DNA from: Escherichia coli
GTDB lineage: Bacteria > Pseudomonadota > Gammaproteobacteria > Enterobacterales > Enterobacteriaceae
Length of the DNA: 64,000 bases
Direction: 5' to 3' (one strand)
NCBI RefSeq assembly: GCF_046105845.1
Contig: NZ_CP151004.1
Translations under genes and position numbers: made by a program
Part shown: positions 1 to 64,000 of the stretch, piece by piece
Layout: the number at the start of each line of letters is the position of its first letter
Numbering within the stretch: position 1 is the stretch's first letter
Notes under the pieces: generated by a model
Told to the model about the DNA's origin: nothing
Seen by the model: the letters and a program-made list of their open reading frames with translations, nothing else
Database searches by the model: none

Positions 1-621
1 AAACCACTCTTCCCAGCCAGTAATACGGGTACTTTGATGCAGAAGTGGTAACTCTGTAAGCAGTTCTGCCACTGACAGTTTTTGATCGGACATTGTAAGC
101 AAACTGCCGCTGCATACCGGCAAAATCTCCTCTTCAAAGAGATATTCTACTTCCGCCCAGGGCGCGCAAAAATTTTCGCGCATAATGACAGCATCGTACT
201 CCCGATTAAGAAAATCGCCGTTATTAGCTAAAGAGTGAATATTAACAATAATATCGGAATGTAACTTTGTGAATTCATGTAAATTTGGGATTAACCAGTG
301 GGTACTAAACGTAGGATTCACGGCAAGTTCAATAACCTTAACCGTAGGCTGCCAGGTCATAATGGTATTGGTATCGCGTTCCAGCTTATTTAATGTTTCT
401 TTTACTATCCCCAGGTAATACTTCCCTGCATCATTAAGAAAAATACGTTTTTTAGAGTGTGAAAATAACGGAGTATGTAAAAATTCCTCCAGCGCACTCA
501 CTTGTCTGAATACTGCACTTTGGGTCAACGCTAACTCCTCTGCCGCTCTGGTATAACTTTCATGACGTGCGACGACCTCAAAAGTCACCAGCAGCTCCGT
601 TTTAGGTATTTTTCCTCGCAT
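1..621 (-). CDS. LysR-family transcriptional regulator, 3'-truncated by the window edge (about 207 N-terminal residues present)
   Basis: Not in the ORF track because it is incomplete. Reverse-strand ATG at 619-621 opens a frame translating MRGKIPKTELLVTFEVVARHESYTRAAEELALTQSAVFRQVSALEEFL..., with a typical LysR N-terminal winged-HTH followed by a co-inducer-domain-like region. Family assignment by eye. Confidence 0.7.
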   Translation of the reverse strand, partial: MRGKIPKTELLVTFEVVARHESYTRAAEELALTQSAVFRQVSALEEFLHTPLFSHSKKRIFLNDAGKYYLGIVKETLNKLERDTNTIMTWQPTVKVIELAVNPTFSTHWLIPNLHEFTKLHSDIIVNIHSLANNGDFLNREYDAVIMRENFCAPWAEVEYLFEEEILPVCSGSLLTMSDQKLSVAELLTELPLLHQSTRITGWEEWF

Positions 622-1185
622 AATGCCGTCCCTTAAAAATAGTTTAAACCATCAAAAATACATTACTTATTACGAAGTAATGGTAACCAAAGCAGCAATA
701 AATAATTTATAAGAATCATGATTGACATTTATAACCCAGTAAGCCTGGCGTGACAAATATCTTAATCAGATAATAATAATCCGAAAAGCACAGCGCCTTT
801 CGAATTATCCGGAATCACATTAAGTGAAAATTATTAAATTGATATCATTTATCATATCTGTGGATATTATGATAAACAATCAACAAAGATTTTATTTTTG
901 ATTTATAGCATATCCCTCTAAGAATTTTTGCGATGCTGCAATATCCGGGGTAAAGACCCGATCCTGGCTGACAAATGGCACGACTTGACGATAAGCGGTG
1001 AACATCGCTTTTGTTGATTTACTTAACGCTACGGTCAAACGCTGGGAAGCCAGTGCATCAGGTAACGATTCGAAATTCGCCGTCGTTCTTATTCGTGGCT
1101 TGCGGTCGGTTGCGGCAATCCACAGTGGCTGTGGTCATGCAGTCAAGCCAGCGGTCAGATTTCGACCGTGGTTAACATTTAAGGC

Positions 1186-1211
1186 ATAAAAAAGGCCATC
1201 ATATGATGGCC
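1186..1211 (-). terminator. Rho-independent terminator downstream of sucD
   Basis: Perfect hairpin GGCCATCATATGATGGCC (1194-1211) followed on the minus strand by a U-run (A-run 1188-1193 on plus). Confidence 0.75.
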
Positions 1212-1286
1212 AACCATGTCGAAACCGACAGCCCTTCGCCATTCCTGTAGAGGGAAGCGGCGAGGGCTATTTCTTATTACAGATAT
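1186..1286 (-). ncRNA. sdhX: Candidate SdhX (RybD) sRNA, the sucD 3'UTR ending at the sucD terminator
   Basis: Positional: in E. coli the sucD 3'UTR is processed into the sRNA SdhX. The interval between the sucD stop and the terminator is about 100 nt. Sequence identity was not checked. Confidence 0.45.
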
Positions 1287-2156
1287 TTATTTCAGAACAG
1301 TTTTCAGTGCTTCACCGATATCCGCCAGGCTGCGAACGGTTTTCACGCCTGCGGCTTCCAGAGCAGCGAATTTCTCATCCGCAGTCCCTTTCCCACCGGC
1401 AATGATCGCACCCGCGTGGCCCATACGTTTGCCTTTCGGCGCAGTCACACCAGCGATGTAACCCACAACAGGCTTGGTAACGTGCTCTTTGATGTACGCA
1501 GCCGCTTCTTCTTCAGCGCTACCGCCGATCTCACCGATCATCACGATCGCTTCGGTCTGCGGATCTTTTTCGAACATTTCGAGGATGTCGATAAAGTTAG
1601 AGCCAGGGATCGGGTCGCCGCCGATACCGACACAGGTCGACTGACCGAAACCGTAATCCGTGGTCTGTTTAACCGCTTCATAGGTCAGTGTACCGGAACG
1701 GGAAACGATACCCACTTTACCCGGTTTGTGAATGTGACCCGGCTGGATACCGATTTTGCATTCACCCGGAGTGATTACGCCCGGACAGTTCGGGCCGATC
1801 ATACGAACGCCTGCTTCATCCAGTTTCACTTTCACGGTCAGCATATCCAGCGTCGGGATGCCTTCAGTGATGGTGATAATCAGTTTGATGCCTGCATCGA
1901 TGGCTTCCAGAATGGAGTCTTTGCAGAACGGTGCTGGTACGTAGATAACAGAAGCGGTAGCGCCAGTAGCAGCAACAGCTTCACGAACGGTGTTGAACAC
2001 CGGCAGGCCGAGGTGGGTGGTGCCGCCTTTACCTGGGGTTACGCCGCCAACCATTTTAGTGCCGTATGCAATAGCCTGTTCTGAGTGGAAAGTCCCCTGG
2101 CTACCGGTAAAGCCCTGGCAGATAACCTTGGTGTTTTTATCAATTAAAATGGACAT
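1287..2156 (-). CDS. sucD: Succinyl-CoA synthetase alpha subunit
   Basis: 289-aa [48 protein letters not shown]...; CoA-binding and phospho-His region recognisable. Its start overlaps the sucC stop. Confidence 0.97.
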
Positions 2157-3322
2157 TATTTCCCCTCCACTGCGGCAACAACCTGCTGAGCTGCATCCGT
2201 CAGACCTTTTGCTGCAATAATATTCAGGCCGCTGTCAGCCAGTTTCTTCGCGCCGAGTTCGGCGTTGTTACCTTCCAGACGTACCACGACCGGTACGTTA
2301 ACACCCACTTCCGCTACCGCGCCGATGATACCGTCAGCGATCAGGTCGCAACGAACGATACCGCCGAAGATGTTAACCAGAACGGCTTTCACTTTGTCGT
2401 CAGAGAGGATGATTTTGAACGCTTCGGTTACACGTTCTTTGGTTGCGCCGCCGCCAACGTCAAGGAAGTTAGCTGGTTCGCCGCCGTGCAGTTTAACGAT
2501 GTCCATCGTACCCATCGCCAGACCTGCGCCGTTAACCATACAACCGATGTTACCGTCCAGCGCAACGTAGTTCAGTTCCCACTGTGCAGCCTGTGCTTCA
2601 CGTGGATCTTCCTGCGACTGGTCACGCATTTCGCGCAGATCAGGCTGGCGGAACAGTGCGTTGCCATCAGCGCCCAGTTTGCCGTCGAGGCAAATCAGAT
2701 CGCCCTGTTTGGTGATGACCAGCGGGTTGATTTCGATCAGCGCCAGGTCGCGCTCCAGGAAAATGGTCGCCAGGCCCATGAAGATTTTGGTGAACTGCTG
2801 AACCAGTTTACCTTCCAGACCCAGTTTGAACGCCAGCTCGCGTCCCTGATACGGCATCGGGCCAGTCAGCGGATCAAGCGCAACTTTGTGGATCAGGTGC
2901 GGAGTTTCTTCCGCCACTTTTTCGATTTCCACGCCGCCTTCGGTGGAGGCCATAAAGACCACACGACGGGAACTACGGTCAACAACGGCACCGAGATACA
3001 GCTCTTTAGCGATATCGGTCGCTGCTTCAACCAGAATCTGGTTAACCGGTTGGCCATTGGCATCTGTTTGATACGTTACCAGACGCTTGCCCAGCCAGTT
3101 TTCTGCAAAAGCACGGATGTCTTCTTTGCTGTTTACAACTTTCACACCGCCCGCTTTACCGCGGCCACCAGCGTGAACCTGACATTTCACTACCCACGGA
3201 CCGGCACCGATTTTTGAAGCGGCTTCTTCTGCTTCGCGCGGAGTAGTACAGGCATAACCCACCGGTGCTGGTAAGCCATAGCGGGCAAAAAGTTGTTTTG
3301 CCTGATATTCATGTAAGTTCAT
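2156..3322 (-). CDS. sucC: Succinyl-CoA synthetase beta subunit
   Basis: 388-aa [42 protein letters not shown]... (ATP-grasp). Confidence 0.97.
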
Positions 3323-3415
3323 GTGTTCTGTCCATCCTTCAGTAATCGTTATCTTTTAAACCGTAGACCGACACCCTATCCACGTCGGTCTACAGTGCAG
3401 GTGAAGCTTAAACTA

Positions 3416-4633
3416 CTACACGTCCAGCAGCAGACGCGTCGGATCTTCCAGCAACTCTTTGATCGTTACCAGGAAGCCCACGGATTCGCGACCATCGATC
3501 AGACGGTGATCGTAGGACAGCGCCAGGTACATCATCGGCAGGATCTCAACCTGACCATTCACCGCCATCGGACGATCTTTGATAGCGTGCATACCCAGAA
3601 TTGCGCTCTGCGGCGGGTTGATGATAGGCGTTGACATCAGGGAACCGAACACACCACCGTTGGTGATGGTGAAGTTACCACCGGTCAGATCTTCAACCGT
3701 CAGCTTGCCGTCACGGCCTTTAACTGCCAGCTCTTTGATTTTCTTCTCGATATCTGCCATGCCTAGGGTATCGACATCACGCAGTACCGGCGTCACCAGG
3801 CCGCGCGGCGTAGAAACCGCCATGCTGACGTCGAAATAGTTGTGGTAAACCACATCATCGCCGTCGATAGACGCGTTCACTTCCGGGTAACGTTTCAGGG
3901 CTTCAACCACCGCTTTCACGTAGAAGGACATAAAGCCCAGACGAATACCGTGACGTTTTTCAAACGCTTCACCGTACTGCTTACGCAGATCCATAATCGG
4001 CTTCATGTTGACTTCGTTGAACGTGGTCAGCATGGCGGTGGAGTTTTTCGCTTCCAGCAGACGCTCTGCCACACGCTTACGCAGGCGAGTCATCGGGACA
4101 CGTTTTTCGCTACGTGCAGCCAGAGCCGGTTGCGCCACCGGAGCAGCCGCTGCCGGAGCAGACTCTTTCGCCGGGGCTTTCGCCAGATGTTTTTCCACAT
4201 CTTCACGAGTCAGACGACCACCCACACCGGTGCCTTTAATGGCGCTGGCGTCGAGGTTGTGTTCAGCCAGCATGCGGCGGATCGCCGGGCTTAACGCATC
4301 GTTGTTTTGCTCTTCCAGAGACGCCTGCTGGCGTTGCGCCGGAGTGGACGCTTTCTCTTCAGATTTGGCGCTGGTTTCTTTACCCGCGCTGTTGCCTTCA
4401 CGCAGGCGACCAAGGATTTGACGAGACGTTACCGTTGTACCTTCATCTTCCAGAACCGCATCCAGAATGCCGTCTGCTGATGCCGGTACTTCCAGTACCA
4501 CTTTGTCAGTTTCGATTTCTACCAGCACTTCATCACGTACGACTGCGTCGCCGGGTTTTTTATGCCAGGTTGCGACGGTGGCATCGGCTACGGATTCAGG
4601 CAGGTCAGGGACCAGAATATCTACGCTACTCAT
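3416..4633 (-). CDS. sucB: 2-oxoglutarate dehydrogenase E2, dihydrolipoyllysine-residue succinyltransferase
   Basis: 405-aa ORF with N-terminal lipoyl domain ([12 protein letters not shown]), Ala/Pro linker and C-terminal acyltransferase core (DHRLIDG). Confidence 0.97.
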
Positions 4634-4647
4634 TGTGTATCCTTTAT

Positions 4648-7449
4648 TTATTCGACGTTCAGCGCGTCATTAACCAGATCTTGTTGCTGTTTCTGGTGAA
4701 CGGACATATACCCTACCGCCGGAGAGGCGGAGGCCGGGCGGCCTGCATAACGCAGAGAAGCCCCAAACGGAATCACTTCACGGAAATGATGCTGGCTGCA
4801 GTACCATGCGCCCTGGTTGAGCGGCTCTTCCTGGCACCAGACAAAATCCTTGACGTGAGCAAACTGCTGCAACACTTCCTGCATCGCTTTATGCGGGAAC
4901 GGGTAGAGTTGCTCGATACGCACAATGGCGACATCGTGTTGATTGTTCTTACGACGTTGTTCCAGCAGGTCGTAATAAACCTTACCAGAACACATCACTA
5001 CACGCTTAACGCCCTTCGGATCAAGCTCGTCGATTTCACCGATGGCTGGCAGGAAGGTGCCGTTCGCCAGTTCTTCGAGGCTGGAAACCGCCAGCGGATG
5101 ACGCAGCAGGGATTTCGGCGACATCACGACCAGCGGACGACGCATCCCGCGCAGCGCCTGACGACGCAGCATGTGGTAAACCTGTGCCGGGGTAGACGGT
5201 ACGCACACCTGCATGTTTTGCTCAGCGCAAAGTTGCAGATAACGTTCCAGACGCGCGGAGGAGTGCTCCGGCCCCTGCCCTTCGTAACCGTGCGGCAGCA
5301 ACATCACCAGACCACACATCCGGCCCCATTTCTGTTCGCCAGAGGAGATGAACTGGTCGATAACCACCTGAGCACCGTTAGCGAAGTCACCGAACTGTGC
5401 TTCCCAGATAGTCAGAGTGCGTGGTTCTGCGGTGGCATAACCGTATTCAAACGCCAGCACGGCTTCTTCTGACAGTACGGAGTCCCAGACACGAAACGCG
5501 CCCTGACCGTTATGGATGTGTTGCAGCGGCGTGTAAGTGGAACCGTTAGACTGGTTGTGGATCACCGCGTGGCGGTGGAAGAAGGTACCGCGACCGGAGT
5601 CTTCACCCGACAGGCGAACCGGAATGCCTTCGTCAACCAGCGTGGCGTAAGCGAGGTTTTCCGCGCCGCCCCAGTCGAACAGTTTCTCACCAGCTGCCAT
5701 CGCCTGGCGATCGCCATAAATCTTGGCAACGCGAGACTGCATTTCAACTGCTTCCGGCACCGTGCTGATGCGTTTAGCCAGTTCCTGCAGGCGCTTCATC
5801 TCAACTTTGTTCGGGTACTCTTCGTCCCATTCGTGGTTGAGGTACGGCGACCAGGTGAAAGAGTGCATGTTCATCGGACGCCACTCTGCCACTACGCAAT
5901 CGCCAGCATCCAGCGCATCGCGGTACAGGTTAACCATCTCGGTGGCATCTTCGAGCGTCGCCACTTTTTCTTGCTCCAGCTTGTCAGCGTAGATTTTGCG
6001 CGGCGTCGGATGTTTTTTGATTTTCTGATACATCAGCGGCTGAGTTGCGCTCGGCTCGTCGGCTTCGTTATGGCCATGACGGCGGTAGCACACCAGGTCG
6101 ATGAAGACATCACGTTTAAAGGTGTTACGGAAATCGAGCGCCAGACGGGTCACAAAGGCAACGGCTTCCGGATCATCCGCGTTAACGTGGAAAATCGGTG
6201 CCTGAACCATCTTACCGATATCAGTACAGTACGGCGTCGAACGGGCATCCAGCGGGTTAGAGGTGGTGAAGCCAACCTGGTTGTTGATAACGATACGTAC
6301 CGTACCGCCAACTTCATAACCACGCGCTTTCGACATGTTCAGGGTTTCCTGAACCACGCCCTGCCCGGTCACTGCGGCGTCACCATGAATGGTGATTGGC
6401 AGCACTTTGTTGCTGCTCGGCTCATCAAGTCTGTCCAGACGGGCACGAACAGAACCGATAACGACCGGGCTTACAATCTCAAGGTGAGACGGGTTAAACG
6501 CCAGCGCCAGGTGCACCAGGCCGCCATCGGTCTGGAAGTCAGACGAGAAGCCCATGTGGTATTTCACGTCGCCCGTGCCGAGGTGTTCTTTATGTTTACC
6601 GGCAAACTCGTCGAACAAGTCTTGCGGTTTTTTACCCAGCACGTTCACCAGCACGTTCAGACGGCCACGGTGCGCCATCCCGAGAACCACTTCGCGGGTG
6701 CCGCTGTTGCCAGCGTGGCGGATCATCTCTTTAAGCATCGGGATTAACGCGTCACCGCCTTCCAGCGAGAAGCGTTTTGCGCCAGGGAATTTTGCGCCGA
6801 GGTAACGTTCAAGGCCTTCAGCGGCGGTCAGTTCGCTTAAGAAGCGTTTTTTCTCTTCGCTATTGAAAGTCGCGCGACCAGACTCGATACGCTGTTGGAT
6901 CCAGCGTTTTTCTTCGGTGCTGGTAATATGCATATACTCGGCACCAATCGGGCCGCAGTAGGTTTGCTTGAGGGCTTCCAGCAGCTCGCCGAGTTTCATG
7001 GTTTCTTTGCCGCTGGCAAATGAACCGACGTTGAAGGTCTCCTGGAAGTCTGCTTCGGTCAGATCGTGGAAAGACGGATCCAGATCGGCCACTTTATCTT
7101 GCTGCCACAGTCCCAGCGGATCGAGATTCGCATGCTGGTGACCACGGAAGCGGTATGCGTTAATGAGCTGCAGGACTTTAACCTGCTTCACATTGGTGTC
7201 AGGGTCGGAGATCGTTGAAGAGTAACGTGAAGCGTCTTTCGCCAGGCGGCGGAAATATTCACGCGTTTGAGAGTGGAATTGATCCGGTTTGACTCCCGTA
7301 CCAGGTAACTGCTGGAACGTCGAACGCCAGTTAGCGTCAACCGAGTCAGGATCGGTTAAGAAGTCTTCATAGAGCTGTTCTATCCAGCTCTGGTTTGCGC
7401 CAGAGAGGTAAGAAGAGTCCAACCAGGCTTTCAAAGCGCTGTTCTGCAT
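4648..7449 (-). CDS. sucA: 2-oxoglutarate dehydrogenase E1 component
   Basis: 933-aa [41 protein letters not shown]...; ThDP-dependent E1. Confidence 0.97.
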
Positions 7450-7616
7450 CGTGATCCCTTAAGCATCTTTTTTATGCTTACTTCGCCGTGGATACTACCA
7501 CGCACAGTGATGTGCGTGCCGGGGTTCACTTGCGAGCTCTTGTCTACGTAGTGGCTCGCGAAGGAACCTTTAAAAACTGTCTTAGTGTCAGGGGCAGTTT
7601 TTAAAGATTTCCTGAA

Positions 7617-7640
7617 TAGCCGGGGGATTTCCCCGGCATC
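7617..7640. terminator. Hairpin at the sdhB 3' end (possible partial terminator or attenuator between the sdh and suc transcripts)
   Basis: GCCGGGGgatttCCCCGGC inverted repeat at 7619-7637 immediately after the sdhB stop; only a weak U-run follows on the minus strand. Confidence 0.4.
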
Positions 7641-7649
7641 AACATTTAA

Positions 7650-8366
7650 TTACGCATTACGTTGCAACAACATCGACTTGATATGGCCGATGGCGCGCGT
7701 CGGGTTCAGCCCCTTCGGACATACACTGACGCAGTTCATGATGCTGTGACAGCGGAATACACTGAATGCATCGCTCAAACCGTCGAGGCGGCTGTCAGTC
7801 TCGGTATCACGGCTATCGATCAGGAAACGATATGCCGCTAACAAGCCTGCCGGGCCGATAAACTTATCGGGATTCCACCAGAAAGACGGACAAGAGGTTG
7901 AACAACATGCGCAGAGAATACATTCATACAGCCCGTCGAGTTTTTCGCGCTGCTCTGGCATCTGTAAATGCTCGCGAGCTGGCGGATTTTGTCCATTATT
8001 CAACAGGTAAGGCTTAATTTTCTCATATTGCGCATAGAATTGTCCCATGTCTACCACCAAATCGCGGATCACCGGTAAACCTGGCAGCGGGCGAATCACA
8101 ATCTTCTTGCCCGGCTGGTTGAGTGCCGAAATCGGGGTAATACAGGCCAGACCATTCTTGCCGTTCATGTTCAGACCGTCGGAACCGCACACACCTTCAC
8201 GGCAGGAGCGACGGAACGACAGGCTGGGATCTTTCTCTTTCAGCTGGATAAGCGCATCCAGCAGCATCATGTCACGACCTTCTTCCGCTTCCAGGGTGTA
8301 ATCCTGCATACGCGGAGCATCATCAACATCCGGGTTATAGCGATAAATTGAAAACTCGAGTCTCAT
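7650..8366 (-). CDS. sdhB: Succinate dehydrogenase iron-sulfur subunit
   Basis: 238-aa ORF MRLEFSIYRYNPDVDDAPRMQDYTLEAEEGRDMMLLDALIQLKEKDPSLSFRRSCREGVCGSDG...; Cys clusters for the 2Fe-2S, 4Fe-4S and 3Fe-4S centres. Confidence 0.97.
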   Translation of the reverse strand: MRLEFSIYRYNPDVDDAPRMQDYTLEAEEGRDMMLLDALIQLKEKDPSLSFRRSCREGVCGSDGLNMNGKNGLACITPISALNQPGKKIVIRPLPGLPVIRDLVVDMGQFYAQYEKIKPYLLNNGQNPPAREHLQMPEQREKLDGLYECILCACCSTSCPSFWWNPDKFIGPAGLLAAYRFLIDSRDTETDSRLDGLSDAFSVFRCHSIMNCVSVCPKGLNPTRAIGHIKSMLLQRNA

Positions 8367-8381
8367 TTTCCTGTCTCCGCA

Positions 8382-10148
8382 TTAGTAAGTACGAATCTTC
8401 GGCGGGAATGCCGGGCGCAGTTTCGGTTCCATGTTGACGCTTCGGCGCGTCATGGATTCCGACTCTGGCAGATACAGGGAGTGGCACAGCCAGTTTTCAT
8501 CATCACGATCCGGGAAGTCGAAGCGGCTATGCGCGCCACGGCTTTCGGTACGGAAGTTGGCAGAAACAGCCGTTGCATACGCCGTTTCCATCAGGTTATC
8601 CAGTTCCAGGCACTCAACGCGCTGGGTGTTGAACTCGCTGGAAGTGTCATCCAGACGGGCATTTTTCAGACGCTCGCGGATCACTTTCAACTGCTCAAGC
8701 CCTTTCGCCATCGCATCACCTTCACGGAAGACCGAGAAGTTATGCTGCATACATTCTTGCAGCGCTTTACGAATCGCCACCGGATCTTCACCGTTACGAT
8801 TATTGTTCCAGCGGTTCAGACGATCCAGAGACGCTTCAACATCAGACTCGCTGGCATCGCGCAGTGCGCCCTGCTCGGCGATAGACTCTTGCAGATGCAG
8901 ACCTGCCGCACGACCAAAGACCACCAGGTCCAGCAGCGAGTTGCCGCCCAGACGGTTAGCGCCGTGTACCGATACACAAGCGATTTCACCAACGGCAAAC
9001 AGCCCCGGAACCACCACATCTTCGCCTTTCTCGTTCACAGTCAGCGCCTGACCGGTCACTTTGGTCGGAATACCGCCCATCATGTAGTGACAGGTTGGGA
9101 TAACCGGAATCGGCTCTTTCACCGGATCAACGTGAGCGAAGGTACGGGAGAGTTCCAGGATACCCGGCAGACGGGATTCGAGAACTTCTTTACCCAGGTG
9201 GTCAAGTTTCAGTTTTGCGTGTGGCCCCCACGGACCATCACAGCCGCGACCTTCACGGATTTCGATCATGATGGAACGCGCCACCACGTCACGGCCCGCC
9301 AGGTCTTTGGCGTTCGGCGCATAACGCTCCATAAAGCGTTCGCCATGTTTGTTCAGCAGATAACCGCCTTCACCACGGCAACCTTCGGTGACCAGTACGC
9401 CCGCTCCTGCAATGCCGGTCGGGTGGAACTGCCACATTTCCATATCCTGTACTGGTACGCCTGCACGGATAGCCATGCCGACGCCGTCGCCAGTGTTAAT
9501 GTGGGCGTTGGTGGTGGACTGATAAATACGCCCTGCCCCGCCAGTCGCCAGCACGGTAGCGCGGGCTTTGAAATAAACCACTTCACCAGTTTCGATGCAC
9601 AGTGCGGTACAACCGACCACCGCGCCATCGGCGTTTTTCACCAGATCCAGCGCATACCATTCGGAGAAAATAGTGGTGTGGTTTTTCAGGTTCTGCTGAT
9701 AAAGGGTGTGCAACAGTGCGTGACCGGTACGGTCAGCTGCCGCCGCAGTGCGTGCCGCCTGCTCGCCGCCGAAGTTTTTCGACTGGCCGCCAAACGGACG
9801 TTGATAGATACGACCATCATCAAGGCGCGAGAACGGCAGGCCCATGTGTTCGAGCTCCAGAATCGCTTCCGGCCCGGTTTTACACATATATTCAATCGCG
9901 TCCTGGTCACCGATATAGTCCGAACCTTTTACGGTGTCGTACATATGCCATTCCCAGTTATCTTCATGGGTATTACCCAGCGCAACGGTAATGCCGCCTT
10001 GCGCAGAAACGGTATGGGAACGGGTCGGGAAGACTTTAGAGAGCAGCGCACAGGTCTGACCGCTCTGGGAAATTTGCAGCGCCGCGCGCATACCTGCGCC
10101 ACCGGCACCAATCACAACTGCATCAAATTCTCTGACTGGCAATTTCAT
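8382..10148 (-). CDS. sdhA: Succinate dehydrogenase flavoprotein subunit
   Basis: The track ORF (8382..10160) begins [23 protein letters not shown]...; start trimmed to the ATG giving MKLPVREF (588 aa), overlapping the sdhD stop by 1 nt. FAD-binding GxGxxG present. Confidence 0.95.
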
Positions 10149-10495
10149 CACACACCCCACACCACAACGAATCCATAAATCACGTAAACCACCAGTGCAA
10201 CGACAATCACCAGTTGCAGCATCAGGCGCAAAGCCAGCGGTTTAACGTAGTCGGTCAACACCTGCCACATGCCGATCCAGGCATGGATCAAGATAGAAAA
10301 CAGCGCCAGCAGGGTGAACACTTTGGTGAACGCAGAGGCGAAGAAACCGATCCAGACTTCATATGTCAGCTCGCCACTGGTAGCGAAAAAACCGACCATA
10401 TAAATGATGTAGAGCGTCAGGACGATAGCGGTAGCGCGAACGAGGATAAAATCATGTACGCCATTGCGTCCTAATGCGGAGGCGTTGCTTACCAT
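10148..10495 (-). CDS. sdhD: Succinate dehydrogenase hydrophobic membrane anchor subunit
   Basis: 115-aa [40 protein letters not shown]... Confidence 0.95.
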
Positions 10496-10878
10496 ACGAG
10501 GACTCCTGCGAGAAGTGAAAGCACGACAGTAATAACAAAGGAGATTTTGGCGGAGCGTTTACCCGCTTCGAATGTTTCTTCCAGATAGCCAAAATCCATC
10601 ATCATGTGGCGAATACCTACGACGACGTGATACGCCAGAGCGGTAAGGATGCCCCACATGATAAATTTGACGAAGAAGCTGCCCATAATCGCGGAAGCTT
10701 GCTCGAAACCTTCAGGGGAAGAGAGGCTGGTACCCAGAAGCCACAGCAGGATGCCCACTGCAACAAAGGTGATCACACCGGAAACGCGATGGAGAATGGA
10801 CGCTATCGCCGTGATGGGGAACCGGATGGTCTGTAGGTCCAGATTAACAGGTCTTTGTTTTTTCACATTTCTTATCAT
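10489..10878 (-). CDS. sdhC: Succinate dehydrogenase cytochrome b556 subunit
   Basis: The track ORF runs to 10893 ([15 protein letters not shown]...); start set at [34 protein letters not shown] (129 aa). Confidence 0.93.
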
Positions 10879-10893
10879 GAATAACGCCCACAT

Positions 10894-11586
10894 GCTGTTC
10901 TTATTATTCCCTGGGGACTACGGGCACAGAGGTTAACTTTCTGTTACCTGGAGACGTCGGGATTTCCTTCCTCCGGTCTGCTTGCGGGTCAGACAGCGTC
11001 CTTTCTATAACTGCGCGTCATGCAAAACACTGCTTCCAGATGCGAAAACGACACGTTACAACGCTGGGTGGCTCGGGATTGCAGGGTGTTCCGGAGACCT
11101 GGCGGCAGTATAGGCTGTTCACAAAATCATTACAATTAACCTACATATAGTTTGTCGGGTTTTATCCTGAACAGTGATCCAGGTCACGATAACAACATTT
11201 ATTTAATTTTTAATCATCTAATTTGACAATCATTCAACAAAGTTGTTACAAACATTACCAGGAAAAGCATATAATGCGTAAAAGTTATGAAGTCGGTATT
11301 TCACCTAAGATTAACTTATGTAACAGTGTGGAAGTATTGACCAATTCATTCGGGACAGTTATTAGTGGTAAACAAGTTTAATAATTCGGATTGCTAAGTA
11401 CTTGATTCGCCATTTATTCGTCATCAATGGATCCTTTACCTGCAAGCGCCCAGAGCTCTGTACCCAGGTTTTCCCCTCTTTCACAGAGCGGCGAGCCAAA
11501 TAACAAACGGGTAAAGCCAGGTTGATGTGCGAAGGCAAATTTAAGTTCCGGCAGTCTTACGCAATAAGGCGCTAAGGAGACCTTAA
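10894..11586. promoter_or_regulatory. Divergent gltA / sdhCDAB promoter region
   Basis: A 690-bp AT-rich gene-free interval between divergent gltA (+) and sdhC (-), which is the known arrangement in E. coli. Individual binding sites were not resolved. Confidence 0.6.
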
Positions 11587-12870
11587 ATGGCTGATACAAA
11601 AGCAAAACTCACCCTCAACGGGGACACAGCTGTTGAACTGGATGTGCTGAAAGGCACGCTGGGTCAAGATGTTATTGATATCCGTACTCTCGGTTCAAAA
11701 GGTGTGTTCACCTTTGACCCAGGCTTCACTTCAACCGCATCCTGCGAATCTAAAATTACTTTTATTGATGGTGATGAAGGTATTTTGCTGCACCGCGGTT
11801 TCCCGATCGATCAGCTGGCGACCGATTCTAACTACCTGGAAGTTTGTTACATCCTGCTGAATGGTGAAAAACCGACTCAGGAACAGTATGACGAATTTAA
11901 AACTACGGTGACCCGTCATACCATGATCCACGAGCAGATTACCCGTCTGTTCCATGCTTTCCGTCGCGACTCGCATCCAATGGCAGTCATGTGTGGTATT
12001 ACCGGCGCGCTGGCGGCGTTCTATCACGACTCGCTGGATGTTAACAATCCTCGTCATCGTGAAATTGCCGCGTTCCGCCTGCTGTCGAAAATGCCGACCA
12101 TGGCCGCGATGTGTTACAAGTATTCCATTGGTCAGCCATTTGTTTACCCGCGCAACGATCTCTCCTATGCCGGTAACTTCCTGAATATGATGTTCTCCAC
12201 GCCGTGCGAACCGTATGAAGTTAATCCGATTCTGGAACGTGCTATGGACCGTATTCTGATCCTGCACGCTGACCATGAACAGAACGCCTCTACCTCCACC
12301 GTGCGTACCGCTGGCTCTTCGGGGGCGAACCCGTTTGCCTGTATCGCAGCAGGTATTGCTTCACTGTGGGGACCTGCGCACGGTGGTGCTAACGAAGCGG
12401 CGCTGAAAATGCTGGAAGAAATCAGCTCCGTTAAACACATTCCGGAATTTGTTCGTCGTGCGAAAGATAAAAATGACTCTTTCCGCCTGATGGGCTTCGG
12501 TCACCGCGTATACAAAAATTACGACCCGCGCGCCACCGTAATGCGTGAAACCTGCCATGAAGTGCTGAAAGAGCTGGGCACCAAAGATGACCTGCTGGAA
12601 GTGGCTATGGAGCTGGAAAACATCGCGCTGAACGACCCGTACTTTATCGAGAAGAAACTCTATCCGAACGTCGATTTCTACTCTGGTATCATCCTGAAAG
12701 CGATGGGTATTCCGTCTTCTATGTTCACCGTGATCTTCGCTATGGCACGCACCGTTGGCTGGATCGCCCACTGGAGCGAAATGCACAGTGACGGTATGAA
12801 GATTGCCCGTCCGCGTCAACTGTATACAGGATATGAAAAACGCGACTTTAAAAGCGACATCAAGCGTTAA
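11587..12870 (+). CDS. gltA: Citrate synthase
   Basis: 427-aa [50 protein letters not shown]..., with catalytic His/Asp region ([14 protein letters not shown]). Confidence 0.97.
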
Positions 12871-12900
12871 TGGTTGATTGCTAAGCCGTTTACTTTCCGG

Positions 12901-12930
12901 ACCCGCCTTTAATAGAGCGGGTTCTTTTTT
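12901..12930 (+). terminator. Rho-independent terminator of gltA
   Basis: ACCCGC-ctttaataga-GCGGGT hairpin followed by TCTTTTTT. Confidence 0.75.
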
Positions 12931-13259
12931 ATATGGCTGAACATAATAAATTGTAAAAATTAAACCAGATGCAAATACCCATTAATAAGGTGAAAAAATG
13001 TGACAAGTCACATACTGAGCAGAATGATAAGTTTATTTTTATACTTTCATGCCGGTAGCATTGTTAACCCAATGAAAATCATGCATATCCATCCCACCCC
13101 ATCCTTCATCTCATTAAACAATAAATTTATGCACTCAATTATTCCATTCTTTATATAACAAGCTTTTTAATATTGTTAAATAAAACCAAATACATTCAAC
13201 TGTCAGTTAATATATTCTTGCCTCGCAACACTCTATCTCATTATTTAAAGGACTCAGCT

Positions 13260-13826
13260 ATGTTTAAAGGACAAAAAACATTGGCCGCACTGGCCGTATC
13301 TCTGCTGTTCACTGCACCTGTTTATGCGGCTGATGAAGGATCCGGTGAAATTCACTTTAAAGGTGAAGTTATTGAAGCACCGTGTGAAATACATCAGGAT
13401 GATATTGATAAAGAAGTTGAACTCGGTCAGGTGACCACCAGCCACATTAATCAGTCGCATCACAGCGATGCCGTTGCTGTCGACCTGCGCTTAGTCAACT
13501 GCGATCTGGAAAACTCCAACAACGGTTCCGGCGGCAAGATTTCTAAAGTTGCAGTCACCTTTGACAGCTCAGCGAAAACCACCGGCGCAGATCCGATTCT
13601 CAACAACACCAGCACGGGTGAAGCGACCGGTGTCGGCGTGCGTTTAATGAATAAAGATCAAAGCAATATCGTTTTAGGCACCGCTACTCCAGATATCGAC
13701 CTGGCACCAACCTCCAGCGAACAAACGTTAAATTTCTTTGCGTGGATGGAACAAATTGATCAGGCTACGCCCGTAACACCAGGCGCAGTTACGGCGAATG
13801 CGACCTACGTACTGGATTATAAATAA
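13260..13826 (+). CDS. ybgD: Fimbrial major subunit-like protein (chaperone-usher pathway)
   Basis: Start chosen at MFKGQKTLAALAVSLLFTAPVYA (signal peptide) with an AGGA RBS upstream; 188 aa; C-terminal YVLDYK donor-strand-like tail. The track ORF begins further upstream at 13173. Confidence 0.88.
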   Translation: MFKGQKTLAALAVSLLFTAPVYAADEGSGEIHFKGEVIEAPCEIHQDDIDKEVELGQVTTSHINQSHHSDAVAVDLRLVNCDLENSNNGSGGKISKVAVTFDSSAKTTGADPILNNTSTGEATGVGVRLMNKDQSNIVLGTATPDIDLAPTSSEQTLNFFAWMEQIDQATPVTPGAVTANATYVLDYK

Positions 13827-13876
13827 GTATCACTTTGGCGGCGTCATCGCCGCCTTTCTTCAAATATTTATCAGGT

Positions 13877-16336
13877 ATGGACACCGTGAATATTTATCGA
13901 CTCTCTTTTATATCCTGCCTGGTCATGGCGATACCTTCCGCATTGGCGGTCGAATTCAACCTGAATGTCCTCGATAAATCGATGCGAGATCGCATTGATA
14001 TTTCATTATTAAAGGAAAAAGGGGGCATTGCTCCCGGTGAATATTTTGTTAGCGTTGCAGTAAATAACAACCAAATCAGTAACGGACAAAAAATTGACTG
14101 GAAAAAGAACGGTGACCAAACCATTCCGTGTATTAATGATTTACTGGTAGATAAATTTGGTTTAAAACCTGAAGTTCGTCAGTCGTTACCACGGTTAAAC
14201 CAGTGCGTCGATTTTAGCTCCCGGCCTGAAATTCTCTTCATTTTTGATCAGGCTAGCCAGCAACTGAATATCACTATTCCACAAGCCTGGCTGGCGTGGC
14301 ACTCAGATAACTGGACTCCCCCCTCAACATGGAAAGAAGGTGTCGCCGGCGTCCTGATGGATTACAACCTGTTTGCAAGCAGCTACCGCCCACAGGATGG
14401 TAGCAACAGCACTAACCTGAACGCCTATGGAACAGCCGGAATTAACGCCGGGGCATGGCGCTTACGCAGTGATTACCAGCTTAATAAGACCGATAGCGAA
14501 GATAACCATGACCAGTCAGGCGGAATATCGCGCACCTATCTTTTTCGTCCATTACCGCAATTAGGCTCTAAGTTAACCCTCGGCGAAACCGATTTCAGTT
14601 CCAATATTTTCGACGGCTTTTCTTATACCGGCGCGGCACTGGCAAGTGACGATCGGATGTTACCGTGGGAGCTACGCGGCTACGCCCCACAAATCAGCGG
14701 CATTGCACAAACCAACGCCACCGTCACCGTGAGTCACTCAGGGCGAGTTATTTACCAGAAAAAAGTCCCACCAGGTCCGTTTATCATTGATGACCTTAAT
14801 CAGTCCGTCCAGGGTACGTTGGATGTCAAAGTGACGGAAGAAGATGGTCGGGTGAACAATTTCCAGGTTTCGGCAGCATCGACGCCCTTCCTGACTCGCC
14901 AGGGACAGGTTCGCTATAAATTGGCCGCGGGTCAGCCACGGCCCTCCATGTCACATCAAACTGAAAATGAAACCTTTTTTAGCAATGAAGTTTCCTGGGG
15001 GATGCTGTCAAATACCTCGCTGTACGGCGGCCTGCTGATTTCGGGTGACGACTACCATTCTGCCGCAATGGGTATCGGGCAAAATATGCTCTGGCTTGGT
15101 GCATTGTCGTTTGATGTCACCTGGGCCAGTAGTCAGTTTGATACTCAGCAGGACGAGCGGGGCTTAAGTTACCGCTTTAATTACAGCAAACAAGTGGATG
15201 CCACTAACAGCACGATTTCGCTCGCCGCTTATCGCTTTTCAGATCGTCATTTTCACAGCTACGCCAACTATCTGGATCACAAATACAACGACAACGATGC
15301 GCAGGACGAAAAACAGACGATCAGCTTATCCGTGGGGCAACCGATTACCCCACTGAACCTCAATCTGTACGCCAACCTGCTGCATCAAACCTGGTGGAAT
15401 GCAGACGCCTCCACGACCGCCAACATCACGGCGGGTTTTAATGTTGATATTGGTAACTGGAGAGATATCTCGATCTCGACGTCATTCAATACAACCCATT
15501 ACGAAGATAAAGATCGCGACAATCAGATTTACCTGTCGATTTCGCTTCCCTTCGGTAACGGGGGGCGGGTCGGTTATGACATGCAAAACAGTAGTCAAAG
15601 CACCACGCACCGCATGTCGTGGAATGATACGTTGGATGAACGTAATAGCTGGGGCATGTCTACCGGACTGCAATCCGACCGTCCGGATAATGGAGCCCAG
15701 GTGAGCGGTAACTATCAGCACCTGAGTTCAGCGGGTGAGTGGGATATTTCTGGTACCTATGCCGCCAATGATTACAGTTCCGTCAGCAGCAGCTGGAGCG
15801 GTTCTTTCACGGCAACTCAATATGGTGCGGCGTTCCATCGTCGCAGCTCCACCAATGAACCACGTCTGATGGTCAGTACCGATGGCGTGGCAGATATTCC
15901 GGTTCAGGGCCATCTCGACTACACCAACCATTTTGGCATTGCGGTGGTGCCGTTGATTTCCAGTTATCAGCCTTCCACCGTGGCGGTGAACATGAATGAC
16001 TTACCCAACGGCGTAACAGTGGCAGAAAACGTTATCAAAGAAACGTGGATTGAAGGCGCGATAGGTTACAAATCACTGGCTTCCCGTTCCGGTAAAGACG
16101 TTAACGTCATCATTCGCAACGCCAGCGGTCAGTTCCCTCCCCTCGGTGCGGATATCCGCCAGGATGATAGCAGCATTAGCGTGGGGATGGTTGGCGAGGA
16201 AGGACACGCCTGGTTAAGTGGAGTCTCTGAAAATCAACAATTTACCGTGGTCTGGGGTGATAGCCAGCGTTGCTCGATCCATCTTCCTGAACATATGGAA
16301 GACACCGCAAATCGCCTGATTTTACCTTGTCATTAA
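13877..16336 (+). CDS. ybgQ: Fimbrial outer-membrane usher protein
   Basis: Large ORF (track: 13835..16336, 833 aa) with an usher-like N-terminal signal peptide MDTVNIYRLSFISCLVMAIPSALA. The exact start is uncertain (TTG 13835, ATG 13877 or GTG 13886). Confidence 0.88.
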   Translation: MDTVNIYRLSFISCLVMAIPSALAVEFNLNVLDKSMRDRIDISLLKEKGGIAPGEYFVSVAVNNNQISNGQKIDWKKNGDQTIPCINDLLVDKFGLKPEVRQSLPRLNQCVDFSSRPEILFIFDQASQQLNITIPQAWLAWHSDNWTPPSTWKEGVAGVLMDYNLFASSYRPQDGSNSTNLNAYGTAGINAGAWRLRSDYQLNKTDSEDNHDQSGGISRTYLFRPLPQLGSKLTLGETDFSSNIFDGFSYTGAALASDDRMLPWELRGYAPQISGIAQTNATVTVSHSGRVIYQKKVPPGPFIIDDLNQSVQGTLDVKVTEEDGRVNNFQVSAASTPFLTRQGQVRYKLAAGQPRPSMSHQTENETFFSNEVSWGMLSNTSLYGGLLISGDDYHSAAMGIGQNMLWLGALSFDVTWASSQFDTQQDERGLSYRFNYSKQVDATNSTISLAAYRFSDRHFHSYANYLDHKYNDNDAQDEKQTISLSVGQPITPLNLNLYANLLHQTWWNADASTTANITAGFNVDIGNWRDISISTSFNTTHYEDKDRDNQIYLSISLPFGNGGRVGYDMQNSSQSTTHRMSWNDTLDERNSWGMSTGLQSDRPDNGAQVSGNYQHLSSAGEWDISGTYAANDYSSVSSSWSGSFTATQYGAAFHRRSSTNEPRLMVSTDGVADIPVQGHLDYTNHFGIAVVPLISSYQPSTVAVNMNDLPNGVTVAENVIKETWIEGAIGYKSLASRSGKDVNVIIRNASGQFPPLGADIRQDDSSISVGMVGEEGHAWLSGVSENQQFTVVWGDSQRCSIHLPEHMEDTANRLILPCH

Positions 16337-16351
16337 TTAAGGAAATGAAAA

Positions 16352-17083
16352 ATGACATTTATGAAAGGACTTCCCCTTTTGTTGTTGATTGCCAGTCTCT
16401 GCAGCTACGCTGCGCTACAACCCGATCGCACTCGCATTGTGTTTAACGCTAATGATAAAGCCACCAGCCTGCGAGTGGATAATCGTAGCGATAAACTCCC
16501 CTACCTCGCTTATTCCTGGCTCGAAAATGAAAAAGGGGAGAAAAGCGATGATCTTCTGGTTGCCCTGCCACCGATACAACGTCTGGAACCGAAAGCAACA
16601 ACGCAGGTACGGATAGTAAAGCAAGTCTCGACCACAAAATTACCGGGCGATCGCGAAACGCTATTTTTCTACAATATGCGTGAAATTCCTCCCGCCCCGG
16701 AAAAAAATAGCGACCATGCCGTTCTGCAAGTCGCCATTCAGAGTCGTATCAAGGTATTCTGGCGACCGGCTGCATTACGCAAGAAAGCAGGAGAAAAGGT
16801 CGAACTGCAGTTACAGGTCAGCCAGCAGGGCAACCAACTGACACTGAAAAATCCTACCGCGTATTATCTGACCATTGCCTATCTGGGGAGAAATGAAAAA
16901 GGCGTTCTCCCGGGCTTCAAAACCGTGATGGTTGCGCCTTTTAGTACAGTAATTACAAACACCGGAAGTTATAGCGGCAGTCAGTTTTATCTCGGTTATA
17001 TGGATGATTACGGCGCGTTACGCATGACGACGCTCAATTGCAACGGACATTGCCGTTTACAAGCAGTGGAGGCGAAGAAATGA
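16352..17083 (+). CDS. ybgP: Periplasmic fimbrial chaperone (PapD-like)
   Basis: 243-aa [63 protein letters not shown]...; its stop overlaps the ybgO start. Confidence 0.9.
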
Positions 17084-18141
17084 GTACTGGCAAAGGATTG
17101 TTGCTCGTCATCTGTCTGTTATTTCTGCCATTGAAGTCTGCGCTAGCGCTGAACTGCTATTTTGGTACTTCCGGTGGAACGGTAGAAAAATCGGAAGCGA
17201 TTCAACCCTTTGCTGTGCCAGGTAATGCCAAACCCGGCGATAAGATTTGGGAATCTGACGATATTAAAATTCCCGTCTATTGTGACAACAATACCAACGG
17301 CAACTTTGAAAGTGAGCATGTCTACGCCTGGGTAAACCCCTACCCGGGGGTGCAGGATCGCTATTATCAACTCGGCGTAACTTACAATGGCGTTGATTAT
17401 GACGCCAACCAGGGAAAAAGCCGCATCGACACTAACCAGTGTATCGACAGTAAGAACATTGACATTTATACCCCTGAGCAGATTATCGCGATGGGATGGC
17501 AGAACAAAATTTGCTCGGGCGATCCCGCTAATATTCATATGTCGCGTACCTTTCTCGCTCGCATGCGGTTATACGTCAAAATACGAGAAATGCCTCCGCA
17601 TGATTATCAAAGTACGCTTAGCGACTATATCGTCGTGCAATTTGACGGTGCCGGTAGCGTTAACGAAGACCCTACCGCCCAAAACCTGAAATATCATATT
17701 ACTGGTCTGGAAAACATTCGCGTGCTGGATTGCAGCGTCAATTTTTCTATTTCACCAGAAACACAGGTGATTGATTTTGGTAAATTTAATTTGCTGGATA
17801 TTCGTCGCCACACAATGTCGAAAACATTCAGTATTAAGACGACAAAATCACAAAATGACCAATGCACCGACGGATTTAAAGTCAGTTCCTCCTTTTATAC
17901 CGAAGAAACGTTGGTTGAAGAAGATAAAGCATTGTTGATTGGTAATGGTCTGAAGCTACGTTTGCTGGATGAAAACGCCTCGCCTTATACCTTCAATAAA
18001 TATGCTGAATACGCCGATTTCACCAGCGATATGCTGATCTACGAAAAAACCTATACGGCTGAACTTTCGTCCATTCCAGGTACCCCCATCGAGGCTGGCC
18101 CCTTCGATACAGTGGTGCTTTTTAAGATTAACTATAACTGA
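17080..18141 (+). CDS. ybgO: Fimbrial minor subunit / putative tip adhesin
   Basis: Start set at [23 protein letters not shown] (353 aa) with a GGAGG RBS; the track ORF begins at 17038. Confidence 0.85.
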
Positions 18142-18292
18142 TTTGCCATGGTGTCCTTTGCAGCCGGAAAGGGCATCTCTTTCAGAAAATTGCTGATTTT
18201 CCCCTTTTCCTTGATTGCTGTTATTTTTTCCTGGCCCGGCTTTCTTTATGCTGTATCGATACACCAAAGAGAAAATAATGAGGGAGCGAAGG

Positions 18293-19339
18293 ATGCCAGT
18301 TTTGCAGTGGGGAATGTTATGTGTGCTATCACTTCTCCTTTCTATTGGTTTCCTCGCGGTACATCTCCCGGCGGCACTATTACTTGGGCCGATGATCGCC
18401 GGGATCATCTTTAGTATGCGCGGAATTACTCTGCAACTTCCCCGCTCCGCTTTTCTCGCCGCCCAGGCCATTCTTGGCTGCATGATTGCGCAAAACCTCA
18501 CTGGTTCGATTCTCACCACCCTGGCCGTCAACTGGCCGATCGTGCTTGCAATTTTACTGGTGACGCTGCTTTCCAGCGCCATCGTGGGTTGGTTATTGGT
18601 GCGCTATAGCTCACTGCCTGGAAATACCGGTGCCTGGGGTTCTTCTCCTGGCGGCGCGGCGGCAATGGTCGCTATGGCGCAAGATTACGGCGCAGATATT
18701 CGCCTGGTGGCGTTTATGCAATATCTGCGAGTGCTGTTCGTCGCAGGGGCCGCTGTTCTGGTCACCCGCATGATGCTGGGCGATAACGCTGAAGCGGTTA
18801 ACCAGCAGATCGTCTGGTTCCCGCCAGTGAGCATTAATCTCCTGCTTACGATTTTGCTCGCGGTCGTTGCCGGTACGGCGGGATGCTTGCTACGTCTTCC
18901 TTCCGGCACGATGCTCATCCCGATGCTGGCGGGCGCAGTGCTCCAGTCTGGTCAGCTCATCACGATTGAACTCCCGGAATGGCTGCTGGCGATGGCGTAT
19001 ATGGCAATTGGCTGGAGGATTGGTCTTGGTTTCGATAAGCAAATCTTACTGCGAGCATTGCGCCCACTGCCACAAATCTTGCTGTCGATTTTTGCTCTGC
19101 TGGCTATTTGTGCAGGTATGGCGTGGGGGCTGACCCGGTTTATGCATATTGATTTTATGACCGCCTACCTCGCCACCAGTCCCGGCGGGCTTGATACCGT
19201 GGCGGTCATCGCCGCAGGGAGCAATGCCGATATGGCGCTTATTATGGCGATGCAAACCCTGCGCCTGTTCAGTATTTTGCTGACGGGGCCAGCCATTGCG
19301 CGGTTTATTTCAACCTATGCGCCGAAGCGGTCGGCCTAG
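18293..19339 (+). CDS. abrB: AbrB-family inner membrane protein (putative regulator/transporter)
   Basis: Start set at [26 protein letters not shown] (348 aa) with RBS AGGGAG; polytopic hydrophobic protein. The track ORF begins at 18215. Confidence 0.9.
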
Positions 19340-20127
19340 TGCTGGCAGCCTGGACACCAGTAAAACGGGCGCGAGGACAACGTGGTTTTCTCAATGATGC
19401 TGCCACAGCGTTCACACGGTTCGCCATCACGATGAAAAACCTTAAAGCGAAACAACGCCCCATGATGTTTATTCTCATCCACCTGCCCCCGCGTAGCGTA
19501 AGAAAGTCGAGGAATATCCAGTAACGCGTGTGCGAGTGCATCCAGTTGCGCCGCACTGAGATCTTTCGCTTTATGATTGCCGGTTAACCCCACCTGCCAG
19601 AGGATCTCCACCCGCAAATAATTGCCAAGTCCTGCCAGAAACGCCTGATCGAGCAGTAATCCAGCAAACTGACGGTTACGAAAGCGCGGCGACAATAATC
19701 GTTCCTTTACCACCTCCGGCGTCAGATTCGGATCCAGCACATCGGGGCCAACGCGTTGTAAAAACGGATGCGTGGTCAGTTGTTCCGGGGTCAACATCTC
19801 AATATCCGAGGCGCTATAAAGCAGAATGGTTTTGTCAGCCGTTTGCAGTTTTACCCGCAATACTCGCGTGGTCTGCGGCTCTTCGCCGGTATCAACCACG
19901 CGCCAGACGCCGTAAAGCTGATTATGGCTGTAGAGCGTTAAACCGTTGGAAAAATGAGTTAACAACGCCTTACCTCGCGTTTCCACATGGGTAACGTGTT
20001 GACCGATAAGTTGTGATTGATAAGGTTCTAACTGCGGGAAGGCAAACCAGACATCAGTTAGTGGTTTGCCTTTGATCGCCGCCTCCAGGTTATCCGCTGC
20101 ACGGCGGATCTCCGGGCCTTCAGGCAT
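19336..20127 (-). CDS. nei: Endonuclease VIII (DNA glycosylase / AP lyase)
   Basis: 263-aa [36 protein letters not shown]... with N-terminal catalytic PEGPE and a C-terminal zinc finger (CERCGS...CPGCQ). Convergent with abrB, overlapping by 4 nt. Confidence 0.96.
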
Positions 20128-20162
20128 GGTGATATCCTTTTTTCATTCTTTATTAAGCGGGG

Positions 20163-20897
20163 TTATGCTGCGACAACAATCCCCTTTTCGGCAAATGTAG
20201 AGCGTAGTCGGCGGGCGAATGCCAGTGCGTGTTCTCCATCGCCATGCAGGCAGACCGTTTGCGCCGTGACCGTTGCCCATTCGCCGTTGATACTTTTGAC
20301 TCTGCCGTGTTGCACCATCTCCAACGTTTGCGCCAGCGCCTGTTCTTCGTTTTCAATCAACGCGCCTGGCTGGCTTCGCGGCACCAGCGAGCCGTCAGCC
20401 TGATAACCGCGATCGGCAAACACTTCCTCGCGCGTTATCAGACCATATCGCTTGCCTGCACGAATCAGCTCGCTTCCCGCCAGCCCGACGAGAATCAATG
20501 ACGGATCGCAAGCGTATACCGCTCTGGCGATGGCGTCTGCCAGTTGTGCCTCTTTCGCCGCCTGGTTGTATAACATGCCGTGCGGTTTGACATGACGCAT
20601 TACGCCCCCTTGTGCACGGGTAATCGCTGCCAGCGCGCCAATTTGATACAGCGTCTGGGCGTAAACGGTTTCTGGCGGCAGCTGCATGGCACTGCGACCA
20701 AAATTTTCCCGGTCGGGAAAACTCGGGTGAGCGCCAATCGCGACACCATTTTTTATTGCTTCACGCACGCAAGCCTGCATGATTTGCGCATCGCCTGCAT
20801 GAAATCCACAAGCAATATTGGCAGAGGAAACCAGCGTTAATAGCTCTGCGTCGCTGGCGCAGCCTTCGCCCAGATCGGCGTTCAGGTCAATTTTCAT
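20163..20897 (-). CDS. pxpA: 5-oxoprolinase subunit A (LamB/YcsF family)
   Basis: 244-aa [43 protein letters not shown]... Confidence 0.95.
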
Positions 20898-21819
20898 TGT
20901 GCAGCCGCCACGCTAATTGTTCGAAATAACGTTGTTGATCTTGCCGCGCTTTCAGTGCCTCTTCCAGTGAACACTGGACAAAATGAATCGGCTGACCGAG
21001 CGGAATTTGCGCCAGATGGTACATATCAGCCTCAATGATACAGGCAATACGCGGATAACCACCGGTGGTCTGTGCGTCGTTCATCAATACAATCGGCTGG
21101 CCGTTATGCGGCACTTGCACCACACCCGGCAACAAACCGTGAGATAACAGTTCGCGATCGGTGGTGCGTTTTAAAATTTGCCCCTGTAAGCGATAGCCCA
21201 TGCGGTTACTTTGCGGACTAAGCTGCCAGGGCGAACGCCAGAATGCATCCTGCGAGGCGCGATCGAACTCATGATATTCCGGCCCCGGCAAGGCGCGAAT
21301 GCGGTTGCCCCACAGCAGCTGTTTAACGCCCTGCGCTTCCATAAAATCACGCTTCGATTTACCCATCGGGAGTCGGTCACCATCCTTCAGTAAACGGCCT
21401 TCCAGCCCGCCAATCCCCACTTTGAGATCGGTACTGCATGACCCCATTACCGGCGGAACATCAATACCACCCGCGACCGCCAGATAACTGCGCATCCCGT
21501 GCAGCGGGCGTTTAAGCGTTAAACGCTGGCCTGCTTTCATCGGCAATCGCCAGCCAGTCCAGACGGCATTATCATCCAGCCGCGCTTCGCAACCTGCCCC
21601 CGTCAGGGCAAACCACCCATCAGTTTCGAACTCTACCGTTAACTGACCGAGCGTTATCTCCAGCGCGGGGGCATTGGCGTCATTACCCACCAGCAGGTTA
21701 GCAATGCGTAACGCAGGCATATCCAGTGCGCCGCAGTGGCTGATACCCGACTGGCGAAAACCGTGACGACCGCCATCCTGCACAGTGGTATACATGCCCG
21801 CACGAATAATCTTCAGCAT
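20887..21819 (-). CDS. pxpC: 5-oxoprolinase subunit C
   Basis: 310-aa [36 protein letters not shown]... Confidence 0.93.
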
Positions 21820-22469
21820 ACTCCCTCCTTCTGCGGTACAAAGCGCACGCTGTCTCCCGGACGTAATAAGATGGGTTCGTCACGCGCCGGATCAAACAGG
21901 CTGAGTGAGGTATGACCAATCAACTGCCAGCCACCCGGCGTTGCCAGCGGATAAACACCAGTCTGTGGCCCGCCGATCCCGACAGAACCTGCCGGAACGA
22001 GCAAGCGCGGTTCAGCGCGCCGTGGCGTGTGTATTTGTTCCGGCAAACTCCCGAGATACGGGAAGCCCGGTTGAAAACCTAAAAACCAGACCACGTATTC
22101 CACGGAGGAGTGTAATTCAACAACCTGTTTCTCACTCAACCCACAATGCGCCGCGACCACCGCTAAATCCGGTCCGCCTGCACCACCGTAAACCACCGGA
22201 ATTTCAATAAAGCGAGACTCCGGCTCCAGCGCCTCACTCTCCTCCCACCAGCGTTGCAAACGCTCTATGGCATCCAGCGCCAGCGACTCAGGATTACGCA
22301 AAATCACCGTGATATTGTTCATGCCGGGAATGGCTTCAACCACATTCGGCATATCCACCAGACGCTGTGCCAGTCGCCAGATCCGTTTCTGGCTAGCCAG
22401 CGTCACCGGCGGTTCCAGTTCCAGCACTACCGCCGTTTCACCTATCAGATAACAACGCGCTCGTTGCAC
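21813..22469 (-). CDS. pxpB: 5-oxoprolinase subunit B
   Basis: 218-aa [40 protein letters not shown]...; overlaps pxpC. Confidence 0.93.
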
Positions 22470-22491
22470 TTTCGATCCCTCTGATTATTCG

Positions 22492-23235
22492 TTATGCAGG
22501 ATTAGGAATATCAATAAAGGTCACATCAAGATCGGTATTTTCATTCAGCCACTCGCTCAACGCGCGAATACCACCACGTTCAGTGGCATGGTGACCCGCA
22601 GCATAAAAATGCAATCCCTGCTCGCGGGCTGAATGAATGGTCTGTTCAGAAACTTCGCCAGTAATAAAAGCATCCACGCCAAAACGCGCGGCGCTATCGA
22701 TAAAACTTTGCCCGCCGCCCGTGCACCAGGCAACGCGCTGGACCACCTCAGGTCCGGTATCGCCACACCATAACGGCTTACGTCCCAGACGCGCTTCAAT
22801 CCAGGAGGCTAGTTCCAGTCCCGGCACAGGCATGGTCAGTTCGCCCCACGGCACCAACGGCTCAATTTCGCCCATGACCGTGATCCCCAGTAACGCCGCC
22901 AGCTGTGCGTTATTGCCCAGCTCAGGATGTGCGTCAAGCGGCAAATGCCAGCCATACAGGTTGATATCATTTGCCAGCAACGTTTTTAAACGGTTACGCT
23001 TCATGCCGCGAATGACCGGAGATTCGCCTTTCCAGAAGTAGCCATGATGCACAATGACCGCATCCGCGCCCAGACGCACTGCCTCATCGAGCAAAGCCTG
23101 GCTGGCAGTGACACCGGTAACAATTTTTTGCACCGTCTCTTTGCCTTCCACCTGCAAACCATTCGGCGCGTAATCACTAATCGCCGCGCTGTTCAGTTTT
23201 TCGTTAATCAGTTGTTCCAGTTCGGTGTTTTTCAT
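22492..23235 (-). CDS. ybgI: Nif3-family metal-binding protein (GTP cyclohydrolase 1 type 2 homolog)
   Basis: 247-aa ORF MKNTELEQLINEKLNSAAISDYAPNGLQVEGKETVQKIVTGVTAS... Confidence 0.95.
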   Translation of the reverse strand: MKNTELEQLINEKLNSAAISDYAPNGLQVEGKETVQKIVTGVTASQALLDEAVRLGADAVIVHHGYFWKGESPVIRGMKRNRLKTLLANDINLYGWHLPLDAHPELGNNAQLAALLGITVMGEIEPLVPWGELTMPVPGLELASWIEARLGRKPLWCGDTGPEVVQRVAWCTGGGQSFIDSAARFGVDAFITGEVSEQTIHSAREQGLHFYAAGHHATERGGIRALSEWLNENTDLDVTFIDIPNPA

Positions 23236-23322
23236 CTTCGCGCCTTCCGTATTCTGATAGCTACACCGTTAACATAGCGTTACCTCGCCTGTTCGTCGAT
23301 AGCCAATCTTTTGACATATTAA

Positions 23323-24987
<1,665 letters not shown>

Positions 24988-24999
24988 CAGGCCAGCACC

Positions 25000-25130
25000 G
25001 ATGCCTGATGCGACGCTTAATGCGTCTTATCAGGCCTGGATTTCCCTGCAATATATTGAATTTGCACTATTTGCCAGGCCGGAGAAGGCGTTCACGCAGT
25101 ATCCGGCATCCGGGCAAGATTGCCTGACGC
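25000..25130. repeat. REP (repetitive extragenic palindrome) cluster between convergent dtpD and phr
   Basis: GCCTGATGCGACGCTTAATGCGTCTTATCAGGCC and a second GCCGGA...TCCGGC unit; typical E. coli REP sequence. Confidence 0.75.
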
Positions 25131-25135
25131 GTCTG

Positions 25136-26554
25136 TTATTTCCCCTTCCTCGCCGCCTCATACGCTGCCAACGTTCGTACTCTCGCTTCTTTGTGATCGA
25201 CAATCGGTTGCGGATAATCCAGCGTCACACCTGATTTATCTGCCCACTTCCACGGCTCATGCACCGCTTTCCCTGGTACATCGCGCAACTCTGGTAGCCA
25301 CCGGCGGATAAACTCGCCTTCGCGGTCAAATTTCTCGCCCTGGGTTGTCGGGTTAAAAATACGAAAATACGGCGCTGCATCGGTTCCGGTTGAAGCGGCC
25401 CACTGCCAGCCACCGTTATTGGCTGCCAAATCACCATCAATCAGCTGCGACACGAAATATCGCTCGCCTTCGCGCCAGTCGATCAATAAATCTTTCACCA
25501 AAAAACTGGCTGTAATCATCCGTAGCCGGTTATGCATCCAGCCAGTGCTGTTAAGCTGACGCATGGCAGCATCAACAATCGGGTATCCCGTTTTACCTTC
25601 TTGCCAGGCTTTAAAATGGGCGGGATTGCGCTGCCACTGCACACGATCCGTCCAGACAATAAACGGACGATGTTTACACAGCGAAGGATAATACGTCATC
25701 AAATGGCGGTAGAACTCGCGCCAGATCAACTCATTAAGCCAGACACTACCGGCCCCATCTTCCAGCGCCTGCGGCTGTTCCGCCAACAGGCGATGTAGAC
25801 ACTGGCGAGGCGATAACCCGCCCGTTGCCAGGCTGGCGGACAAACGGCTGGTACCTTCAACTGCCGGAAAATCTCGTTGTTGCTCATACTCTCCGGCACC
25901 GTTCTGGCAAAACTGGCGTAATTGCGCAATCGCCGCTTTTTCTTCCACCGGGAAATGCGCAGTATCGAAAGGCTGACGAGGATAACTCAGCGTAATGGAT
26001 GGCGCGGGAGCTATCGATCCGCTACTACGTACTTTTGGCGCAGCGACGCACTCCGGCATCCCTTCCCGCAACCGTTTCAGCCAGGCGTTTTTAAATGGCG
26101 TAAAGACTTTGTACATCTCATGATTGCCAGTCATCACCGTCCCCGGCGGCAGGATCACGCTGTCGTCAAATCCTTCACACACCACGTTACGCAGCGTTCT
26201 CTCAACCTGCACATCCCGCGCCCGCTCATTCACCTCATACTGATAGTTATAAAAAAGATGAGTAACGCTGTTTTCCGCGCACACCTGTTTAACTATTTCG
26301 ACGCTGGCGGCAAAGTCATCCACTTCACGGAACAATAAAGGAATGCCTTTTTCCGCCAGCGCGATTTGTAGCCCATTCAGTTGAGCATTGATAAGTTCAG
26401 CCTGACGCGGCGACACATTATGCGCCGCCCACTGGCGTGGGGTAGCGATATACAACGCCAGCACGCGCGCAGACGAATTGCGGCAGGCGGCAGCCAGCGC
26501 GAGATTATCGTGCTGACGTAAATCCTGGCGAAACCAGACCAGATGGGTAGTCAT
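25136..26554 (-). CDS. phr: Deoxyribodipyrimidine photolyase
   Basis: 472-aa ORF MTTHLVWFRQDLRQHDNLALAAACRNSSARVLALYIATPRQWAAH...; FAD-binding C-terminal domain. Confidence 0.96.
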   Translation of the reverse strand: MTTHLVWFRQDLRQHDNLALAAACRNSSARVLALYIATPRQWAAHNVSPRQAELINAQLNGLQIALAEKGIPLLFREVDDFAASVEIVKQVCAENSVTHLFYNYQYEVNERARDVQVERTLRNVVCEGFDDSVILPPGTVMTGNHEMYKVFTPFKNAWLKRLREGMPECVAAPKVRSSGSIAPAPSITLSYPRQPFDTAHFPVEEKAAIAQLRQFCQNGAGEYEQQRDFPAVEGTSRLSASLATGGLSPRQCLHRLLAEQPQALEDGAGSVWLNELIWREFYRHLMTYYPSLCKHRPFIVWTDRVQWQRNPAHFKAWQEGKTGYPIVDAAMRQLNSTGWMHNRLRMITASFLVKDLLIDWREGERYFVSQLIDGDLAANNGGWQWAASTGTDAAPYFRIFNPTTQGEKFDREGEFIRRWLPELRDVPGKAVHEPWKWADKSGVTLDYPQPIVDHKEARVRTLAAYEAARKGK

Positions 26555-27060
26555 AAAACTCCTGCATGGCGCAAGTTAATCACACGCGGCCAAAGTTCGA
26601 AATAACGCTGCCCTGAAAGCCAGGCGTCAGGATAAAGCGCCATATAGTGTTTGATACGCATCAGCGGCGCAAGAAGCGGTTGCTCGCCACGGCGATAACT
26701 GTCGATAAGCGCCGCCAGCTGCTGGCGTTCTGTGGAATCAATATGCGGGCGAAAATACCCCTGAACGTGCATCAAAACGTTGGTGTGATCGCGCGGGTTG
26801 GCGGGATGAGAAAGCAAAACAATTACGCGTTGGCGGTACTGGCTGTAAAAATCATCCAGATTTTGCCACTGATGAATATCAGCCACAAACGGGCCAAGTT
26901 TGCGGTATTCCGGCTGAGAATGAGCCAGAAAGACGAGTTTATAGCGGCTGTGATAATCGAGAAGCGCCCCGCGCGTTAAGCCTCGCTCTTTAAGACGGTA
27001 TAACTCCTGCAAAGCAAAAATGCGAATAAGGGTGCTGTCATCAAATCGTTGTAGATTCAT
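26551..27060 (-). CDS. ybgA: DUF1722-family protein, cotranscribed upstream of phr
   Basis: Start set at MNLQRFDDSTLIRIFALQELYRL (169 aa) with an AGGAG RBS; the track ORF begins at 27129. Its stop overlaps the phr start. Confidence 0.88.
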   Translation of the reverse strand: MNLQRFDDSTLIRIFALQELYRLKERGLTRGALLDYHSRYKLVFLAHSQPEYRKLGPFVADIHQWQNLDDFYSQYRQRVIVLLSHPANPRDHTNVLMHVQGYFRPHIDSTERQQLAALIDSYRRGEQPLLAPLMRIKHYMALYPDAWLSGQRYFELWPRVINLRHAGVL

Positions 27061-27161
27061 TACTGCTCCTGAACGGTTTACAGGAGTAAGTGTAGACGGC
27101 GAAAAGAAAAAAACCGCCAGCGTTTCCACTAGCGGTTTTCAATGTATTCAAAACTCAGCAA

Positions 27162-27368
27162 TCAGTAAAAATCACCAGTTGCCTTTTCGGCCTGATCCAT
27201 CCACACCGGTTTATCGCTGGTTTTCGACCAGACGCGGTGCAGGTAGCTGTAAAAGCGGGCGCGGTCTTTCCAGAAAAGCATGAAAGGCAGCGCCAGAACG
27301 CCCGCTGCAACCGCATAAGTACGGCGTAAAAAGATAAGCCATGCAGGATATTCTCTGTAGAGTTCCAT
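27162..27368 (-). CDS. ybfA: Small inner-membrane protein YbfA (DUF2517)
   Basis: 68-aa [71 protein letters not shown]. Confidence 0.85.
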
Positions 27369-27574
27369 ACTTTTCTCCCCCTTTTGTATCTACCCGGTGA
27401 ATGGCACCGGAAAAATGAATTTGTTTATCTGATGAAAATAGTACCGCCTTTTGTGTAATTTTACTACTCATCCGACCACTTATTTTTGCTTATTGATGGT
27501 TTATTTACATTCACCGTGTAATTAAGTTACATGAAAGTTAAATTAATACTAATCATTAGTTAAATCATGGCTTT

Positions 27575-27605
27575 TGCCATTTTTATACTTTTTTTACACC
27601 CCGCC
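27575..27605 (+). promoter_or_regulatory. KdpE response-regulator binding site in the kdpFABC promoter
   Basis: CATTTTTATACTTTTTTTACACCCCGCCCG about 80 bp upstream of kdpF; matches my recollection of the characterised KdpE operator. Confidence 0.65.
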
Positions 27606-27680
27606 CGCAGATTTTTGCGAAATCTTTGCAGCCAGAATTCTACCCTTCCGGTATCACTTTTAGGCCACTGGAGGTGCACT

Positions 27681-27770
27681 GTGAGTGCAGGCGTGATAGC
27701 CGGCGTGTTGCTGGTGTTTTTATTACTGGGTTATCTGGTTTATGCCCTGATCAATGCGGAGGCGTTCTGA
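27681..27770 (+). CDS. kdpF: K+-transporting ATPase small subunit KdpF (29 aa)
   Basis: GTG start with GGAGG RBS; [29 protein letters not shown]; stop TGA overlaps the kdpA ATG (TGATG). Confidence 0.85.
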
Positions 27771-29443
27771 TGACTGCGCAAGGGTTCTTACTGATCGCCA
27801 CGTTTTTACTGGTGTTAATGGTGCTGGCACGTCCTTTAGGCAGCGGGCTGGCGCGGCTGATTAATGACATACCTCTTCCCGGTACAGCGGGTGTTGAACG
27901 CGTACTCTTTCGTTTACCTGGCGTCTCTGACAGTGAGATGAACTGGAAGCAGTATCTCTGTGCCATTCTCGGCCTGAACATGCTGGGGCTGGCGGTGCTG
28001 TTTTTTATGTTGCTCGGTCAGCACTATCTGCCGCTTAATCCACAGCAGTTGCCAGGGCTGTCATGGGATCTGGCGCTGAATACCGCCGTCAGCTTTGTCA
28101 CTAATACCAACTGGCAATCTTACAGCGGTGAAACCACGTTGAGCTATTTCAGCCAGATGGCTGGCTTAACGGTGCAAAACTTTCTTTCTGCCGCCAGCGG
28201 GATTGCGGTGATTTTTGCCCTCATCCGTGCATTTACCCGCCAGGGCATGAGCACACTCGGGAATGCCTGGGTCGATCTGCTACGCATCACGTTATGGGTG
28301 CTAGTCCCTGTGGCGTTGTTGATCGCACTGTTTTTTATTCAACAAGGTGCATTGCAAAACTTTCTGCCCTATCAGGCGGTGAATACCGTTGAAGGAGCGC
28401 AACAGCTGTTACCCATGGGGCCAGTAGCTTCTCAGGAAGCGATCAAAATGCTCGGTACTAACGGCGGTGGCTTCTTTAATGCCAACTCCTCGCATCCGTT
28501 TGAAAACCCAACCGCACTGACCAACTTCGTGCAAATGCTGGCGATCTTCTTGATCCCAACGGCACTGTGCTTTGCCTTTGGCGAAGTGGCGGGCGATCGC
28601 CGTCAGGGGCGCATGTTGCTGTGGGCGATGTCGGTGATTTTTGTCATCTGCGTAGGCGTGGTGATGTGGGCAGAAGTTCAGGGTAATCCTCATCTGCTGG
28701 CACTGGGCGCGGACAGCAGCATCAATATGGAAGGTAAAGAGAGCCGTTTCGGCGTGCTGGTCAGTAGCCTGTTTGCGGTCGTGACTACGGCGGCTTCCTG
28801 CGGCGCGGTGATTGCGATGCATGATTCGTTTACCGCCCCCGGTGGCATGGTGCCGATGTGGCTGATGCAAATTGGTGAAGTGGTATTCGGCGGTGTCGGT
28901 TCTGGTCTTTACGGCATGATGCTGTTTGTCCTGCTGGCGGTGTTTATTGCCGGGCTGATGATTGGTCGTACACCGGAATATCTGGGTAAAAAAATCGACG
29001 TACGCGAGATGAAACTGACCGCACTGGCGATTCTGGTCACCCCGACGCTGGTGCTGATGGGCGCGGCGCTGGCAATGATGACCGACGCCGGACGTAGCGC
29101 CATGCTCAACCCTGGCCCGCATGGTTTTAGCGAAGTGCTGTACGCCGTGTCATCCGCCGCTAACAACAACGGAAGCGCCTTTGCCGGATTAAGCGCCAAC
29201 TCTCCATTCTGGAACTGTTTACTGGCGTTCTGCATGTTTGTCGGTCGCTTCGGGGTGATTATCCCGGTGATGGCAATTGCCGGTTCGCTGGTGAGTAAAA
29301 AGAGCCAACCCGCCAGCTCCGGCACGCTGCCAACGCACGGCCCGCTGTTTGTTGGCCTGTTAATCGGCACCGTATTGCTGGTTGGCGCACTGACCTTTAT
29401 CCCTGCCCTGGCGCTTGGTCCGGTGGCGGAATATCTCTCCTGA
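27770..29443 (+). CDS. kdpA: K+-transporting ATPase subunit A (K+ channel-like)
   Basis: 557-aa frame [33 protein letters not shown]...; the track ORF begins upstream at 27626. Confidence 0.96.
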
Positions 29444-29465
29444 TGATATTGAGTGAGCACTGAAT

Positions 29466-31514
29466 ATGAGTCGTAAACAACTGGCGCTATTCGAACCAAC
29501 ACTTGTCGTTCAGGCGCTGAAAGAAGCGGTGAAAAAATTAAACCCGCAGGCGCAATGGCGCAATCCGGTGATGTTTATCGTCTGGATCGGCAGTCTGCTG
29601 ACCACCTTTATTAGCATCGCAATGGCAAGCGGTGCGATGCCTGGCAATGTGCTGTTTAGCGCGGCAATTAGCGGCTGGCTGTGGGTCACCGTACTGTTCG
29701 CTAATTTCGCCGAGGCGCTGGCAGAAGGCCGCAGTAAAGCGCAGGCCAACAGTCTGAAAGGGGTGAAAAAAACTGCCTTTGCCCGCAAGCTTCGTGAGCC
29801 GAAATATGGCGCTGCGGCGGACAAAGTTCCTGCCGATCAACTGCGTAAAGGCGATATCGTACTGGTAGAAGCTGGCGATATTATCCCCTGCGATGGTGAA
29901 GTCATTGAAGGCGGCGCATCGGTCGATGAAAGCGCCATCACCGGGGAATCGGCTCCGGTGATCCGTGAATCCGGCGGCGATTTTGCCTCCGTCACCGGCG
30001 GCACGCGTATTCTTTCTGACTGGCTGGTAATTGAGTGCAGCGTTAACCCCGGCGAGACATTTCTGGATAGGATGATCGCGATGGTGGAAGGCGCACAGCG
30101 ACGCAAAACGCCGAACGAGATTGCCCTGACCATTCTCCTGATTGCCCTGACTATCGTCTTTTTACTGGCAACCGCCACGCTGTGGCCGTTTTCCGCGTGG
30201 GGCGGTAATGCAGTCAGCGTAACGGTACTGGTGGCGCTGCTGGTCTGTCTGATCCCAACGACCATTGGCGGTCTGTTGTCAGCGATCGGCGTCGCCGGGA
30301 TGAGTCGGATGCTGGGCGCGAATGTGATTGCCACCAGCGGACGTGCAGTTGAAGCGGCGGGTGACGTTGACGTCCTGCTGCTGGATAAAACCGGCACCAT
30401 CACACTCGGTAACCGTCAGGCGTCGGAGTTTATCCCCGCGCAGGGCGTGGATGAAAAAACGCTGGCTGACGCCGCACAACTGGCTTCGCTGGCTGATGAA
30501 ACGCCGGAAGGCCGCAGTATTGTGATCCTCGCCAAGCAACGTTTTAACCTGCGCGAGCGCGATGTGCAGTCGCTCCATGCCACCTTTGTACCGTTTACTG
30601 CGCAAAGCCGGATGAGCGGGATCAACATCGACAACCGCATGATCCGTAAAGGTTCTGTCGATGCCATTCGCCGCCATGTTGAGGCTAACGGTGGTCACTT
30701 CCCTGCCGATGTCGATCAAAAAGTCGATCAGGTTGCGCGTCAGGGGGCCACGCCGCTGGTGGTGGTGGAAGGTTCCCGTGTGCTGGGCGTTATTGCGCTG
30801 AAAGATATCGTCAAAGGCGGTATTAAAGAGCGCTTCGCCCAGCTGCGCAAAATGGGCATTAAAACGGTGATGATTACCGGCGATAACCGTCTGACTGCCG
30901 CCGCGATTGCTGCGGAAGCGGGCGTCGATGATTTCCTCGCCGAAGCGACACCGGAGGCCAAGCTGGCATTGATTCGTCAGTATCAGGCAGAAGGCCGTTT
31001 AGTGGCGATGACCGGCGACGGCACCAACGATGCTCCGGCGCTGGCGCAGGCAGATGTCGCGGTGGCGATGAACTCCGGTACTCAGGCGGCGAAAGAAGCG
31101 GGCAATATGGTGGATCTCGACTCTAACCCGACCAAGTTGATCGAGGTGGTGCATATTGGCAAACAGATGCTGATGACCCGTGGCTCGCTCACTACCTTCA
31201 GCATTGCCAACGATGTAGCGAAATACTTCGCCATTATTCCGGCGGCGTTCGCGGCAACATATCCGCAGTTAAATGCGCTGAACATCATGCGCCTGCATTC
31301 GCCCGACTCCGCAATCCTCAGTGCGGTCATTTTCAACGCCTTGATTATCGTCTTTTTGATTCCCCTAGCGTTAAAAGGCGTGAGTTATAAACCGCTTACC
31401 GCTTCTGCCATGTTGCGCCGTAACTTATGGATTTACGGTCTGGGTGGGCTGCTGGTGCCATTTATTGGTATCAAAGTCATTGATTTACTGCTGACCGTTT
31501 GCGGTCTGGTGTGA
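29466..31514 (+). CDS. kdpB: K+-transporting P-type ATPase catalytic subunit B
   Basis: 682-aa ORF with P-type motifs DKTGTIT and [12 protein letters not shown]. Confidence 0.97.
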
Positions 31515-31522
31515 GGTTTACC

Positions 31523-32095
31523 ATGCGTGGATTACGTCCGGCATTATCGACATTTATCTTTCTGTTATTGATTACTGGCGGCGTTTACCCGCTGCTAACC
31601 ACCGCGCTGGGGCAATGGTGGTTTCCCTGGCAGGCCAACGGTTCGTTGATTCGTGAAGGTGATACGGTGCGCGGTTCGGCATTAATCGGGCAGAATTTTA
31701 CCGGCAACGGCTATTTTCATGGTCGCCCGTCGGCAACGGCAGAAATGCCCTATAATCCACAGGCTTCTGGCGGGAGCAATCTGGCGGTCAGTAATCCTGA
31801 GCTGGATAAACTAATAGCCGCACGCGTTGCTGCATTACGGGCCGCTAACCCGGATGCCAGCGCGAGCGTTCCGGTTGAACTGGTGACGGCATCGGCAAGC
31901 GGGCTGGACAATAACATCACCCCGCAAGCGGCAGCCTGGCAGATCCCACGCGTGGCGAAAGCGCGTAATCTCAGCGTTGAACAGCTCACGCAACTGATCG
32001 CAAAATACAGCCAACAACCGCTGGTGAAATATATCGGCCAGCCGGTCGTCAACATTGTCGAACTCAATCTGGCGCTGGATAAGCTTGATGAATAA
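31523..32095 (+). CDS. kdpC: K+-transporting ATPase subunit C
   Basis: Start set at [27 protein letters not shown] (190 aa); the track ORF begins at 31499. Confidence 0.93.
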
Positions 32096-34772
32096 CGAAC
32101 CCTTACGTCCCGATCCCGATCGTCTGCTGGAACAAACTGCCGCGCCGCATCGGGGGAAGCTGAAAGTTTTCTTCGGTGCCTGTGCGGGCGTCGGGAAGAC
32201 CTGGGCGATGCTGGCAGAGGCCCAGCGACTGCGGGCGCAAGGGCTGGATATTGTGGTTGGCGTGGTTGAAACCCACGGGCGGAAAGATACCGCCGCAATG
32301 CTGGAAGGGCTGGCTGTTCTGCCGCCCAAACGCCAGGCGTACCGTGGGCGGCACATCAGCGAGTTTGATCTCGATGCCGCCCTCGCCCGCCGTCCGGCGC
32401 TGATCTTAATGGACGAACTGGCGCACAGTAATGCGCCAGGTTCTCGTCATCCTAAACGCTGGCAGGACATCGAAGAGCTGCTGGAAGCGGGCATTGATGT
32501 TTTCACAACCGTCAACGTTCAGCATCTGGAAAGTCTGAATGATGTGGTCAGCGGCGTCACCGGAATTCAGGTACGGGAAACCGTGCCCGATCCTTTTTTC
32601 GATGCCGCCGACGACGTGGTGCTGGTGGACTTGCCCCCGGACGATCTGCGCCAGCGGCTGAAAGAAGGCAAAGTCTATATTGCCGGGCAGGCGGAGCGCG
32701 CCATTGAACATTTTTTTCGCAAAGGCAATCTGATCGCCCTGCGCGAACTGGCACTGCGCCGTACTGCCGATCGCGTAGATGAGCAAATGCGCGCCTGGCG
32801 GGGGCATCCTGGCGAAGAGAAAGTGTGGCACACGCGCGACGCGATCCTTTTATGCATCGGGCATAACACCGGCAGTGAGAAACTGGTCCGCGCGGCGGCG
32901 CGGCTGGCGTCGAGGCTGGGTAGCGTCTGGCACGCGGTGTATGTTGAAACCCCTGCCCTGCATCGCTTACCGGAGAAAAAACGTCGGGCAATTCTCAGCG
33001 CCTTACGTCTGGCGCAGGAGCTGGGCGCGGAGACGGCAACACTTTCTGATCCAGCGGAAGAGAAAGCGGTAGTGCGTTATGCCCGTGAACATAATCTCGG
33101 CAAGATTATTCTCGGTCGCCCGGCCTCACGCCGCTGGTGGCGTCGGGAAACGTTTGCTGACCGACTGGCGCGCATCGCCCCCGATCTCGATCAGGTGCTG
33201 GTCGCGCTTGATGAACCACCCGCCCGCACGATTAACAACGCGCCGGATAGCCGCTCTTTTAAAGACAAGTGGCGGGTACAGATTCAGGGATGCGTGGTTG
33301 CCGCCGCGTTATGCGCCGTTATCACCTTAATTGCCATGCAGTGGCTGATGGCGTTTGATGCCGCCAACCTGGTGATGCTGTATCTACTTGGCGTGGTGGT
33401 GGTGGCGCTATTTTATGGACGCTGGCCTTCGGTGGTTGCTACCGTCATTAATGTGGTGAGTTTCGATCTCTTTTTTATCGCCCCACGCGGCACGCTCGCC
33501 GTCTCTGATGTGCAATATCTGCTGACCTTCGCGGTGATGTTAACCGTCGGGCTGGTGATCGGGAACCTTACTGCTGGCGTGCGTTATCAGGCGCGGGTAG
33601 CCCGTTACCGCGAGCAACGCACACGGCACTTATATGAAATGTCGAAAGCACTGGCGGTGGGCCGCAGTCCGCAGGACATCGCCGCCACCAGCGAACAATT
33701 TATTGCCTCCACGTTTCATGCCCGCAGCCAGGTGTTGCTGCCTGATGACAACGGTAAATTGCAGCCGTTAACACATCCGCAAGGAATGACGCCGTGGGAC
33801 GATGCCATCGCGCAGTGGGGTTTTGATAAAGGCCTGCCTGCGGGTGCGGGCACCGACACGTTACCCGGCGTGCCGTACCAGATTTTGCCGTTAAAAAGCG
33901 GTGAGAAAACCTACGGACTGGTGGTGGTGGAGCCGGGGAATCTGCGCCAGTTGATGATCCCGGAACAGCAGCGCCTGCTGGAGACGTTTACGCTGTTAGT
34001 CGCCAATGCCCTTGAGCGGCTGACGCTAACCGCCAGCGAAGAACAGGCGCGGATGGCAAGCGAACGTGAACAGATCCGCAACGCCCTGCTGGCGGCGCTT
34101 TCGCATGATTTACGCACTCCGCTTACGGTGCTGTTCGGTCAGGCAGAAATCTTAACGCTCGATCTGGCGAGCGAAGGATCGCCCCACGCCCGCCAGGCCA
34201 GCGAGATTCGTCAGCATGTGCTGAACACGACCCGACTGGTGAATAATCTACTGGATATGGCGCGAATTCAGTCCGGCGGCTTTAATTTGAAGAAAGAGTG
34301 GTTAACGCTGGAAGAAGTGGTCGGCAGCGCGCTGCAAATGCTGGAACCGGGTTTATCGTCGCCTATCAATCTTTCTCTGCCAGAACCGCTGACCTTAATC
34401 CGCGTTGACGGGCCACTGTTTGAACGGGTGCTGATTAATCTGCTGGAGAACGCGGTGAAATACGCGGGTGCACAGGCCGAAATTGGTATCAATGCCCACG
34501 TTGAGTGCGAAAATCTAGAACTGGATGTCTGGGATAACGGCCCCGGTCTTCCACCAGGCCAGGAGCAGACGATATTTGATAAGTTTGCTCGCGGGAATAA
34601 AGAGTCGGCGGTACCGGGTGTAGGGCTTGGGTTGGCAATTTGTCGGGCGATAGTGGATGTACACGGCGGCACCATTACCGCATTCAACCGACCGGAAGGT
34701 GGTGCCTGTTTTCGTGTTACACTTCCCCAGCAAACAGCCCCTGAACTTGAAGAATTTCATGAGGATATGTGA
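32088..34772 (+). CDS. kdpD: Sensor histidine kinase KdpD
   Basis: Start set at [41 protein letters not shown] (894 aa), overlapping kdpC by 8 nt; H-box LSHDLRTPL and an HATPase domain. Confidence 0.96.
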
Positions 34773-35446
34773 CAAACGTTCTGATTGTTGAAGATGAACA
34801 GGCTATTCGTCGCTTTCTGCGCACGGCGCTGGAGGGCGATGGGATGCGCGTCTTTGAGGCCGAAACGCTGCAACGCGGCTTGCTGGAAGCGGCAACCCGT
34901 AAGCCAGATTTGATTATTCTCGATCTCGGCCTGCCCGATGGTGATGGGATTGAGTTTATCCGCGACCTGCGCCAGTGGAGCGCGGTGCCGGTGATTGTGC
35001 TTTCCGCACGTAGCGAAGAGAGCGACAAAATCGCCGCGCTGGATGCCGGAGCGGATGATTACCTGAGTAAGCCATTTGGTATTGGCGAATTGCAGGCCCG
35101 TCTGCGCGTCGCTTTACGCCGCCACTCCGCCACCACCGCGCCCGATCCGCTGGTGAAATTTTCCGATGTTACCGTCGATTTAGCGGCTCGTGTGATCCAT
35201 CGCGGTGAGGAAGAGGTGCATCTCACACCAATTGAGTTTCGCCTGCTGGCGGTGCTGCTCAACAATGCCGGAAAAGTGCTCACCCAGCGCCAGCTCCTTA
35301 ACCAGGTGTGGGGACCAAACGCGGTCGAACACAGTCATTATTTGCGTATTTATATGGGGCATCTGCGACAAAAACTGGAGCAAGATCCCGCCCGCCCCCG
35401 CCACTTCATTACTGAAACCGGTATTGGGTATCGGTTTATGCTTTAG
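34769..35446 (+). CDS. kdpE: Response regulator KdpE (OmpR family)
   Basis: GTG start overlapping the kdpD stop; 225 aa [31 protein letters not shown]...; receiver plus winged-helix domains. Confidence 0.96.
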   Translation: MTNVLIVEDEQAIRRFLRTALEGDGMRVFEAETLQRGLLEAATRKPDLIILDLGLPDGDGIEFIRDLRQWSAVPVIVLSARSEESDKIAALDAGADDYLSKPFGIGELQARLRVALRRHSATTAPDPLVKFSDVTVDLAARVIHRGEEEVHLTPIEFRLLAVLLNNAGKVLTQRQLLNQVWGPNAVEHSHYLRIYMGHLRQKLEQDPARPRHFITETGIGYRFML

Positions 35447-35455
35447 GCGGTTAAA

Positions 35456-35556
35456 TGCTGGATCCGGCATGAACGCCTTATCCGGCCTACAAAATAGCGC
35501 AAATTCAATATATTGCACCATCTTCCCAGGCCTGATAAGCGTAGCGCATCAGGCAG
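35456..35556. repeat. REP elements between convergent kdpE and pgm
   Basis: ATCCGGCATGAACGCCTTATCCGGCCTAC and CCTGATAAGCGTAGCGCATCAGGC units. Confidence 0.7.
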
Positions 35557-35564
35557 TCATAAGT

Positions 35565-35596
35565 AAAAAAGGGCGATCTTCCGACCGCCCTTTTTC
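35565..35596. terminator. Bidirectional rho-independent terminator (pgm / kdpE)
   Basis: AAAAAAGGGCGatcttccgaCCGCCCTTTTT: a GC hairpin flanked by an A-run and a T-run. Confidence 0.7.
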
Positions 35597-35609
35597 TTAT
35601 TAAATGTGT

Positions 35610-37250
35610 TTACGCGTTTTTCAGAACTTCGCTAACAATCTCAACCGCTTCTTTCTCAATCTGCTTGCGATGTTCTTCCCCGAGGAAGCTTTCGCAATAA
35701 ATCTTGTACGCGTCTTCCGTGCCTGACGGACGCGCGGCGAACCAGCCGTTGTCAGTCATCACTTTCAGACCGCCAATAGAAGCACCGTTGCCCGGAGCAG
35801 CAGTCAGGCGTGCGGTGATCGGGTCACCTGCCAGGGTGCTGGCGCTCACCATTTCCGGAGACAGCTTAGACAGCGCCGCTTTTTGTGCGGAAGTCGCAGC
35901 TGCCTGCAAACGGTTGTAGCTCGGCGCACCAAAGCGTTTTGCCAGTTCGTTGTAGTGTTCCTGCGGGTTCTTACCGGTGACAGCGGTGATTTCCGCCGCC
36001 AGCAGACACATGATGATGCCGTCTTTGTCGGTGGACCACGGCGTGCCGTCGAAACGCAGGAAGGAAGCCCCTGCGCTCTCTTCGCCGCCAAAGCCGAAGC
36101 TGCCGTCGAACAGACCATCAACAAACCATTTGAAACCTACCGGGACTTCTACCAGCTTACGGCCCAAATCATTGACCACACGGTCGATCATCGCAGAAGA
36201 AACCAGCGTTTTACCGACAGCAACATCTTTGCCCCACTGCGGACGATGCTGGAACAGGTAGTTGATCGCCACCGCCAGGTAGTGGTTCGGATTCATCAAA
36301 CCTGCCGGAGTGACGATACCGTGACGGTCATAATCCGGGTCGTTAGCAAACGCCAGATCGAACTTATCACGCAGTGCCAGCAGGCCCGCCATCGCACACT
36401 CGGAGGAGCAGTCCATACGGATCGCGCCGTCTTTATCGAGGTGCATAAAGCGGAAGGTTTGATCGACCTGATCGTTAACGATGGTCAGGTTGAGGTTGTA
36501 ATACTCGCCAATGCGCTTCCAGTATTCGATACCGGAACCACCCAGCGGATCAACGCCCAGCGTCAGGCCCGCTTTCTGAATCGCCGCCATATCAACGATA
36601 TCGGCCAGCCCTTCCACAAACGGCTGCACCAGATCCTGCTCTTTCACATGACCGGATGCCATCGCTTCGTCGAGGGAGATACGCTTCACGCCTTTCAGGC
36701 CATCAGCCATCAGTGCGTTGGCCCTGTCTTCCACCACTTTAGTGACGTTGGTATCAGCCGGGCCACCATTTGGCGGATTGTACTTGATACCACCATCTTC
36801 CGGCGGGTTATGAGACGGTGTGATCACGATACCGTCTGCCAGCGGGCCACCTTTTTTATTGTGAACCAGGATGGCATTGGAAACGGCAGGCGTCGGGGTG
36901 AAGCCATTGTTTTCCTGCACAATGACATCAACGCCATTCGCTGCCAGCACTTCCAGTACGGAAATGAACGCAGGCTCGGACAGGGCGTGAGTATCTTTAC
37001 CCACATAGCAAGGGCCAGTGATGCCGTTTTTCGCACGTTCTTCAGCAATTGCCTGAGCGATCGCCAGAATGTGCGGCTCGTTAAAGCTGTGGCGCGCTGC
37101 ACTGCCACGGTGACCGGAAGTACCGAATTTCACCGCGTGCTCCGCATTCCCTGCTTCTGGTTTCAGTACATAATATTGCGCCGTCAGTTGGGCGACGTTA
37201 ATCAAATCACTCTGTTGTGCAGGTTGGCCTGCACGATTGTGGATTGCCAT
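35610..37250 (-). CDS. pgm: Phosphoglucomutase
   Basis: Start set at [35 protein letters not shown] (546 aa); active-site TSGHRGS. The track ORF runs to 37301. Confidence 0.96.
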
Positions 37251-37275
37251 TGCTTTGTCCTTTGTCTGCAACGTT

Positions 37276-37821
37276 TTAGATAGTTCCGCAAACCTTCTCA
37301 ATCAATTCCGCCGGGAATTGCATCGACTGCATGATGTGTTCGATCATGCTGCATTTACGGCCGGTGTTGGTGTTGGTGATCACCCAATACGGCGTGCCAG
37401 GCACATGTTTCGGCTTGGTCTGATTACCATTTTTCAGCAGCGTTTGTTCATCTGCCGCAAAGTAAACGCGTGTACGACCGTGCAACGATTCCGTTGCTTC
37501 GGCAAACGCCTGGGCGTCAAGAGAATATAGTGTAGACAACAGCAGCATAAAGCGATTGACCGCTCGCTTTTGCTCTGCGTATTCATCCGAAAGCAGAAGT
37601 TCACGCATTGCGCGAACCTTGTCTTTAATCGTTTTGACCGGCTTCGCTTCGACGATAGCAGGTGACGCAACGCGAACCTCTTTCGTCACCGGAGCAGCAG
37701 GCTGTGATGCGGCGGAAAATTTCAACATACGCCGTAAAATGTCGGATGCGCTCTCGCCGATATGCTTAGTGTGGCTGGCAATATAGCTGTAGAGTTCATC
37801 ATCAACTTCAATCGTTTTCAT
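37276..37821 (-). CDS. seqA: Negative modulator of replication initiation SeqA
   Basis: Start set at [35 protein letters not shown] (181 aa); the track ORF runs to 37899. Confidence 0.95.
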
Positions 37822-38005
37822 CTTAATCCAGTGCAGTGTCTTAGCTGAATACAAGTCGCCAGGAGTATATGAATAAATCCCGGCAGCGGATAGCGTCAAG
37901 CCTGGCTTGCAGAAAAACTCGGATTAAACCTTATTTGTTGCAGCCCTGTGGCACAATGGTCAACATAATACCCTAACCCGACAACGCGAAAAAAAGAACT
38001 TTGCC

Positions 38006-38770
38006 ATGAAATTGAATATCCGCGCGCAAACTGCACAAAACCAGCACAATAATTCTCCCATCGTTCTTGTCCATGGTCTGTTTGGTAGCCTAGACAACCT
38101 TGGCGTACTGGCTCGCGATCTGGTAAACGATCACAATATCATCCAGGTTGATATGCGTAACCACGGTCTTTCACCGAGAGATCCGGTAATGAATTACCCG
38201 GCGATGGCCCAGGATCTTGTTGATACCCTGGATGCACTGCAGATCGACAAAGCAACATTTATCGGTCACTCCATGGGCGGTAAAGCGGTAATGGCACTTA
38301 CTGCACTGGCCCCCGATCGGATTGACAAGCTGGTGGCAATTGATATTGCTCCGGTCGATTATCACGTTCGCCGGCATGATGAGATTTTCGCGGCCATCAA
38401 CGCAGTCAGTGAATCGGACGCACAAACTCGCCAGCAAGCAGCGGCAATAATGCGCCAGCATCTTAATGAAGAAGGGGTGATTCAGTTTCTGCTGAAATCT
38501 TTTGTTGACGGGGAGTGGCGCTTTAACGTGCCGGTATTGTGGGATCAGTATCCGCATATTGTGGGTTGGGAGAAAATCCCGGCATGGGATCACCCTGCCC
38601 TGTTTATCCCTGGCGGCAATTCTCCGTATGTTAGCGAGCAGTACCGCGATGATTTACTGGCACAATTTCCACAGGCACGGGCGCATGTGATTGCAGGCGC
38701 GGGTCACTGGGTCCATGCTGAAAAACCGGATGCGGTATTACGCGCTATCCGTCGCTATCTCAATGATTAA
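38006..38770 (+). CDS. ybfF: Alpha/beta-hydrolase esterase YbfF
   Basis: 254-aa ORF MKLNIRAQTAQNQHNNSPIVLVHGLFGSLDNLGVLARDL...; nucleophile motif GHSMGG. Confidence 0.93.
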   Translation: MKLNIRAQTAQNQHNNSPIVLVHGLFGSLDNLGVLARDLVNDHNIIQVDMRNHGLSPRDPVMNYPAMAQDLVDTLDALQIDKATFIGHSMGGKAVMALTALAPDRIDKLVAIDIAPVDYHVRRHDEIFAAINAVSESDAQTRQQAAAIMRQHLNEEGVIQFLLKSFVDGEWRFNVPVLWDQYPHIVGWEKIPAWDHPALFIPGGNSPYVSEQYRDDLLAQFPQARAHVIAGAGHWVHAEKPDAVLRAIRRYLND

Positions 38771-38909
38771 CGCAACTGATTAAAAACCCAGCGTCCGCGT
38801 CGCTTTCCGCGCGTGGGCGTTGGCGTGACTCATCGCGCTGATGTATTATGGCGCGCTATCCATCCGGGCAGAGGCCTGGCTGATTGTTTCCCCCGAAGTC
38901 ACCAAGATC

Positions 38910-39203
38910 ATGGCCAAAGAACAAACGGACCGTACGACATTAGATCTGTTCGCGCACGAGCGTCGACCGGGACGACCGAAAACTAATCCGCTTTCGCGCG
39001 ATGAACAGCTGCGTATTAATAAACGCAACCAGCTAAAACGCGACAAAGTACGTGGCCTTAAGCGTGTCGAACTGAAGCTGAACGCGGAAGCTGTCGAGGC
39101 GCTGAACGAGCTGGCGGAATCGCGCAATATGAGCCGTAGCGAACTGATCGAAGAGATGTTAATGCAGCAACTGGCGGCGCTGCGTAGTCAGGGCATCGTT
39201 TAA
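38910..39203 (+). CDS. ybfE: CopG/ribbon-helix-helix family protein YbfE
   Basis: Start set at [40 protein letters not shown] (97 aa); the track ORF begins at 38841. Confidence 0.85.
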
Positions 39204-39342
39204 ATTTCCACTTTCATGTAGCACAGTGTGCAGTCCTGCTCGTTTGCTGATTCCGCAAGACTGCCTGTTCTGCTATGATTGCCTTTATCCGTGGGCAATT
39301 TTCCACCCCCATTTCAATAAGTTTCAAGAGGTTACTTCACTC

Positions 39343-39873
39343 ATGGCTATCACTGGCATCTTTTTCGGCAGCGACACCGGTAATACCGAAAATATCGCAA
39401 AAATGATTCAAAAACAGCTTGGTAAAGACGTTGCCGATGTCCATGACATTGCAAAAAGCAGCAAAGAAGATCTGGAAGCTTATGACATTCTGCTGCTGGG
39501 CATCCCAACCTGGTATTACGGCGAAGCGCAGTGTGACTGGGATGACTTCTTCCCGACTCTCGAAGAGATTGATTTCAATGGCAAACTGGTTGCGCTGTTT
39601 GGTTGTGGTGACCAGGAAGATTACGCTGAATACTTCTGCGACGCATTGGGCACCATCCGCGACATCATTGAACCGCGCGGTGCAACCATTGTTGGTCACT
39701 GGCCAACTGCGGGCTATCATTTCGAAGCATCAAAAGGTCTGGCAGATGACGACCACTTTGTCGGTCTGGCTATCGACGAAGACCGTCAGCCGGAACTGAC
39801 CGCTGAACGTGTAGAAAAATGGGTTAAACAGATTTCTGAAGAGTTGCATCTCGACGAAATTCTCAATGCCTGA
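39343..39873 (+). CDS. fldA: Flavodoxin 1
   Basis: Start set at [27 protein letters not shown] (176 aa), with an FMN-binding loop; the track ORF begins at 39226. Confidence 0.96.
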
Positions 39874-39881
39874 TGTGATGC

Positions 39882-39912
39882 GGCGTAGACTCATGTCTAC
39901 GCCGTATTAATA
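39882..39912 (+). terminator. Hairpin downstream of fldA (probable terminator)
   Basis: GGCGTAGAC-tcat-GTCTACGCC perfect 9-bp stem, followed by GTATTAAT (weak U-run). Confidence 0.5.
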
Positions 39913-40082
39913 GATAATGCCAATCAAAATAATTGCTACAAATTTGTAACTTTTGCTGTTGTACCTGTACAATGTCCCGGTGTTCAAGTGGCCTTGCCGT
40001 TGTAAATGTAAGCAGTGCCACGTTTTTATTAACAATATTTGCCAGGGACTTGTGGTTTTCATTTAGGCGTGGCAATTCTATA

Positions 40083-40169
40083 ATGATACGCATTATCTCA
40101 AGAGCAAATTCTGTCACTTCTCCTAATGAAGTGAACCGCTTAGTAACAGGACAGATTCCGCATGACTGA
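40083..40169 (+). CDS. uof: uof, upstream ORF of fur (28-aa leader peptide, translationally coupled to fur)
   Basis: ATG at 40083 gives MIRIISRANSVTSPNEVNRLVTGQIPHD; its stop TGA overlaps the fur start region (fur ATG at 40162). Confidence 0.75.
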   Translation: MIRIISRANSVTSPNEVNRLVTGQIPHD

Positions 40170-40608
40170 TAACAATACCGCCCTAAAGAAAGCTGGCCTG
40201 AAAGTAACACTTCCTCGCTTGAAAATCCTGGAAGTTCTTCAGGAGCCGGACAACCATCACGTCAGTGCGGAAGATTTATACAAACGTCTGATCGATATGG
40301 GTGAAGAAATTGGTCTGGCTACGGTATATCGCGTACTGAACCAGTTTGACGACGCTGGTATCGTCACCCGCCACAATTTTGAAGGCGGTAAATCCGTATT
40401 TGAACTGACACAGCAACATCACCACGATCACCTGATCTGCCTCGACTGCGGCAAGGTTATCGAATTTAGTGATGATTCCATCGAAGCGCGTCAGCGTGAA
40501 ATTGCCGCAAAACATGGCATTCGCCTGACTAACCACAGTCTCTATCTTTACGGTCACTGTGCCGAAGGCGATTGCCGCGAAGATGAGCACGCGCACGAAG
40601 GCAAATAA
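40162..40608 (+). CDS. fur: Ferric uptake regulator Fur
   Basis: 148-aa ORF MTDNNTALKKAGLKVTLPRLKILEVLQEPDNHHVSAEDLYKRLIDMGEEIGLATVYRVLNQFDDAGIV... Confidence 0.98.
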   Translation: MTDNNTALKKAGLKVTLPRLKILEVLQEPDNHHVSAEDLYKRLIDMGEEIGLATVYRVLNQFDDAGIVTRHNFEGGKSVFELTQQHHHDHLICLDCGKVIEFSDDSIEARQREIAAKHGIRLTNHSLYLYGHCAEGDCREDEHAHEGK

Positions 40609-40617
40609 GCCAGCCGG

Positions 40618-40645
40618 AACGAGAAAAGCCAACCTGCGGGTTGGC
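40618..40645 (+). terminator. Rho-independent terminator of fur
   Basis: AAGCCAACC-tgcg-GGTTGGCTT followed by TTTTTAT. Confidence 0.8.
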
Positions 40646-40691
40646 TTTTTTATACACGGGAAATAAGAAAAGCGAGAGTTACAGCTCTCAC

Positions 40692-41018
40692 TTATTTGTT
40701 ATTACTGCGAATTTCCTGCCAGACCTTATCACAGTCGGCTTTTACCGCCTGATCATTTCCGGTTTGCGTTGCGCGCAGACACTGCTGATAATCCAGTACG
40801 CGTACACTTTCCTGATCGGCAAACTGCTGATGTTGTTTCTCTTTCTTCAGCACGTTTAACACGCTCTGGCAGGCTTCAATTTTTTCTGGCGAACCTTGCG
40901 CGGTGTTAATACAGGCGCTGTATGCCTCTTTCAGACGACTGTCTTCCTGTGGCGCGGTTGATTGCGCACAAGCTACCAGCCCCGATGCAATCATGGCGAT
41001 GAGAATCAGTTTTTTCAT
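40692..41018 (-). CDS. chiQ: Lipoprotein ChiQ (YbfN), cotranscribed with chiP
   Basis: 108-aa ORF MKKLILIAMIASGLVACAQSTAPQEDSRL... with a lipobox (LVAC). Confidence 0.9.
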   Translation of the reverse strand: MKKLILIAMIASGLVACAQSTAPQEDSRLKEAYSACINTAQGSPEKIEACQSVLNVLKKEKQHQQFADQESVRVLDYQQCLRATQTGNDQAVKADCDKVWQEIRSNNK

Positions 41019-41067
41019 AGCAAATTCCTCAAACGTGCGGCAGGCACAAAACCTGCCGCGTCAGGCA

Positions 41068-42474
41068 TCAGAAGATGGTGAATGGTGCGATTACCATAAA
41101 TTTCACGTCACGCTCATCCTGGAAGATGTTGCCGTAACCACCGCCCCAGCTTGGGATGTCGGAGTGGTTGTCGTATTCGGTGAAGTGCAGTTTGAACATC
41201 GTGCCTTTGGCACGACCGTCCTGAATGGTGTAGACCGCATCCAGGCTGTAGGCAGACTCTTCAATAGTCCGGTTTTTGTCGTAGTACGCATCCGGATTGC
41301 TCTGCCAGGTCGCAGGTTTAGCATCCCATGCGTAAACGTAGGAAGCGCCGATGGCGAAGCCTGGAAGATTCCAGTTTTTCAGGTCATACATCGCACCGAA
41401 GAAGACCGCTTTTTCGCCGTTGGCGTTGAAGTCAGAACGGTTATCCCACCAGATATCCAGGCGACCGTTCGAGGAAGCGTAGGTTGGAGTCATACGTTGC
41501 AGGAAATATCCCTGCTGACCGTCGGCTTTAACCCAGGTGCCTTCCAGACGCAAATCCACTACATCAGCCGCCCGGTAACCAAAGGTCAACGCTTGCAGCC
41601 AGGCAGTGCCGTCGTAAAGGTCGTTGACGCTGCGATCGTCAACTTTATCGCGCGTACCATAGAACTGGTAGCTGGTGGTTAACGGGCTACCGGCGATATC
41701 AAATTTGTAGCTGGCTTTGGCAAAATATTGATCGATATACCCTTCTGCCTGACCAAATGCCGCTTCCAGTACAAAGTTATTTTTGAAGTCGTACTTCGCA
41801 CCAATAGAATGCAGATAATCAACTTTGGTGGTTTTATCGTTCTGATAAAACTCATCCATTTCCAGATGCCACGGTGCTTTGTATTCGTTGGTCCACATGT
41901 AGGAGAAACTCAACGCACCCGCATCGCCGTAATCAAAATTCGCCCCGGCTTCCGCACCCTGATAAGTACCCGGCATAAAGCTCCAGTGCGGCGCTAACAG
42001 CGTTTGACCAGTTGGCTGAATGTAACCTGCCCTCGCCCACACCGGACCGTATTTAAATTTGGCCGCTGCTTTATACAGGCTTATACCGCTTTTGTCGCCG
42101 GACCAGTCTTCGTCATAGGCTTTATTGCTTTTTGAAAACGCGATTTCGTTCGGGTGAGAGCTGTCACCGTTTTCCGCCATTTCAATCGCCGTAAACGCAG
42201 CAATATCAAGGCCGAACATATCAGCAGCATAACCAGACTGAAAATCGAGGTTGGCGTTCCAGGTGGAGTGAGAAAGGTTGGTTTTGTATTTGTCGCCGTC
42301 GGTAACATCTTTACGGTCGCGTTCACGCTGCCAGTAATAGATACCGCCGGTTAAGGTTGAATCGTCGATGAATCCTTCGGCGCGAGCCTCCGGCATTGCC
42401 ATAAAGCCCGACATTGCTGTAACACCGGCGATAGCCAGCGCCAGCGTACTACGTTTGCCACTAAACGTACGCAT
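41068..42474 (-). CDS. chiP: Chitoporin (chitooligosaccharide outer-membrane porin, OprD family)
   Basis: 468-aa [58 protein letters not shown]..., C-terminal F. Confidence 0.95.
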
Positions 42475-42876
42475 GGGTTAATCCTCTTTGACGTATAAAT
42501 TGCTGCACCAAAGGTGAACAGCGAAAAAAATAAAAATTAAAAAAGTAGCGTTGAGAAAAGTCTCGCTGACTACAGGAACAGACTATTTTTCGCGACGCGA
42601 ATTATCAATCTCTTTCTGTAACCAGAATGTAAGAACATGAGCAACCGCACATATTTTGATGATTTTTGTTACAAGGCTTAAGTTTGCTGTTGAAAGGCTT
42701 GCAGAAGAATAAAAGCGTGAAATTCCAGCAAGATGAAAGCGGTTACATTTTATTTAATTATGGCTTGTGATTTTAAATTTGTTTTATGGATAAATTGCGA
42801 AGCGGAATTAATTCGCGAAGAAAAGCAGAAAAAAACGCCGCAGAGCGCGGCGTTTTGGATTGTTTGCATGTTTCAT

Positions 42877-42908
42877 GCCGGATGCGGCGTAAACGCCTCA
42901 CCCGGCCT
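42877..42908. repeat. REP element downstream of glnS
   Basis: GCCGGATGCGGCGTAAACGCCTCACCCGGCC. Confidence 0.7.
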
Positions 42909-42922
42909 GGTAGAACTTAAAA

Positions 42923-44587
42923 TTACTCGCCTACTTTCGCCCAGGTATCACGCAGCCCAACGGTGCGGTTAAATACCGGTTTTTCCGCCGTAGAATGGCG
43001 GCTGTCGAGGCAGAAATAACCTTCACGCTCAAACTGGAATGCTTTACCCGCTACCGCGTCTTTCAGAGACGGTTCAGCAAAGCCCTGTTTGATCACCAGC
43101 GATTCCGGGTTAATCACCGACAGGAAATCATCCGCAGCACCTGGGTTCGGCACGCTGAACAGACGATCGTACAGGCGGATTTCAACCGGCAGCGCATGTG
43201 CCGCGCTCACCCAGTGGATAACACCTTTCACTTTACGACCATCTGCCGGATCTTTGCTTAAGGTGTCGGCGTCATAAGTACAGAAGATGGTGGTGATATT
43301 GCCTTCGGCATCTTTCTCCACGCGTTCAGCCTTAATGACGTAAGCATTACGCAGACGCACTTCTTTACCCAGCACCAGACGTTTGTACTGCTTGTTAGCT
43401 TCTTCGCGGAAATCGGCGCGATCGATCCAAATCTCACCGCTAAACGGCACCTGACGGCTCCCCATTTCCGGTTTGTTCGGATGGTTCGGCATGGTGACCA
43501 TTTCGCCTTCGCCATGGTAGTTTTCGATAACCAGTTTCACCGGATCGATAACCGCCATTGCGCGCGGCGCATTTTCGTTGAGATCTTCACGGATGCAGGA
43601 TTCCAGTGACGCCATCTCAATGGTGTTGTCCTGCTTGGTCACGCCGATGCGTTTGCAGAACTCACGAATAGAAGCCGCAGTGTAACCACGACGACGCAGA
43701 CCGGAAATGGTCGGCATACGCGGGTCATCCCAGCCTTCAACGTGCTTGTCGGTCACCAGCAGGTTCAGCTTACGCTTGGACATCACGGTGTATTCCAGAT
43801 TCAGGCGCGAGAATTCGTACTGGCGCGGGTGAACAGGAATGGTGATGTTGTCCAGTACCCAGTCGTACAGACGACGGTTGTCCTGGAACTCAAGCGTACA
43901 CAGAGAGTGCGTAATACCTTCCAGCGCATCGCTGATGCAATGGGTGAAGTCGTACATCGGGTAGATGCACCACTTGTTGCCAGTCTGGTGGTGTTCAGCA
44001 AATTTAATGCGGTACAGCACCGGATCGCGCATTACGATAAATGGCGACGCCATGTCGATTTTCGCACGCAGGCAGGCTTTACCTTCTTCAAAACCACCGG
44101 TACGCATTTTTTCGAACAGCGCCAGGTTCTCTTCAACGCTGCGGTCGCGGTACGGGCTGTTTTTACCCGGCTGCGTCAGGGTGCCGCGGTATTCGCGGAT
44201 CTGTTCCGGTGTCAGTTCATCAACGTACGCCAGGCCTTTATTGATCAGTTCGATCGCATAGGCGTGGAGCTGATCAAAATAATCGGAGGAGTAACGGACG
44301 TTACCAGACCAGTGAAAACCTAACCACTCAACGTCGTTTTTGATCGACTCAACATACTCGATATCTTCTTTTACCGGGTTAGTGTCGTCGAAACGCAGGT
44401 TGCACTGGCCTTTATAGTCCTGGGCGATCCCGAAGTTCAGGCAGATAGATTTCGCATGGCCAATATGCAGATAGCCATTCGGCTCCGGCGGGAAACGGGT
44501 GTGTACTGTGGTGTGCTTACCACTGGCCAGATCTTCATCGATGATCTGACGAATAAAGTTAGTCGGGCGGGCTTCTGCCTCACTCAT
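42923..44587 (-). CDS. glnS: Glutaminyl-tRNA synthetase
   Basis: 554-aa [50 protein letters not shown]... with HIGH and VMSKR motifs. Confidence 0.98.
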
Positions 44588-44744
44588 CGTGGATTCCTCA
44601 AAGCGTAAACAACGTATAACGGCGTATGATCTTATAAGCGGGACAGGCTGACAACTGTTAGTTAGTGAAAATCGAAAATCTCACTGAGATTATGGGGATG
44701 ATTGATGAAAAAAAAAGCGGCAGAGAAGATCTCCACCGCTTGTC

Positions 44745-44780
44745 ATTGTTGGATGCGACGCTCAAGCGTCGCATCAGGCA
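44745..44780. repeat. REP-like palindrome between nagE and glnS (may act as the nagE terminator)
   Basis: GATGCGACGCTCAAGCGTCGCATC perfect inverted repeat. Confidence 0.65.
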
Positions 44781-44789
44781 TAAAGAAGA

Positions 44790-46736
44790 TTACTTTTTGA
44801 TTTCATACAGCGGCGTTTGACCCGCCACGACATGGCCCTGAGCTTTAATGATCAAGCCACTGAAATCGTCGATATTGCTGCAAACCACCGGGCTAATCAT
44901 CGAGCGGGCGTTAGCGTTCAGGTAATCCAGATCCATTTCCAGAATCGGTTGCCCTGCGCTTACCTGCGCGCCCTCTTCCACCAGACGTTTAAAGCCTTTA
45001 CCTTCCAGCGCTACGGTGTCGATACCCATATGGACGACGATCTCCGCGCCTTTTTCGGTTTCCAGGCAGAACGCGTGGTTGGTATTGAAGATTTTCACGA
45101 TTGTCCCTGCGGCTGGTGATACGACGATTTTATCTGTCGGTTTCACCGCCACACCGTCACCCACCGCTTTGCTGGCGAATGCTTCGTCAGGAACCTGATT
45201 CAGTGCCACAACATCACCGGTAATCGGCGATACCAGCTCCGCGATAGACACCGCGTTTGGTACAGCCTGCGGTTTTGCTACAGGAGCGGCAGTTGCCGGA
45301 GTTGCTTCAGCTGACGCAGCGGCTACCGGACCACGGGCAACAACTTTCTTCATTGCATCGCCAATGGATTCCGCTTTCGCGCCAACAATCACCTGAATAG
45401 TCTGTTTGTTCAGTTTCACTACCCCAGAAGCACCCAGCCGTTTACACATCGCATCGTTGACGCGAGCCGAGTCAACCACGGTCAGGCGCAGACGAGTAAT
45501 ACAGGCGTCAATTGCTTTCAGGTTGTCAGTACCGCCAACCGCAGCAATATAGTTGGTCGCCAGTTGAGTCAGACCTTCTTCCGTGTTGCTGTTGGCTTCT
45601 TCAGTAACGATCTCGTCTTCTTTATCTTCACGGCCCGGCGTTTTCAGGTTGAACATACGGATAACCAAACTGAACACCACGAAGTAGATAGCGAAGAAGA
45701 CAACACCCATCACCAGCAGCATCCAGACGTTCTGGCTGGCGGCCGGCAGGTTATACATCAACGCGTAGTCGATAGCCCCCGCAGAGAAGGAGAAGCCCGC
45801 GTGGATACCCAGCAGCGTTGCCACAAACAGGCTGATACCGGTCAGCAGTGCGTGCAGGAGGTACAGCAGCGGCGCAAGGAACATGAACAGGAATTCCAGC
45901 GGCTCAGTCACACCGGTCAGGAACGCAGTAACAGCAACAGAAAGCAGCATACCGCCAACCATCGGACGACGCTCTTTCGGTGCTGCAAAGTACATCGCCA
46001 GCGCCGCACCCGGCAGACCGAACATCATGATCGGGAAGAAGCCGGACATGAACATCCCCGCGGTGCCGTCACCGGCATAGAAGCGGTTAATGTCGCCGTG
46101 GAAAACCGTACCCGCCGCGTTGGTGAATTCACCAATCTGGAACCAGGCGATGGTGTTCAGTACCTGATGCAGACCGGTTGGGATCAGCAGACGGTTGATG
46201 AAACCAAAGATACCGGAACCCAGCGCGCCCGCAGAAACGATCCACTCGCCGCCTGCATGGATAGCGTGCTGTACCGGCGGCCAGACGTAACCAAAAATGG
46301 CCGCCAGCACCAGGCAGAAGAAGCCGGTGGCAATCGGCACAAAGCGTTTGCCGCCGAAGAAGCTCAGGAAGTCAGGCAGTTTAATATCGGACCAACGGTT
46401 ATAGGCTGCGCCACCAACCAGACCGGTAATGATACCCGCCAGTACACCCATGTTAATTTCTGGGTTGATGGTCACCATCGCTTTGGTTAACACAAAGTAA
46501 CCTACCGCACCCGCCAGCGCCGCCGCACCCGCGCTGTCTTTCGACCAGCTGGATGCCACACCGATGGCGAAGATTAATGCGAGGTTATCAAAAATCGCAC
46601 CGCCCGCCTGGGCAATAAACGCAACGTTAAGTAAATCTGGCTGACCGAATCGCAGCAACAGCGCCGCCACCGGCAGCACCGCGATAGGGAGCTGTAACGC
46701 CCTACCGAGTCGCTGGAAAAAACCTAAAATATTCAT
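44790..46736 (-). CDS. nagE: PTS N-acetylglucosamine-specific EIICBA component
   Basis: 648-aa ORF MNILGFFQRLGRALQLPIAVLPVAALLLRFGQPDLLNVAF... with C-terminal EIIB (Cys) and EIIA domains. Confidence 0.97.
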   Translation of the reverse strand: MNILGFFQRLGRALQLPIAVLPVAALLLRFGQPDLLNVAFIAQAGGAIFDNLALIFAIGVASSWSKDSAGAAALAGAVGYFVLTKAMVTINPEINMGVLAGIITGLVGGAAYNRWSDIKLPDFLSFFGGKRFVPIATGFFCLVLAAIFGYVWPPVQHAIHAGGEWIVSAGALGSGIFGFINRLLIPTGLHQVLNTIAWFQIGEFTNAAGTVFHGDINRFYAGDGTAGMFMSGFFPIMMFGLPGAALAMYFAAPKERRPMVGGMLLSVAVTAFLTGVTEPLEFLFMFLAPLLYLLHALLTGISLFVATLLGIHAGFSFSAGAIDYALMYNLPAASQNVWMLLVMGVVFFAIYFVVFSLVIRMFNLKTPGREDKEDEIVTEEANSNTEEGLTQLATNYIAAVGGTDNLKAIDACITRLRLTVVDSARVNDAMCKRLGASGVVKLNKQTIQVIVGAKAESIGDAMKKVVARGPVAAASAEATPATAAPVAKPQAVPNAVSIAELVSPITGDVVALNQVPDEAFASKAVGDGVAVKPTDKIVVSPAAGTIVKIFNTNHAFCLETEKGAEIVVHMGIDTVALEGKGFKRLVEEGAQVSAGQPILEMDLDYLNANARSMISPVVCSNIDDFSGLIIKAQGHVVAGQTPLYEIKK

Positions 46737-46856
46737 CTTATTCCCCCTACGAGAACCCTATTTGGCTCGTTTAAAGCCGTATTTTTATTTTGCTGCAAAT
46801 TGTACTGCCGATGTTCTGTAATCAGATTGTTAGATCATCTGCTACAGAGTGTGTGA

Positions 46857-46883
46857 AAATTTAATTCGTATCGCAAATTAAAA
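46857..46883. promoter_or_regulatory. NagC operator (near-palindromic) in the nagE-nagB divergent control region
   Basis: AAATTTAATTCGTATCGCAAATTAAAA. A second, weaker candidate (TTATTTTATCATTCAAAAAATC) lies near 46956-46980. Confidence 0.6.
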
Positions 46884-46893
46884 GCGTGTCTTT

Positions 46894-46910
46894 TGTGAGT
46901 TTTGTCACCA
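46894..46910. promoter_or_regulatory. CRP binding site in the nagE-nagB control region
   Basis: TGTGA-gttttg-TCACC, matching the TGTGA-N6-TCACA consensus. Confidence 0.65.
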
Positions 46911-47068
46911 AATATCGTTATCATCACTCCCTTTTACTGGCTAAACCAGAAAACTTATTTTATCATTCAAAAAATCAGGTCGGATTGACGCCTGTCTGCG
47001 CAAATCCAGGTTACGCTTAAAGATGCCTAATCCGCCAACGGCTTACATTTTACTTATTGAGGTGAATA

Positions 47069-49077
<2,009 letters not shown>

Positions 49078-49085
49078 GAGAAAGT

Positions 49086-50306
49086 ATGACACCAGGCGGA
49101 CAAGCTCAGATAGGTAATGTTGATCTCGTAAAACAGCTTAACAGCGCGGCGGTTTATCGCCTGATTGACCAGTATGGGCCAATCTCGCGGATTCAGATTG
49201 CCGAGCAAAGCCAGCTTGCCCCCGCCAGCGTAACCAAAATTACGCGTCAGCTTATCGAACGCGGGCTGATTAAAGAAGTTGATCAGCAGGCCTCCACCGG
49301 GGGCCGCCGCGCTATCTCTATCGTCACCGAAACCCGCAATTTCCACGCAATCGGCGTACGGCTTGGTCGTCACGACGCCACCATCACCCTGTTTGATCTC
49401 AGCAGCAAAGTGCTGGCAGAAGAACATTACCCGTTGCCGGAACGTACCCAGCAGACGCTGGAACATGCCCTGCTGAATGCCATTGCTCAGTTTATTGATA
49501 GCTACCAGCGCAAGCTGCGCGAGCTGATCGCCATTTCCGTGATCCTGCCAGGGCTTGTTGACCCGGACAGCGGCAAAATTCATTACATGCCGCATATTCA
49601 GGTAGAAAACTGGGGGCTGGTAGAAGCACTGGAAGAACGTTTTAAAGTGACCTGTTTCGTCGGCCACGATATCCGTAGTCTGGCGCTGGCAGAGCACTAC
49701 TTCGGTGCAAGTCAGGATTGCGAAGACTCCATTTTAGTGCGTGTCCATCGCGGGACCGGGGCAGGGATTATCTCTAACGGGCGCATTTTTATTGGCCGCA
49801 ACGGTAACGTCGGTGAAATTGGCCATATTCAGGTCGAACCGCTGGGTGAACGCTGCCACTGCGGCAACTTTGGCTGCCTGGAAACTATTGCTGCCAACGC
49901 TGCTATTGAACAACGGGTGTTGAATCTGTTAAAGCAGGGCTACCAGAGCCGCGTGCCGCTGGACGACTGCACCATAAAAACTATCTGCAAAGCTGCGAAC
50001 AAAGGCGATAGCCTGGCGTCGGAAGTGATTGAGTATGTCGGTCGTCATCTGGGCAAAACCATCGCCATTGCGATCAACTTATTTAATCCGCAAAAAATTG
50101 TTATTGCCGGTGAAATCACCGAAGCCGATAAAGTGCTGCTCCCTGCTATTGAAAGCTGCATTAATACCCAGGCGCTGAAGGCGTTTCGCACTAATCTTCC
50201 GGTGGTACGTTCTGAGCTGGATCACCGCTCGGCAATCGGCGCTTTTGCGCTGGTAAAACGCGCCATGCTCAACGGTATTTTGCTCCAGCATTTGCTGGAA
50301 AATTAA
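49086..50306 (+). CDS. nagC: N-acetylglucosamine repressor NagC (ROK family)
   Basis: 406-aa ORF MTPGGQAQIGNVDLVKQLNSAAVYRLIDQYGPISRIQIAEQSQLAPASVTKITRQL... Confidence 0.96.
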   Translation: MTPGGQAQIGNVDLVKQLNSAAVYRLIDQYGPISRIQIAEQSQLAPASVTKITRQLIERGLIKEVDQQASTGGRRAISIVTETRNFHAIGVRLGRHDATITLFDLSSKVLAEEHYPLPERTQQTLEHALLNAIAQFIDSYQRKLRELIAISVILPGLVDPDSGKIHYMPHIQVENWGLVEALEERFKVTCFVGHDIRSLALAEHYFGASQDCEDSILVRVHRGTGAGIISNGRIFIGRNGNVGEIGHIQVEPLGERCHCGNFGCLETIAANAAIEQRVLNLLKQGYQSRVPLDDCTIKTICKAANKGDSLASEVIEYVGRHLGKTIAIAINLFNPQKIVIAGEITEADKVLLPAIESCINTQALKAFRTNLPVVRSELDHRSAIGAFALVKRAMLNGILLQHLLEN

Positions 50307-50353
50307 TGTGCTTTTATAGTGGCGCTTATTGTTGTCAATATTCTGGGTAGTCC

Positions 50354-51106
50354 ATGACCATTAAAAATGTAATTTGCGATATCGACGGCGTGCTGATGCA
50401 CGATAACGTCGCCGTACCGGGCGCAGCGGAATTTTTGCACGGGATTATGGATAAAGGCCTGCCGCTGGTGTTGCTGACCAACTATCCTTCGCAGACCGGG
50501 CAAGATCTGGCGAATCGCTTTGCCACTGCGGGTGTCGATGTGCCGGACAGCGTGTTTTATACCTCCGCGATGGCAACCGCCGATTTCCTGCGTCGCCAGG
50601 AAGGCAAGAAAGCATATGTGGTGGGCGAAGGCGCACTGATTCATGAACTGTACAAAGCCGGTTTCACTATTACCGATGTGAACCCTGATTTTGTGATTGT
50701 TGGCGAAACGCGTTCCTACAACTGGGACATGATGCATAAAGCAGCCTATTTCGTCGCTAACGGTGCACGCTTTATCGCCACCAACCCGGACACCCACGGG
50801 CGCGGTTTTTATCCGGCCTGTGGCGCGCTATGCGCGGGGATCGAAAAAATCTCCGGACGTAAACCGTTCTATGTTGGTAAGCCGAGTCCGTGGATCATCC
50901 GCGCAGCATTAAACAAAATGCAGGCGCATTCGGAAGAAACGGTGATTGTTGGCGATAACCTGCGTACCGATATTCTGGCGGGCTTCCAGGCCGGTCTGGA
51001 GACGATTCTGGTACTCTCCGGTGTTTCGTCGCTCGACGATATCGACAGTATGCCATTCCGCCCCAGCTGGATTTACCCATCGGTCGCCGAAATCGACGTT
51101 ATCTGA
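50354..51106 (+). CDS. nagD: HAD-family ribonucleotide monophosphatase NagD
   Basis: 250-aa ORF MTIKNVICDIDGVLMHDNVAVPGAAEFL... with HAD motif DIDGVL. Confidence 0.95.
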   Translation: MTIKNVICDIDGVLMHDNVAVPGAAEFLHGIMDKGLPLVLLTNYPSQTGQDLANRFATAGVDVPDSVFYTSAMATADFLRRQEGKKAYVVGEGALIHELYKAGFTITDVNPDFVIVGETRSYNWDMMHKAAYFVANGARFIATNPDTHGRGFYPACGALCAGIEKISGRKPFYVGKPSPWIIRAALNKMQAHSEETVIVGDNLRTDILAGFQAGLETILVLSGVSSLDDIDSMPFRPSWIYPSVAEIDVI

Positions 51107-51362
51107 ATAGCAACCACGCCTCAGGGCGTGGTTTCTTATTTTTACCCATCACTAAAATTCGCCCATTTAATAAAACCCGCCCAAAATTATCGATTCATCA
51201 ATAAATACACCTCTACACCCTACCCTTTTTCATTAATCAGCAATCACCATTACGTTTTTTATTTACCCCCTGCCAAATCGCTTGCGCACAGTGCTGCTTT
51301 GCGGCATTTTTTTAAACAAGCAAACACAACAAGCAACAAATACCAGGTTAACGGAGAAGGTT

Positions 51363-53027
51363 ATGTGTTCAATTTTTGGCGTATTCGATATCAAAACAGA
51401 CGCAGTTGAGCTGCGCAAGAAAGCACTCGAGCTGTCACGCCTGATGCGTCATCGTGGCCCGGACTGGTCCGGTATTTATGCCAGCGATAACGCCATTCTC
51501 GCCCACGAACGTCTTTCCATTGTTGACGTTAACGCGGGGGCGCAACCTCTCTACAACCAACAAAAAACTCATGTGCTGGCAGTAAACGGTGAAATCTACA
51601 ACCACCAGGCATTGCGCGCTGAATATGGCGATCGTTACCAGTTCCAGACCGGGTCTGACTGTGAAGTGATCCTCGCGCTGTATCAGGAAAAAGGGCCGGA
51701 ATTTCTCGACGATTTGCAGGGCATGTTCGCTTTTGCCCTGTACGACAGCGAAAAAGATGCGTATCTGATTGGTCGCGACCATCTGGGGATCATCCCACTG
51801 TATATGGGCTATGACGAACATGGTCAGCTGTATGTGGCCTCAGAAATGAAAGCCCTGGTGCCGGTATGCCGCACGATTAAAGAGTTCCCGGCGGGGAGCT
51901 ATTTGTGGAGCCAGGACGGCGAAATCCGTTCTTATTATCATCGCGACTGGTTCGACTACGATGCGGTGAAAGATAACGTAACCGACAAAAACGAGCTGCG
52001 TCAGGCACTGGAAGATTCCGTTAAAAGCCATCTGATGTCTGATGTGCCTTACGGTGTGCTGCTATCTGGTGGCCTGGATTCCTCAATCATTTCCGCGATC
52101 ACCAAGAAATACGCCGCCCGTCGCGTGGAAGATCAGGAACGCTCTGAAGCCTGGTGGCCGCAATTACACTCCTTTGCTGTAGGTCTGCCGGGTTCACCGG
52201 ATCTGAAAGCAGCCCAGGAAGTGGCAAACCATCTGGGCACGGTGCATCACGAAATTCACTTCACTGTACAGGAAGGTCTGGATGCCATCCGCGACGTGAT
52301 TTACCACATCGAAACCTATGATGTGACCACTATTCGCGCTTCAACACCGATGTATTTAATGTCGCGTAAGATCAAAGCGATGGGCATTAAAATGGTGCTG
52401 TCCGGTGAAGGTTCTGATGAAGTGTTTGGCGGTTATCTTTACTTCCACAAAGCACCGAATGCCAAAGAACTGCATGAAGAGACGGTGCGTAAACTGCTGG
52501 CCCTGCATATGTATGACTGCGCGCGTGCCAACAAAGCGATGTCAGCCTGGGGCGTGGAAGCACGCGTTCCGTTCCTCGACAAAAAATTCCTTGATGTGGC
52601 GATGCGCATTAACCCACAGGATAAAATGTGCGGTAACGGCAAAATGGAAAAACACATCCTGCGTGAATGTTTTGAAGCGTATCTGCCTGCAAGCGTGGCC
52701 TGGCGGCAGAAAGAGCAGTTCTCCGATGGCGTCGGTTACAGTTGGATCGATACCCTGAAAGAAGTGGCGGCGCAGCAGGTTTCTGATCAACAGCTGGAAA
52801 CTGCCCGCTTCCGCTTCCCGTACAACACGCCGACGTCCAAAGAAGCGTATCTGTACCGGGAGATCTTTGAAGAACTGTTCCCGCTTCCGAGCGCCGCTGA
52901 GTGCGTGCCGGGCGGCCCTTCCGTCGCGTGTTCTTCCGCTAAAGCGATCGAGTGGGATGAAGCGTTCAAAAAAATGGACGATCCATCTGGTCGTGCGGTT
53001 GGTGTTCACCAGTCGGCGTATAAGTAA
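51363..53027 (+). CDS. asnB: Asparagine synthetase B (glutamine-hydrolysing)
   Basis: Start set at MCSIFGVFDIKTDAVELRKKALE (554 aa), with the N-terminal Cys nucleophile; the track ORF begins at 51282. Confidence 0.97.
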   Translation: MCSIFGVFDIKTDAVELRKKALELSRLMRHRGPDWSGIYASDNAILAHERLSIVDVNAGAQPLYNQQKTHVLAVNGEIYNHQALRAEYGDRYQFQTGSDCEVILALYQEKGPEFLDDLQGMFAFALYDSEKDAYLIGRDHLGIIPLYMGYDEHGQLYVASEMKALVPVCRTIKEFPAGSYLWSQDGEIRSYYHRDWFDYDAVKDNVTDKNELRQALEDSVKSHLMSDVPYGVLLSGGLDSSIISAITKKYAARRVEDQERSEAWWPQLHSFAVGLPGSPDLKAAQEVANHLGTVHHEIHFTVQEGLDAIRDVIYHIETYDVTTIRASTPMYLMSRKIKAMGIKMVLSGEGSDEVFGGYLYFHKAPNAKELHEETVRKLLALHMYDCARANKAMSAWGVEARVPFLDKKFLDVAMRINPQDKMCGNGKMEKHILRECFEAYLPASVAWRQKEQFSDGVGYSWIDTLKEVAAQQVSDQQLETARFRFPYNTPTSKEAYLYREIFEELFPLPSAAECVPGGPSVACSSAKAIEWDEAFKKMDDPSGRAVGVHQSAYK

Positions 53028-53040
53028 GAAATGCGGTACT

Positions 53041-53066
53041 GCCCCGGAGAAATCCGGGGCTGTTTT
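53041..53066 (+). terminator. Rho-independent terminator of asnB
   Basis: CCCCGGA-gaaa-TCCGGGG followed by CTGTTTT. Confidence 0.75.
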
Positions 53067-53338
53067 AGTTATTGAGCTGCTTGTTGATTCTGATACGCAG
53101 TGAGGAAATGTTCCGGATTTGCTACATCGCTGTTTGACAACTCATCACTGTAGGCCAGTATTTCATAGATTAATTTCCCACCACTATTGTTGAATTCCGA
53201 ATTTCATCCTGTATGACAAAAGAATGGCTGTAGGGTGGGGAAAAAACACAAAGTAAACAATAATTGACGAATATAGCGCCACGCTGTTCGCAACCTAACC
53301 AAACAGTCACTTTCGAGCAATTTTCCTTGAAAAAGAGG

Positions 53339-53380
53339 TTGACGCTGCAAGGCTCTATACGCATAATGCGCCCCGCAACG
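53339..53380 (+). promoter_or_regulatory. Sigma70 promoter of the tRNA operon, with a GC-rich discriminator (stringent-type)
   Basis: TTGACG, a 17-bp spacer, CATAAT, then GCGCCCCGC; the AT-rich tract upstream would suit an UP element or Fis sites. Confidence 0.6.
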
Positions 53381-53406
53381 CCGATAAGGTATCGCGAAAA
53401 AAAAGA

Positions 53407-53483
53407 TGGCTACGTAGCTCAGTTGGTTAGAGCACATCACTCATAATGATGGGGTCACAGGTTCGAATCCCGTCGTAGCCACC
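53407..53483 (+). tRNA. metT: tRNA-Met (CAU, elongator)
   Basis: GGCTACGTAGCTCAGTTGGTTAGAGCACATCACTCATAATGATGGGGTCACAGGTTCGAATCCCGTCGTAGCCACCA; anticodon loop CTCATAA. Confidence 0.95.
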
Positions 53484-53492
53484 ATCTTTTTT

Positions 53493-53578
53493 GCGGGAGT
53501 GGCGAAATTGGTAGACGCACCAGATTTAGGTTCTGGCGCCGCAAGGTGTGCGAGTTCAAGTCTCGCCTCCCGCACCAT
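53493..53578 (+). tRNA. leuW: tRNA-Leu (UAG)
   Basis: GCGGGAGTGGCGAAATTGGTAGACGCACCAGATTTAGGTTCTGG...CTCGCCTCCCGCACCA; long variable arm; anticodon TAG. Confidence 0.93.
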
Positions 53579-53600
53579 TCACCAGAAAGCGTTGTACGGA

Positions 53601-53675
53601 TGGGGTATCGCCAAGCGGTAAGGCACCGGTTTTTGATACCGGCATTCCCTGGTTCGAATCCAGGTACCCCAGCCA
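53601..53675 (+). tRNA. glnU: tRNA-Gln (UUG)
   Basis: TGGGGTATCGCCAAGCGGTAAGGCACCGGTTTTTGATACCGGCATTCCCTGGTTCGAATCCAGGTACCCCAGCCA. Confidence 0.95.
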
Positions 53676-53709
53676 TCTTCTTCGAGTAAGCGGTTCACCG
53701 CCCGGTTAT

Positions 53710-53784
53710 TGGGGTATCGCCAAGCGGTAAGGCACCGGTTTTTGATACCGGCATTCCCTGGTTCGAATCCAGGTACCCCAGCCA
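53710..53784 (+). tRNA. glnW: tRNA-Gln (UUG), second identical copy
   Basis: Identical in sequence to glnU. Confidence 0.95.
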
Positions 53785-53799
53785 TCGAAGAAACAATCT

Positions 53800-53876
53800 G
53801 GCTACGTAGCTCAGTTGGTTAGAGCACATCACTCATAATGATGGGGTCACAGGTTCGAATCCCGTCGTAGCCACCA
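53800..53876 (+). tRNA. metU: tRNA-Met (CAU, elongator), second identical copy
   Basis: Identical in sequence to metT. Confidence 0.95.
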
Positions 53877-53924
53877 AATTCTGAATGTGTCGAATAAGTT
53901 CGGCAAATTCACAAACCAATTTGT

Positions 53925-53999
53925 TGGGGTATCGCCAAGCGGTAAGGCACCGGATTCTGATTCCGGCATTCCGAGGTTCGAATCCTCGTACCCCAGCCA
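53925..53999 (+). tRNA. glnV: tRNA-Gln (CUG)
   Basis: TGGGGTATCGCCAAGCGGTAAGGCACCGGATTCTGATTCCGGCATTCCGAGGTTCGAATCCTCGTACCCCAGCCA. Confidence 0.95.
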
Positions 54000-54036
54000 A
54001 TTTATTCAAGACGCTTACCTTGTAAGTGCACCCAGT

Positions 54037-54111
54037 TGGGGTATCGCCAAGCGGTAAGGCACCGGATTCTGATTCCGGCATTCCGAGGTTCGAATCCTCG
54101 TACCCCAGCCA
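54037..54111 (+). tRNA. glnX: tRNA-Gln (CUG), second identical copy
   Basis: Identical in sequence to glnV. Confidence 0.95.
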
Positions 54112-54114
54112 CAT

Positions 54115-54146
54115 TAAAAAAGCTCGCTTCGGCGAGCTTTTTGCTT
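54115..54146 (+). terminator. Rho-independent terminator of the tRNA operon
   Basis: AGCTCGC-ttcg-GCGAGCT followed by TTTTGCTTTT. Confidence 0.8.
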
Positions 54147-54169
54147 TTCTGCGTATATTCAATGTCGAA

Positions 54170-54262
54170 TGCGATGTTGACACGTCTTATCCTTCAAAGT
54201 CGGATGCGACGCTGACGCGTCTTATCCGACCTACAGTTGGCACGCATCCGGCAATGTTGTAA
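54170..54262. repeat. REP / IRU-like palindromic repeats
   Basis: GTCGGATGCGACGCTGACGCGTCTTATCCGACCTAC and adjacent GCACGCATCCGGCAATG. Confidence 0.65.
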
Positions 54263-54264
54263 GG

Positions 54265-55440
54265 CTACAACCCTAACGCATATTTCAGCGCCTGACGTTT
54301 CAACACGCCAGCACGCTCCGCCGCCATCAAACCAAGATTACGCACAAAACGCAGCGGCGGCAGATTATTACTGAATCCGGCATAAAACAGATCCATACCG
54401 CTCTGCATAATGAAGTTATCCGCCATGCGCCGCATCTGGTAACGCTTGAGGACAGGATAACTGGCCCACGCTTCGCCGTAGCTGCGGGCATTCACCAGAA
54501 CGTCAATCAGGGCATCGACATCACGATAACCAAGATTCACCCCCTGCCCCGCCAGCGGATGGATGGTATGCGCGGCATCGCCCACCAGCGCAAGCCCTGG
54601 CTGCACATACTGCAACGCATGGCGACGCGTCAGCGGAAACGCACCAGCGGCAAGCGGTGTCACGTAACCCAGACGCGACGGGAAATGCTTCGCGATTTCC
54701 GCCTGGAGCTGTGCCATATTCATATTCTGCAACTGGCGAATGCGCGCCGGAGAGTCATACCACACCAGCGATGCCCAGTTATCAAACAACGGCAGAAACG
54801 CACGCGGTCCGTCCGGGGTAAATTGCTGCCAGGTGCTATCGCCGGGATCGTTCTCGCACTGTACGCTAATCAACATACACGACTGTGCATACTGCCAGGC
54901 ATGAACGCCAATTCCCGCCATCTGCCGCACCTGCGAATTTGCGCCGTCGGCACCAATCACCAGCTTCGCGCGGATCGTTTCTCCACCCTTCAGTTCCAGC
55001 TCCTGAAGATCATCATGGCGATGCAGCGCAATCAGCGAGCCTGGCACACGTAACGTTACTTTTGGATGCGCTTCCAGCGCCTGCCACAGCGCCTGTTGCA
55101 GGACGGTGTTTTCCACCATATAGCCAAGCAGCGGCAGCTTAAGTTCAGCGGCGTCAAACACCACATGCGCCGTTTCCCACTCCCACGTTTCCAGTCTGCG
55201 GTAAGGATGGCAACGCATAGCCTGTACTGCATCCCAGACCCCTAACCCTTTAAGCAATGATACCGAAGCCGCACTAATCGCCGAGATCCGCACGTCCGGC
55301 TGGCTGTCAGCGACAAACGGTGCAGGTTGGGCATGTTCGATCACCATTACCGAAAATCCGTGCTGAGCCAGTCCCAGCGCCAGTGCGCCGCCGACCATTC
55401 CTCCGCCGACAATGGCAATTTCCGTTGGTTGATTTGTCAT
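54265..55440 (-). CDS. ubiF: 2-octaprenyl-3-methyl-6-methoxy-1,4-benzoquinol hydroxylase (FAD-dependent monooxygenase)
   Basis: ORF MTMTNQPTEIAIVGGGMVGGALALGLAQHGF... (393 aa in the track; start trimmed to the internal Met for 391 aa). Confidence 0.93.
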   Translation of the reverse strand: MTNQPTEIAIVGGGMVGGALALGLAQHGFSVMVIEHAQPAPFVADSQPDVRISAISAASVSLLKGLGVWDAVQAMRCHPYRRLETWEWETAHVVFDAAELKLPLLGYMVENTVLQQALWQALEAHPKVTLRVPGSLIALHRHDDLQELELKGGETIRAKLVIGADGANSQVRQMAGIGVHAWQYAQSCMLISVQCENDPGDSTWQQFTPDGPRAFLPLFDNWASLVWYDSPARIRQLQNMNMAQLQAEIAKHFPSRLGYVTPLAAGAFPLTRRHALQYVQPGLALVGDAAHTIHPLAGQGVNLGYRDVDALIDVLVNARSYGEAWASYPVLKRYQMRRMADNFIMQSGMDLFYAGFSNNLPPLRFVRNLGLMAAERAGVLKRQALKYALGL

Positions 55441-55585
55441 GGTCAATCATCCTGTTAGCAATATGCTTTAAGTTTACAGGATTTTTACCCCCAAGGGCTG
55501 ATAACGCTCATACTGGTCACAACGGCAGCAAAGCATTACACTATGCGCCCTGCATTCCTGGCTACTATTTCGCAAGAGCAAGTCG

Positions 55586-57010
55586 ATGACCAAAAAACTC
55601 CATATTAAAACCTGGGGCTGTCAGATGAACGAGTACGATTCATCGAAGATGGCCGATCTGCTGGATGCCACCCACGGCTATCAACTGACCGACGTGGCGG
55701 AAGAAGCGGATGTGCTGCTGCTGAACACCTGCTCAATCCGCGAGAAGGCTCAGGAAAAAGTCTTCCATCAGTTGGGTCGCTGGAAACTGTTAAAAGAGAA
55801 GAATCCAGACCTGATTATCGGTGTCGGCGGCTGCGTGGCATCGCAGGAAGGCGAGCACATTCGCCAGCGCGCCCACTATGTCGATATTATTTTTGGGCCG
55901 CAAACGCTGCACCGCCTGCCGGAGATGATCAACTCCGTGCGCGGCGACCGCAGCCCGGTTGTAGATATCAGCTTCCCGGAAATCGAGAAGTTTGACCGTC
56001 TGCCGGAACCGCGCGCCGAAGGGCCGACCGCGTTTGTCTCCATCATGGAAGGCTGCAATAAATATTGCACCTACTGCGTGGTACCTTACACCCGTGGTGA
56101 AGAGGTAAGCCGTCCGTCCGACGATATTCTGTTTGAGATTGCCCAGCTTGCGGCTCAGGGCGTGCGTGAAGTCAACCTGCTCGGTCAGAACGTGAACGCC
56201 TGGCGTGGTGAAAACTACGACGGCACCACCGGAACGTTTGCCGATCTGCTGCGTCTGGTTGCGGCGATCGACGGGATCGATCGTATTCGCTTTACCACCA
56301 GCCATCCGATCGAATTCACCGACGATATCATCGAAGTGTACCGCGACACGCCGGAGCTGGTGAGCTTCCTGCACCTGCCGGTACAGAGCGGTTCCGATCG
56401 CATTCTGAACCTGATGGGCCGTACTCATACGGCGCTGGAGTATAAAGCGATCATCCGTAAACTGCGTGCGGCGCGTCCGGATATTCAGATCAGTTCTGAC
56501 TTCATTGTTGGCTTCCCTGGCGAAACCACCGAAGACTTCGAGAAAACGATGAAGCTGATTGCCGACGTCAATTTCGACATGAGCTACAGCTTTATCTTCT
56601 CTGCACGTCCGGGTACACCAGCCGCCGATATGGTTGATGATGTTCCGGAAGAAGAGAAGAAGCAGCGTCTGTATATTCTGCAAGAACGTATCAATCAGCA
56701 AGCGATGGCATGGAGCCGCCGGATGCTCGGCACCACCCAGCGTATTCTGGTAGAAGGGACTTCGCGTAAGAGCATCATGGAGCTTTCCGGGCGTACCGAA
56801 AATAACCGCGTGGTCAACTTCGAGGGCACACCGGATATGATCGGTAAATTCGTCGATGTAGAAATTACCGACGTCTACCCGAACTCTCTGCGCGGTAAAG
56901 TGGTGCGTACTGAAGATGAAATGGGGCTGCGCGTGGCAGAAACACCAGAATCGGTCATTGCCCGTACCCGCAAAGAAAACGACCTTGGCGTGGGTTATTA
57001 TCAGCCGTAA
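55586..57010 (+). CDS. miaB: tRNA-i6A37 methylthiotransferase (radical SAM)
   Basis: 474-aa [40 protein letters not shown]... with CxxxCxxC (CNKYCTYC). Confidence 0.97.
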
Positions 57011-57036
57011 TTCTCAGGCCCGCCGTTCCGGTGGGC
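57006..57036 (+). terminator. Rho-independent terminator / attenuator after miaB
   Basis: AGGCCCGCCG-ttc-CGGTGGGCCT 10-bp stem followed by TGTTTTTT. Confidence 0.7.
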
Positions 57037-57054
57037 CTTGTTTTTTCTCTCTTT
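57027..57054 (+). promoter_or_regulatory. Candidate sigma32 (heat-shock) promoter for ybeZ-ybeY-corC-lnt
   Basis: CTTGttt (-35-like), a 13-nt spacer, then CCCCATCT (-10-like, consensus CCCCATnT), about 110 bp upstream of the ybeZ start. Confidence 0.5.
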
Positions 57055-57162
57055 ATCCCCATCTTTATCGCAATGCTTGCGCCTTTTTCCTGTGGCGTGA
57101 ATAATTTCCTTATAGGCCGGTGAATGTTCAGCTTCCGGCGGCATACAGATAAGAGGAACGGT

Positions 57163-58203
57163 TTGAACATAGACACTCGCGAAATCACCCTGGAGCCAGC
57201 AGACAACGCGCGTCTGTTGAGCCTGTGCGGCCCGTTTGATGACAACATCAAACAACTCGAACGCCGTCTCGGCATCGAAATCAATCGCCGCGATAACCAC
57301 TTTAAACTGACCGGCCGTCCGATTTGCGTCACCGCTGCGGCAGACATTCTGCGTAGCCTGTATGTCGATACTGCCCCGATGCGCGGTCAGATTCAGGATA
57401 TTGAACCGGAACAGATCCACCTTGCGATTAAAGAAGCGCGGGTACTGGAGCAAAGCGCGGAGAGCGTGCCGGAGTACGGCAAAGCGGTCAATATCAAAAC
57501 CAAACGCGGCGTAATCAAGCCGCGCACGCCAAACCAGGCGCAGTACATCGCCAATATTCTCGACCATGACATTACCTTCGGCGTTGGCCCGGCGGGTACG
57601 GGTAAAACCTACCTGGCAGTGGCTGCAGCAGTTGATGCCCTGGAGCGTCAGGAAATTCGCCGTATTCTGCTGACTCGTCCGGCGGTAGAAGCCGGTGAGA
57701 AACTGGGCTTCCTGCCTGGCGATTTAAGCCAGAAAGTAGATCCGTATCTGCGCCCGCTGTACGACGCGCTGTTTGAAATGCTGGGCTTTGAGAAAGTCGA
57801 GAAACTGATTGAGCGCAACGTTATTGAAGTCGCGCCGCTGGCCTATATGCGTGGCCGTACGCTGAACGACGCGTTTATCATTCTCGATGAAAGCCAGAAC
57901 ACCACCATCGAACAGATGAAGATGTTCCTGACCCGTATCGGTTTTAACTCAAAAGCGGTTATCACCGGCGACGTCACGCAGATCGACCTGCCGCGTAATA
58001 CTAAATCAGGCTTACGTCATGCCATCGAAGTGCTGGCTGACGTCGAAGAGATCAGCTTTAACTTCTTCCACAGCGAAGACGTGGTTCGTCACCCGGTGGT
58101 GGCGCGTATCGTTAACGCTTATGAAGCCTGGGAAGAAGCAGAACAAAAACGTAAAGCGGCGCTGGCAGCAGAACGCAAGCGCGAAGAACAGGAACAAAAA
58201 TGA
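57163..58203 (+). CDS. ybeZ: PhoH-like ATPase YbeZ
   Basis: Start assigned to TTG at 57163 (346 aa, ..[18 protein letters not shown]..) with an AGAGGA RBS; an in-frame ATG at 57124 is the alternative. Walker A GPAGTGKT. Confidence 0.9.
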
Positions 58204-58667
58204 GTCAGGTGATCCTCGATTTACAACTGGCATGTGAAGATAATTCCGGGTTACCGGAAGAGAGCCAGTTTCAAACATGGCTGAATGCAGTGATCCCGCA
58301 GTTTCAGGAAGAGTCGGAAGTGACTATTCGCGTGGTCGATACCGCCGAAAGCCACAGTCTGAATCTGACCTATCGCGGTAAGGATAAGCCGACCAACGTG
58401 CTCTCCTTCCCGTTTGAAGTGCCGCCTGGCATGGAAATGTCGCTACTGGGCGATCTGGTTATCTGCCGTCAGGTGGTTGAGAAGGAAGCACAGGAGCAAG
58501 GCAAACCACTGGAGGCGCACTGGGCGCATATGGTGGTGCACGGCAGTCTGCATTTGTTAGGTTACGATCACATCGAAGATGACGAAGCAGAAGAAATGGA
58601 AGCCATCGAAACAGAGATTATGCTTGCTCTGGGCTATGAGGATCCGTACATTGCCGAGAAAGAATAA
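58200..58667 (+). CDS. ybeY: Endoribonuclease YbeY (16S rRNA 3'-end maturation)
   Basis: 155-aa ORF with the H-x-x-x-H-x-x-G-x-x-H metal motif ([11 protein letters not shown]). Confidence 0.96.
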
Positions 58668-58756
58668 TTTGCCAGGCATTTGACTGGCAGACGTCCCCGC
58701 CGTTGGTGATTAACGACGGCGTTTTGATTAACTAACATGAGAACCCATACGACGCC

Positions 58757-59635
58757 ATGAGCGACGACAATTCACACAGTAGTGACACGATAAGCAACAA
58801 GAAGGGATTTTTCTCCCTGTTACTCAGCCAACTTTTCCACGGTGAACCGAAAAACCGTGACGAACTGCTGGCGCTGATCCGTGATTCCGGGCAGAACGAC
58901 CTTATCGACGAAGATACGCGCGATATGCTCGAAGGGGTGATGGACATCGCAGACCAACGCGTCCGCGACATCATGATCCCCCGCTCCCAGATGATTACCC
59001 TGAAACGCAACCAGACGCTGGACGAATGCCTTGATGTCATCATCGAGTCCGCCCACTCACGTTTCCCGGTGATTAGCGAAGACAAAGATCACATTGAAGG
59101 GATTCTGATGGCGAAAGACTTGCTGCCGTTTATGCGCAGCGATGCTGAAGCCTTCAGCATGGACAAAGTGTTACGTCAGGCAGTTGTCGTTCCTGAAAGT
59201 AAGCGCGTAGACCGGATGCTGAAAGAGTTTCGCTCTCAGCGTTACCACATGGCGATCGTCATTGACGAATTCGGTGGGGTTTCCGGTCTGGTGACCATTG
59301 AAGACATCCTGGAACTGATTGTTGGTGAGATTGAAGACGAGTATGACGAAGAAGATGATATCGACTTCCGTCAGCTGAGTCGTCATACCTGGACCGTGCG
59401 CGCACTGGCTTCCATTGAAGACTTCAACGAGGCGTTCGGCACCCACTTTAGCGATGAAGAGGTCGACACTATCGGTGGTCTGGTGATGCAGGCATTTGGG
59501 CATCTTCCGGCGCGTGGTGAAACCATCGACATCGACGGTTACCAGTTCAAAGTGGCGATGGCCGACAGTCGGCGTATTATTCAGGTTCATGTCAAAATTC
59601 CGGATGACTCACCCCAGCCAAAGCTGGATGAATAA
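58757..59635 (+). CDS. corC: Mg2+/Co2+ efflux protein CorC (CBS-pair plus CorC_HlyC domains)
   Basis: 292-aa [48 protein letters not shown]... Confidence 0.95.
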
Positions 59636-59659
59636 AACCGAAACTGGATAGATAACTAC

Positions 59660-61201
59660 ATGGCTTTTGCCTCATTAATTGAACGCCAGCGCATTCGCCT
59701 GCTGCTGGCGTTATTATTCGGTGCCTGCGGAACGCTGGCCTTCTCTCCTTACGATGTCTGGCCTGCGGCGATTATTTCGCTGATGGGGCTTCAGGCGCTG
59801 ACCTTTAACCGCCGTCCACTCCAGTCTGCCGCTATTGGCTTTTGCTGGGGATTTGGCCTCTTTGGCAGCGGTATTAACTGGGTCTATGTCAGCATCGCGA
59901 CTTTTGGCGGAATGCCTGGCCCGGTTAACATCTTCCTGGTGGTGCTGCTGGCGGCGTATTTGTCGCTGTATACCGGACTGTTTGCTGGCGTGCTGTCGCG
60001 CCTGTGGCCGAAAACCACCTGGCTGCGCGTGGCGATTGCCGCCCCTGCTCTCTGGCAAGTGACCGAGTTTCTGCGCGGTTGGGTGCTGACTGGTTTCCCG
60101 TGGTTACAGTTCGGCTATAGCCAGATTGATGGCCCGTTAAAAGGGCTGGCACCAATAATGGGCGTGGAAGCCATTAACTTCCTGCTAATGATGGTTAGCG
60201 GCCTGCTGGCACTGGCGTTGGTCAAACGCAACTGGCGTCCGCTGGCGGTGGCCGTCGTGCTGTTCGCCCTTCCCTTCCCGCTGCGTTACATCCAGTGGTT
60301 TACCCCGCAACCGGAGAAAACCATTCAGGTTTCGATGGTTCAGGGCGATATTCCGCAATCACTGAAATGGGACGGAGACCAGCTTCTTAATACGCTGAAG
60401 ATTTACTACAACGCAACGGCACCGCTGATGGGCAAATCATCGTTGATTATCTGGCCGGAGTCGGCGATAACCGATCTGGAAATTAATCAGCAACCGTTCC
60501 TCAAAGCACTGGACGGTGAGTTGCGCGATAAAGGTAGCTCGCTGGTAACCGGGATTGTTGACGCGCGTCTCAATAAGCAGAACCGCTACGATACTTACAA
60601 CACCATCATCACGCTGGGGAAAGGTGCGCCGTACAGCTACGAATCAGCCGATCGCTATAACAAAAACCATCTGGTGCCGTTTGGCGAGTTTGTCCCGCTG
60701 GAGTCGATTCTGCGTCCGTTAGCGCCGTTCTTTGATCTGCCGATGTCGTCGTTCAGCCGTGGGCCATATATCCAGCCACCGCTGTCGGTAAACGGTATTG
60801 AGCTTACTGCGGCTATTTGCTACGAGATCATTCTCGGCGAGCAAGTGCGTGATAACTTCCGCCCGGATACCGATTATCTGCTGACTATCTCCAACGATGC
60901 ATGGTTTGGTAAGTCTATTGGTCCATGGCAGCACTTCCAGATGGCGCGAATGCGTGCGCTGGAGTTGGCGCGCCCGCTACTGCGTAGCACCAACAACGGC
61001 ATTACGGCGGTGATTGGTCCGCAGGGTGAGATTCAGGCGATGATCCCGCAATTCACCCGCGAGGTGTTAACCACTAACGTGACGCCGACTACCGGACTTA
61101 CACCGTACGCACGTACCGGCAACTGGCCTCTGTGGGTGCTGACGGCACTGTTTGGTTTTGCTGCTGTGCTGATGAGTCTGCGTCAGCGACGTAAACGTTG
61201 A
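59660..61201 (+). CDS. lnt: Apolipoprotein N-acyltransferase
   Basis: 513-aa [50 protein letters not shown]...; C-terminal nitrilase-like domain. Confidence 0.96.
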
Positions 61202-61305
61202 GGTGAATGATGCGCTGGCCTGCAAAATTGCATCATTTTTGCAGGCCAGATAAACCGTTAACACCGCATCCGGTATCAACAAAACATACTTTCTCATTAA
61301 GCGGT

Positions 61306-61332
61306 GGGGCGTGATTATCATGCCCCTTTTTT
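61306..61332 (+). terminator. Rho-independent terminator of lnt, abutting the stop codon of the convergent rhomboid gene
   Basis: GGGGC-gtgattatcat-GCCCC followed by TTTTTT; ends 1 nt before the minus-strand stop at 61334. Confidence 0.65.
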
Positions 61333-61333
61333 C

Positions 61334-63211
61334 TTACGGTTCAGGGATACAAGCCACATTGCCATATTGGGGATGACGAATAATTGCCTGCGGATCAAGC
61401 GAGCGCGTCCTGTCCAGTTGGATTAACCCGTTCTTCGCCATAACAAATATTTTTCTACCATCCGCTGAAAAACGAAGGTGATTAACGTAGCTGGCAGGAT
61501 AAACGCCAATAATCTGCCCGGCATTAATATTGAGCTGGATGACATAACCTTGCAGGCCATATGACACCAACGCTAAATATTGACCGTCCGGGCTAATACC
61601 CTCAACGGAATAAACGCTCCTGCTACACCATTGCGTCATAATACTGGCTTGTTGATCCTCAGCTCTTATACGTGAAATCCCCTGGCTATCGGCAAAAATA
61701 ATCTCTCCATTTTTTGGTCGGAATCCCATCGCAGAAACGACACCACGCGCATCACCTGCGGGAAAGTCTTCTTTCTGATGCGTGATGGTATTGATGCGTA
61801 CAATGTCACCTCTGACCATACCGGGTATCAACAATGTTTTTTCATCCGGGGAAAGTGCCATAACCCAGGCACCAGGTTTATTACTCGTCCCCGTCCCGTC
61901 GTATTTCTCCAGCGGGATATCCGCCACATGCTGATAAGTCACCAGATCAATGGCTGACACACTATTACTGGTGCGATTCATCACCCAAGCTTTTGTGCCA
62001 TCACGCGAGAGGATAAGACTGTCAGGATGTGCACCGGTGGTAATCGACTGAATAATCTCCCCCGTCGCCACGTTAATGACCGATAACGCATTCGCTTCAA
62101 ATGAAGTCGCATAAAGCAACGTTTCATCCGGGCTTAGCGCCAGCGATCTGACGCCCTGATCTTTACAGCCACCACAATGTTTGACTGACTTTTCTTTCGC
62201 TATGGGGGCTGTAAAGGTATGCAGGATTTTCTTTTGTCCGAGGTCGAAAACAACAATGCTGTTGGTGTTTTCAATTGCGGCATACAACGTATTACCATCC
62301 CGACTGATCGCCATATCATGGATATCGGAAATCTCAGCGAGCAAATCACCACTGGCCTGTTCACGACTTACCGGAGCGGATAATGTTTCCCTGAGGGCGT
62401 TGCGTTCCTCCGCTAACTGCTGCTTTTTTTGCCGTCGCTCTTGTTCAATCTCCTGTGGATAAAACTCTTCACGCAGGCTTTGCCTGACTTGTAAAACTGA
62501 CTCACCCATCTGCTGCTGCGCAAGCCAGATAGCCCCGGTCAGAAGAAGACTACCCGCAACAATAATCCCGCCTTCCGTAACAAGCCGGTTTTGCCCATAT
62601 AAACGCGCACTCAGCCCCCCCATCGCGCCACCCGCAATCAGGCCGCCAATGTGGCAAGCGTTATCTATTCCTGTTTGCCGGGCACCGTACAACAGTGTCA
62701 GCGCCACCATACCCAGCAGAGGAAATACTCGCCGCTGGTTTTTATGGTGTGTGCCCGCACCTGAAGCAAGCTGTGTTGCTATCGCAGCGCCAGCTATTCC
62801 CATAATCGCCCCGGATGCCCCAACGCTGATGACTATCTGCTCACTTTCGCGTAACGCATAACAGGCACTGATTAGCCCACCAAAGACGCCGGAGAATAAC
62901 CAGATAATCAGAAGTCGCCATTTCCCCAGTATCCGCTCCGCCACTGCCCCCACCACCAGAAGTGCAAACATATTCATCAGCAAATGGGGAAAACTACTGT
63001 GCAGAAAGACACTGCTCAATAAGCGCCAGGATTCGCCCGACAACGTGAGAGAAGTAACGTTAGCACCGAGATGGATGAGTGCGGATTGATCGACTTCTTC
63101 ATAACTCATCCATTGTGCGAGGTAACAAAATATCCCAACACAGAGCGCAAAAAGGATAAGGGTTATTGCGGGTAATTGAACATTTAACGGCTTAACCGAA
63201 GATGCAGACAT
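61334..63211 (-). CDS. Rhomboid-family intramembrane serine protease fused to a C-terminal seven-bladed YVTN/YncE-like beta-propeller domain (625 aa)
   Basis: N-terminal part: seven hydrophobic segments, L1-loop WR (res 62-63), TM2 H-x4-H-x3-N (HSSFPHLLMN), TM4 GASGA (Ser133) and TM6 ACHIGGLIAG (His187), i.e. a complete rhomboid catalytic signature. C-terminal part (res ~300-625): seven repeats of the form SxDGxxLYV.N..SNsVSVID. RBS AAGGAAGAAA upstream. Family assignment by eye. Confidence 0.85.
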   Translation of the reverse strand: MSASSVKPLNVQLPAITLILFALCVGIFCYLAQWMSYEEVDQSALIHLGANVTSLTLSGESWRLLSSVFLHSSFPHLLMNMFALLVVGAVAERILGKWRLLIIWLFSGVFGGLISACYALRESEQIVISVGASGAIMGIAGAAIATQLASGAGTHHKNQRRVFPLLGMVALTLLYGARQTGIDNACHIGGLIAGGAMGGLSARLYGQNRLVTEGGIIVAGSLLLTGAIWLAQQQMGESVLQVRQSLREEFYPQEIEQERRQKKQQLAEERNALRETLSAPVSREQASGDLLAEISDIHDMAISRDGNTLYAAIENTNSIVVFDLGQKKILHTFTAPIAKEKSVKHCGGCKDQGVRSLALSPDETLLYATSFEANALSVINVATGEIIQSITTGAHPDSLILSRDGTKAWVMNRTSNSVSAIDLVTYQHVADIPLEKYDGTGTSNKPGAWVMALSPDEKTLLIPGMVRGDIVRINTITHQKEDFPAGDARGVVSAMGFRPKNGEIIFADSQGISRIRAEDQQASIMTQWCSRSVYSVEGISPDGQYLALVSYGLQGYVIQLNINAGQIIGVYPASYVNHLRFSADGRKIFVMAKNGLIQLDRTRSLDPQAIIRHPQYGNVACIPEP

Positions 63212-63368
63212 AAGGTGTTTCTTCCTTGAAAAGACAGGTAAAAAGCATTTTTCCCGTGTGCAGTTATCATCCCGGCAAACGTCCCATGCCGAAAAGATAA
63301 CTCTGTCCGAAATATGACTTTTTCAGCCTAAAATTACAATCGTAATTAATTCATCCCTAAGTATTTTT

Positions 63369-63384
63369 TGGCATGTAAGTTGCT
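63369..63384 (+). promoter_or_regulatory. Candidate sigma54 promoter upstream of gltI
   Basis: TGGCATGTAAGTTGCT: the GG and GC dinucleotides are spaced exactly as in the -24/-12 consensus TGGCAC-N5-TTGCW. Confidence 0.5.
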
Positions 63385-63665
63385 TTATTTACTGTGTAAG
63401 CAATGAAATCAGCCGCGACGCAACCGGGTTGCACCACCACAAATCAGCGGTAGCACCAAAAAGGTGCAGTTTAAGAATTTTGCTTCGGAATGGTGCGGCG
63501 CAACTCGCAAAAACAAACAATAAAACAGCAATATCTTTACATTTAGCCAAACTAAATGTTACCTAACAGGCACAACACTGCACAATAAAGTTGCAGACGA
63601 TAACAACACAAACACTCACAACGGGTATCCATGCGTTCTTAACGCAGAAGATAAAGGAGTTGGAT

Positions 63666-64000
63666 ATGCAATTACGTAAACCTGCCACAGCAATCCTGGC
63701 CCTGGCGCTTTCCGCAGGACTGGCACAGGCAGATGACGCCGCCCCGGCAGCGGGCAGTACGCTGGACAAAATCGCCAAAAACGGTGTGATTGTCGTCGGT
63801 CACCGTGAATCTTCAGTACCTTTCTCTTATTACGACAATCAGCAAAAAGTGGTGGGTTACTCGCAGGATTACTCCAACGCCATTGTTGAAGCAGTGAAAA
63901 AGAAACTCAACAAACCAGACTTGCAGGTGAAACTGATTCCGATCACCTCACAAAACCGTATTCCACTGCTGCAAAACGGCACTTTCGATTTTGAATGTGG
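63666..64000 (+). CDS. gltI: Glutamate/aspartate ABC transporter periplasmic binding protein, 3'-truncated by the window edge
   Basis: ATG at 63666 with AGGAG RBS; MQLRKPATAILALALSAGLAQADDAAPAAGSTLDKIAKNGVIVVGHRESSVPFSYYDNQQKVVGYSQDYSNAIVEAVKKKL...; signal peptide present. Confidence 0.92.
   Translation, partial: MQLRKPATAILALALSAGLAQADDAAPAAGSTLDKIAKNGVIVVGHRESSVPFSYYDNQQKVVGYSQDYSNAIVEAVKKKLNKPDLQVKLIPITSQNRIPLLQNGTFDFEC

Follow-up and report, generated by a model that had tools for sequence, protein, structure and literature searches.

The gene at positions 61334 to 63211 of the window (the whole 64,000-nucleotide stretch of Escherichia coli DNA analysed here) is, judged by its sequence, the E. 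coli ortholog of Shigella sonnei Rhom7 (SSON_0610, UniProt Q3Z4D6) and as such is already known. Taken as a whole, the data are best explained by E. coli Rhom7 being an inner-membrane rhomboid serine protease of the 6+1 TM type with a periplasmic propeller, a reading to which we assign a probability of about 0.9. The identity of the C-terminal domain as a YVTN propeller is an addition to the published account of Rhom7: the 2020 paper names this region only 'C-terminal domain' (PMC7232013), and none of the papers found in our literature search states the propeller identity.

Identity with S. sonnei Rhom7

Rhom7 was characterised in S. sonnei by Liu et al. (2020, EMBO J; PMC7232013). The window protein is 93% identical to the NCBI S. 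sonnei Rhom7 protein, and 89% identical to the machine-read published Rhom7_Ss sequence despite OCR drop-outs; OCR errors aside, the NCBI protein and the published sequence are the same. The E. coli and S. sonnei proteins have in common the length of 625 aa, the Ser133/His187 numbering and the layout of seven TM helices followed by a C-terminal domain, and the gene order gltI-rhom7-lnt was also seen in an S. sonnei assembly. They differ in ~7% of their amino acids, a divergence from which no functional difference is expected, and the spacer between lnt and rhom7 in the window contains an inserted hairpin of 54 bp. RefSeq labels the window gene 'rhomboid family intramembrane serine protease', and Rhom7 is listed in rhomboid reviews.

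The published work showed that S. sonnei Rhom7 is an active protease whose activity is abolished by S133A or H187A (PMC7232013). The enzyme cleaves a TatA-based model substrate within its TM segment, and TM7 together with the C-terminal domain is dispensable for this cleavage. When overexpressed, it cuts the TM segments of HybA and HybO, as well as FdnH when the latter is an orphan, that is, when its partner FdnI is missing. Cleavage requires a helix-destabilising proline in the TM segment of the substrate and licenses further degradation. In S. sonnei, cleavage of HybA and FdnH by chromosomal Rhom7 is undetectable and became visible only when the enzyme was expressed from a plasmid; no phenotype was seen in the double mutant (PMC7232013). 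By analogy with this 93%-identical ortholog, the window protein is predicted to be proteolytically active. The novelty implied by an earlier note on this DNA did not survive the comparison, as the ortholog was tested in 2020 and the gene is therefore already characterised, though not universally present; the Ser133 and His187 alanine mutants that the note proposed were published in the same year, along with substrates (PMC7232013).

The rhom7 gene and its surroundings

The gene and the signals at its two ends are as follows.
61334..63211, minus strand: rhom7 coding sequence, 625 codons with an ATG start and a TAA stop at 61334-61336 (ORF list)
63221..63227, minus strand: Shine-Dalgarno sequence AAGGAAG, read from the sequence, ending 9 nt before the rhom7 ATG
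61306..61336, plus strand: GC-rich hairpin and T-run between the convergent lnt and rhom7 genes (pattern scan only)

The coordinates confirmed that rhom7, on the minus strand, is convergent with lnt (59660..61201, plus strand), and it is divergent from gltI, whose ATG lies at 63667 on the plus strand. The ribosome binding site of its own that had been claimed for the gene was likewise found, 9 nt 5' of the ATG. The hairpin and T-run at 61306..61336 are probably the terminator of lnt, and the T-run overlaps the stop codon of rhom7. The GC content of rhom7 is 49.5%, compared with 51.9% for the window. A promoter scan found no sigma-70-like promoter upstream of rhom7 on the strand of the gene, which is weakly consistent with low rhom7 expression, and an Rfam scan of the rhom7 locus gave no matches. 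The gene is monocistronic and probably weakly expressed.

The rhomboid core

The catalytic part of the protein maps as follows.
62597..63211, minus strand: rhomboid catalytic core, residues 1-205 (TM1-TM6), from the Pfam match and model helices
62813..62815, minus strand: codon TCC of the catalytic Ser133, within GASG, read from the sequence
62651..62653, minus strand: codon CAC of the catalytic His187, read from the sequence

A profile search assigned the N-terminal half of the protein to the rhomboid family, with Pfam Rhomboid PF01694 matching residues 59-199 (62615-63037) at an E value of 1.4e-27 and 97 bits. The complete rhomboid core described in the earlier note (WR, H-x4-H-x3-N, GxSG with Ser133, and His187) was recovered with every motif at its claimed position: WR at residues 62-63, HSSFPHLLMN at 71-80 (H71/H76/N80) and GASG at 131-134. 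Alignment of 16 homologs, down to 26% identity, demonstrated that W62, R63, H76, N80, G131-A132-S133-G134 and H187 are invariant and that H71 is conserved in at least 90%. In the AlphaFold2 model the core contains helices at residues 15-34, 74-95, 97-122, 132-149, 152-178 and 184-203, with Ser133 at the start of helix 132-149 and His187 inside helix 184-203. By profile and motifs, the E. coli copy of Rhom7 is a rhomboid intramembrane serine protease (PF01694, MEROPS S54).

The seventh helix, the linker and topology

Beyond the core, two further segments lead to the C-terminal domain.
62513..62587, minus strand: seventh TM helix, residues 209-233, from a hydropathy peak at 210-232 and a model helix at 209-233
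62348..62512, minus strand: charged helical linker, residues 234-288, from composition and model helices 237-250 and 253-276

Hydropathy and the model thus agree on the seventh TM helix that had been proposed, and Phobius also predicted seven TMDs for Rhom7 (PMC7232013). The predicted cytoplasmic loops hold 2-3 K/R each and the predicted periplasmic loops 0-1. TM7 is predicted to cross the inner membrane and so bring the C-terminal part into the periplasm, and the topology check suggested in the earlier note, with seven TM-length helices modelled, likewise predicts a periplasmic propeller. The linker had been described as coiled-coil-like; the two model helices show only that it is helical. 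Residues 232-300 comprise 9 K/R and 14 D/E, and the linker ends in a conserved PVS-x-E-x-A-x-G that leads into the first propeller strand; V281, A286 and G288 of the linker are invariant among the aligned homologs.

The C-terminal domain is a predicted seven-bladed propeller

61337..62347, minus strand: seven-bladed YVTN-type beta-propeller, residues 289-625, from TIGR02276, PDB 1L0Q and the AlphaFold2 model

Searched with HMMs, the C-terminal half matched the NCBIfam YVTN repeat TIGR02276 in two stretches, above the cutoff (58.3 bits against 27.85). A phmmer search of the PDB returned 1L0Q, an archaeal YVTN propeller, as its best match, in three stretches with an E value of 1.1e-24. In Foldseek, too, 1L0Q ranked first among PDB entries (E 2.4e-16), ahead of further propellers with seven blades. 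The AlphaFold2 model, with a mean pLDDT of 81.3, consists of seven TM-length helices, two linker helices and 28 strands; its pTM is 0.58, so that how the domains are placed relative to one another should not be relied on. The 28 strands make up seven four-stranded blades over residues 289-600, and the N-terminal strand 289-292 completes the last blade. Together these data predict that residues 289-625 form a closed seven-bladed propeller. Of the earlier description as seven YVTN-type repeats the propeller stood, but canonical repeats are recognisable by sequence in only 2-3 of the seven blades, and it is the model that gives the count of seven.

Two cysteine pairs, C346/C349 and C529/C621, are conserved in the C-terminal domain, the former being lost jointly in Klebsiella aerogenes; judged from the alignment, both pairs would fit a periplasmic location. 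A search of representative genomes with the C-terminal domain was swamped by giant multi-repeat YVTN proteins and gave no useful stand-alone relatives.

Distribution and evolution of rhom7

The survey of the lnt-gltI gene that the earlier note called for showed that rhom7 is an accessory gene: of 5426 complete E. coli genomes, 3232 contain it over at least 80% of its length and 2189 (~40%) lack it. The sampled K-12-type and O157:H7 genomes are without rhom7; the earlier note was right that K-12 lacks this gene and right to set it apart from GlpG and YncE. Twenty-three of 24 sampled E. coli copies are annotated as a single uninterrupted gene, and one sampled copy is interrupted by IS1. The window allele is rare: over the gene, a DNA identity of 99% is attained in just one of the 5426 genomes, and the second-best genome has 96.6%.

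Comparison by blastn of the empty site with the window defined the segment that is specific to rhom7-carrying genomes.
61196..63420, no strand: rhom7-specific segment of 2225 bp relative to K-12-type genomes

Homology stops at 61195 and restarts at 63421, and in the K-12-type empty site 155 bp of unrelated sequence lie between lnt and the gltI upstream region. The lnt-gltI locus also holds rhom7 in E. whittamii and in the contig of a protein named as E. fergusonii, and in Klebsiella it holds a homolog of about 50-57% identity. This Klebsiella copy suggests that rhom7 is probably ancestral at lnt-gltI in the Escherichia/Klebsiella lineage and was lost repeatedly in E. coli; its loss from ~40% of E. 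coli genomes indicates that the gene is dispensable. A recent horizontal insertion was rejected, given the synteny with Klebsiella at this level of identity and a GC content near the genome average. The whole architecture of rhomboid plus propeller is kept by the Klebsiella copy at lnt-gltI and recurs in Budvicia and Paraburkholderia, elsewhere in the genome. A genome scan for the C-terminal domain, made with two peptide patterns from 5 enterobacterial sequences and not a complete taxonomic survey, yielded four loci, in E. whittamii, Escherichia sp. MOD1-EC7003 and two MAG contigs. These two contigs look like E. coli contamination.

Among E. coli alleles, dN/dS is 0.16-0.28 (~0.2) in both the rhomboid and the propeller parts, and the propeller is thus under purifying selection as strong as that on the protease core.

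Possible roles of the propeller

The seventh helix would place a helical stalk and a disulfide-stabilised seven-bladed propeller in the periplasm. There, the most likely task of the propeller would be to dock a substrate or partner by its folded periplasmic part, setting specificity or regulation and not catalysis. In its full form our proposal is tentative and we hold it at clearly less than even: the propeller may be the specificity or regulation module of Rhom7, recognising a folded periplasmic domain of the native substrate or an envelope signal; the Rhom7-type enzymes of Escherichia, Klebsiella, Budvicia and Paraburkholderia may form a distinct class of receptor-coupled rhomboids; and the true substrates may be other than HybA and FdnH, which were found by overexpression. 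The dispensability of the C-terminal domain for the sole substrate tested gives no positive support to a function of the propeller, and no gene pointing to a substrate was found to be common to the neighbourhoods of the distant homologs. Alternatively, the propeller could be a sensor or an autoinhibitory gate through which a periplasmic small molecule or envelope signal switches the protease on, in which case Rhom7 would serve in the signal-regulated cleavage of one particular envelope protein and not in a general quality control of orphan subunits. A gated enzyme would fit the lack of detectable activity of chromosomal Rhom7 on its known substrates in laboratory conditions (PMC7232013); related propeller folds bind ligands and proteins, and both the core-like selection on the propeller and the conservation of the architecture from Escherichia to Budvicia and Paraburkholderia are in line with such a role. 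However, plasmid-expressed full-length Rhom7 is active without added signal and removal of the C-terminal domain is reported only to leave activity intact (PMC7232013), which argues against strong autoinhibition, and no conserved neighbour gene hints at a signalling partner. We consider a gate of this kind rather unlikely.

That rhom7 is a dispensable remnant in the course of being lost from E. coli, an intact ORF without current function, seems to us very improbable. The gene is missing from many genomes, including the sampled K-12-type and O157:H7 ones, IS1 interrupts one sampled copy, and in S. sonnei the mutant is without phenotype and the native activity very low (PMC7232013). Yet 3232 genomes keep at least 80% of the gene, nearly all sampled copies are uninterrupted, dN/dS is ~0.2 in every domain, the catalytic residues are invariant and Klebsiella retains the gene at the same locus. 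The C-terminal domain could also be an enzyme, a lactonase- or quinoprotein-like propeller that would make the protein bifunctional, since the lactonase, PQQ-associated and hydrazine synthase beta propeller families of Pfam and NCBIfam match it weakly. All of these matches fall far under the family cutoffs (for instance 52 bits against 287, and 42 against 560) and are confined to two or three canonical YVTN blades, which indicates similarity of fold and repeat, and 1L0Q, which matches best, is a surface-layer module and not an enzyme. We therefore rejected this explanation, whose probability we regard as minimal.

Significance

The discovery value of the gene itself is small, as it is annotated in RefSeq, covered by reviews and functionally tested in Shigella. 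The analysis adds the nature of the outer domain, a YVTN propeller carried by a helical stalk, as well as its two conserved Cys pairs and core-like purifying selection. For work on Rhom7 it offers the hypothesis of propeller docking or regulation together with construct boundaries, and the presence/absence polymorphism (E. coli B with rhom7, K-12 without) provides natural test backgrounds.

Comparison with known systems

Providencia stuartii AarA is likewise a rhomboid of the 6+1 TM type, with ~30% identity over the membrane part (PMC7232013). AarA processes TatA, whose TM segment Rhom7 cuts as a model substrate, but AarA has 281 aa and ends shortly past TM7, without linker or propeller. GlpG of E. 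coli and Haemophilus influenzae shares the catalytic fold and the Ser-His dyad; among rhomboids of solved structure, GlpG of H. influenzae comes closest to the window protein (phmmer against the PDB, E 1.2e-9), and HybA is a common substrate of GlpG and Rhom7 in S. sonnei (PMC7232013). GlpG differs in having six TM helices and an N-terminal cytoplasmic domain, and the window protein misses the GlpG equivalogs TIGR04239 and NF008155 (41.8 bits against 250, and 37 against 335). Membership of the rhombosortases was also rejected (TIGR03902, 46.6 bits against a cutoff of 84).

The seven-bladed YVTN-class propeller is shared with 1L0Q, a surface-layer protein of Methanosarcina mazei, and with E. 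coli YncE, but neither of these modules, soluble or surface-located, is joined to a protease. The window protein is not a member of the YncE family (NF052280, 34 bits against a cutoff of 400; Pfam YNCE-like, E 3.8e-4 over 69 residues). The next-nearest relatives of the core are of the Bacillus subtilis YqgP/GluP type, with identities of 33-44% across 25-45% of the query. According to citations in other papers, YqgP additionally carries an N-terminal domain in the cytosol and works together with FtsH on MgtE. Enzymes of this type also combine a rhomboid core with a seventh TM helix and an extracytoplasmic repeat domain, but outside the membrane they carry TPR repeats, whereas the outer domain of Rhom7 is a predicted beta-propeller.

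Rhom7 identity and the lnt-gltI locus

The gene lies between lnt and gltI and has its own ribosome-binding sequence, with the following arrangement:

61334..63211, minus strand: rhom7 open reading frame (ATG start, 625 codons, TAA stop)
59660..61201, plus strand: lnt, convergent with rhom7
ATG at 63667, plus strand: gltI, divergent from rhom7
ending 9 nt before the rhom7 ATG, minus strand: Shine-Dalgarno sequence AAGGAAG

A Pfam search assigned residues 59-199 of the product to the Rhomboid family (E 1.4e-27). The catalytic motifs, WR (62-63), HSSFPHLLMN (71-80), GASG (131-134, with Ser133) and His187, stand exactly where the earlier note had placed them, and every sequence-defined feature of the family is present. 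The closest rhomboid in the PDB is Haemophilus influenzae GlpG (E 1.2e-9); no solved structure of Rhom7 was found in the PDB copy searched. The GlpG and rhombosortase equivalogs were also tried, and the protein reached neither assignment.

Liu et al. (EMBO J 2020; PMC7232013) gave Shigella sonnei SSON_0610 the name Rhom7 and reported a C-terminal domain, seven predicted TMDs, and Ser133 and His187 as catalytic residues. An S. sonnei protein in NCBI, P0027, shares 93% identity with the window protein. The machine-read copy of the 625-residue sequence printed in Figure EV1 of PMC7232013, although OCR had cost it 14 residues, shares 89% with the window protein end to end. P0027 and the printed sequence agree, save for OCR drop-outs and transpositions. 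Around P0027, an S. sonnei assembly has the gene order of the window, gltLKJI - rhom7 - lnt - corC - ybeY - ybeZ. In addition, NCBI already records the exact window protein for E. coli under the name "rhomboid family intramembrane serine protease". Its 90%-identity cluster comprises 8814 sequences, of which the named ones belong to E. coli, Shigella flexneri and E. fergusonii, and a 2025 review lists Rhom7 as UniProt Q3Z4D6. Identity, length, residue numbering and synteny all place the protein in the Rhom7 orthogroup. Because sequence identity, the P0027 match, the shared gene order and the database records agree, the window gene is an ortholog of the named and experimentally studied Rhom7. 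The rhomboid-propeller protein is therefore already known: the earlier note, which implied novelty, had read motifs, domains and locus accurately and re-described Rhom7 without recognising it.

Relative to other rhom7-positive E. coli (e.g. the L010 locus), the lnt-rhom7 spacer carries a 54-bp insertion (61205-61258) containing a perfect hairpin, GGCCTGCAAAA...TTTTGCAGGCC. The window lnt encodes 513 rather than 512 amino acids, owing to this insertion and a 3-bp indel just upstream, at the lnt 3' end. Many rhom7-positive genomes in a spread sample match the region as two pieces with 98% coverage, consistent with their being without the insertion.

The C-terminal domain is predicted to be a seven-bladed propeller

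The YVTN repeat model TIGR02276 matches the C-terminal half with 58.3 bits, above the curated cutoff of 27.85, and the solved YVTN propeller of a Methanosarcina mazei surface-layer protein (1L0Q) matches it with E 1.1e-24, placing this half in the YVTN repeat family. The YncE equivalog was tested and not reached. An AlphaFold2 model built from 16 homologs (mean pLDDT 81.3, pTM 0.58) has seven membrane-length helices (15-34, 74-95, 97-122, 132-149, 152-178, 184-203 and 209-233), two linker helices (237-250 and 253-276) and 28 beta-strands forming seven four-stranded blades (289-600), the first strand (289-292) closing the last blade. A Foldseek search of the PDB placed 1L0Q at the top (E 2.4e-16), ahead of hydrazine synthase beta and G-protein beta subunits, all seven-bladed. 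The overall combination of rhomboid core and C-terminal propeller is thus confirmed with two caveats: the seven blades appear in the predicted model, but only two or three are recognisable as YVTN repeats from sequence; and the linker, described as charged and coiled-coil-like, is helical in the model, but a coiled coil is not demonstrated.

The word "propeller" is absent from PMC7232013 and from a 2025 rhomboid review, and the literature searched contained no paper linking a bacterial rhomboid to YVTN or propeller repeats, although certain automated database names do make the link, e.g. "YVTN family beta-propeller protein" for a Klebsiella oxytoca ortholog. The model and fold matches are evidence for a seven-bladed YVTN propeller as the C-terminal domain of Rhom7, which we add to the published account.

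Predicted cytoplasmic loops (TM2-3, TM4-5, TM6-7) contain 2-3 K/R residues and periplasmic loops 0-1. The core is homologous to GlpG, whose TM6 has a cytoplasmic end in GlpG structures. Four cysteines of the C-terminal domain (C346, C349, C529 and C621) are conserved down to 26-32% identity, with C346 and C349 jointly absent from Klebsiella aerogenes orthologs, and would fit the pattern expected of two disulfides. Since these lines agree, we infer that the seventh helix carries stalk and propeller into the periplasm.

Published activity, proposed mechanism and alternatives

Rhom7 cuts a TatA-TMD model substrate, and cleavage is abolished by S133A and by H187A, the mutants that the earlier note had suggested; deletion of the C-terminal domain, alone or with TM7, does not abolish it (PMC7232013). 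Substrates were looked for by screening 44 candidate TMDs, not by trapping: plasmid-expressed Rhom7 cut those of HybA, HybO and FdnH, while full-length FdnH was cleaved only without its partner FdnI (PMC7232013). Cleavage needs a conserved proline of the substrate TMD and licenses further degradation of the substrate; cleavage by chromosomal Rhom7 was undetectable, and a glpG rhom7 double mutant had no phenotype in growth, respiration, stress or secretion (PMC7232013). The role proposed was quality control of orphan respiratory-complex subunits (PMC7232013).

The S. sonnei ortholog has thus been shown to make a Ser133- and His187-dependent intramembrane cut in type I/III TM segments with a helix-breaking proline, to prefer orphan subunits, and not to need its C-terminal domain for catalysis on a model substrate. 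The helical stalk would present a putatively disulfide-bonded propeller in the periplasm, and the propeller may serve as a docking site for the folded, periplasmic portion of a substrate or partner, or sense a signal, thereby conferring specificity or regulation.

That Rhom7 is a protease gated by such a signal is conceivable but rather unlikely, as the full-length enzyme works when overexpressed, a point against strong autoinhibition. That the gene is decaying and without function is very improbable. Among six Escherichia alleles, with near-identical pairs left aside, residues 1-232 have a dN/dS of 0.19-0.27 and residues 291-625 one of 0.16-0.28; by this sequence measure, conservation of the predicted propeller is as strong as that of the protease part. 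Both these values and conservation in Klebsiella speak against decay. That the propeller is itself an enzyme, for which only sub-threshold, repeat-level family matches speak, we regard as scarcely credible.

Distribution and history of rhom7

Of 5426 complete E. coli genomes, 3232 carry rhom7 at a coverage of 80% or more, in every case as one chromosomal copy except for one plasmid fragment. E. coli B carries it; sampled K-12-type and O157:H7 genomes lack it, and empty-site genomes have 155 bp of unrelated sequence in place of window 61196-63420. K-12-type strains additionally have IS5 at this site. One rhom7-positive genome has IS1 within the gene, which is annotated there as two pieces, "rhomboid" and "beta-propeller fold lactonase family protein".

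In Klebsiella aerogenes, and on a contig whose protein clusters with a Klebsiella sp. entry, an ortholog of ~50-57% identity lies between gltI and lnt, oriented as in the window. Orthologs are also found at this locus in E. whittamii, in Escherichia sp. MOD1-EC7003 and on the contig of P0008, the ortholog that NCBI names E. fergusonii. Because of these syntenic orthologs, rhom7 is probably old at this locus and repeatedly lost. We reject a recent insertion in view of these orthologs and of the gene's GC content, 49.5% where the window has 51.9%.

The window allele is rare: among the 5426 genomes only strain AST215 (Japan) matches it at 99.0% DNA identity. Of the other matches listed in the spread sample, the best stands at 96.6% and the majority at 94-96%. 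Between pairs of alleles dS is 0.06-0.22, which seems high within one species. Codons 1-290 are identical between E. coli VL46 and 89-3156, and their propeller parts differ by 18 nonsynonymous and 25 synonymous changes, a mosaic pattern that indicates intragenic recombination. The P0008 allele differs from E. coli alleles by dS 0.11-0.22, no more than these among themselves, which suggests interspecies exchange or a mislabelled strain. Two short contigs with rhom7 and the lnt end (93% protein identity to the window), from MAGs labelled "Proteobacteria bacterium" and "Collinsella sp.", look like mis-binned E. coli contigs.

Distant relatives and their architectures

At 5166-10010 of L008, a JGI metagenome contig with a 27%-identity homolog, the rhomboid-propeller gene lies 13 bp downstream of a gene for a 940-aa TPR protein on the same strand. 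Genes for a sigma-54 response regulator and a histidine kinase lie upstream of both, and the arrangement could be an operon. Enterobacterial loci show no equivalent of this arrangement. Budvicia aquatica and Paraburkholderia share the rhomboid-TM7-propeller architecture with Rhom7 at ~26-32% identity, in unrelated neighbourhoods, whereas the next-nearest rhomboid cores carry TPR domains in place of the propeller, as in the GluP/YqgP type.

Follow-up and report, generated by a model that had tools for sequence, protein, structure and literature searches.

The 64,000-nucleotide stretch of Escherichia coli DNA analysed here (the window) encodes on its reverse strand a 625-aa protein that, from its sequence, would combine a rhomboid intramembrane serine protease of seven transmembrane (TM) helices with a C-terminal β-propeller predicted to be periplasmic. 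Within this propeller, the initial annotation had pointed to a C-x-x-C motif (HCGGCK) at about 62150-62200 and had proposed that it could form a redox-active disulfide or a metal ligand with a sensing role. The motif is real and can be placed exactly, inside that interval (Table 1). This raises the question of what two neighbouring cysteines do in the exported domain of a membrane protease. The reading favoured here, to which we give a probability of about 0.7, is that C346 and C349 form a structural disulfide that staples an extended loop at its tip, on what would be the partner-binding face of the propeller.

Table 1. Position of the rhom7 orthologue and of its features in the window (residue numbers refer to the 625-aa protein).
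Feature	Position	Strand	Basis or remark
rhom7 orthologue CDS, 625 aa	61334-63211	-	ORF list
Rhomboid core, residues 59-199	62615-63037	-	Pfam PF01694
Catalytic Ser133	62813-62815	-	Rhomboid core
Catalytic His187	62651-62653	-	Rhomboid core
Seventh TM helix, residues 209-233	62513-62587	-	AF2 helix; hydropathy segment 210-232
Charged helical linker, residues 237-276	62384-62503	-	AF2 helices 237-250 and 253-276
Seven-bladed YVTN-type β-propeller, residues 289-625	61337-62347	-	TIGR02276, phmmer, Foldseek, AF2 strands
Extended inter-blade loop, residues 335-356	62144-62209	-	DSSP coil, both AF2 models
C346-G-G-C349 (TGT GGT GGC TGT)	62165-62176	-	Translation; probable intraloop disulfide
C529, first residue past blade 5 strand D	61625-61627	-	Probable disulfide partner of C621
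C621, C-terminal tail	61349-61351	-	Probable disulfide partner of C529

The gene is flanked by lnt (59660-61201, + strand) on one side and by gltI (from 63667, + strand) on the other. RefSeq names its product 'rhomboid family intramembrane serine protease', and the gene was found in 3231 of 5426 complete E. coli genomes. An antisense ORF listed mechanically inside it (62181-62462, + strand) is without supporting evidence. The protein is 93% identical, with 100% coverage, to two S. sonnei proteins (P0013 and P0016) carrying the name Shigella sonnei rhomboid. In that species, SSON_0610 was named Rhom7 and described as an active rhomboid with Ser133 and His187 as catalytic residues; seven TM domains were predicted by Phobius, and the C-terminal domain was suggested to lie on the periplasmic side (Liu et al., EMBO J 2020, PMC7232013). 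The E. coli protein agrees with Rhom7 in its identity over the full length, in its seven TM helices followed by a C-terminal domain and in the positions of S133 and H187. It has the same HCGGCK loop and no substantive sequence difference from Rhom7 (UniProt Q3Z4D6). As judged from these sequence features, it is the orthologue of S. sonnei Rhom7.

The gene and the protease are already known and characterised, and a cysteine pair is ordinary for an exported domain. In the literature searched, no description of the Rhom7 propeller or of its cysteines was found: the words 'propeller' and 'cysteine' each occur 0 times in the Rhom7 paper (PMC7232013), and a 2025 review holds nothing further on the C-terminal domain. 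Relative to this literature, the identification of a YVTN propeller bearing two conserved cysteine pairs at the C-terminus of Rhom7 is an addition at the level of annotation.

Residues 59-199 match the rhomboid family PF01694 with 97 bits (cut-off 22.6, E=1.4e-27). The residues W62-R63, H76, N80, G131-A-S133-G134 and H187, which correspond to the WR (loop L1), HxxxN (TM2), GxSG (TM4) and His (TM6) signatures of rhomboids, are invariant in alignments of 21 sequences. Relatives of the core include proteins labelled 'GluP' (jgi). Two AlphaFold2 (AF2) models, obtained from different alignments (A1 and the more diverse A6), agree with each other (mean pLDDT 83 and 84). In both, TM helices span residues 15-32, 74-95, 97-122, 132-149, 152-178, 184-203 and 209-233. 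Loops rich in Lys and Arg follow TM2, TM4 and TM6, and this distribution, read from the sequence, fits an N-in/C-out orientation. The N-terminus of the rhomboid core is cytoplasmic. Because a seventh TM helix is present, the C-terminal domain is predicted to be periplasmic, as the initial annotation had it. Between membrane and propeller, the part of the gene encoding the charged linker includes an A7 run (T7 on the + strand, 62424-62430), at which pseudogene alleles are frameshifted.

The description of the C-terminal domain as a β-propeller is likewise upheld. The YVTN repeat model TIGR02276 scores 58.3 bits (cut-off 27.85), phmmer aligns the propeller with 1l0q, the S-layer propeller of M. 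mazei, at E=1e-26, and the best Foldseek matches are 1l0q (probability 1.00) and 5c2v_B (hydrazine synthase beta). The DSSP strand pattern gives seven four-stranded blades in both AF2 models, in which the last blade is probably closed by an N-terminal strand (289-292). Rhom7 has its repeat family and its fold in common with the propellers of M. mazei (1L0Q), E. coli YncE (3VGZ) and hydrazine synthase beta (5C2V), none of which is fused to a membrane protease. No Cys-bearing loop between blades 1 and 2 was seen in the sequence alignments with these three proteins, most of which start past the loop; the alignment with YncE spans it, with no Cys aligned.

The two cysteines of the motif sit within this loop (335-356, APIAKEKSVKHCGGCKDQGVRS), whose 22 residues join strand D of blade 1 (328-334) to strand A of blade 2 (357-359). 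Only 3-5 residues make up the D-to-A connections between blades 2 and 3, 5 and 6, and 6 and 7; those between blades 3 and 4 (18 residues, also of low confidence) and blades 4 and 5 (12 residues) are long as well. A predicted structure, which the initial annotation had named as a check, does locate the pair, in a coil loop between blades 1 and 2, at a confidence that is low: the mean pLDDT of the block is 48 and values at 341-345 are below 50 in both models. By convention, the D-to-A loops of a propeller lie on its 'top' face, commonly the face that binds partners. C529 belongs to the D-to-A connection between blades 5 and 6, and the same convention therefore puts the 1/2 and 5/6 connections on one face.

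In the membrane part of the protein, cysteines are found at positions 24, 29, 117 and 186, and in the C-terminal part at 346, 349, 529 and 621. Of the two further cysteines reported by the initial annotation, that at 621 is correct and the one given as 528 is residue 529. Residues 620-621 form a β-bridge in both AF2 models. H345-C346-G347-G348-C349-K350 (context KSVKHCGGCKDQG, codons TGTGGTGGCTGT) is the sole C-x-x-C of the protein. If four Cys are scattered randomly over 385 residues, about 3% of the trials contain a C-x-x-C, which is mildly unlikely for one protein and unremarkable over a 64-kb window. Taken by itself, this frequency is weak evidence against chance.

The conservation of the pair among homologues, also named as a check in the initial annotation, was followed in 21 non-redundant full-length members having both rhomboid and propeller (alignment A6). 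They come from three database searches, show 24-56% identity to the 625-aa protein and include a Klebsiella aerogenes sequence and one that carries the label Providencia. A profile built on alignment A5, from a distant clade, contributed eight full-length members (P0334-P0341). A profile built on alignment A1, which E. coli sequences dominate, gave no further family members, and a HMMER search with the propeller only, dominated by giant multi-repeat YVTN proteins, gave no usable orthologues. Scanning contigs with a 5-sequence alignment (A3) identified four loci, all of the Escherichia type.

The loop pair is kept in 19 of the 21 members, which indicates that it is under selection. All four Cys columns are 90-95% conserved (C346, C349 and C529, 90%; C621, 95%; n=21) and stand within the 16 best-conserved of the 386 columns of the C-terminal domain. 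The remaining positions of the loop are no better conserved than an average propeller column. The spacing of the two cysteines is itself variable: five members have C-x2-C, thirteen have C-x4-C and one has C-x6-C. C-x2-C is limited to an Escherichia-like clade made of the 625-aa protein and four relatives at 53-56% identity (HCGGC, HCSSC, RCSHC, RCSDC). The inner dipeptide (GG, SS, SH or SD) thus varies even among orthologues at 50-60% identity. In the 13 members with C-x4-C, the consensus is G-C-x-x-N-x-C-R-G-x-G, and the Escherichia C-x2-C can be regarded as a shortened form of this common family motif. The flanking residues also change: relatives show R, G or K, or a gap, in place of H345, and S, G, R, A or E in place of K350.

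In P0038 (K. aerogenes) and P0039, both loop cysteines are lost and C529 and C621 are kept; their loop is four residues shorter in the A6 alignment. In P0337, C529 and C621 are both lost and the loop pair is kept. Paired loss has thus occurred in two independent events. P0036 has the single loss C529Y, which leaves an unpaired Cys. The C-terminal domain accordingly contains four Cys in 17 members, two in 3 and three in 1 (n=21). This loss pattern is drawn from 21 non-redundant members and 3 loss events. Since the losses are pairwise and independent, they point to the pairings 346-349 and 529-621, and to each of the two pairs being dispensable independently of the other. Moreover, P0038 and P0036 occupy the same slot as rhom7 here (lnt / rhom7 / gltI) and are positional orthologues. 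P0038 is full-length, with its catalytic Ser and His and its propeller intact, which argues that the cysteine pair is dispensable for a gene that is otherwise maintained.

The periplasm contains DsbA, which oxidises consecutive cysteines as they emerge, and the Cys counts of exported bacterial proteins are biased to even numbers. For cysteines at i and i+3, bonding distance is always attainable. Oxidation of consecutive cysteines by DsbA would produce exactly the pairings 346-349 and 529-621. Whereas the motif, its place in the loop, the conservation pattern and the identity of the protein follow directly from the data, we infer that the domain is periplasmic and that its cysteines are oxidised and paired in this way. 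During export into the oxidising periplasm, the domain would acquire a C346-C349 bond, presumably introduced by DsbA, and this bond would close and stiffen the tip of the long, otherwise variable loop between blades 1 and 2. C529 and C621 would form another, independent disulfide and so pin the C-terminal tail onto the connection between blades 5 and 6. The cysteines would then be stabilisers of the fold of a domain that probably binds substrates or partners, rather than a catalytic or sensing centre. The even number of cysteines, their pairwise and independent loss, the variable ring size with variable inner and flanking residues, and the dispensability of the pair all argue for this structural reading.

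Could the pair instead act as a redox switch? Disulfides of C-x2-C loops are strained and possibly redox-labile. A strained C-x-x-C might open and close with the redox state of the periplasm (aerobic versus anaerobic) and thereby tune how Rhom7 engages orphan subunits of anaerobic complexes. The retention of the pair in most members, and its place in a D-to-A connection on what is presumably the partner-binding face, would suit such a role. So would the nature of the Rhom7 substrates, orphan HybA and FdnH, which are Fe-S subunits of anaerobic respiratory complexes (PMC7232013). A regulatory function of extramembrane domains is also possible in bacterial rhomboids, an example being YqgP/GluP of B. 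subtilis (Began et al., EMBO J 2020). YqgP/GluP has a 6+1 TM core, its rhomboid core is related to that of Rhom7 and it carries, as here, an extracytoplasmic C-terminal repeat domain, its extramembrane domains being implicated in regulation and quality control. However, its C-terminal domain is a TPR domain, the sensing of metal is attributed to the cytosolic N-terminal domain, and no Cys motif is known to take part.

Against the switch stand the changes of spacing (x2, x4 or x6) and of inner residues, the intact syntenic orthologues that lack the pair and the finding that the C-terminal domain is unnecessary for cleavage of a model substrate by Rhom7 (PMC7232013). The motif has its spacing in common with DsbA (CPHC), DsbC (CGYC) and thioredoxin (CGPC), of which the Dsb proteins are also periplasmic. 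Nevertheless, a thioredoxin-like redox centre has to lie at the N-terminus of a helix within the thioredoxin fold, and its C-x2-C spacing has to be constant and its dipeptide tuned. In the AF2 models, where confidence in the loop is low, C346-C349 lies in DSSP coil away from the N-terminus of any helix and would therefore have no helix dipole at its disposal. The Pfam and NCBIfam searches of the 625-aa protein returned no thioredoxin-family match, and neither dipeptide nor spacing is conserved. A redox switch is thus unlikely, the present evidence being against it; if real, it would provide the first description of a redox input into a bacterial rhomboid. More doubtful still is a specific version in which a reducing or copper-stressed periplasm opens the loop as a redox-gated latch and alters recognition of the orphan Fe-S subunits HybA and FdnH by Rhom7. 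Such a latch would make Rhom7 a rhomboid protease with a direct periplasmic redox input.

It could also be imagined that a metal ion, for instance Cu(I), Zn or Ni, is held by H345, C346 and C349, perhaps with the help of C529 and C621, so that the propeller would sense a metal. H-C-x-x-C resembles short metal-binding motifs, and the substrates provide a link to metalloenzymes (PMC7232013). Nonetheless, H345 is not conserved, the spacing of the cysteines varies and disulfides are favoured in the periplasm. A joint site of four cysteines was rejected as unlikely: the two pairs are lost independently of each other and belong to loops four blades apart (1/2 and 5/6). We consider a metal ligand very unlikely, about on a par with the latch. 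The sensing function put forward in the initial annotation, whether by a redox-active disulfide or by a metal ligand, is accordingly not borne out, in view of the variable spacing, dipeptide, H345 and K350, of the missing thioredoxin fold and of the intact orthologues without the pair.

Two cysteines might simply be adjacent without having any role. The frequency of about 3% per protein is non-negligible over the whole window, and orthologues of the K. aerogenes type manage without the pair. On the other side, both columns are 90% conserved across clades at 25-30% identity and rank within the 16 best of 386, and the loop cysteines, with P0019 as the one exception, are missing either together or on pseudogene alleles. 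Chance appears largely refuted by this conservation, and we hold it to be somewhat less probable even than a metal site. Finally, covalent attachment of a heme c, with CGGCK as the NrfA-type C-x-x-C-K variant, has nothing in its favour beyond the literal string C-G-G-C-K. A heme c site requires CxxCH or a conserved CxxCK as in NrfA, whereas K350 is replaced in relatives, most members have C-x4-C without a following His or Lys, the Pfam and NCBIfam searches gave no cytochrome domain and the protein has no canonical CxxCH; with neither K350 nor the spacing conserved, heme attachment is rejected as having practically no chance of being correct.

As read from sequence and models, then, the pattern does not fit a sensor, be it a redox centre of the thioredoxin type or a conserved metal site, nor does it fit heme attachment, and a regulatory role of the pair, also of the strained C-x2-C ring in the Escherichia clade, is unlikely. 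A structural disulfide would have modest consequences, the pair behaving as a routine stabilising bond.

Variation within E. coli gives a further view of the motif. HCGGCK is present in every loop-covering cluster at 90% identity save three, in which C349 is replaced by Trp (TGT to TGG): P0019, P0269 (555 member sequences) and P0270 (157 member sequences). In complete genomes, an exact 58-mer covering this stretch was found with TGG (C349W) in 77 cases and with TGT (Cys) in 2177. In the other frequent variants of the same stretch, which carry A358T or Q352H, neither Cys codon is altered. At one locus (L009), the gene with TGG is also split by a 1-nt deletion in the A7 run within the linker, and both of the two inspected complete genomes with a C349W allele have it annotated as a 'frameshifted' pseudogene. 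In P0019, from a short contig, C349W occurs on a full-length ORF with an in-frame deletion of 12 linker codons and leaves an unpaired Cys. P0019 aside, loss of C349 in E. coli was thus seen solely on non-intact alleles, a distribution which suggests that Cys349 is retained while rhom7 is functional. Natural variants lacking cysteines, both the K. aerogenes type and the C349W alleles of E. coli, offer ready comparisons for studies of the propeller.

The gene for Rhom7, a rhomboid protease extended by a predicted-periplasmic beta-propeller, shows presence/absence polymorphism in E. coli (gene with flanks, 61270-63420): of 5426 complete genomes, 3231 carry it. When the gene is lacking, the match is limited to the 240 bp proximal to gltI, and in some of these genomes an IS5 occupies the site. 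K. aerogenes and a further enterobacterial contig likewise have rhom7 in the slot between lnt and gltI. Because the E. coli polymorphism is accompanied by a chromosomal slot common to these relatives, the data suggest that rhom7 is an ancestral gene that was repeatedly lost.

The window DNA belongs to a divergent lineage of Escherichia. The lnt gene (59660-61201) is about 97% identical to that of nearly all of 5424 E. coli genomes and reaches 99% only in strain AST215; the rhom7 region shows 94-96% identity to most E. coli genomes and 99.1% to AST215. Three rhomboid-plus-propeller homologues of 672-680 aa (P0339, P0340, P0341) have a GCSSNRCRG loop in common, and one of them is labeled by NCBI 'rhomboid protease AarA [Providencia rustigianii]'. 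The characterised AarA of P. stuartii is, however, a much shorter protein of about 281 aa, and the name was probably over-transferred. Two short MAG contigs (L001, L002) encode a Rhom7 C-terminal domain 94% identical to that of the window. Their bins are 'Collinsella sp.' in one case, which looks like an Escherichia contig put in the wrong bin, and 'Proteobacteria bacterium' in the other.

Within the propeller, conservation of the C529/C621 pair at least equals that of the CxxC pair (C346 and C349), and both residues are lost together in the family member P0337. It is probable that a C529-C621 disulfide fastens the C-terminal tail to the connection between blades 5 and 6. As modeled, a second long inter-blade loop, joining blades 3 and 4, is a D-to-A connection (strand D of one blade to strand A of the next), located on the same propeller face as the CxxC loop. 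Its sequence varies among relatives, and its pLDDT falls below 50 at residues 438-443 in the first AlphaFold2 model and at 440-442 in the second.

Features of rhom7 and of the lnt-rhom7 gap (window coordinates)
Feature	Position	Strand	Remarks
C529	61625-61627	-	90% conserved
C621	61349-61351	-	95% conserved
Long blade 3-to-4 loop	61859-61912	-	residues 434-451; EKYDGTGTSNKPGAWV...
Terminator-like hairpin	61306-61326	+	in lnt-rhom7 gap; GGGGCGTGATTATCATGCCCC then T6
Terminator-like hairpin	61255-61282	-	in lnt-rhom7 gap
Homopolymer run	62424-62430		T7 on + strand, A7 in rhom7; in linker helix
Antisense ORF	62181-62462	+	93 aa, TTG start; opposite rhom7

In one E. coli lineage, deletion of 1 nt in the A7 run splits the gene into separate rhomboid and propeller ORFs. 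This allele, which also carries C349W, was matched at ≥99% in 108 complete genomes and is annotated as 'frameshifted' in both of the two genomes inspected.

The lnt and rhom7 genes are convergent and separated by 132 bp; of the two hairpins found there, that of the + strand, with its T6 run, lies directly beyond the rhom7 stop codon. Opposite rhom7, the 93-aa antisense ORF is purely mechanical. Its start is found a few bases past the CxxC codons.

Follow-up and report, generated by a model that had tools for sequence, protein, structure and literature searches.

A conserved sigma-54 promoter of gltIJKL in the rhomboid-linked allele of Escherichia coli, with NtrC-like sites inside its predicted leader

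The element at 63369-63384 of the window (the whole 64-kb stretch of E. coli DNA that was analyzed) is very probably gltIp, the sigma-54-dependent, NtrC-activated promoter of the gltI-sroC-gltJKL glutamate/aspartate ABC-transporter operon, as carried by the rhomboid-linked allele of E. coli. This promoter is already known, and its recovery is a re-finding of textbook nitrogen regulation. Comparison of 81 sequences suggests that the NtrC sites in use would be three conserved sites centered at +43, +65, and +94, that is, a downstream enhancer inside the transcribed leader. We see about an even chance that this arrangement, a natural downstream enhancer conserved at gltIp, both functions and has not been described in that form before.

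RESULTS

The promoter element and its score

The 16-mer TGGCATGTAAGTTGCT lies at 63369-63384 on the + strand. In TGGCATgtaagTTGCT, the GG (63370-71) and GC (63382-83) doublets are exactly ten nucleotides apart, which is the spacing of sigma-54 (RpoN) promoters; the −24 element is TGGCAT and the −12 element is TTGCT. The element points to gltI, whose ATG (63667) is 298 bp from the first base of the motif and 283 bp from the last. On its other side, 158 bp separate it from the start, at 63211, of a divergent rhomboid-family ORF.

The window contains one match to the pattern TGGCAYN5TTGCW, with 0.25 expected; at least one match also turned up in 21 of 100 shuffled sequences, so this match is by itself weak evidence. 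Because the simple pattern is expected 0.25 times by chance, the site was rescored with a position-specific matrix built from 28 intergenic sigma-54 sites validated by ChIP-chip in Salmonella LT2 (Samuels et al., 2013; PMC3844500), with gltI left out. The 18-mer at 63369-63386 obtained 21.2 bits, the highest score of the 64 kb on both strands (runner-up, 15.3 bits). It surpassed 25 of the 28 training sites, a match at the level of validated promoters. According to the exact score distribution, 0.004 hits of at least 21.2 bits are expected per 64-kb window; the promoter site is real, far beyond chance. The original prediction had described an RpoN consensus match with correct spacing, about 280 bp before gltI and directed at it, and about 160 bp from the divergent rhomboid start, and these measurements agree with it throughout. 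At the sequence level, nothing expected of a sigma-54 promoter, or of a promoter in the Ntr regulon, is missing from the element.

The next two matrix hits in the window were TGGCCTGCTTTATGCATT at 47230-47247 on the − strand (15.3 bits) and TGGCACGCATCCGGCAAT at 54238-54255 on the + strand (14.0 bits). About 0.4 hits of at least 15.3 bits are expected by chance per window. Intragenic sigma-54 sites have been reported in E. coli, and these two may be of that kind.

Published evidence for sigma-54 and NtrC control

Binding at the orthologous promoters has been reported several times. In Salmonella LT2, sigma-54 ChIP-chip identified TGGCACGTCTATTGCTTT at STM0665 (gltI) with a site score of 22.1 (PMC3844500). 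The sigma-54 ChIP-seq site OS04 of E. coli K-12, with motif TTGGCACATCTATTGCT, was among the stronger peaks and was marked as a promoter predicted in EcoCyc (Bonocora et al., 2015; PMC4591121). An NtrC ChIP-seq peak obtained in vivo was assigned to gltIJKL (PMC4066584), and genomic SELEX showed in vitro that the K-12 lnt-IS5 spacer is bound by the sigma-54 holoenzyme and by NtrC (PMC8743547).

Expression of ybeJ (gltI) is lowered in rpoN mutants of strains CFT073 and EDL933 (Switzer et al., 2022; PMC9017345). Our sequence check revealed the rhomboid arrangement and exactly the same 16-mer in CFT073, and therefore the allele of the window has published rpoN dependence. Regulation of gltIJKL by nitrogen through NtrC, which the original prediction had put forward, is borne out by the sigma-54 and NtrC binding at orthologues and by the rpoN dependence in CFT073. 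Occupancy by both proteins and dependence on rpoN are established in the literature for orthologues or for the identical allele, and the promoter sequence and its conservation are established here.

Both a sigma-70 and a sigma-54 promoter have been described for the operon, and SroC, the sRNA derived from gltI mRNA, is induced by nitrogen limitation in pathogenic E. coli without an IS5 insertion (Miyakoshi et al.; PMC9731577). In Salmonella, the promiscuous activator DctD250 gave only 1.8-fold induction at gltI (PMC3844500). One paper names a "single gltIJKL promoter" in rich medium, which makes the sigma-54 promoter a conditional contributor.

The arrangement in K-12 is a special case. MG1655 has an IS5D insertion at the CTAA that corresponds to 63563-63566, 103 bp ahead of the gltI ATG, so that IS5D stands between gltI on one side and the sigma-54 promoter with the NtrC sites on the other. 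Because IS5 stands between OS04 and gltI, OS04 was assigned to insH3 (PMC4591121). The same split accounts for the weak nitrogen induction in K-12, where the insertion blunts the response of SroC (Miyakoshi et al.; PMC9731577).

Conservation of the promoter in Enterobacteriaceae

The species scan used one genome per species and included 80 loci from Escherichia, Salmonella, Citrobacter, Enterobacter, Klebsiella, Kluyvera, Buttiauxella, Cedecea, and other genera. TGGCA[CT]-N5-TTGC was kept in all 80 Enterobacteriaceae species, at 287-439 bp (mostly 290-300) before the gltI ATG, and the conserved promoters scored 15-22 bits. Conservation falls on fixed positions: the GG and GC doublets are invariant in the 80 species and the N5 spacer is variable.

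The predicted transcription start, placed 12 nucleotides after the C of the −12 GC, is 63395 (63393-63397, + strand), and the leader from there to the ATG would be about 272 nt. The same rule puts the NtrC sites at −140/−108 in glnAp2 and −121/−108 in glnHp2, which are the published positions and support the coordinate convention. The original prediction had anticipated a long leader. Since the promoter stays at its distance from gltI in 80/80 species, such a leader appears to be ancestral.

Two alleles of the upstream region in E. coli

The intergenic region of the window is 94-99% identical to E. coli genomes. E. coli is polymorphic at this locus: the rhomboid-linked upstream region was found in 3236 of 5426 complete genomes, and in the remaining ones, K-12 included, lnt directly adjoins gltI. 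The lnt-adjacent allele has TTTGGCACATCTATTGCTTT at the equivalent position, and close DNA similarity between the window and the lnt-adjacent genomes starts only at ~63421. Across 63340-63420, from the junction to about 63420, the alleles are strongly diverged, promoter spacer included (GTAAG vs. ATCTA), and beyond that point they are nearly identical. This pattern suggests that the alleles recombined long ago, with the boundary just within the putative leader.

The upstream DNA could be aligned neither between the two E. coli alleles nor among genera. The promoter core persists in two very different E. coli upstream settings, lnt-adjacent and rhomboid-adjacent, and is uncoupled from gltI only in K-12, by IS5.

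K-12 gltIp (OS04) and LT2 gltIp (STM0665) coincide with the promoter of the window in locus, orientation, and distance to gltI, and in having the same −24/−12 core followed by a conserved downstream leader with NtrC-like sites. Their spacers differ (TGGCAT-GTAAG-TTGCT in the window, TGGCAC-ATCTA-TTGCT in K-12, TGGCAC-GTCTA-TTGCT in LT2), as do about 50 bp on each side of the promoter. The upstream neighbor is the divergent rhomboid gene in the window and lnt in K-12 and LT2, and K-12 differs further by the IS5 between promoter and gltI.

The rhomboid neighbor

In the window, lnt is located at 59660-61201 (+) and the rhomboid-family ORF, divergent from gltI, at 61334-63211 (−), so that the rhomboid gene is inserted between lnt and the gltI promoter. 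The ORF has 625 aa; its N-terminal part contains a rhomboid domain (Pfam PF01694, residues 59-199), and its C-terminal region resembles a beta-propeller. Among the 83 loci examined, the gene occurred only in three from Escherichia. It is present in two Escherichia species besides E. coli, and it was absent from K-12 and from all the non-Escherichia genera sampled. In other genera, the lnt stop codon is 340-500 bp before the gltI ATG (up to ~890 bp in four loci), and in most of them only ~50-120 bp lie between the lnt stop and the −24 element.

The original prediction had proposed that gltI and the rhomboid gene may share enhancer or regulatory DNA. This idea found no support: the rhomboid gene is restricted to Escherichia, the upstream DNA is not conserved, and no NtrC-like site was detected upstream of the promoter in 81 sequences.

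The predicted leader and the start of gltI

In an alignment of 25 genera, the conservation of non-coding DNA in the leader peaks in a block at 63498-63566 (+), GCGCAcTTCGCAAAAAtAAACAAT ... TCTTTACAT..CTAAATGTTA. The block is better conserved than the flanks of the promoter and includes the palindrome GTGCGGCGCAC and the motif TCTTTACAT-N13-CTAAATGTTA. As judged from the alignment, this is likely the region of the proximal sigma-70 promoter or of sites for its regulators; a consensus scan of 63150-63720 found no sigma-70 promoter.

The proximal 5' UTR has a hairpin at 63578-63596, whose CTGCA/TGCAG stem changes to CTCGC/GCGAG in the Enterobacter group. It is followed by the C/A-rich element of the gltI 5' UTR, ATAACAACACAAACACTCACAACG (63600-63623, +), which is conserved across genera and serves as a target of the GcvB sRNA and as a translational enhancer (PMC4474525, citing Sharma et al., 2007). 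RNAalifold identified some compensatory pairs in a second hairpin (63632-63646), which lies close to the ribosome-binding site. The Shine-Dalgarno sequence AAGGAG is at 63654-63659, and the coding sequence of gltI, taken from the RefSeq annotation of matching E. coli genomes, runs from 63667 to 64000 (+), where it is cut by the end of the window. An Rfam search of 63100-64000 gave no match.

NtrC-like sites downstream of the promoter

The search for NtrC sites used TGCACCA-N3-TGGTGCA with up to three mismatches, over as much as 900 bp before the ATG, in 81 sequences. The original prediction had offered a search for NtrC-like enhancer sites upstream of 63369 as a check on its reading. The outcome was the reverse: none was found upstream of the promoter in the 81 sequences (at ≤3 mismatches and up to ~600 bp upstream), and all 104 matches were downstream, from +43 to +100, clustered at about +43, +65, and +94. 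As a control, the scan recovered the upstream sites of glnAp2, glnHp2, and glnK at their known positions. Reviews describe enhancers as usually 80-150 bp upstream; this canonical architecture is not the one found at gltIp.

Three sites in the window lie within looping distance of the promoter. Site A, TGCACCAccacaaatca (63430-63446, +; center +43), pairs a strong left half-site with a weak right one; its [T/C]GCACCA half-site is invariant across 25 genera, and in the K-12-type allele and many species the site departs from the consensus at no more than three positions. Site B, AGCACCAAAAAGGTGCA (63452-63468, +; center +65), has two mismatches and is the sole match in 64 kb to TGCACCAN3TGGTGCA with no more than two. 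Its GCAC and GTGCA half-sites are invariant across genera, its spacer varies freely, and it is present at +64 to +100 in nearly all of the 81 sequences. Site C, TGCTTCGGAATGGTGCG (63481-63497, +; center +94), has four mismatches in the window and three in several genera, and its TTTGC and GGTGCGG are invariant across genera. Invariant GCAC/GTGC half-sites with drifting spacers, as seen in the 25 genera, fit a site bound by a protein dimer. As the sites are invariant, covariation does not exclude a function at the RNA level.

The centers of sites B and C are 83 and 112 bp from the center of the promoter, and the corresponding distances at glnAp2 are 90 and 122 bp, on the opposite side. For IHF, only poor matches were found by eye between the promoter and the NtrC sites, and they were not conserved.

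Between the distal promoter with its NtrC sites and the ATG, no other sigma-54-like element of at least 10 bits was found on either strand in the 81 sequences. The best + strand score from the distal promoter to the ATG was at most 9.9 bits in all 81, with a median of 1.3. One proximal candidate, aGGCACaacacTGCAC at 63568-63583, was rejected: its GG-N9-GC spacing is one base short, it scores −5.5 bits, and its GG is not conserved, reading AA in CFT073, E. albertii, and other Escherichia and missing from other genera.

From the exclusively downstream matches, the upstream position of the control sites, and the lack of a second sigma-54 element, we infer that NtrC would activate gltIp from sites in the leader. 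Published NtrC ChIP-seq intervals were rejected as a means of locating the enhancer. At glnK, glnH, and rutA, they lie on the sigma-54 promoters themselves and not on the known enhancers (PMC4066584, PMC4591121), so these intervals do not resolve upstream from downstream binding at gltI. The position of the gltI NtrC sites was not found in the literature searched, which did not extend to Reitzer and Schneider (2001), Zimmer et al. (2000), or EcoCyc, where the downstream geometry may already be on record.

DISCUSSION

A model of gltIp activation

In the mechanism that we propose, RNA polymerase with sigma-54 would form a closed complex at TGGCAT-N5-TTGCT. When nitrogen is limiting, phosphorylated NtrC would occupy the cluster of sites, contact the polymerase through DNA looping, and open the gltIp promoter at the expense of ATP. 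Transcription would then begin near 63395 and produce a leader of ~272 nt that takes in the region of the proximal promoter, then the target of GcvB and the ribosome-binding site, before it reaches gltI. The very short upstream spacer between lnt and gltI may have imposed the downstream arrangement. The sites at +43 to +94 could instead tune the proximal sigma-70 promoter or serve as a brake.

Alternative readings

The idea that the motif is a chance match without function draws on the regular expression, for which 0.25 occurrences are expected per window, but the expectation with the matrix is 0.004 and the element is kept at a set distance in 80/80 species. Together with the ChIP and expression data for orthologues and the identical allele, this leaves the chance reading a negligible probability, and we consider it refuted by the conservation and the published binding data. 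It is also highly improbable that the true NtrC-dependent promoter is the proximal element at 63568-63583. Such a promoter would give a textbook geometry, with the NtrC sites at −103 to −154, and a GGCAC...TGCA string is present there, but the ChIP motif calls in both K-12 and LT2 point to the distal element. A further reading accepts the binding of sigma-54 and denies that it is productive: the site would hold a "repressive" or insulating closed complex that, for example, blocks read-through from genes upstream or damps the sigma-70 promoter. Many sigma-54 ChIP sites of E. coli have no associated transcript (PMC4591121), repressive sigma-54 promoters have been proposed by Shimada et al. (PMC8743547), and the 1.8-fold induction by DctD250 in Salmonella (PMC3844500) and the "single gltIJKL promoter" mentioned for rich medium would agree with this. 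We nevertheless judge it quite improbable, given that ybeJ (gltI) falls in the rpoN mutants of two pathogenic E. coli, one of them with the exact sequence, that SroC is processed from gltI mRNA and is induced by nitrogen limitation where IS5 is absent, and that a conserved NtrC-like cluster lies at looping distance.

A greater share of the doubt concerns the enhancer. The promoter may be real and the GCAC-N7-GTGC sites at +43 to +94 not its enhancer, which we regard as unlikely but deserving of serious weight. The sites would then have another role: control of the proximal sigma-70 promoter (NtrC has such a role at glnAp1), that of a "governor" or roadblock, or binding of a different regulator. 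Activation would come from weak, undetected upstream sites or from NtrC in solution. They are located ~80-140 bp upstream of the presumed proximal promoter region (63540-63570), canonical enhancers are upstream, and NtrC sites can be degenerate, so that a scan with three or fewer mismatches can miss weak ones. Against this, there was no upstream match in 81 sequences in a scan that recovered the controls, and the promoter has been kept although its upstream DNA shows no relationship from one E. coli allele to the other or from genus to genus. There is also no second sigma-54 promoter that the sites could serve, and the 83/112 bp spacing mirrors the 90/122 bp of glnAp2.

Comparison with known sigma-54 systems

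With glnAp2, glnHp2, and glnKp, gltIp has in common the sigma-54 core, the TGCACCA-N3-TGGTGCA palindromes, and two or three NtrC-like sites at 80-125 bp from the promoter center. It differs from them in the side on which the sites lie (+43 to +94, vs. −87 to −140 upstream in the other three) and in its leader, predicted at ~272 nt against 42-73 nt.

Activator sites on the transcribed side have natural precedents. The rocG gene of Bacillus subtilis has a downstream activating sequence for RocR at a sigma-54 promoter, and the ftr elements of Caulobacter are natural downstream enhancers of sigma-54 promoters for FlbD. In 1986, Reitzer and Magasanik reportedly moved NtrC sites experimentally downstream of glnAp2. 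These cases resemble gltIp in that the activator sites are on the transcribed side and looping is presumed. The rocG and ftr systems use other activators in other organisms, and the rocG element is more than 1 kb away. At gltI, unlike in the three precedents, the function of the downstream sites is deduced from sequence and conservation.

Significance

A genuine sigma-54 promoter was picked out from raw sequence by the first-stage reader, and its enhancer seems to be downstream of the start in every genus examined. The downstream-enhancer reading, if true, would be a modest addition to a known promoter and of moderate interest to specialists. It would provide a clean natural enterobacterial case of downstream activation of the sigma-54 polymerase, in which the polymerase must transcribe through its own activator complex, and gltIp would be a case for studying that passage.
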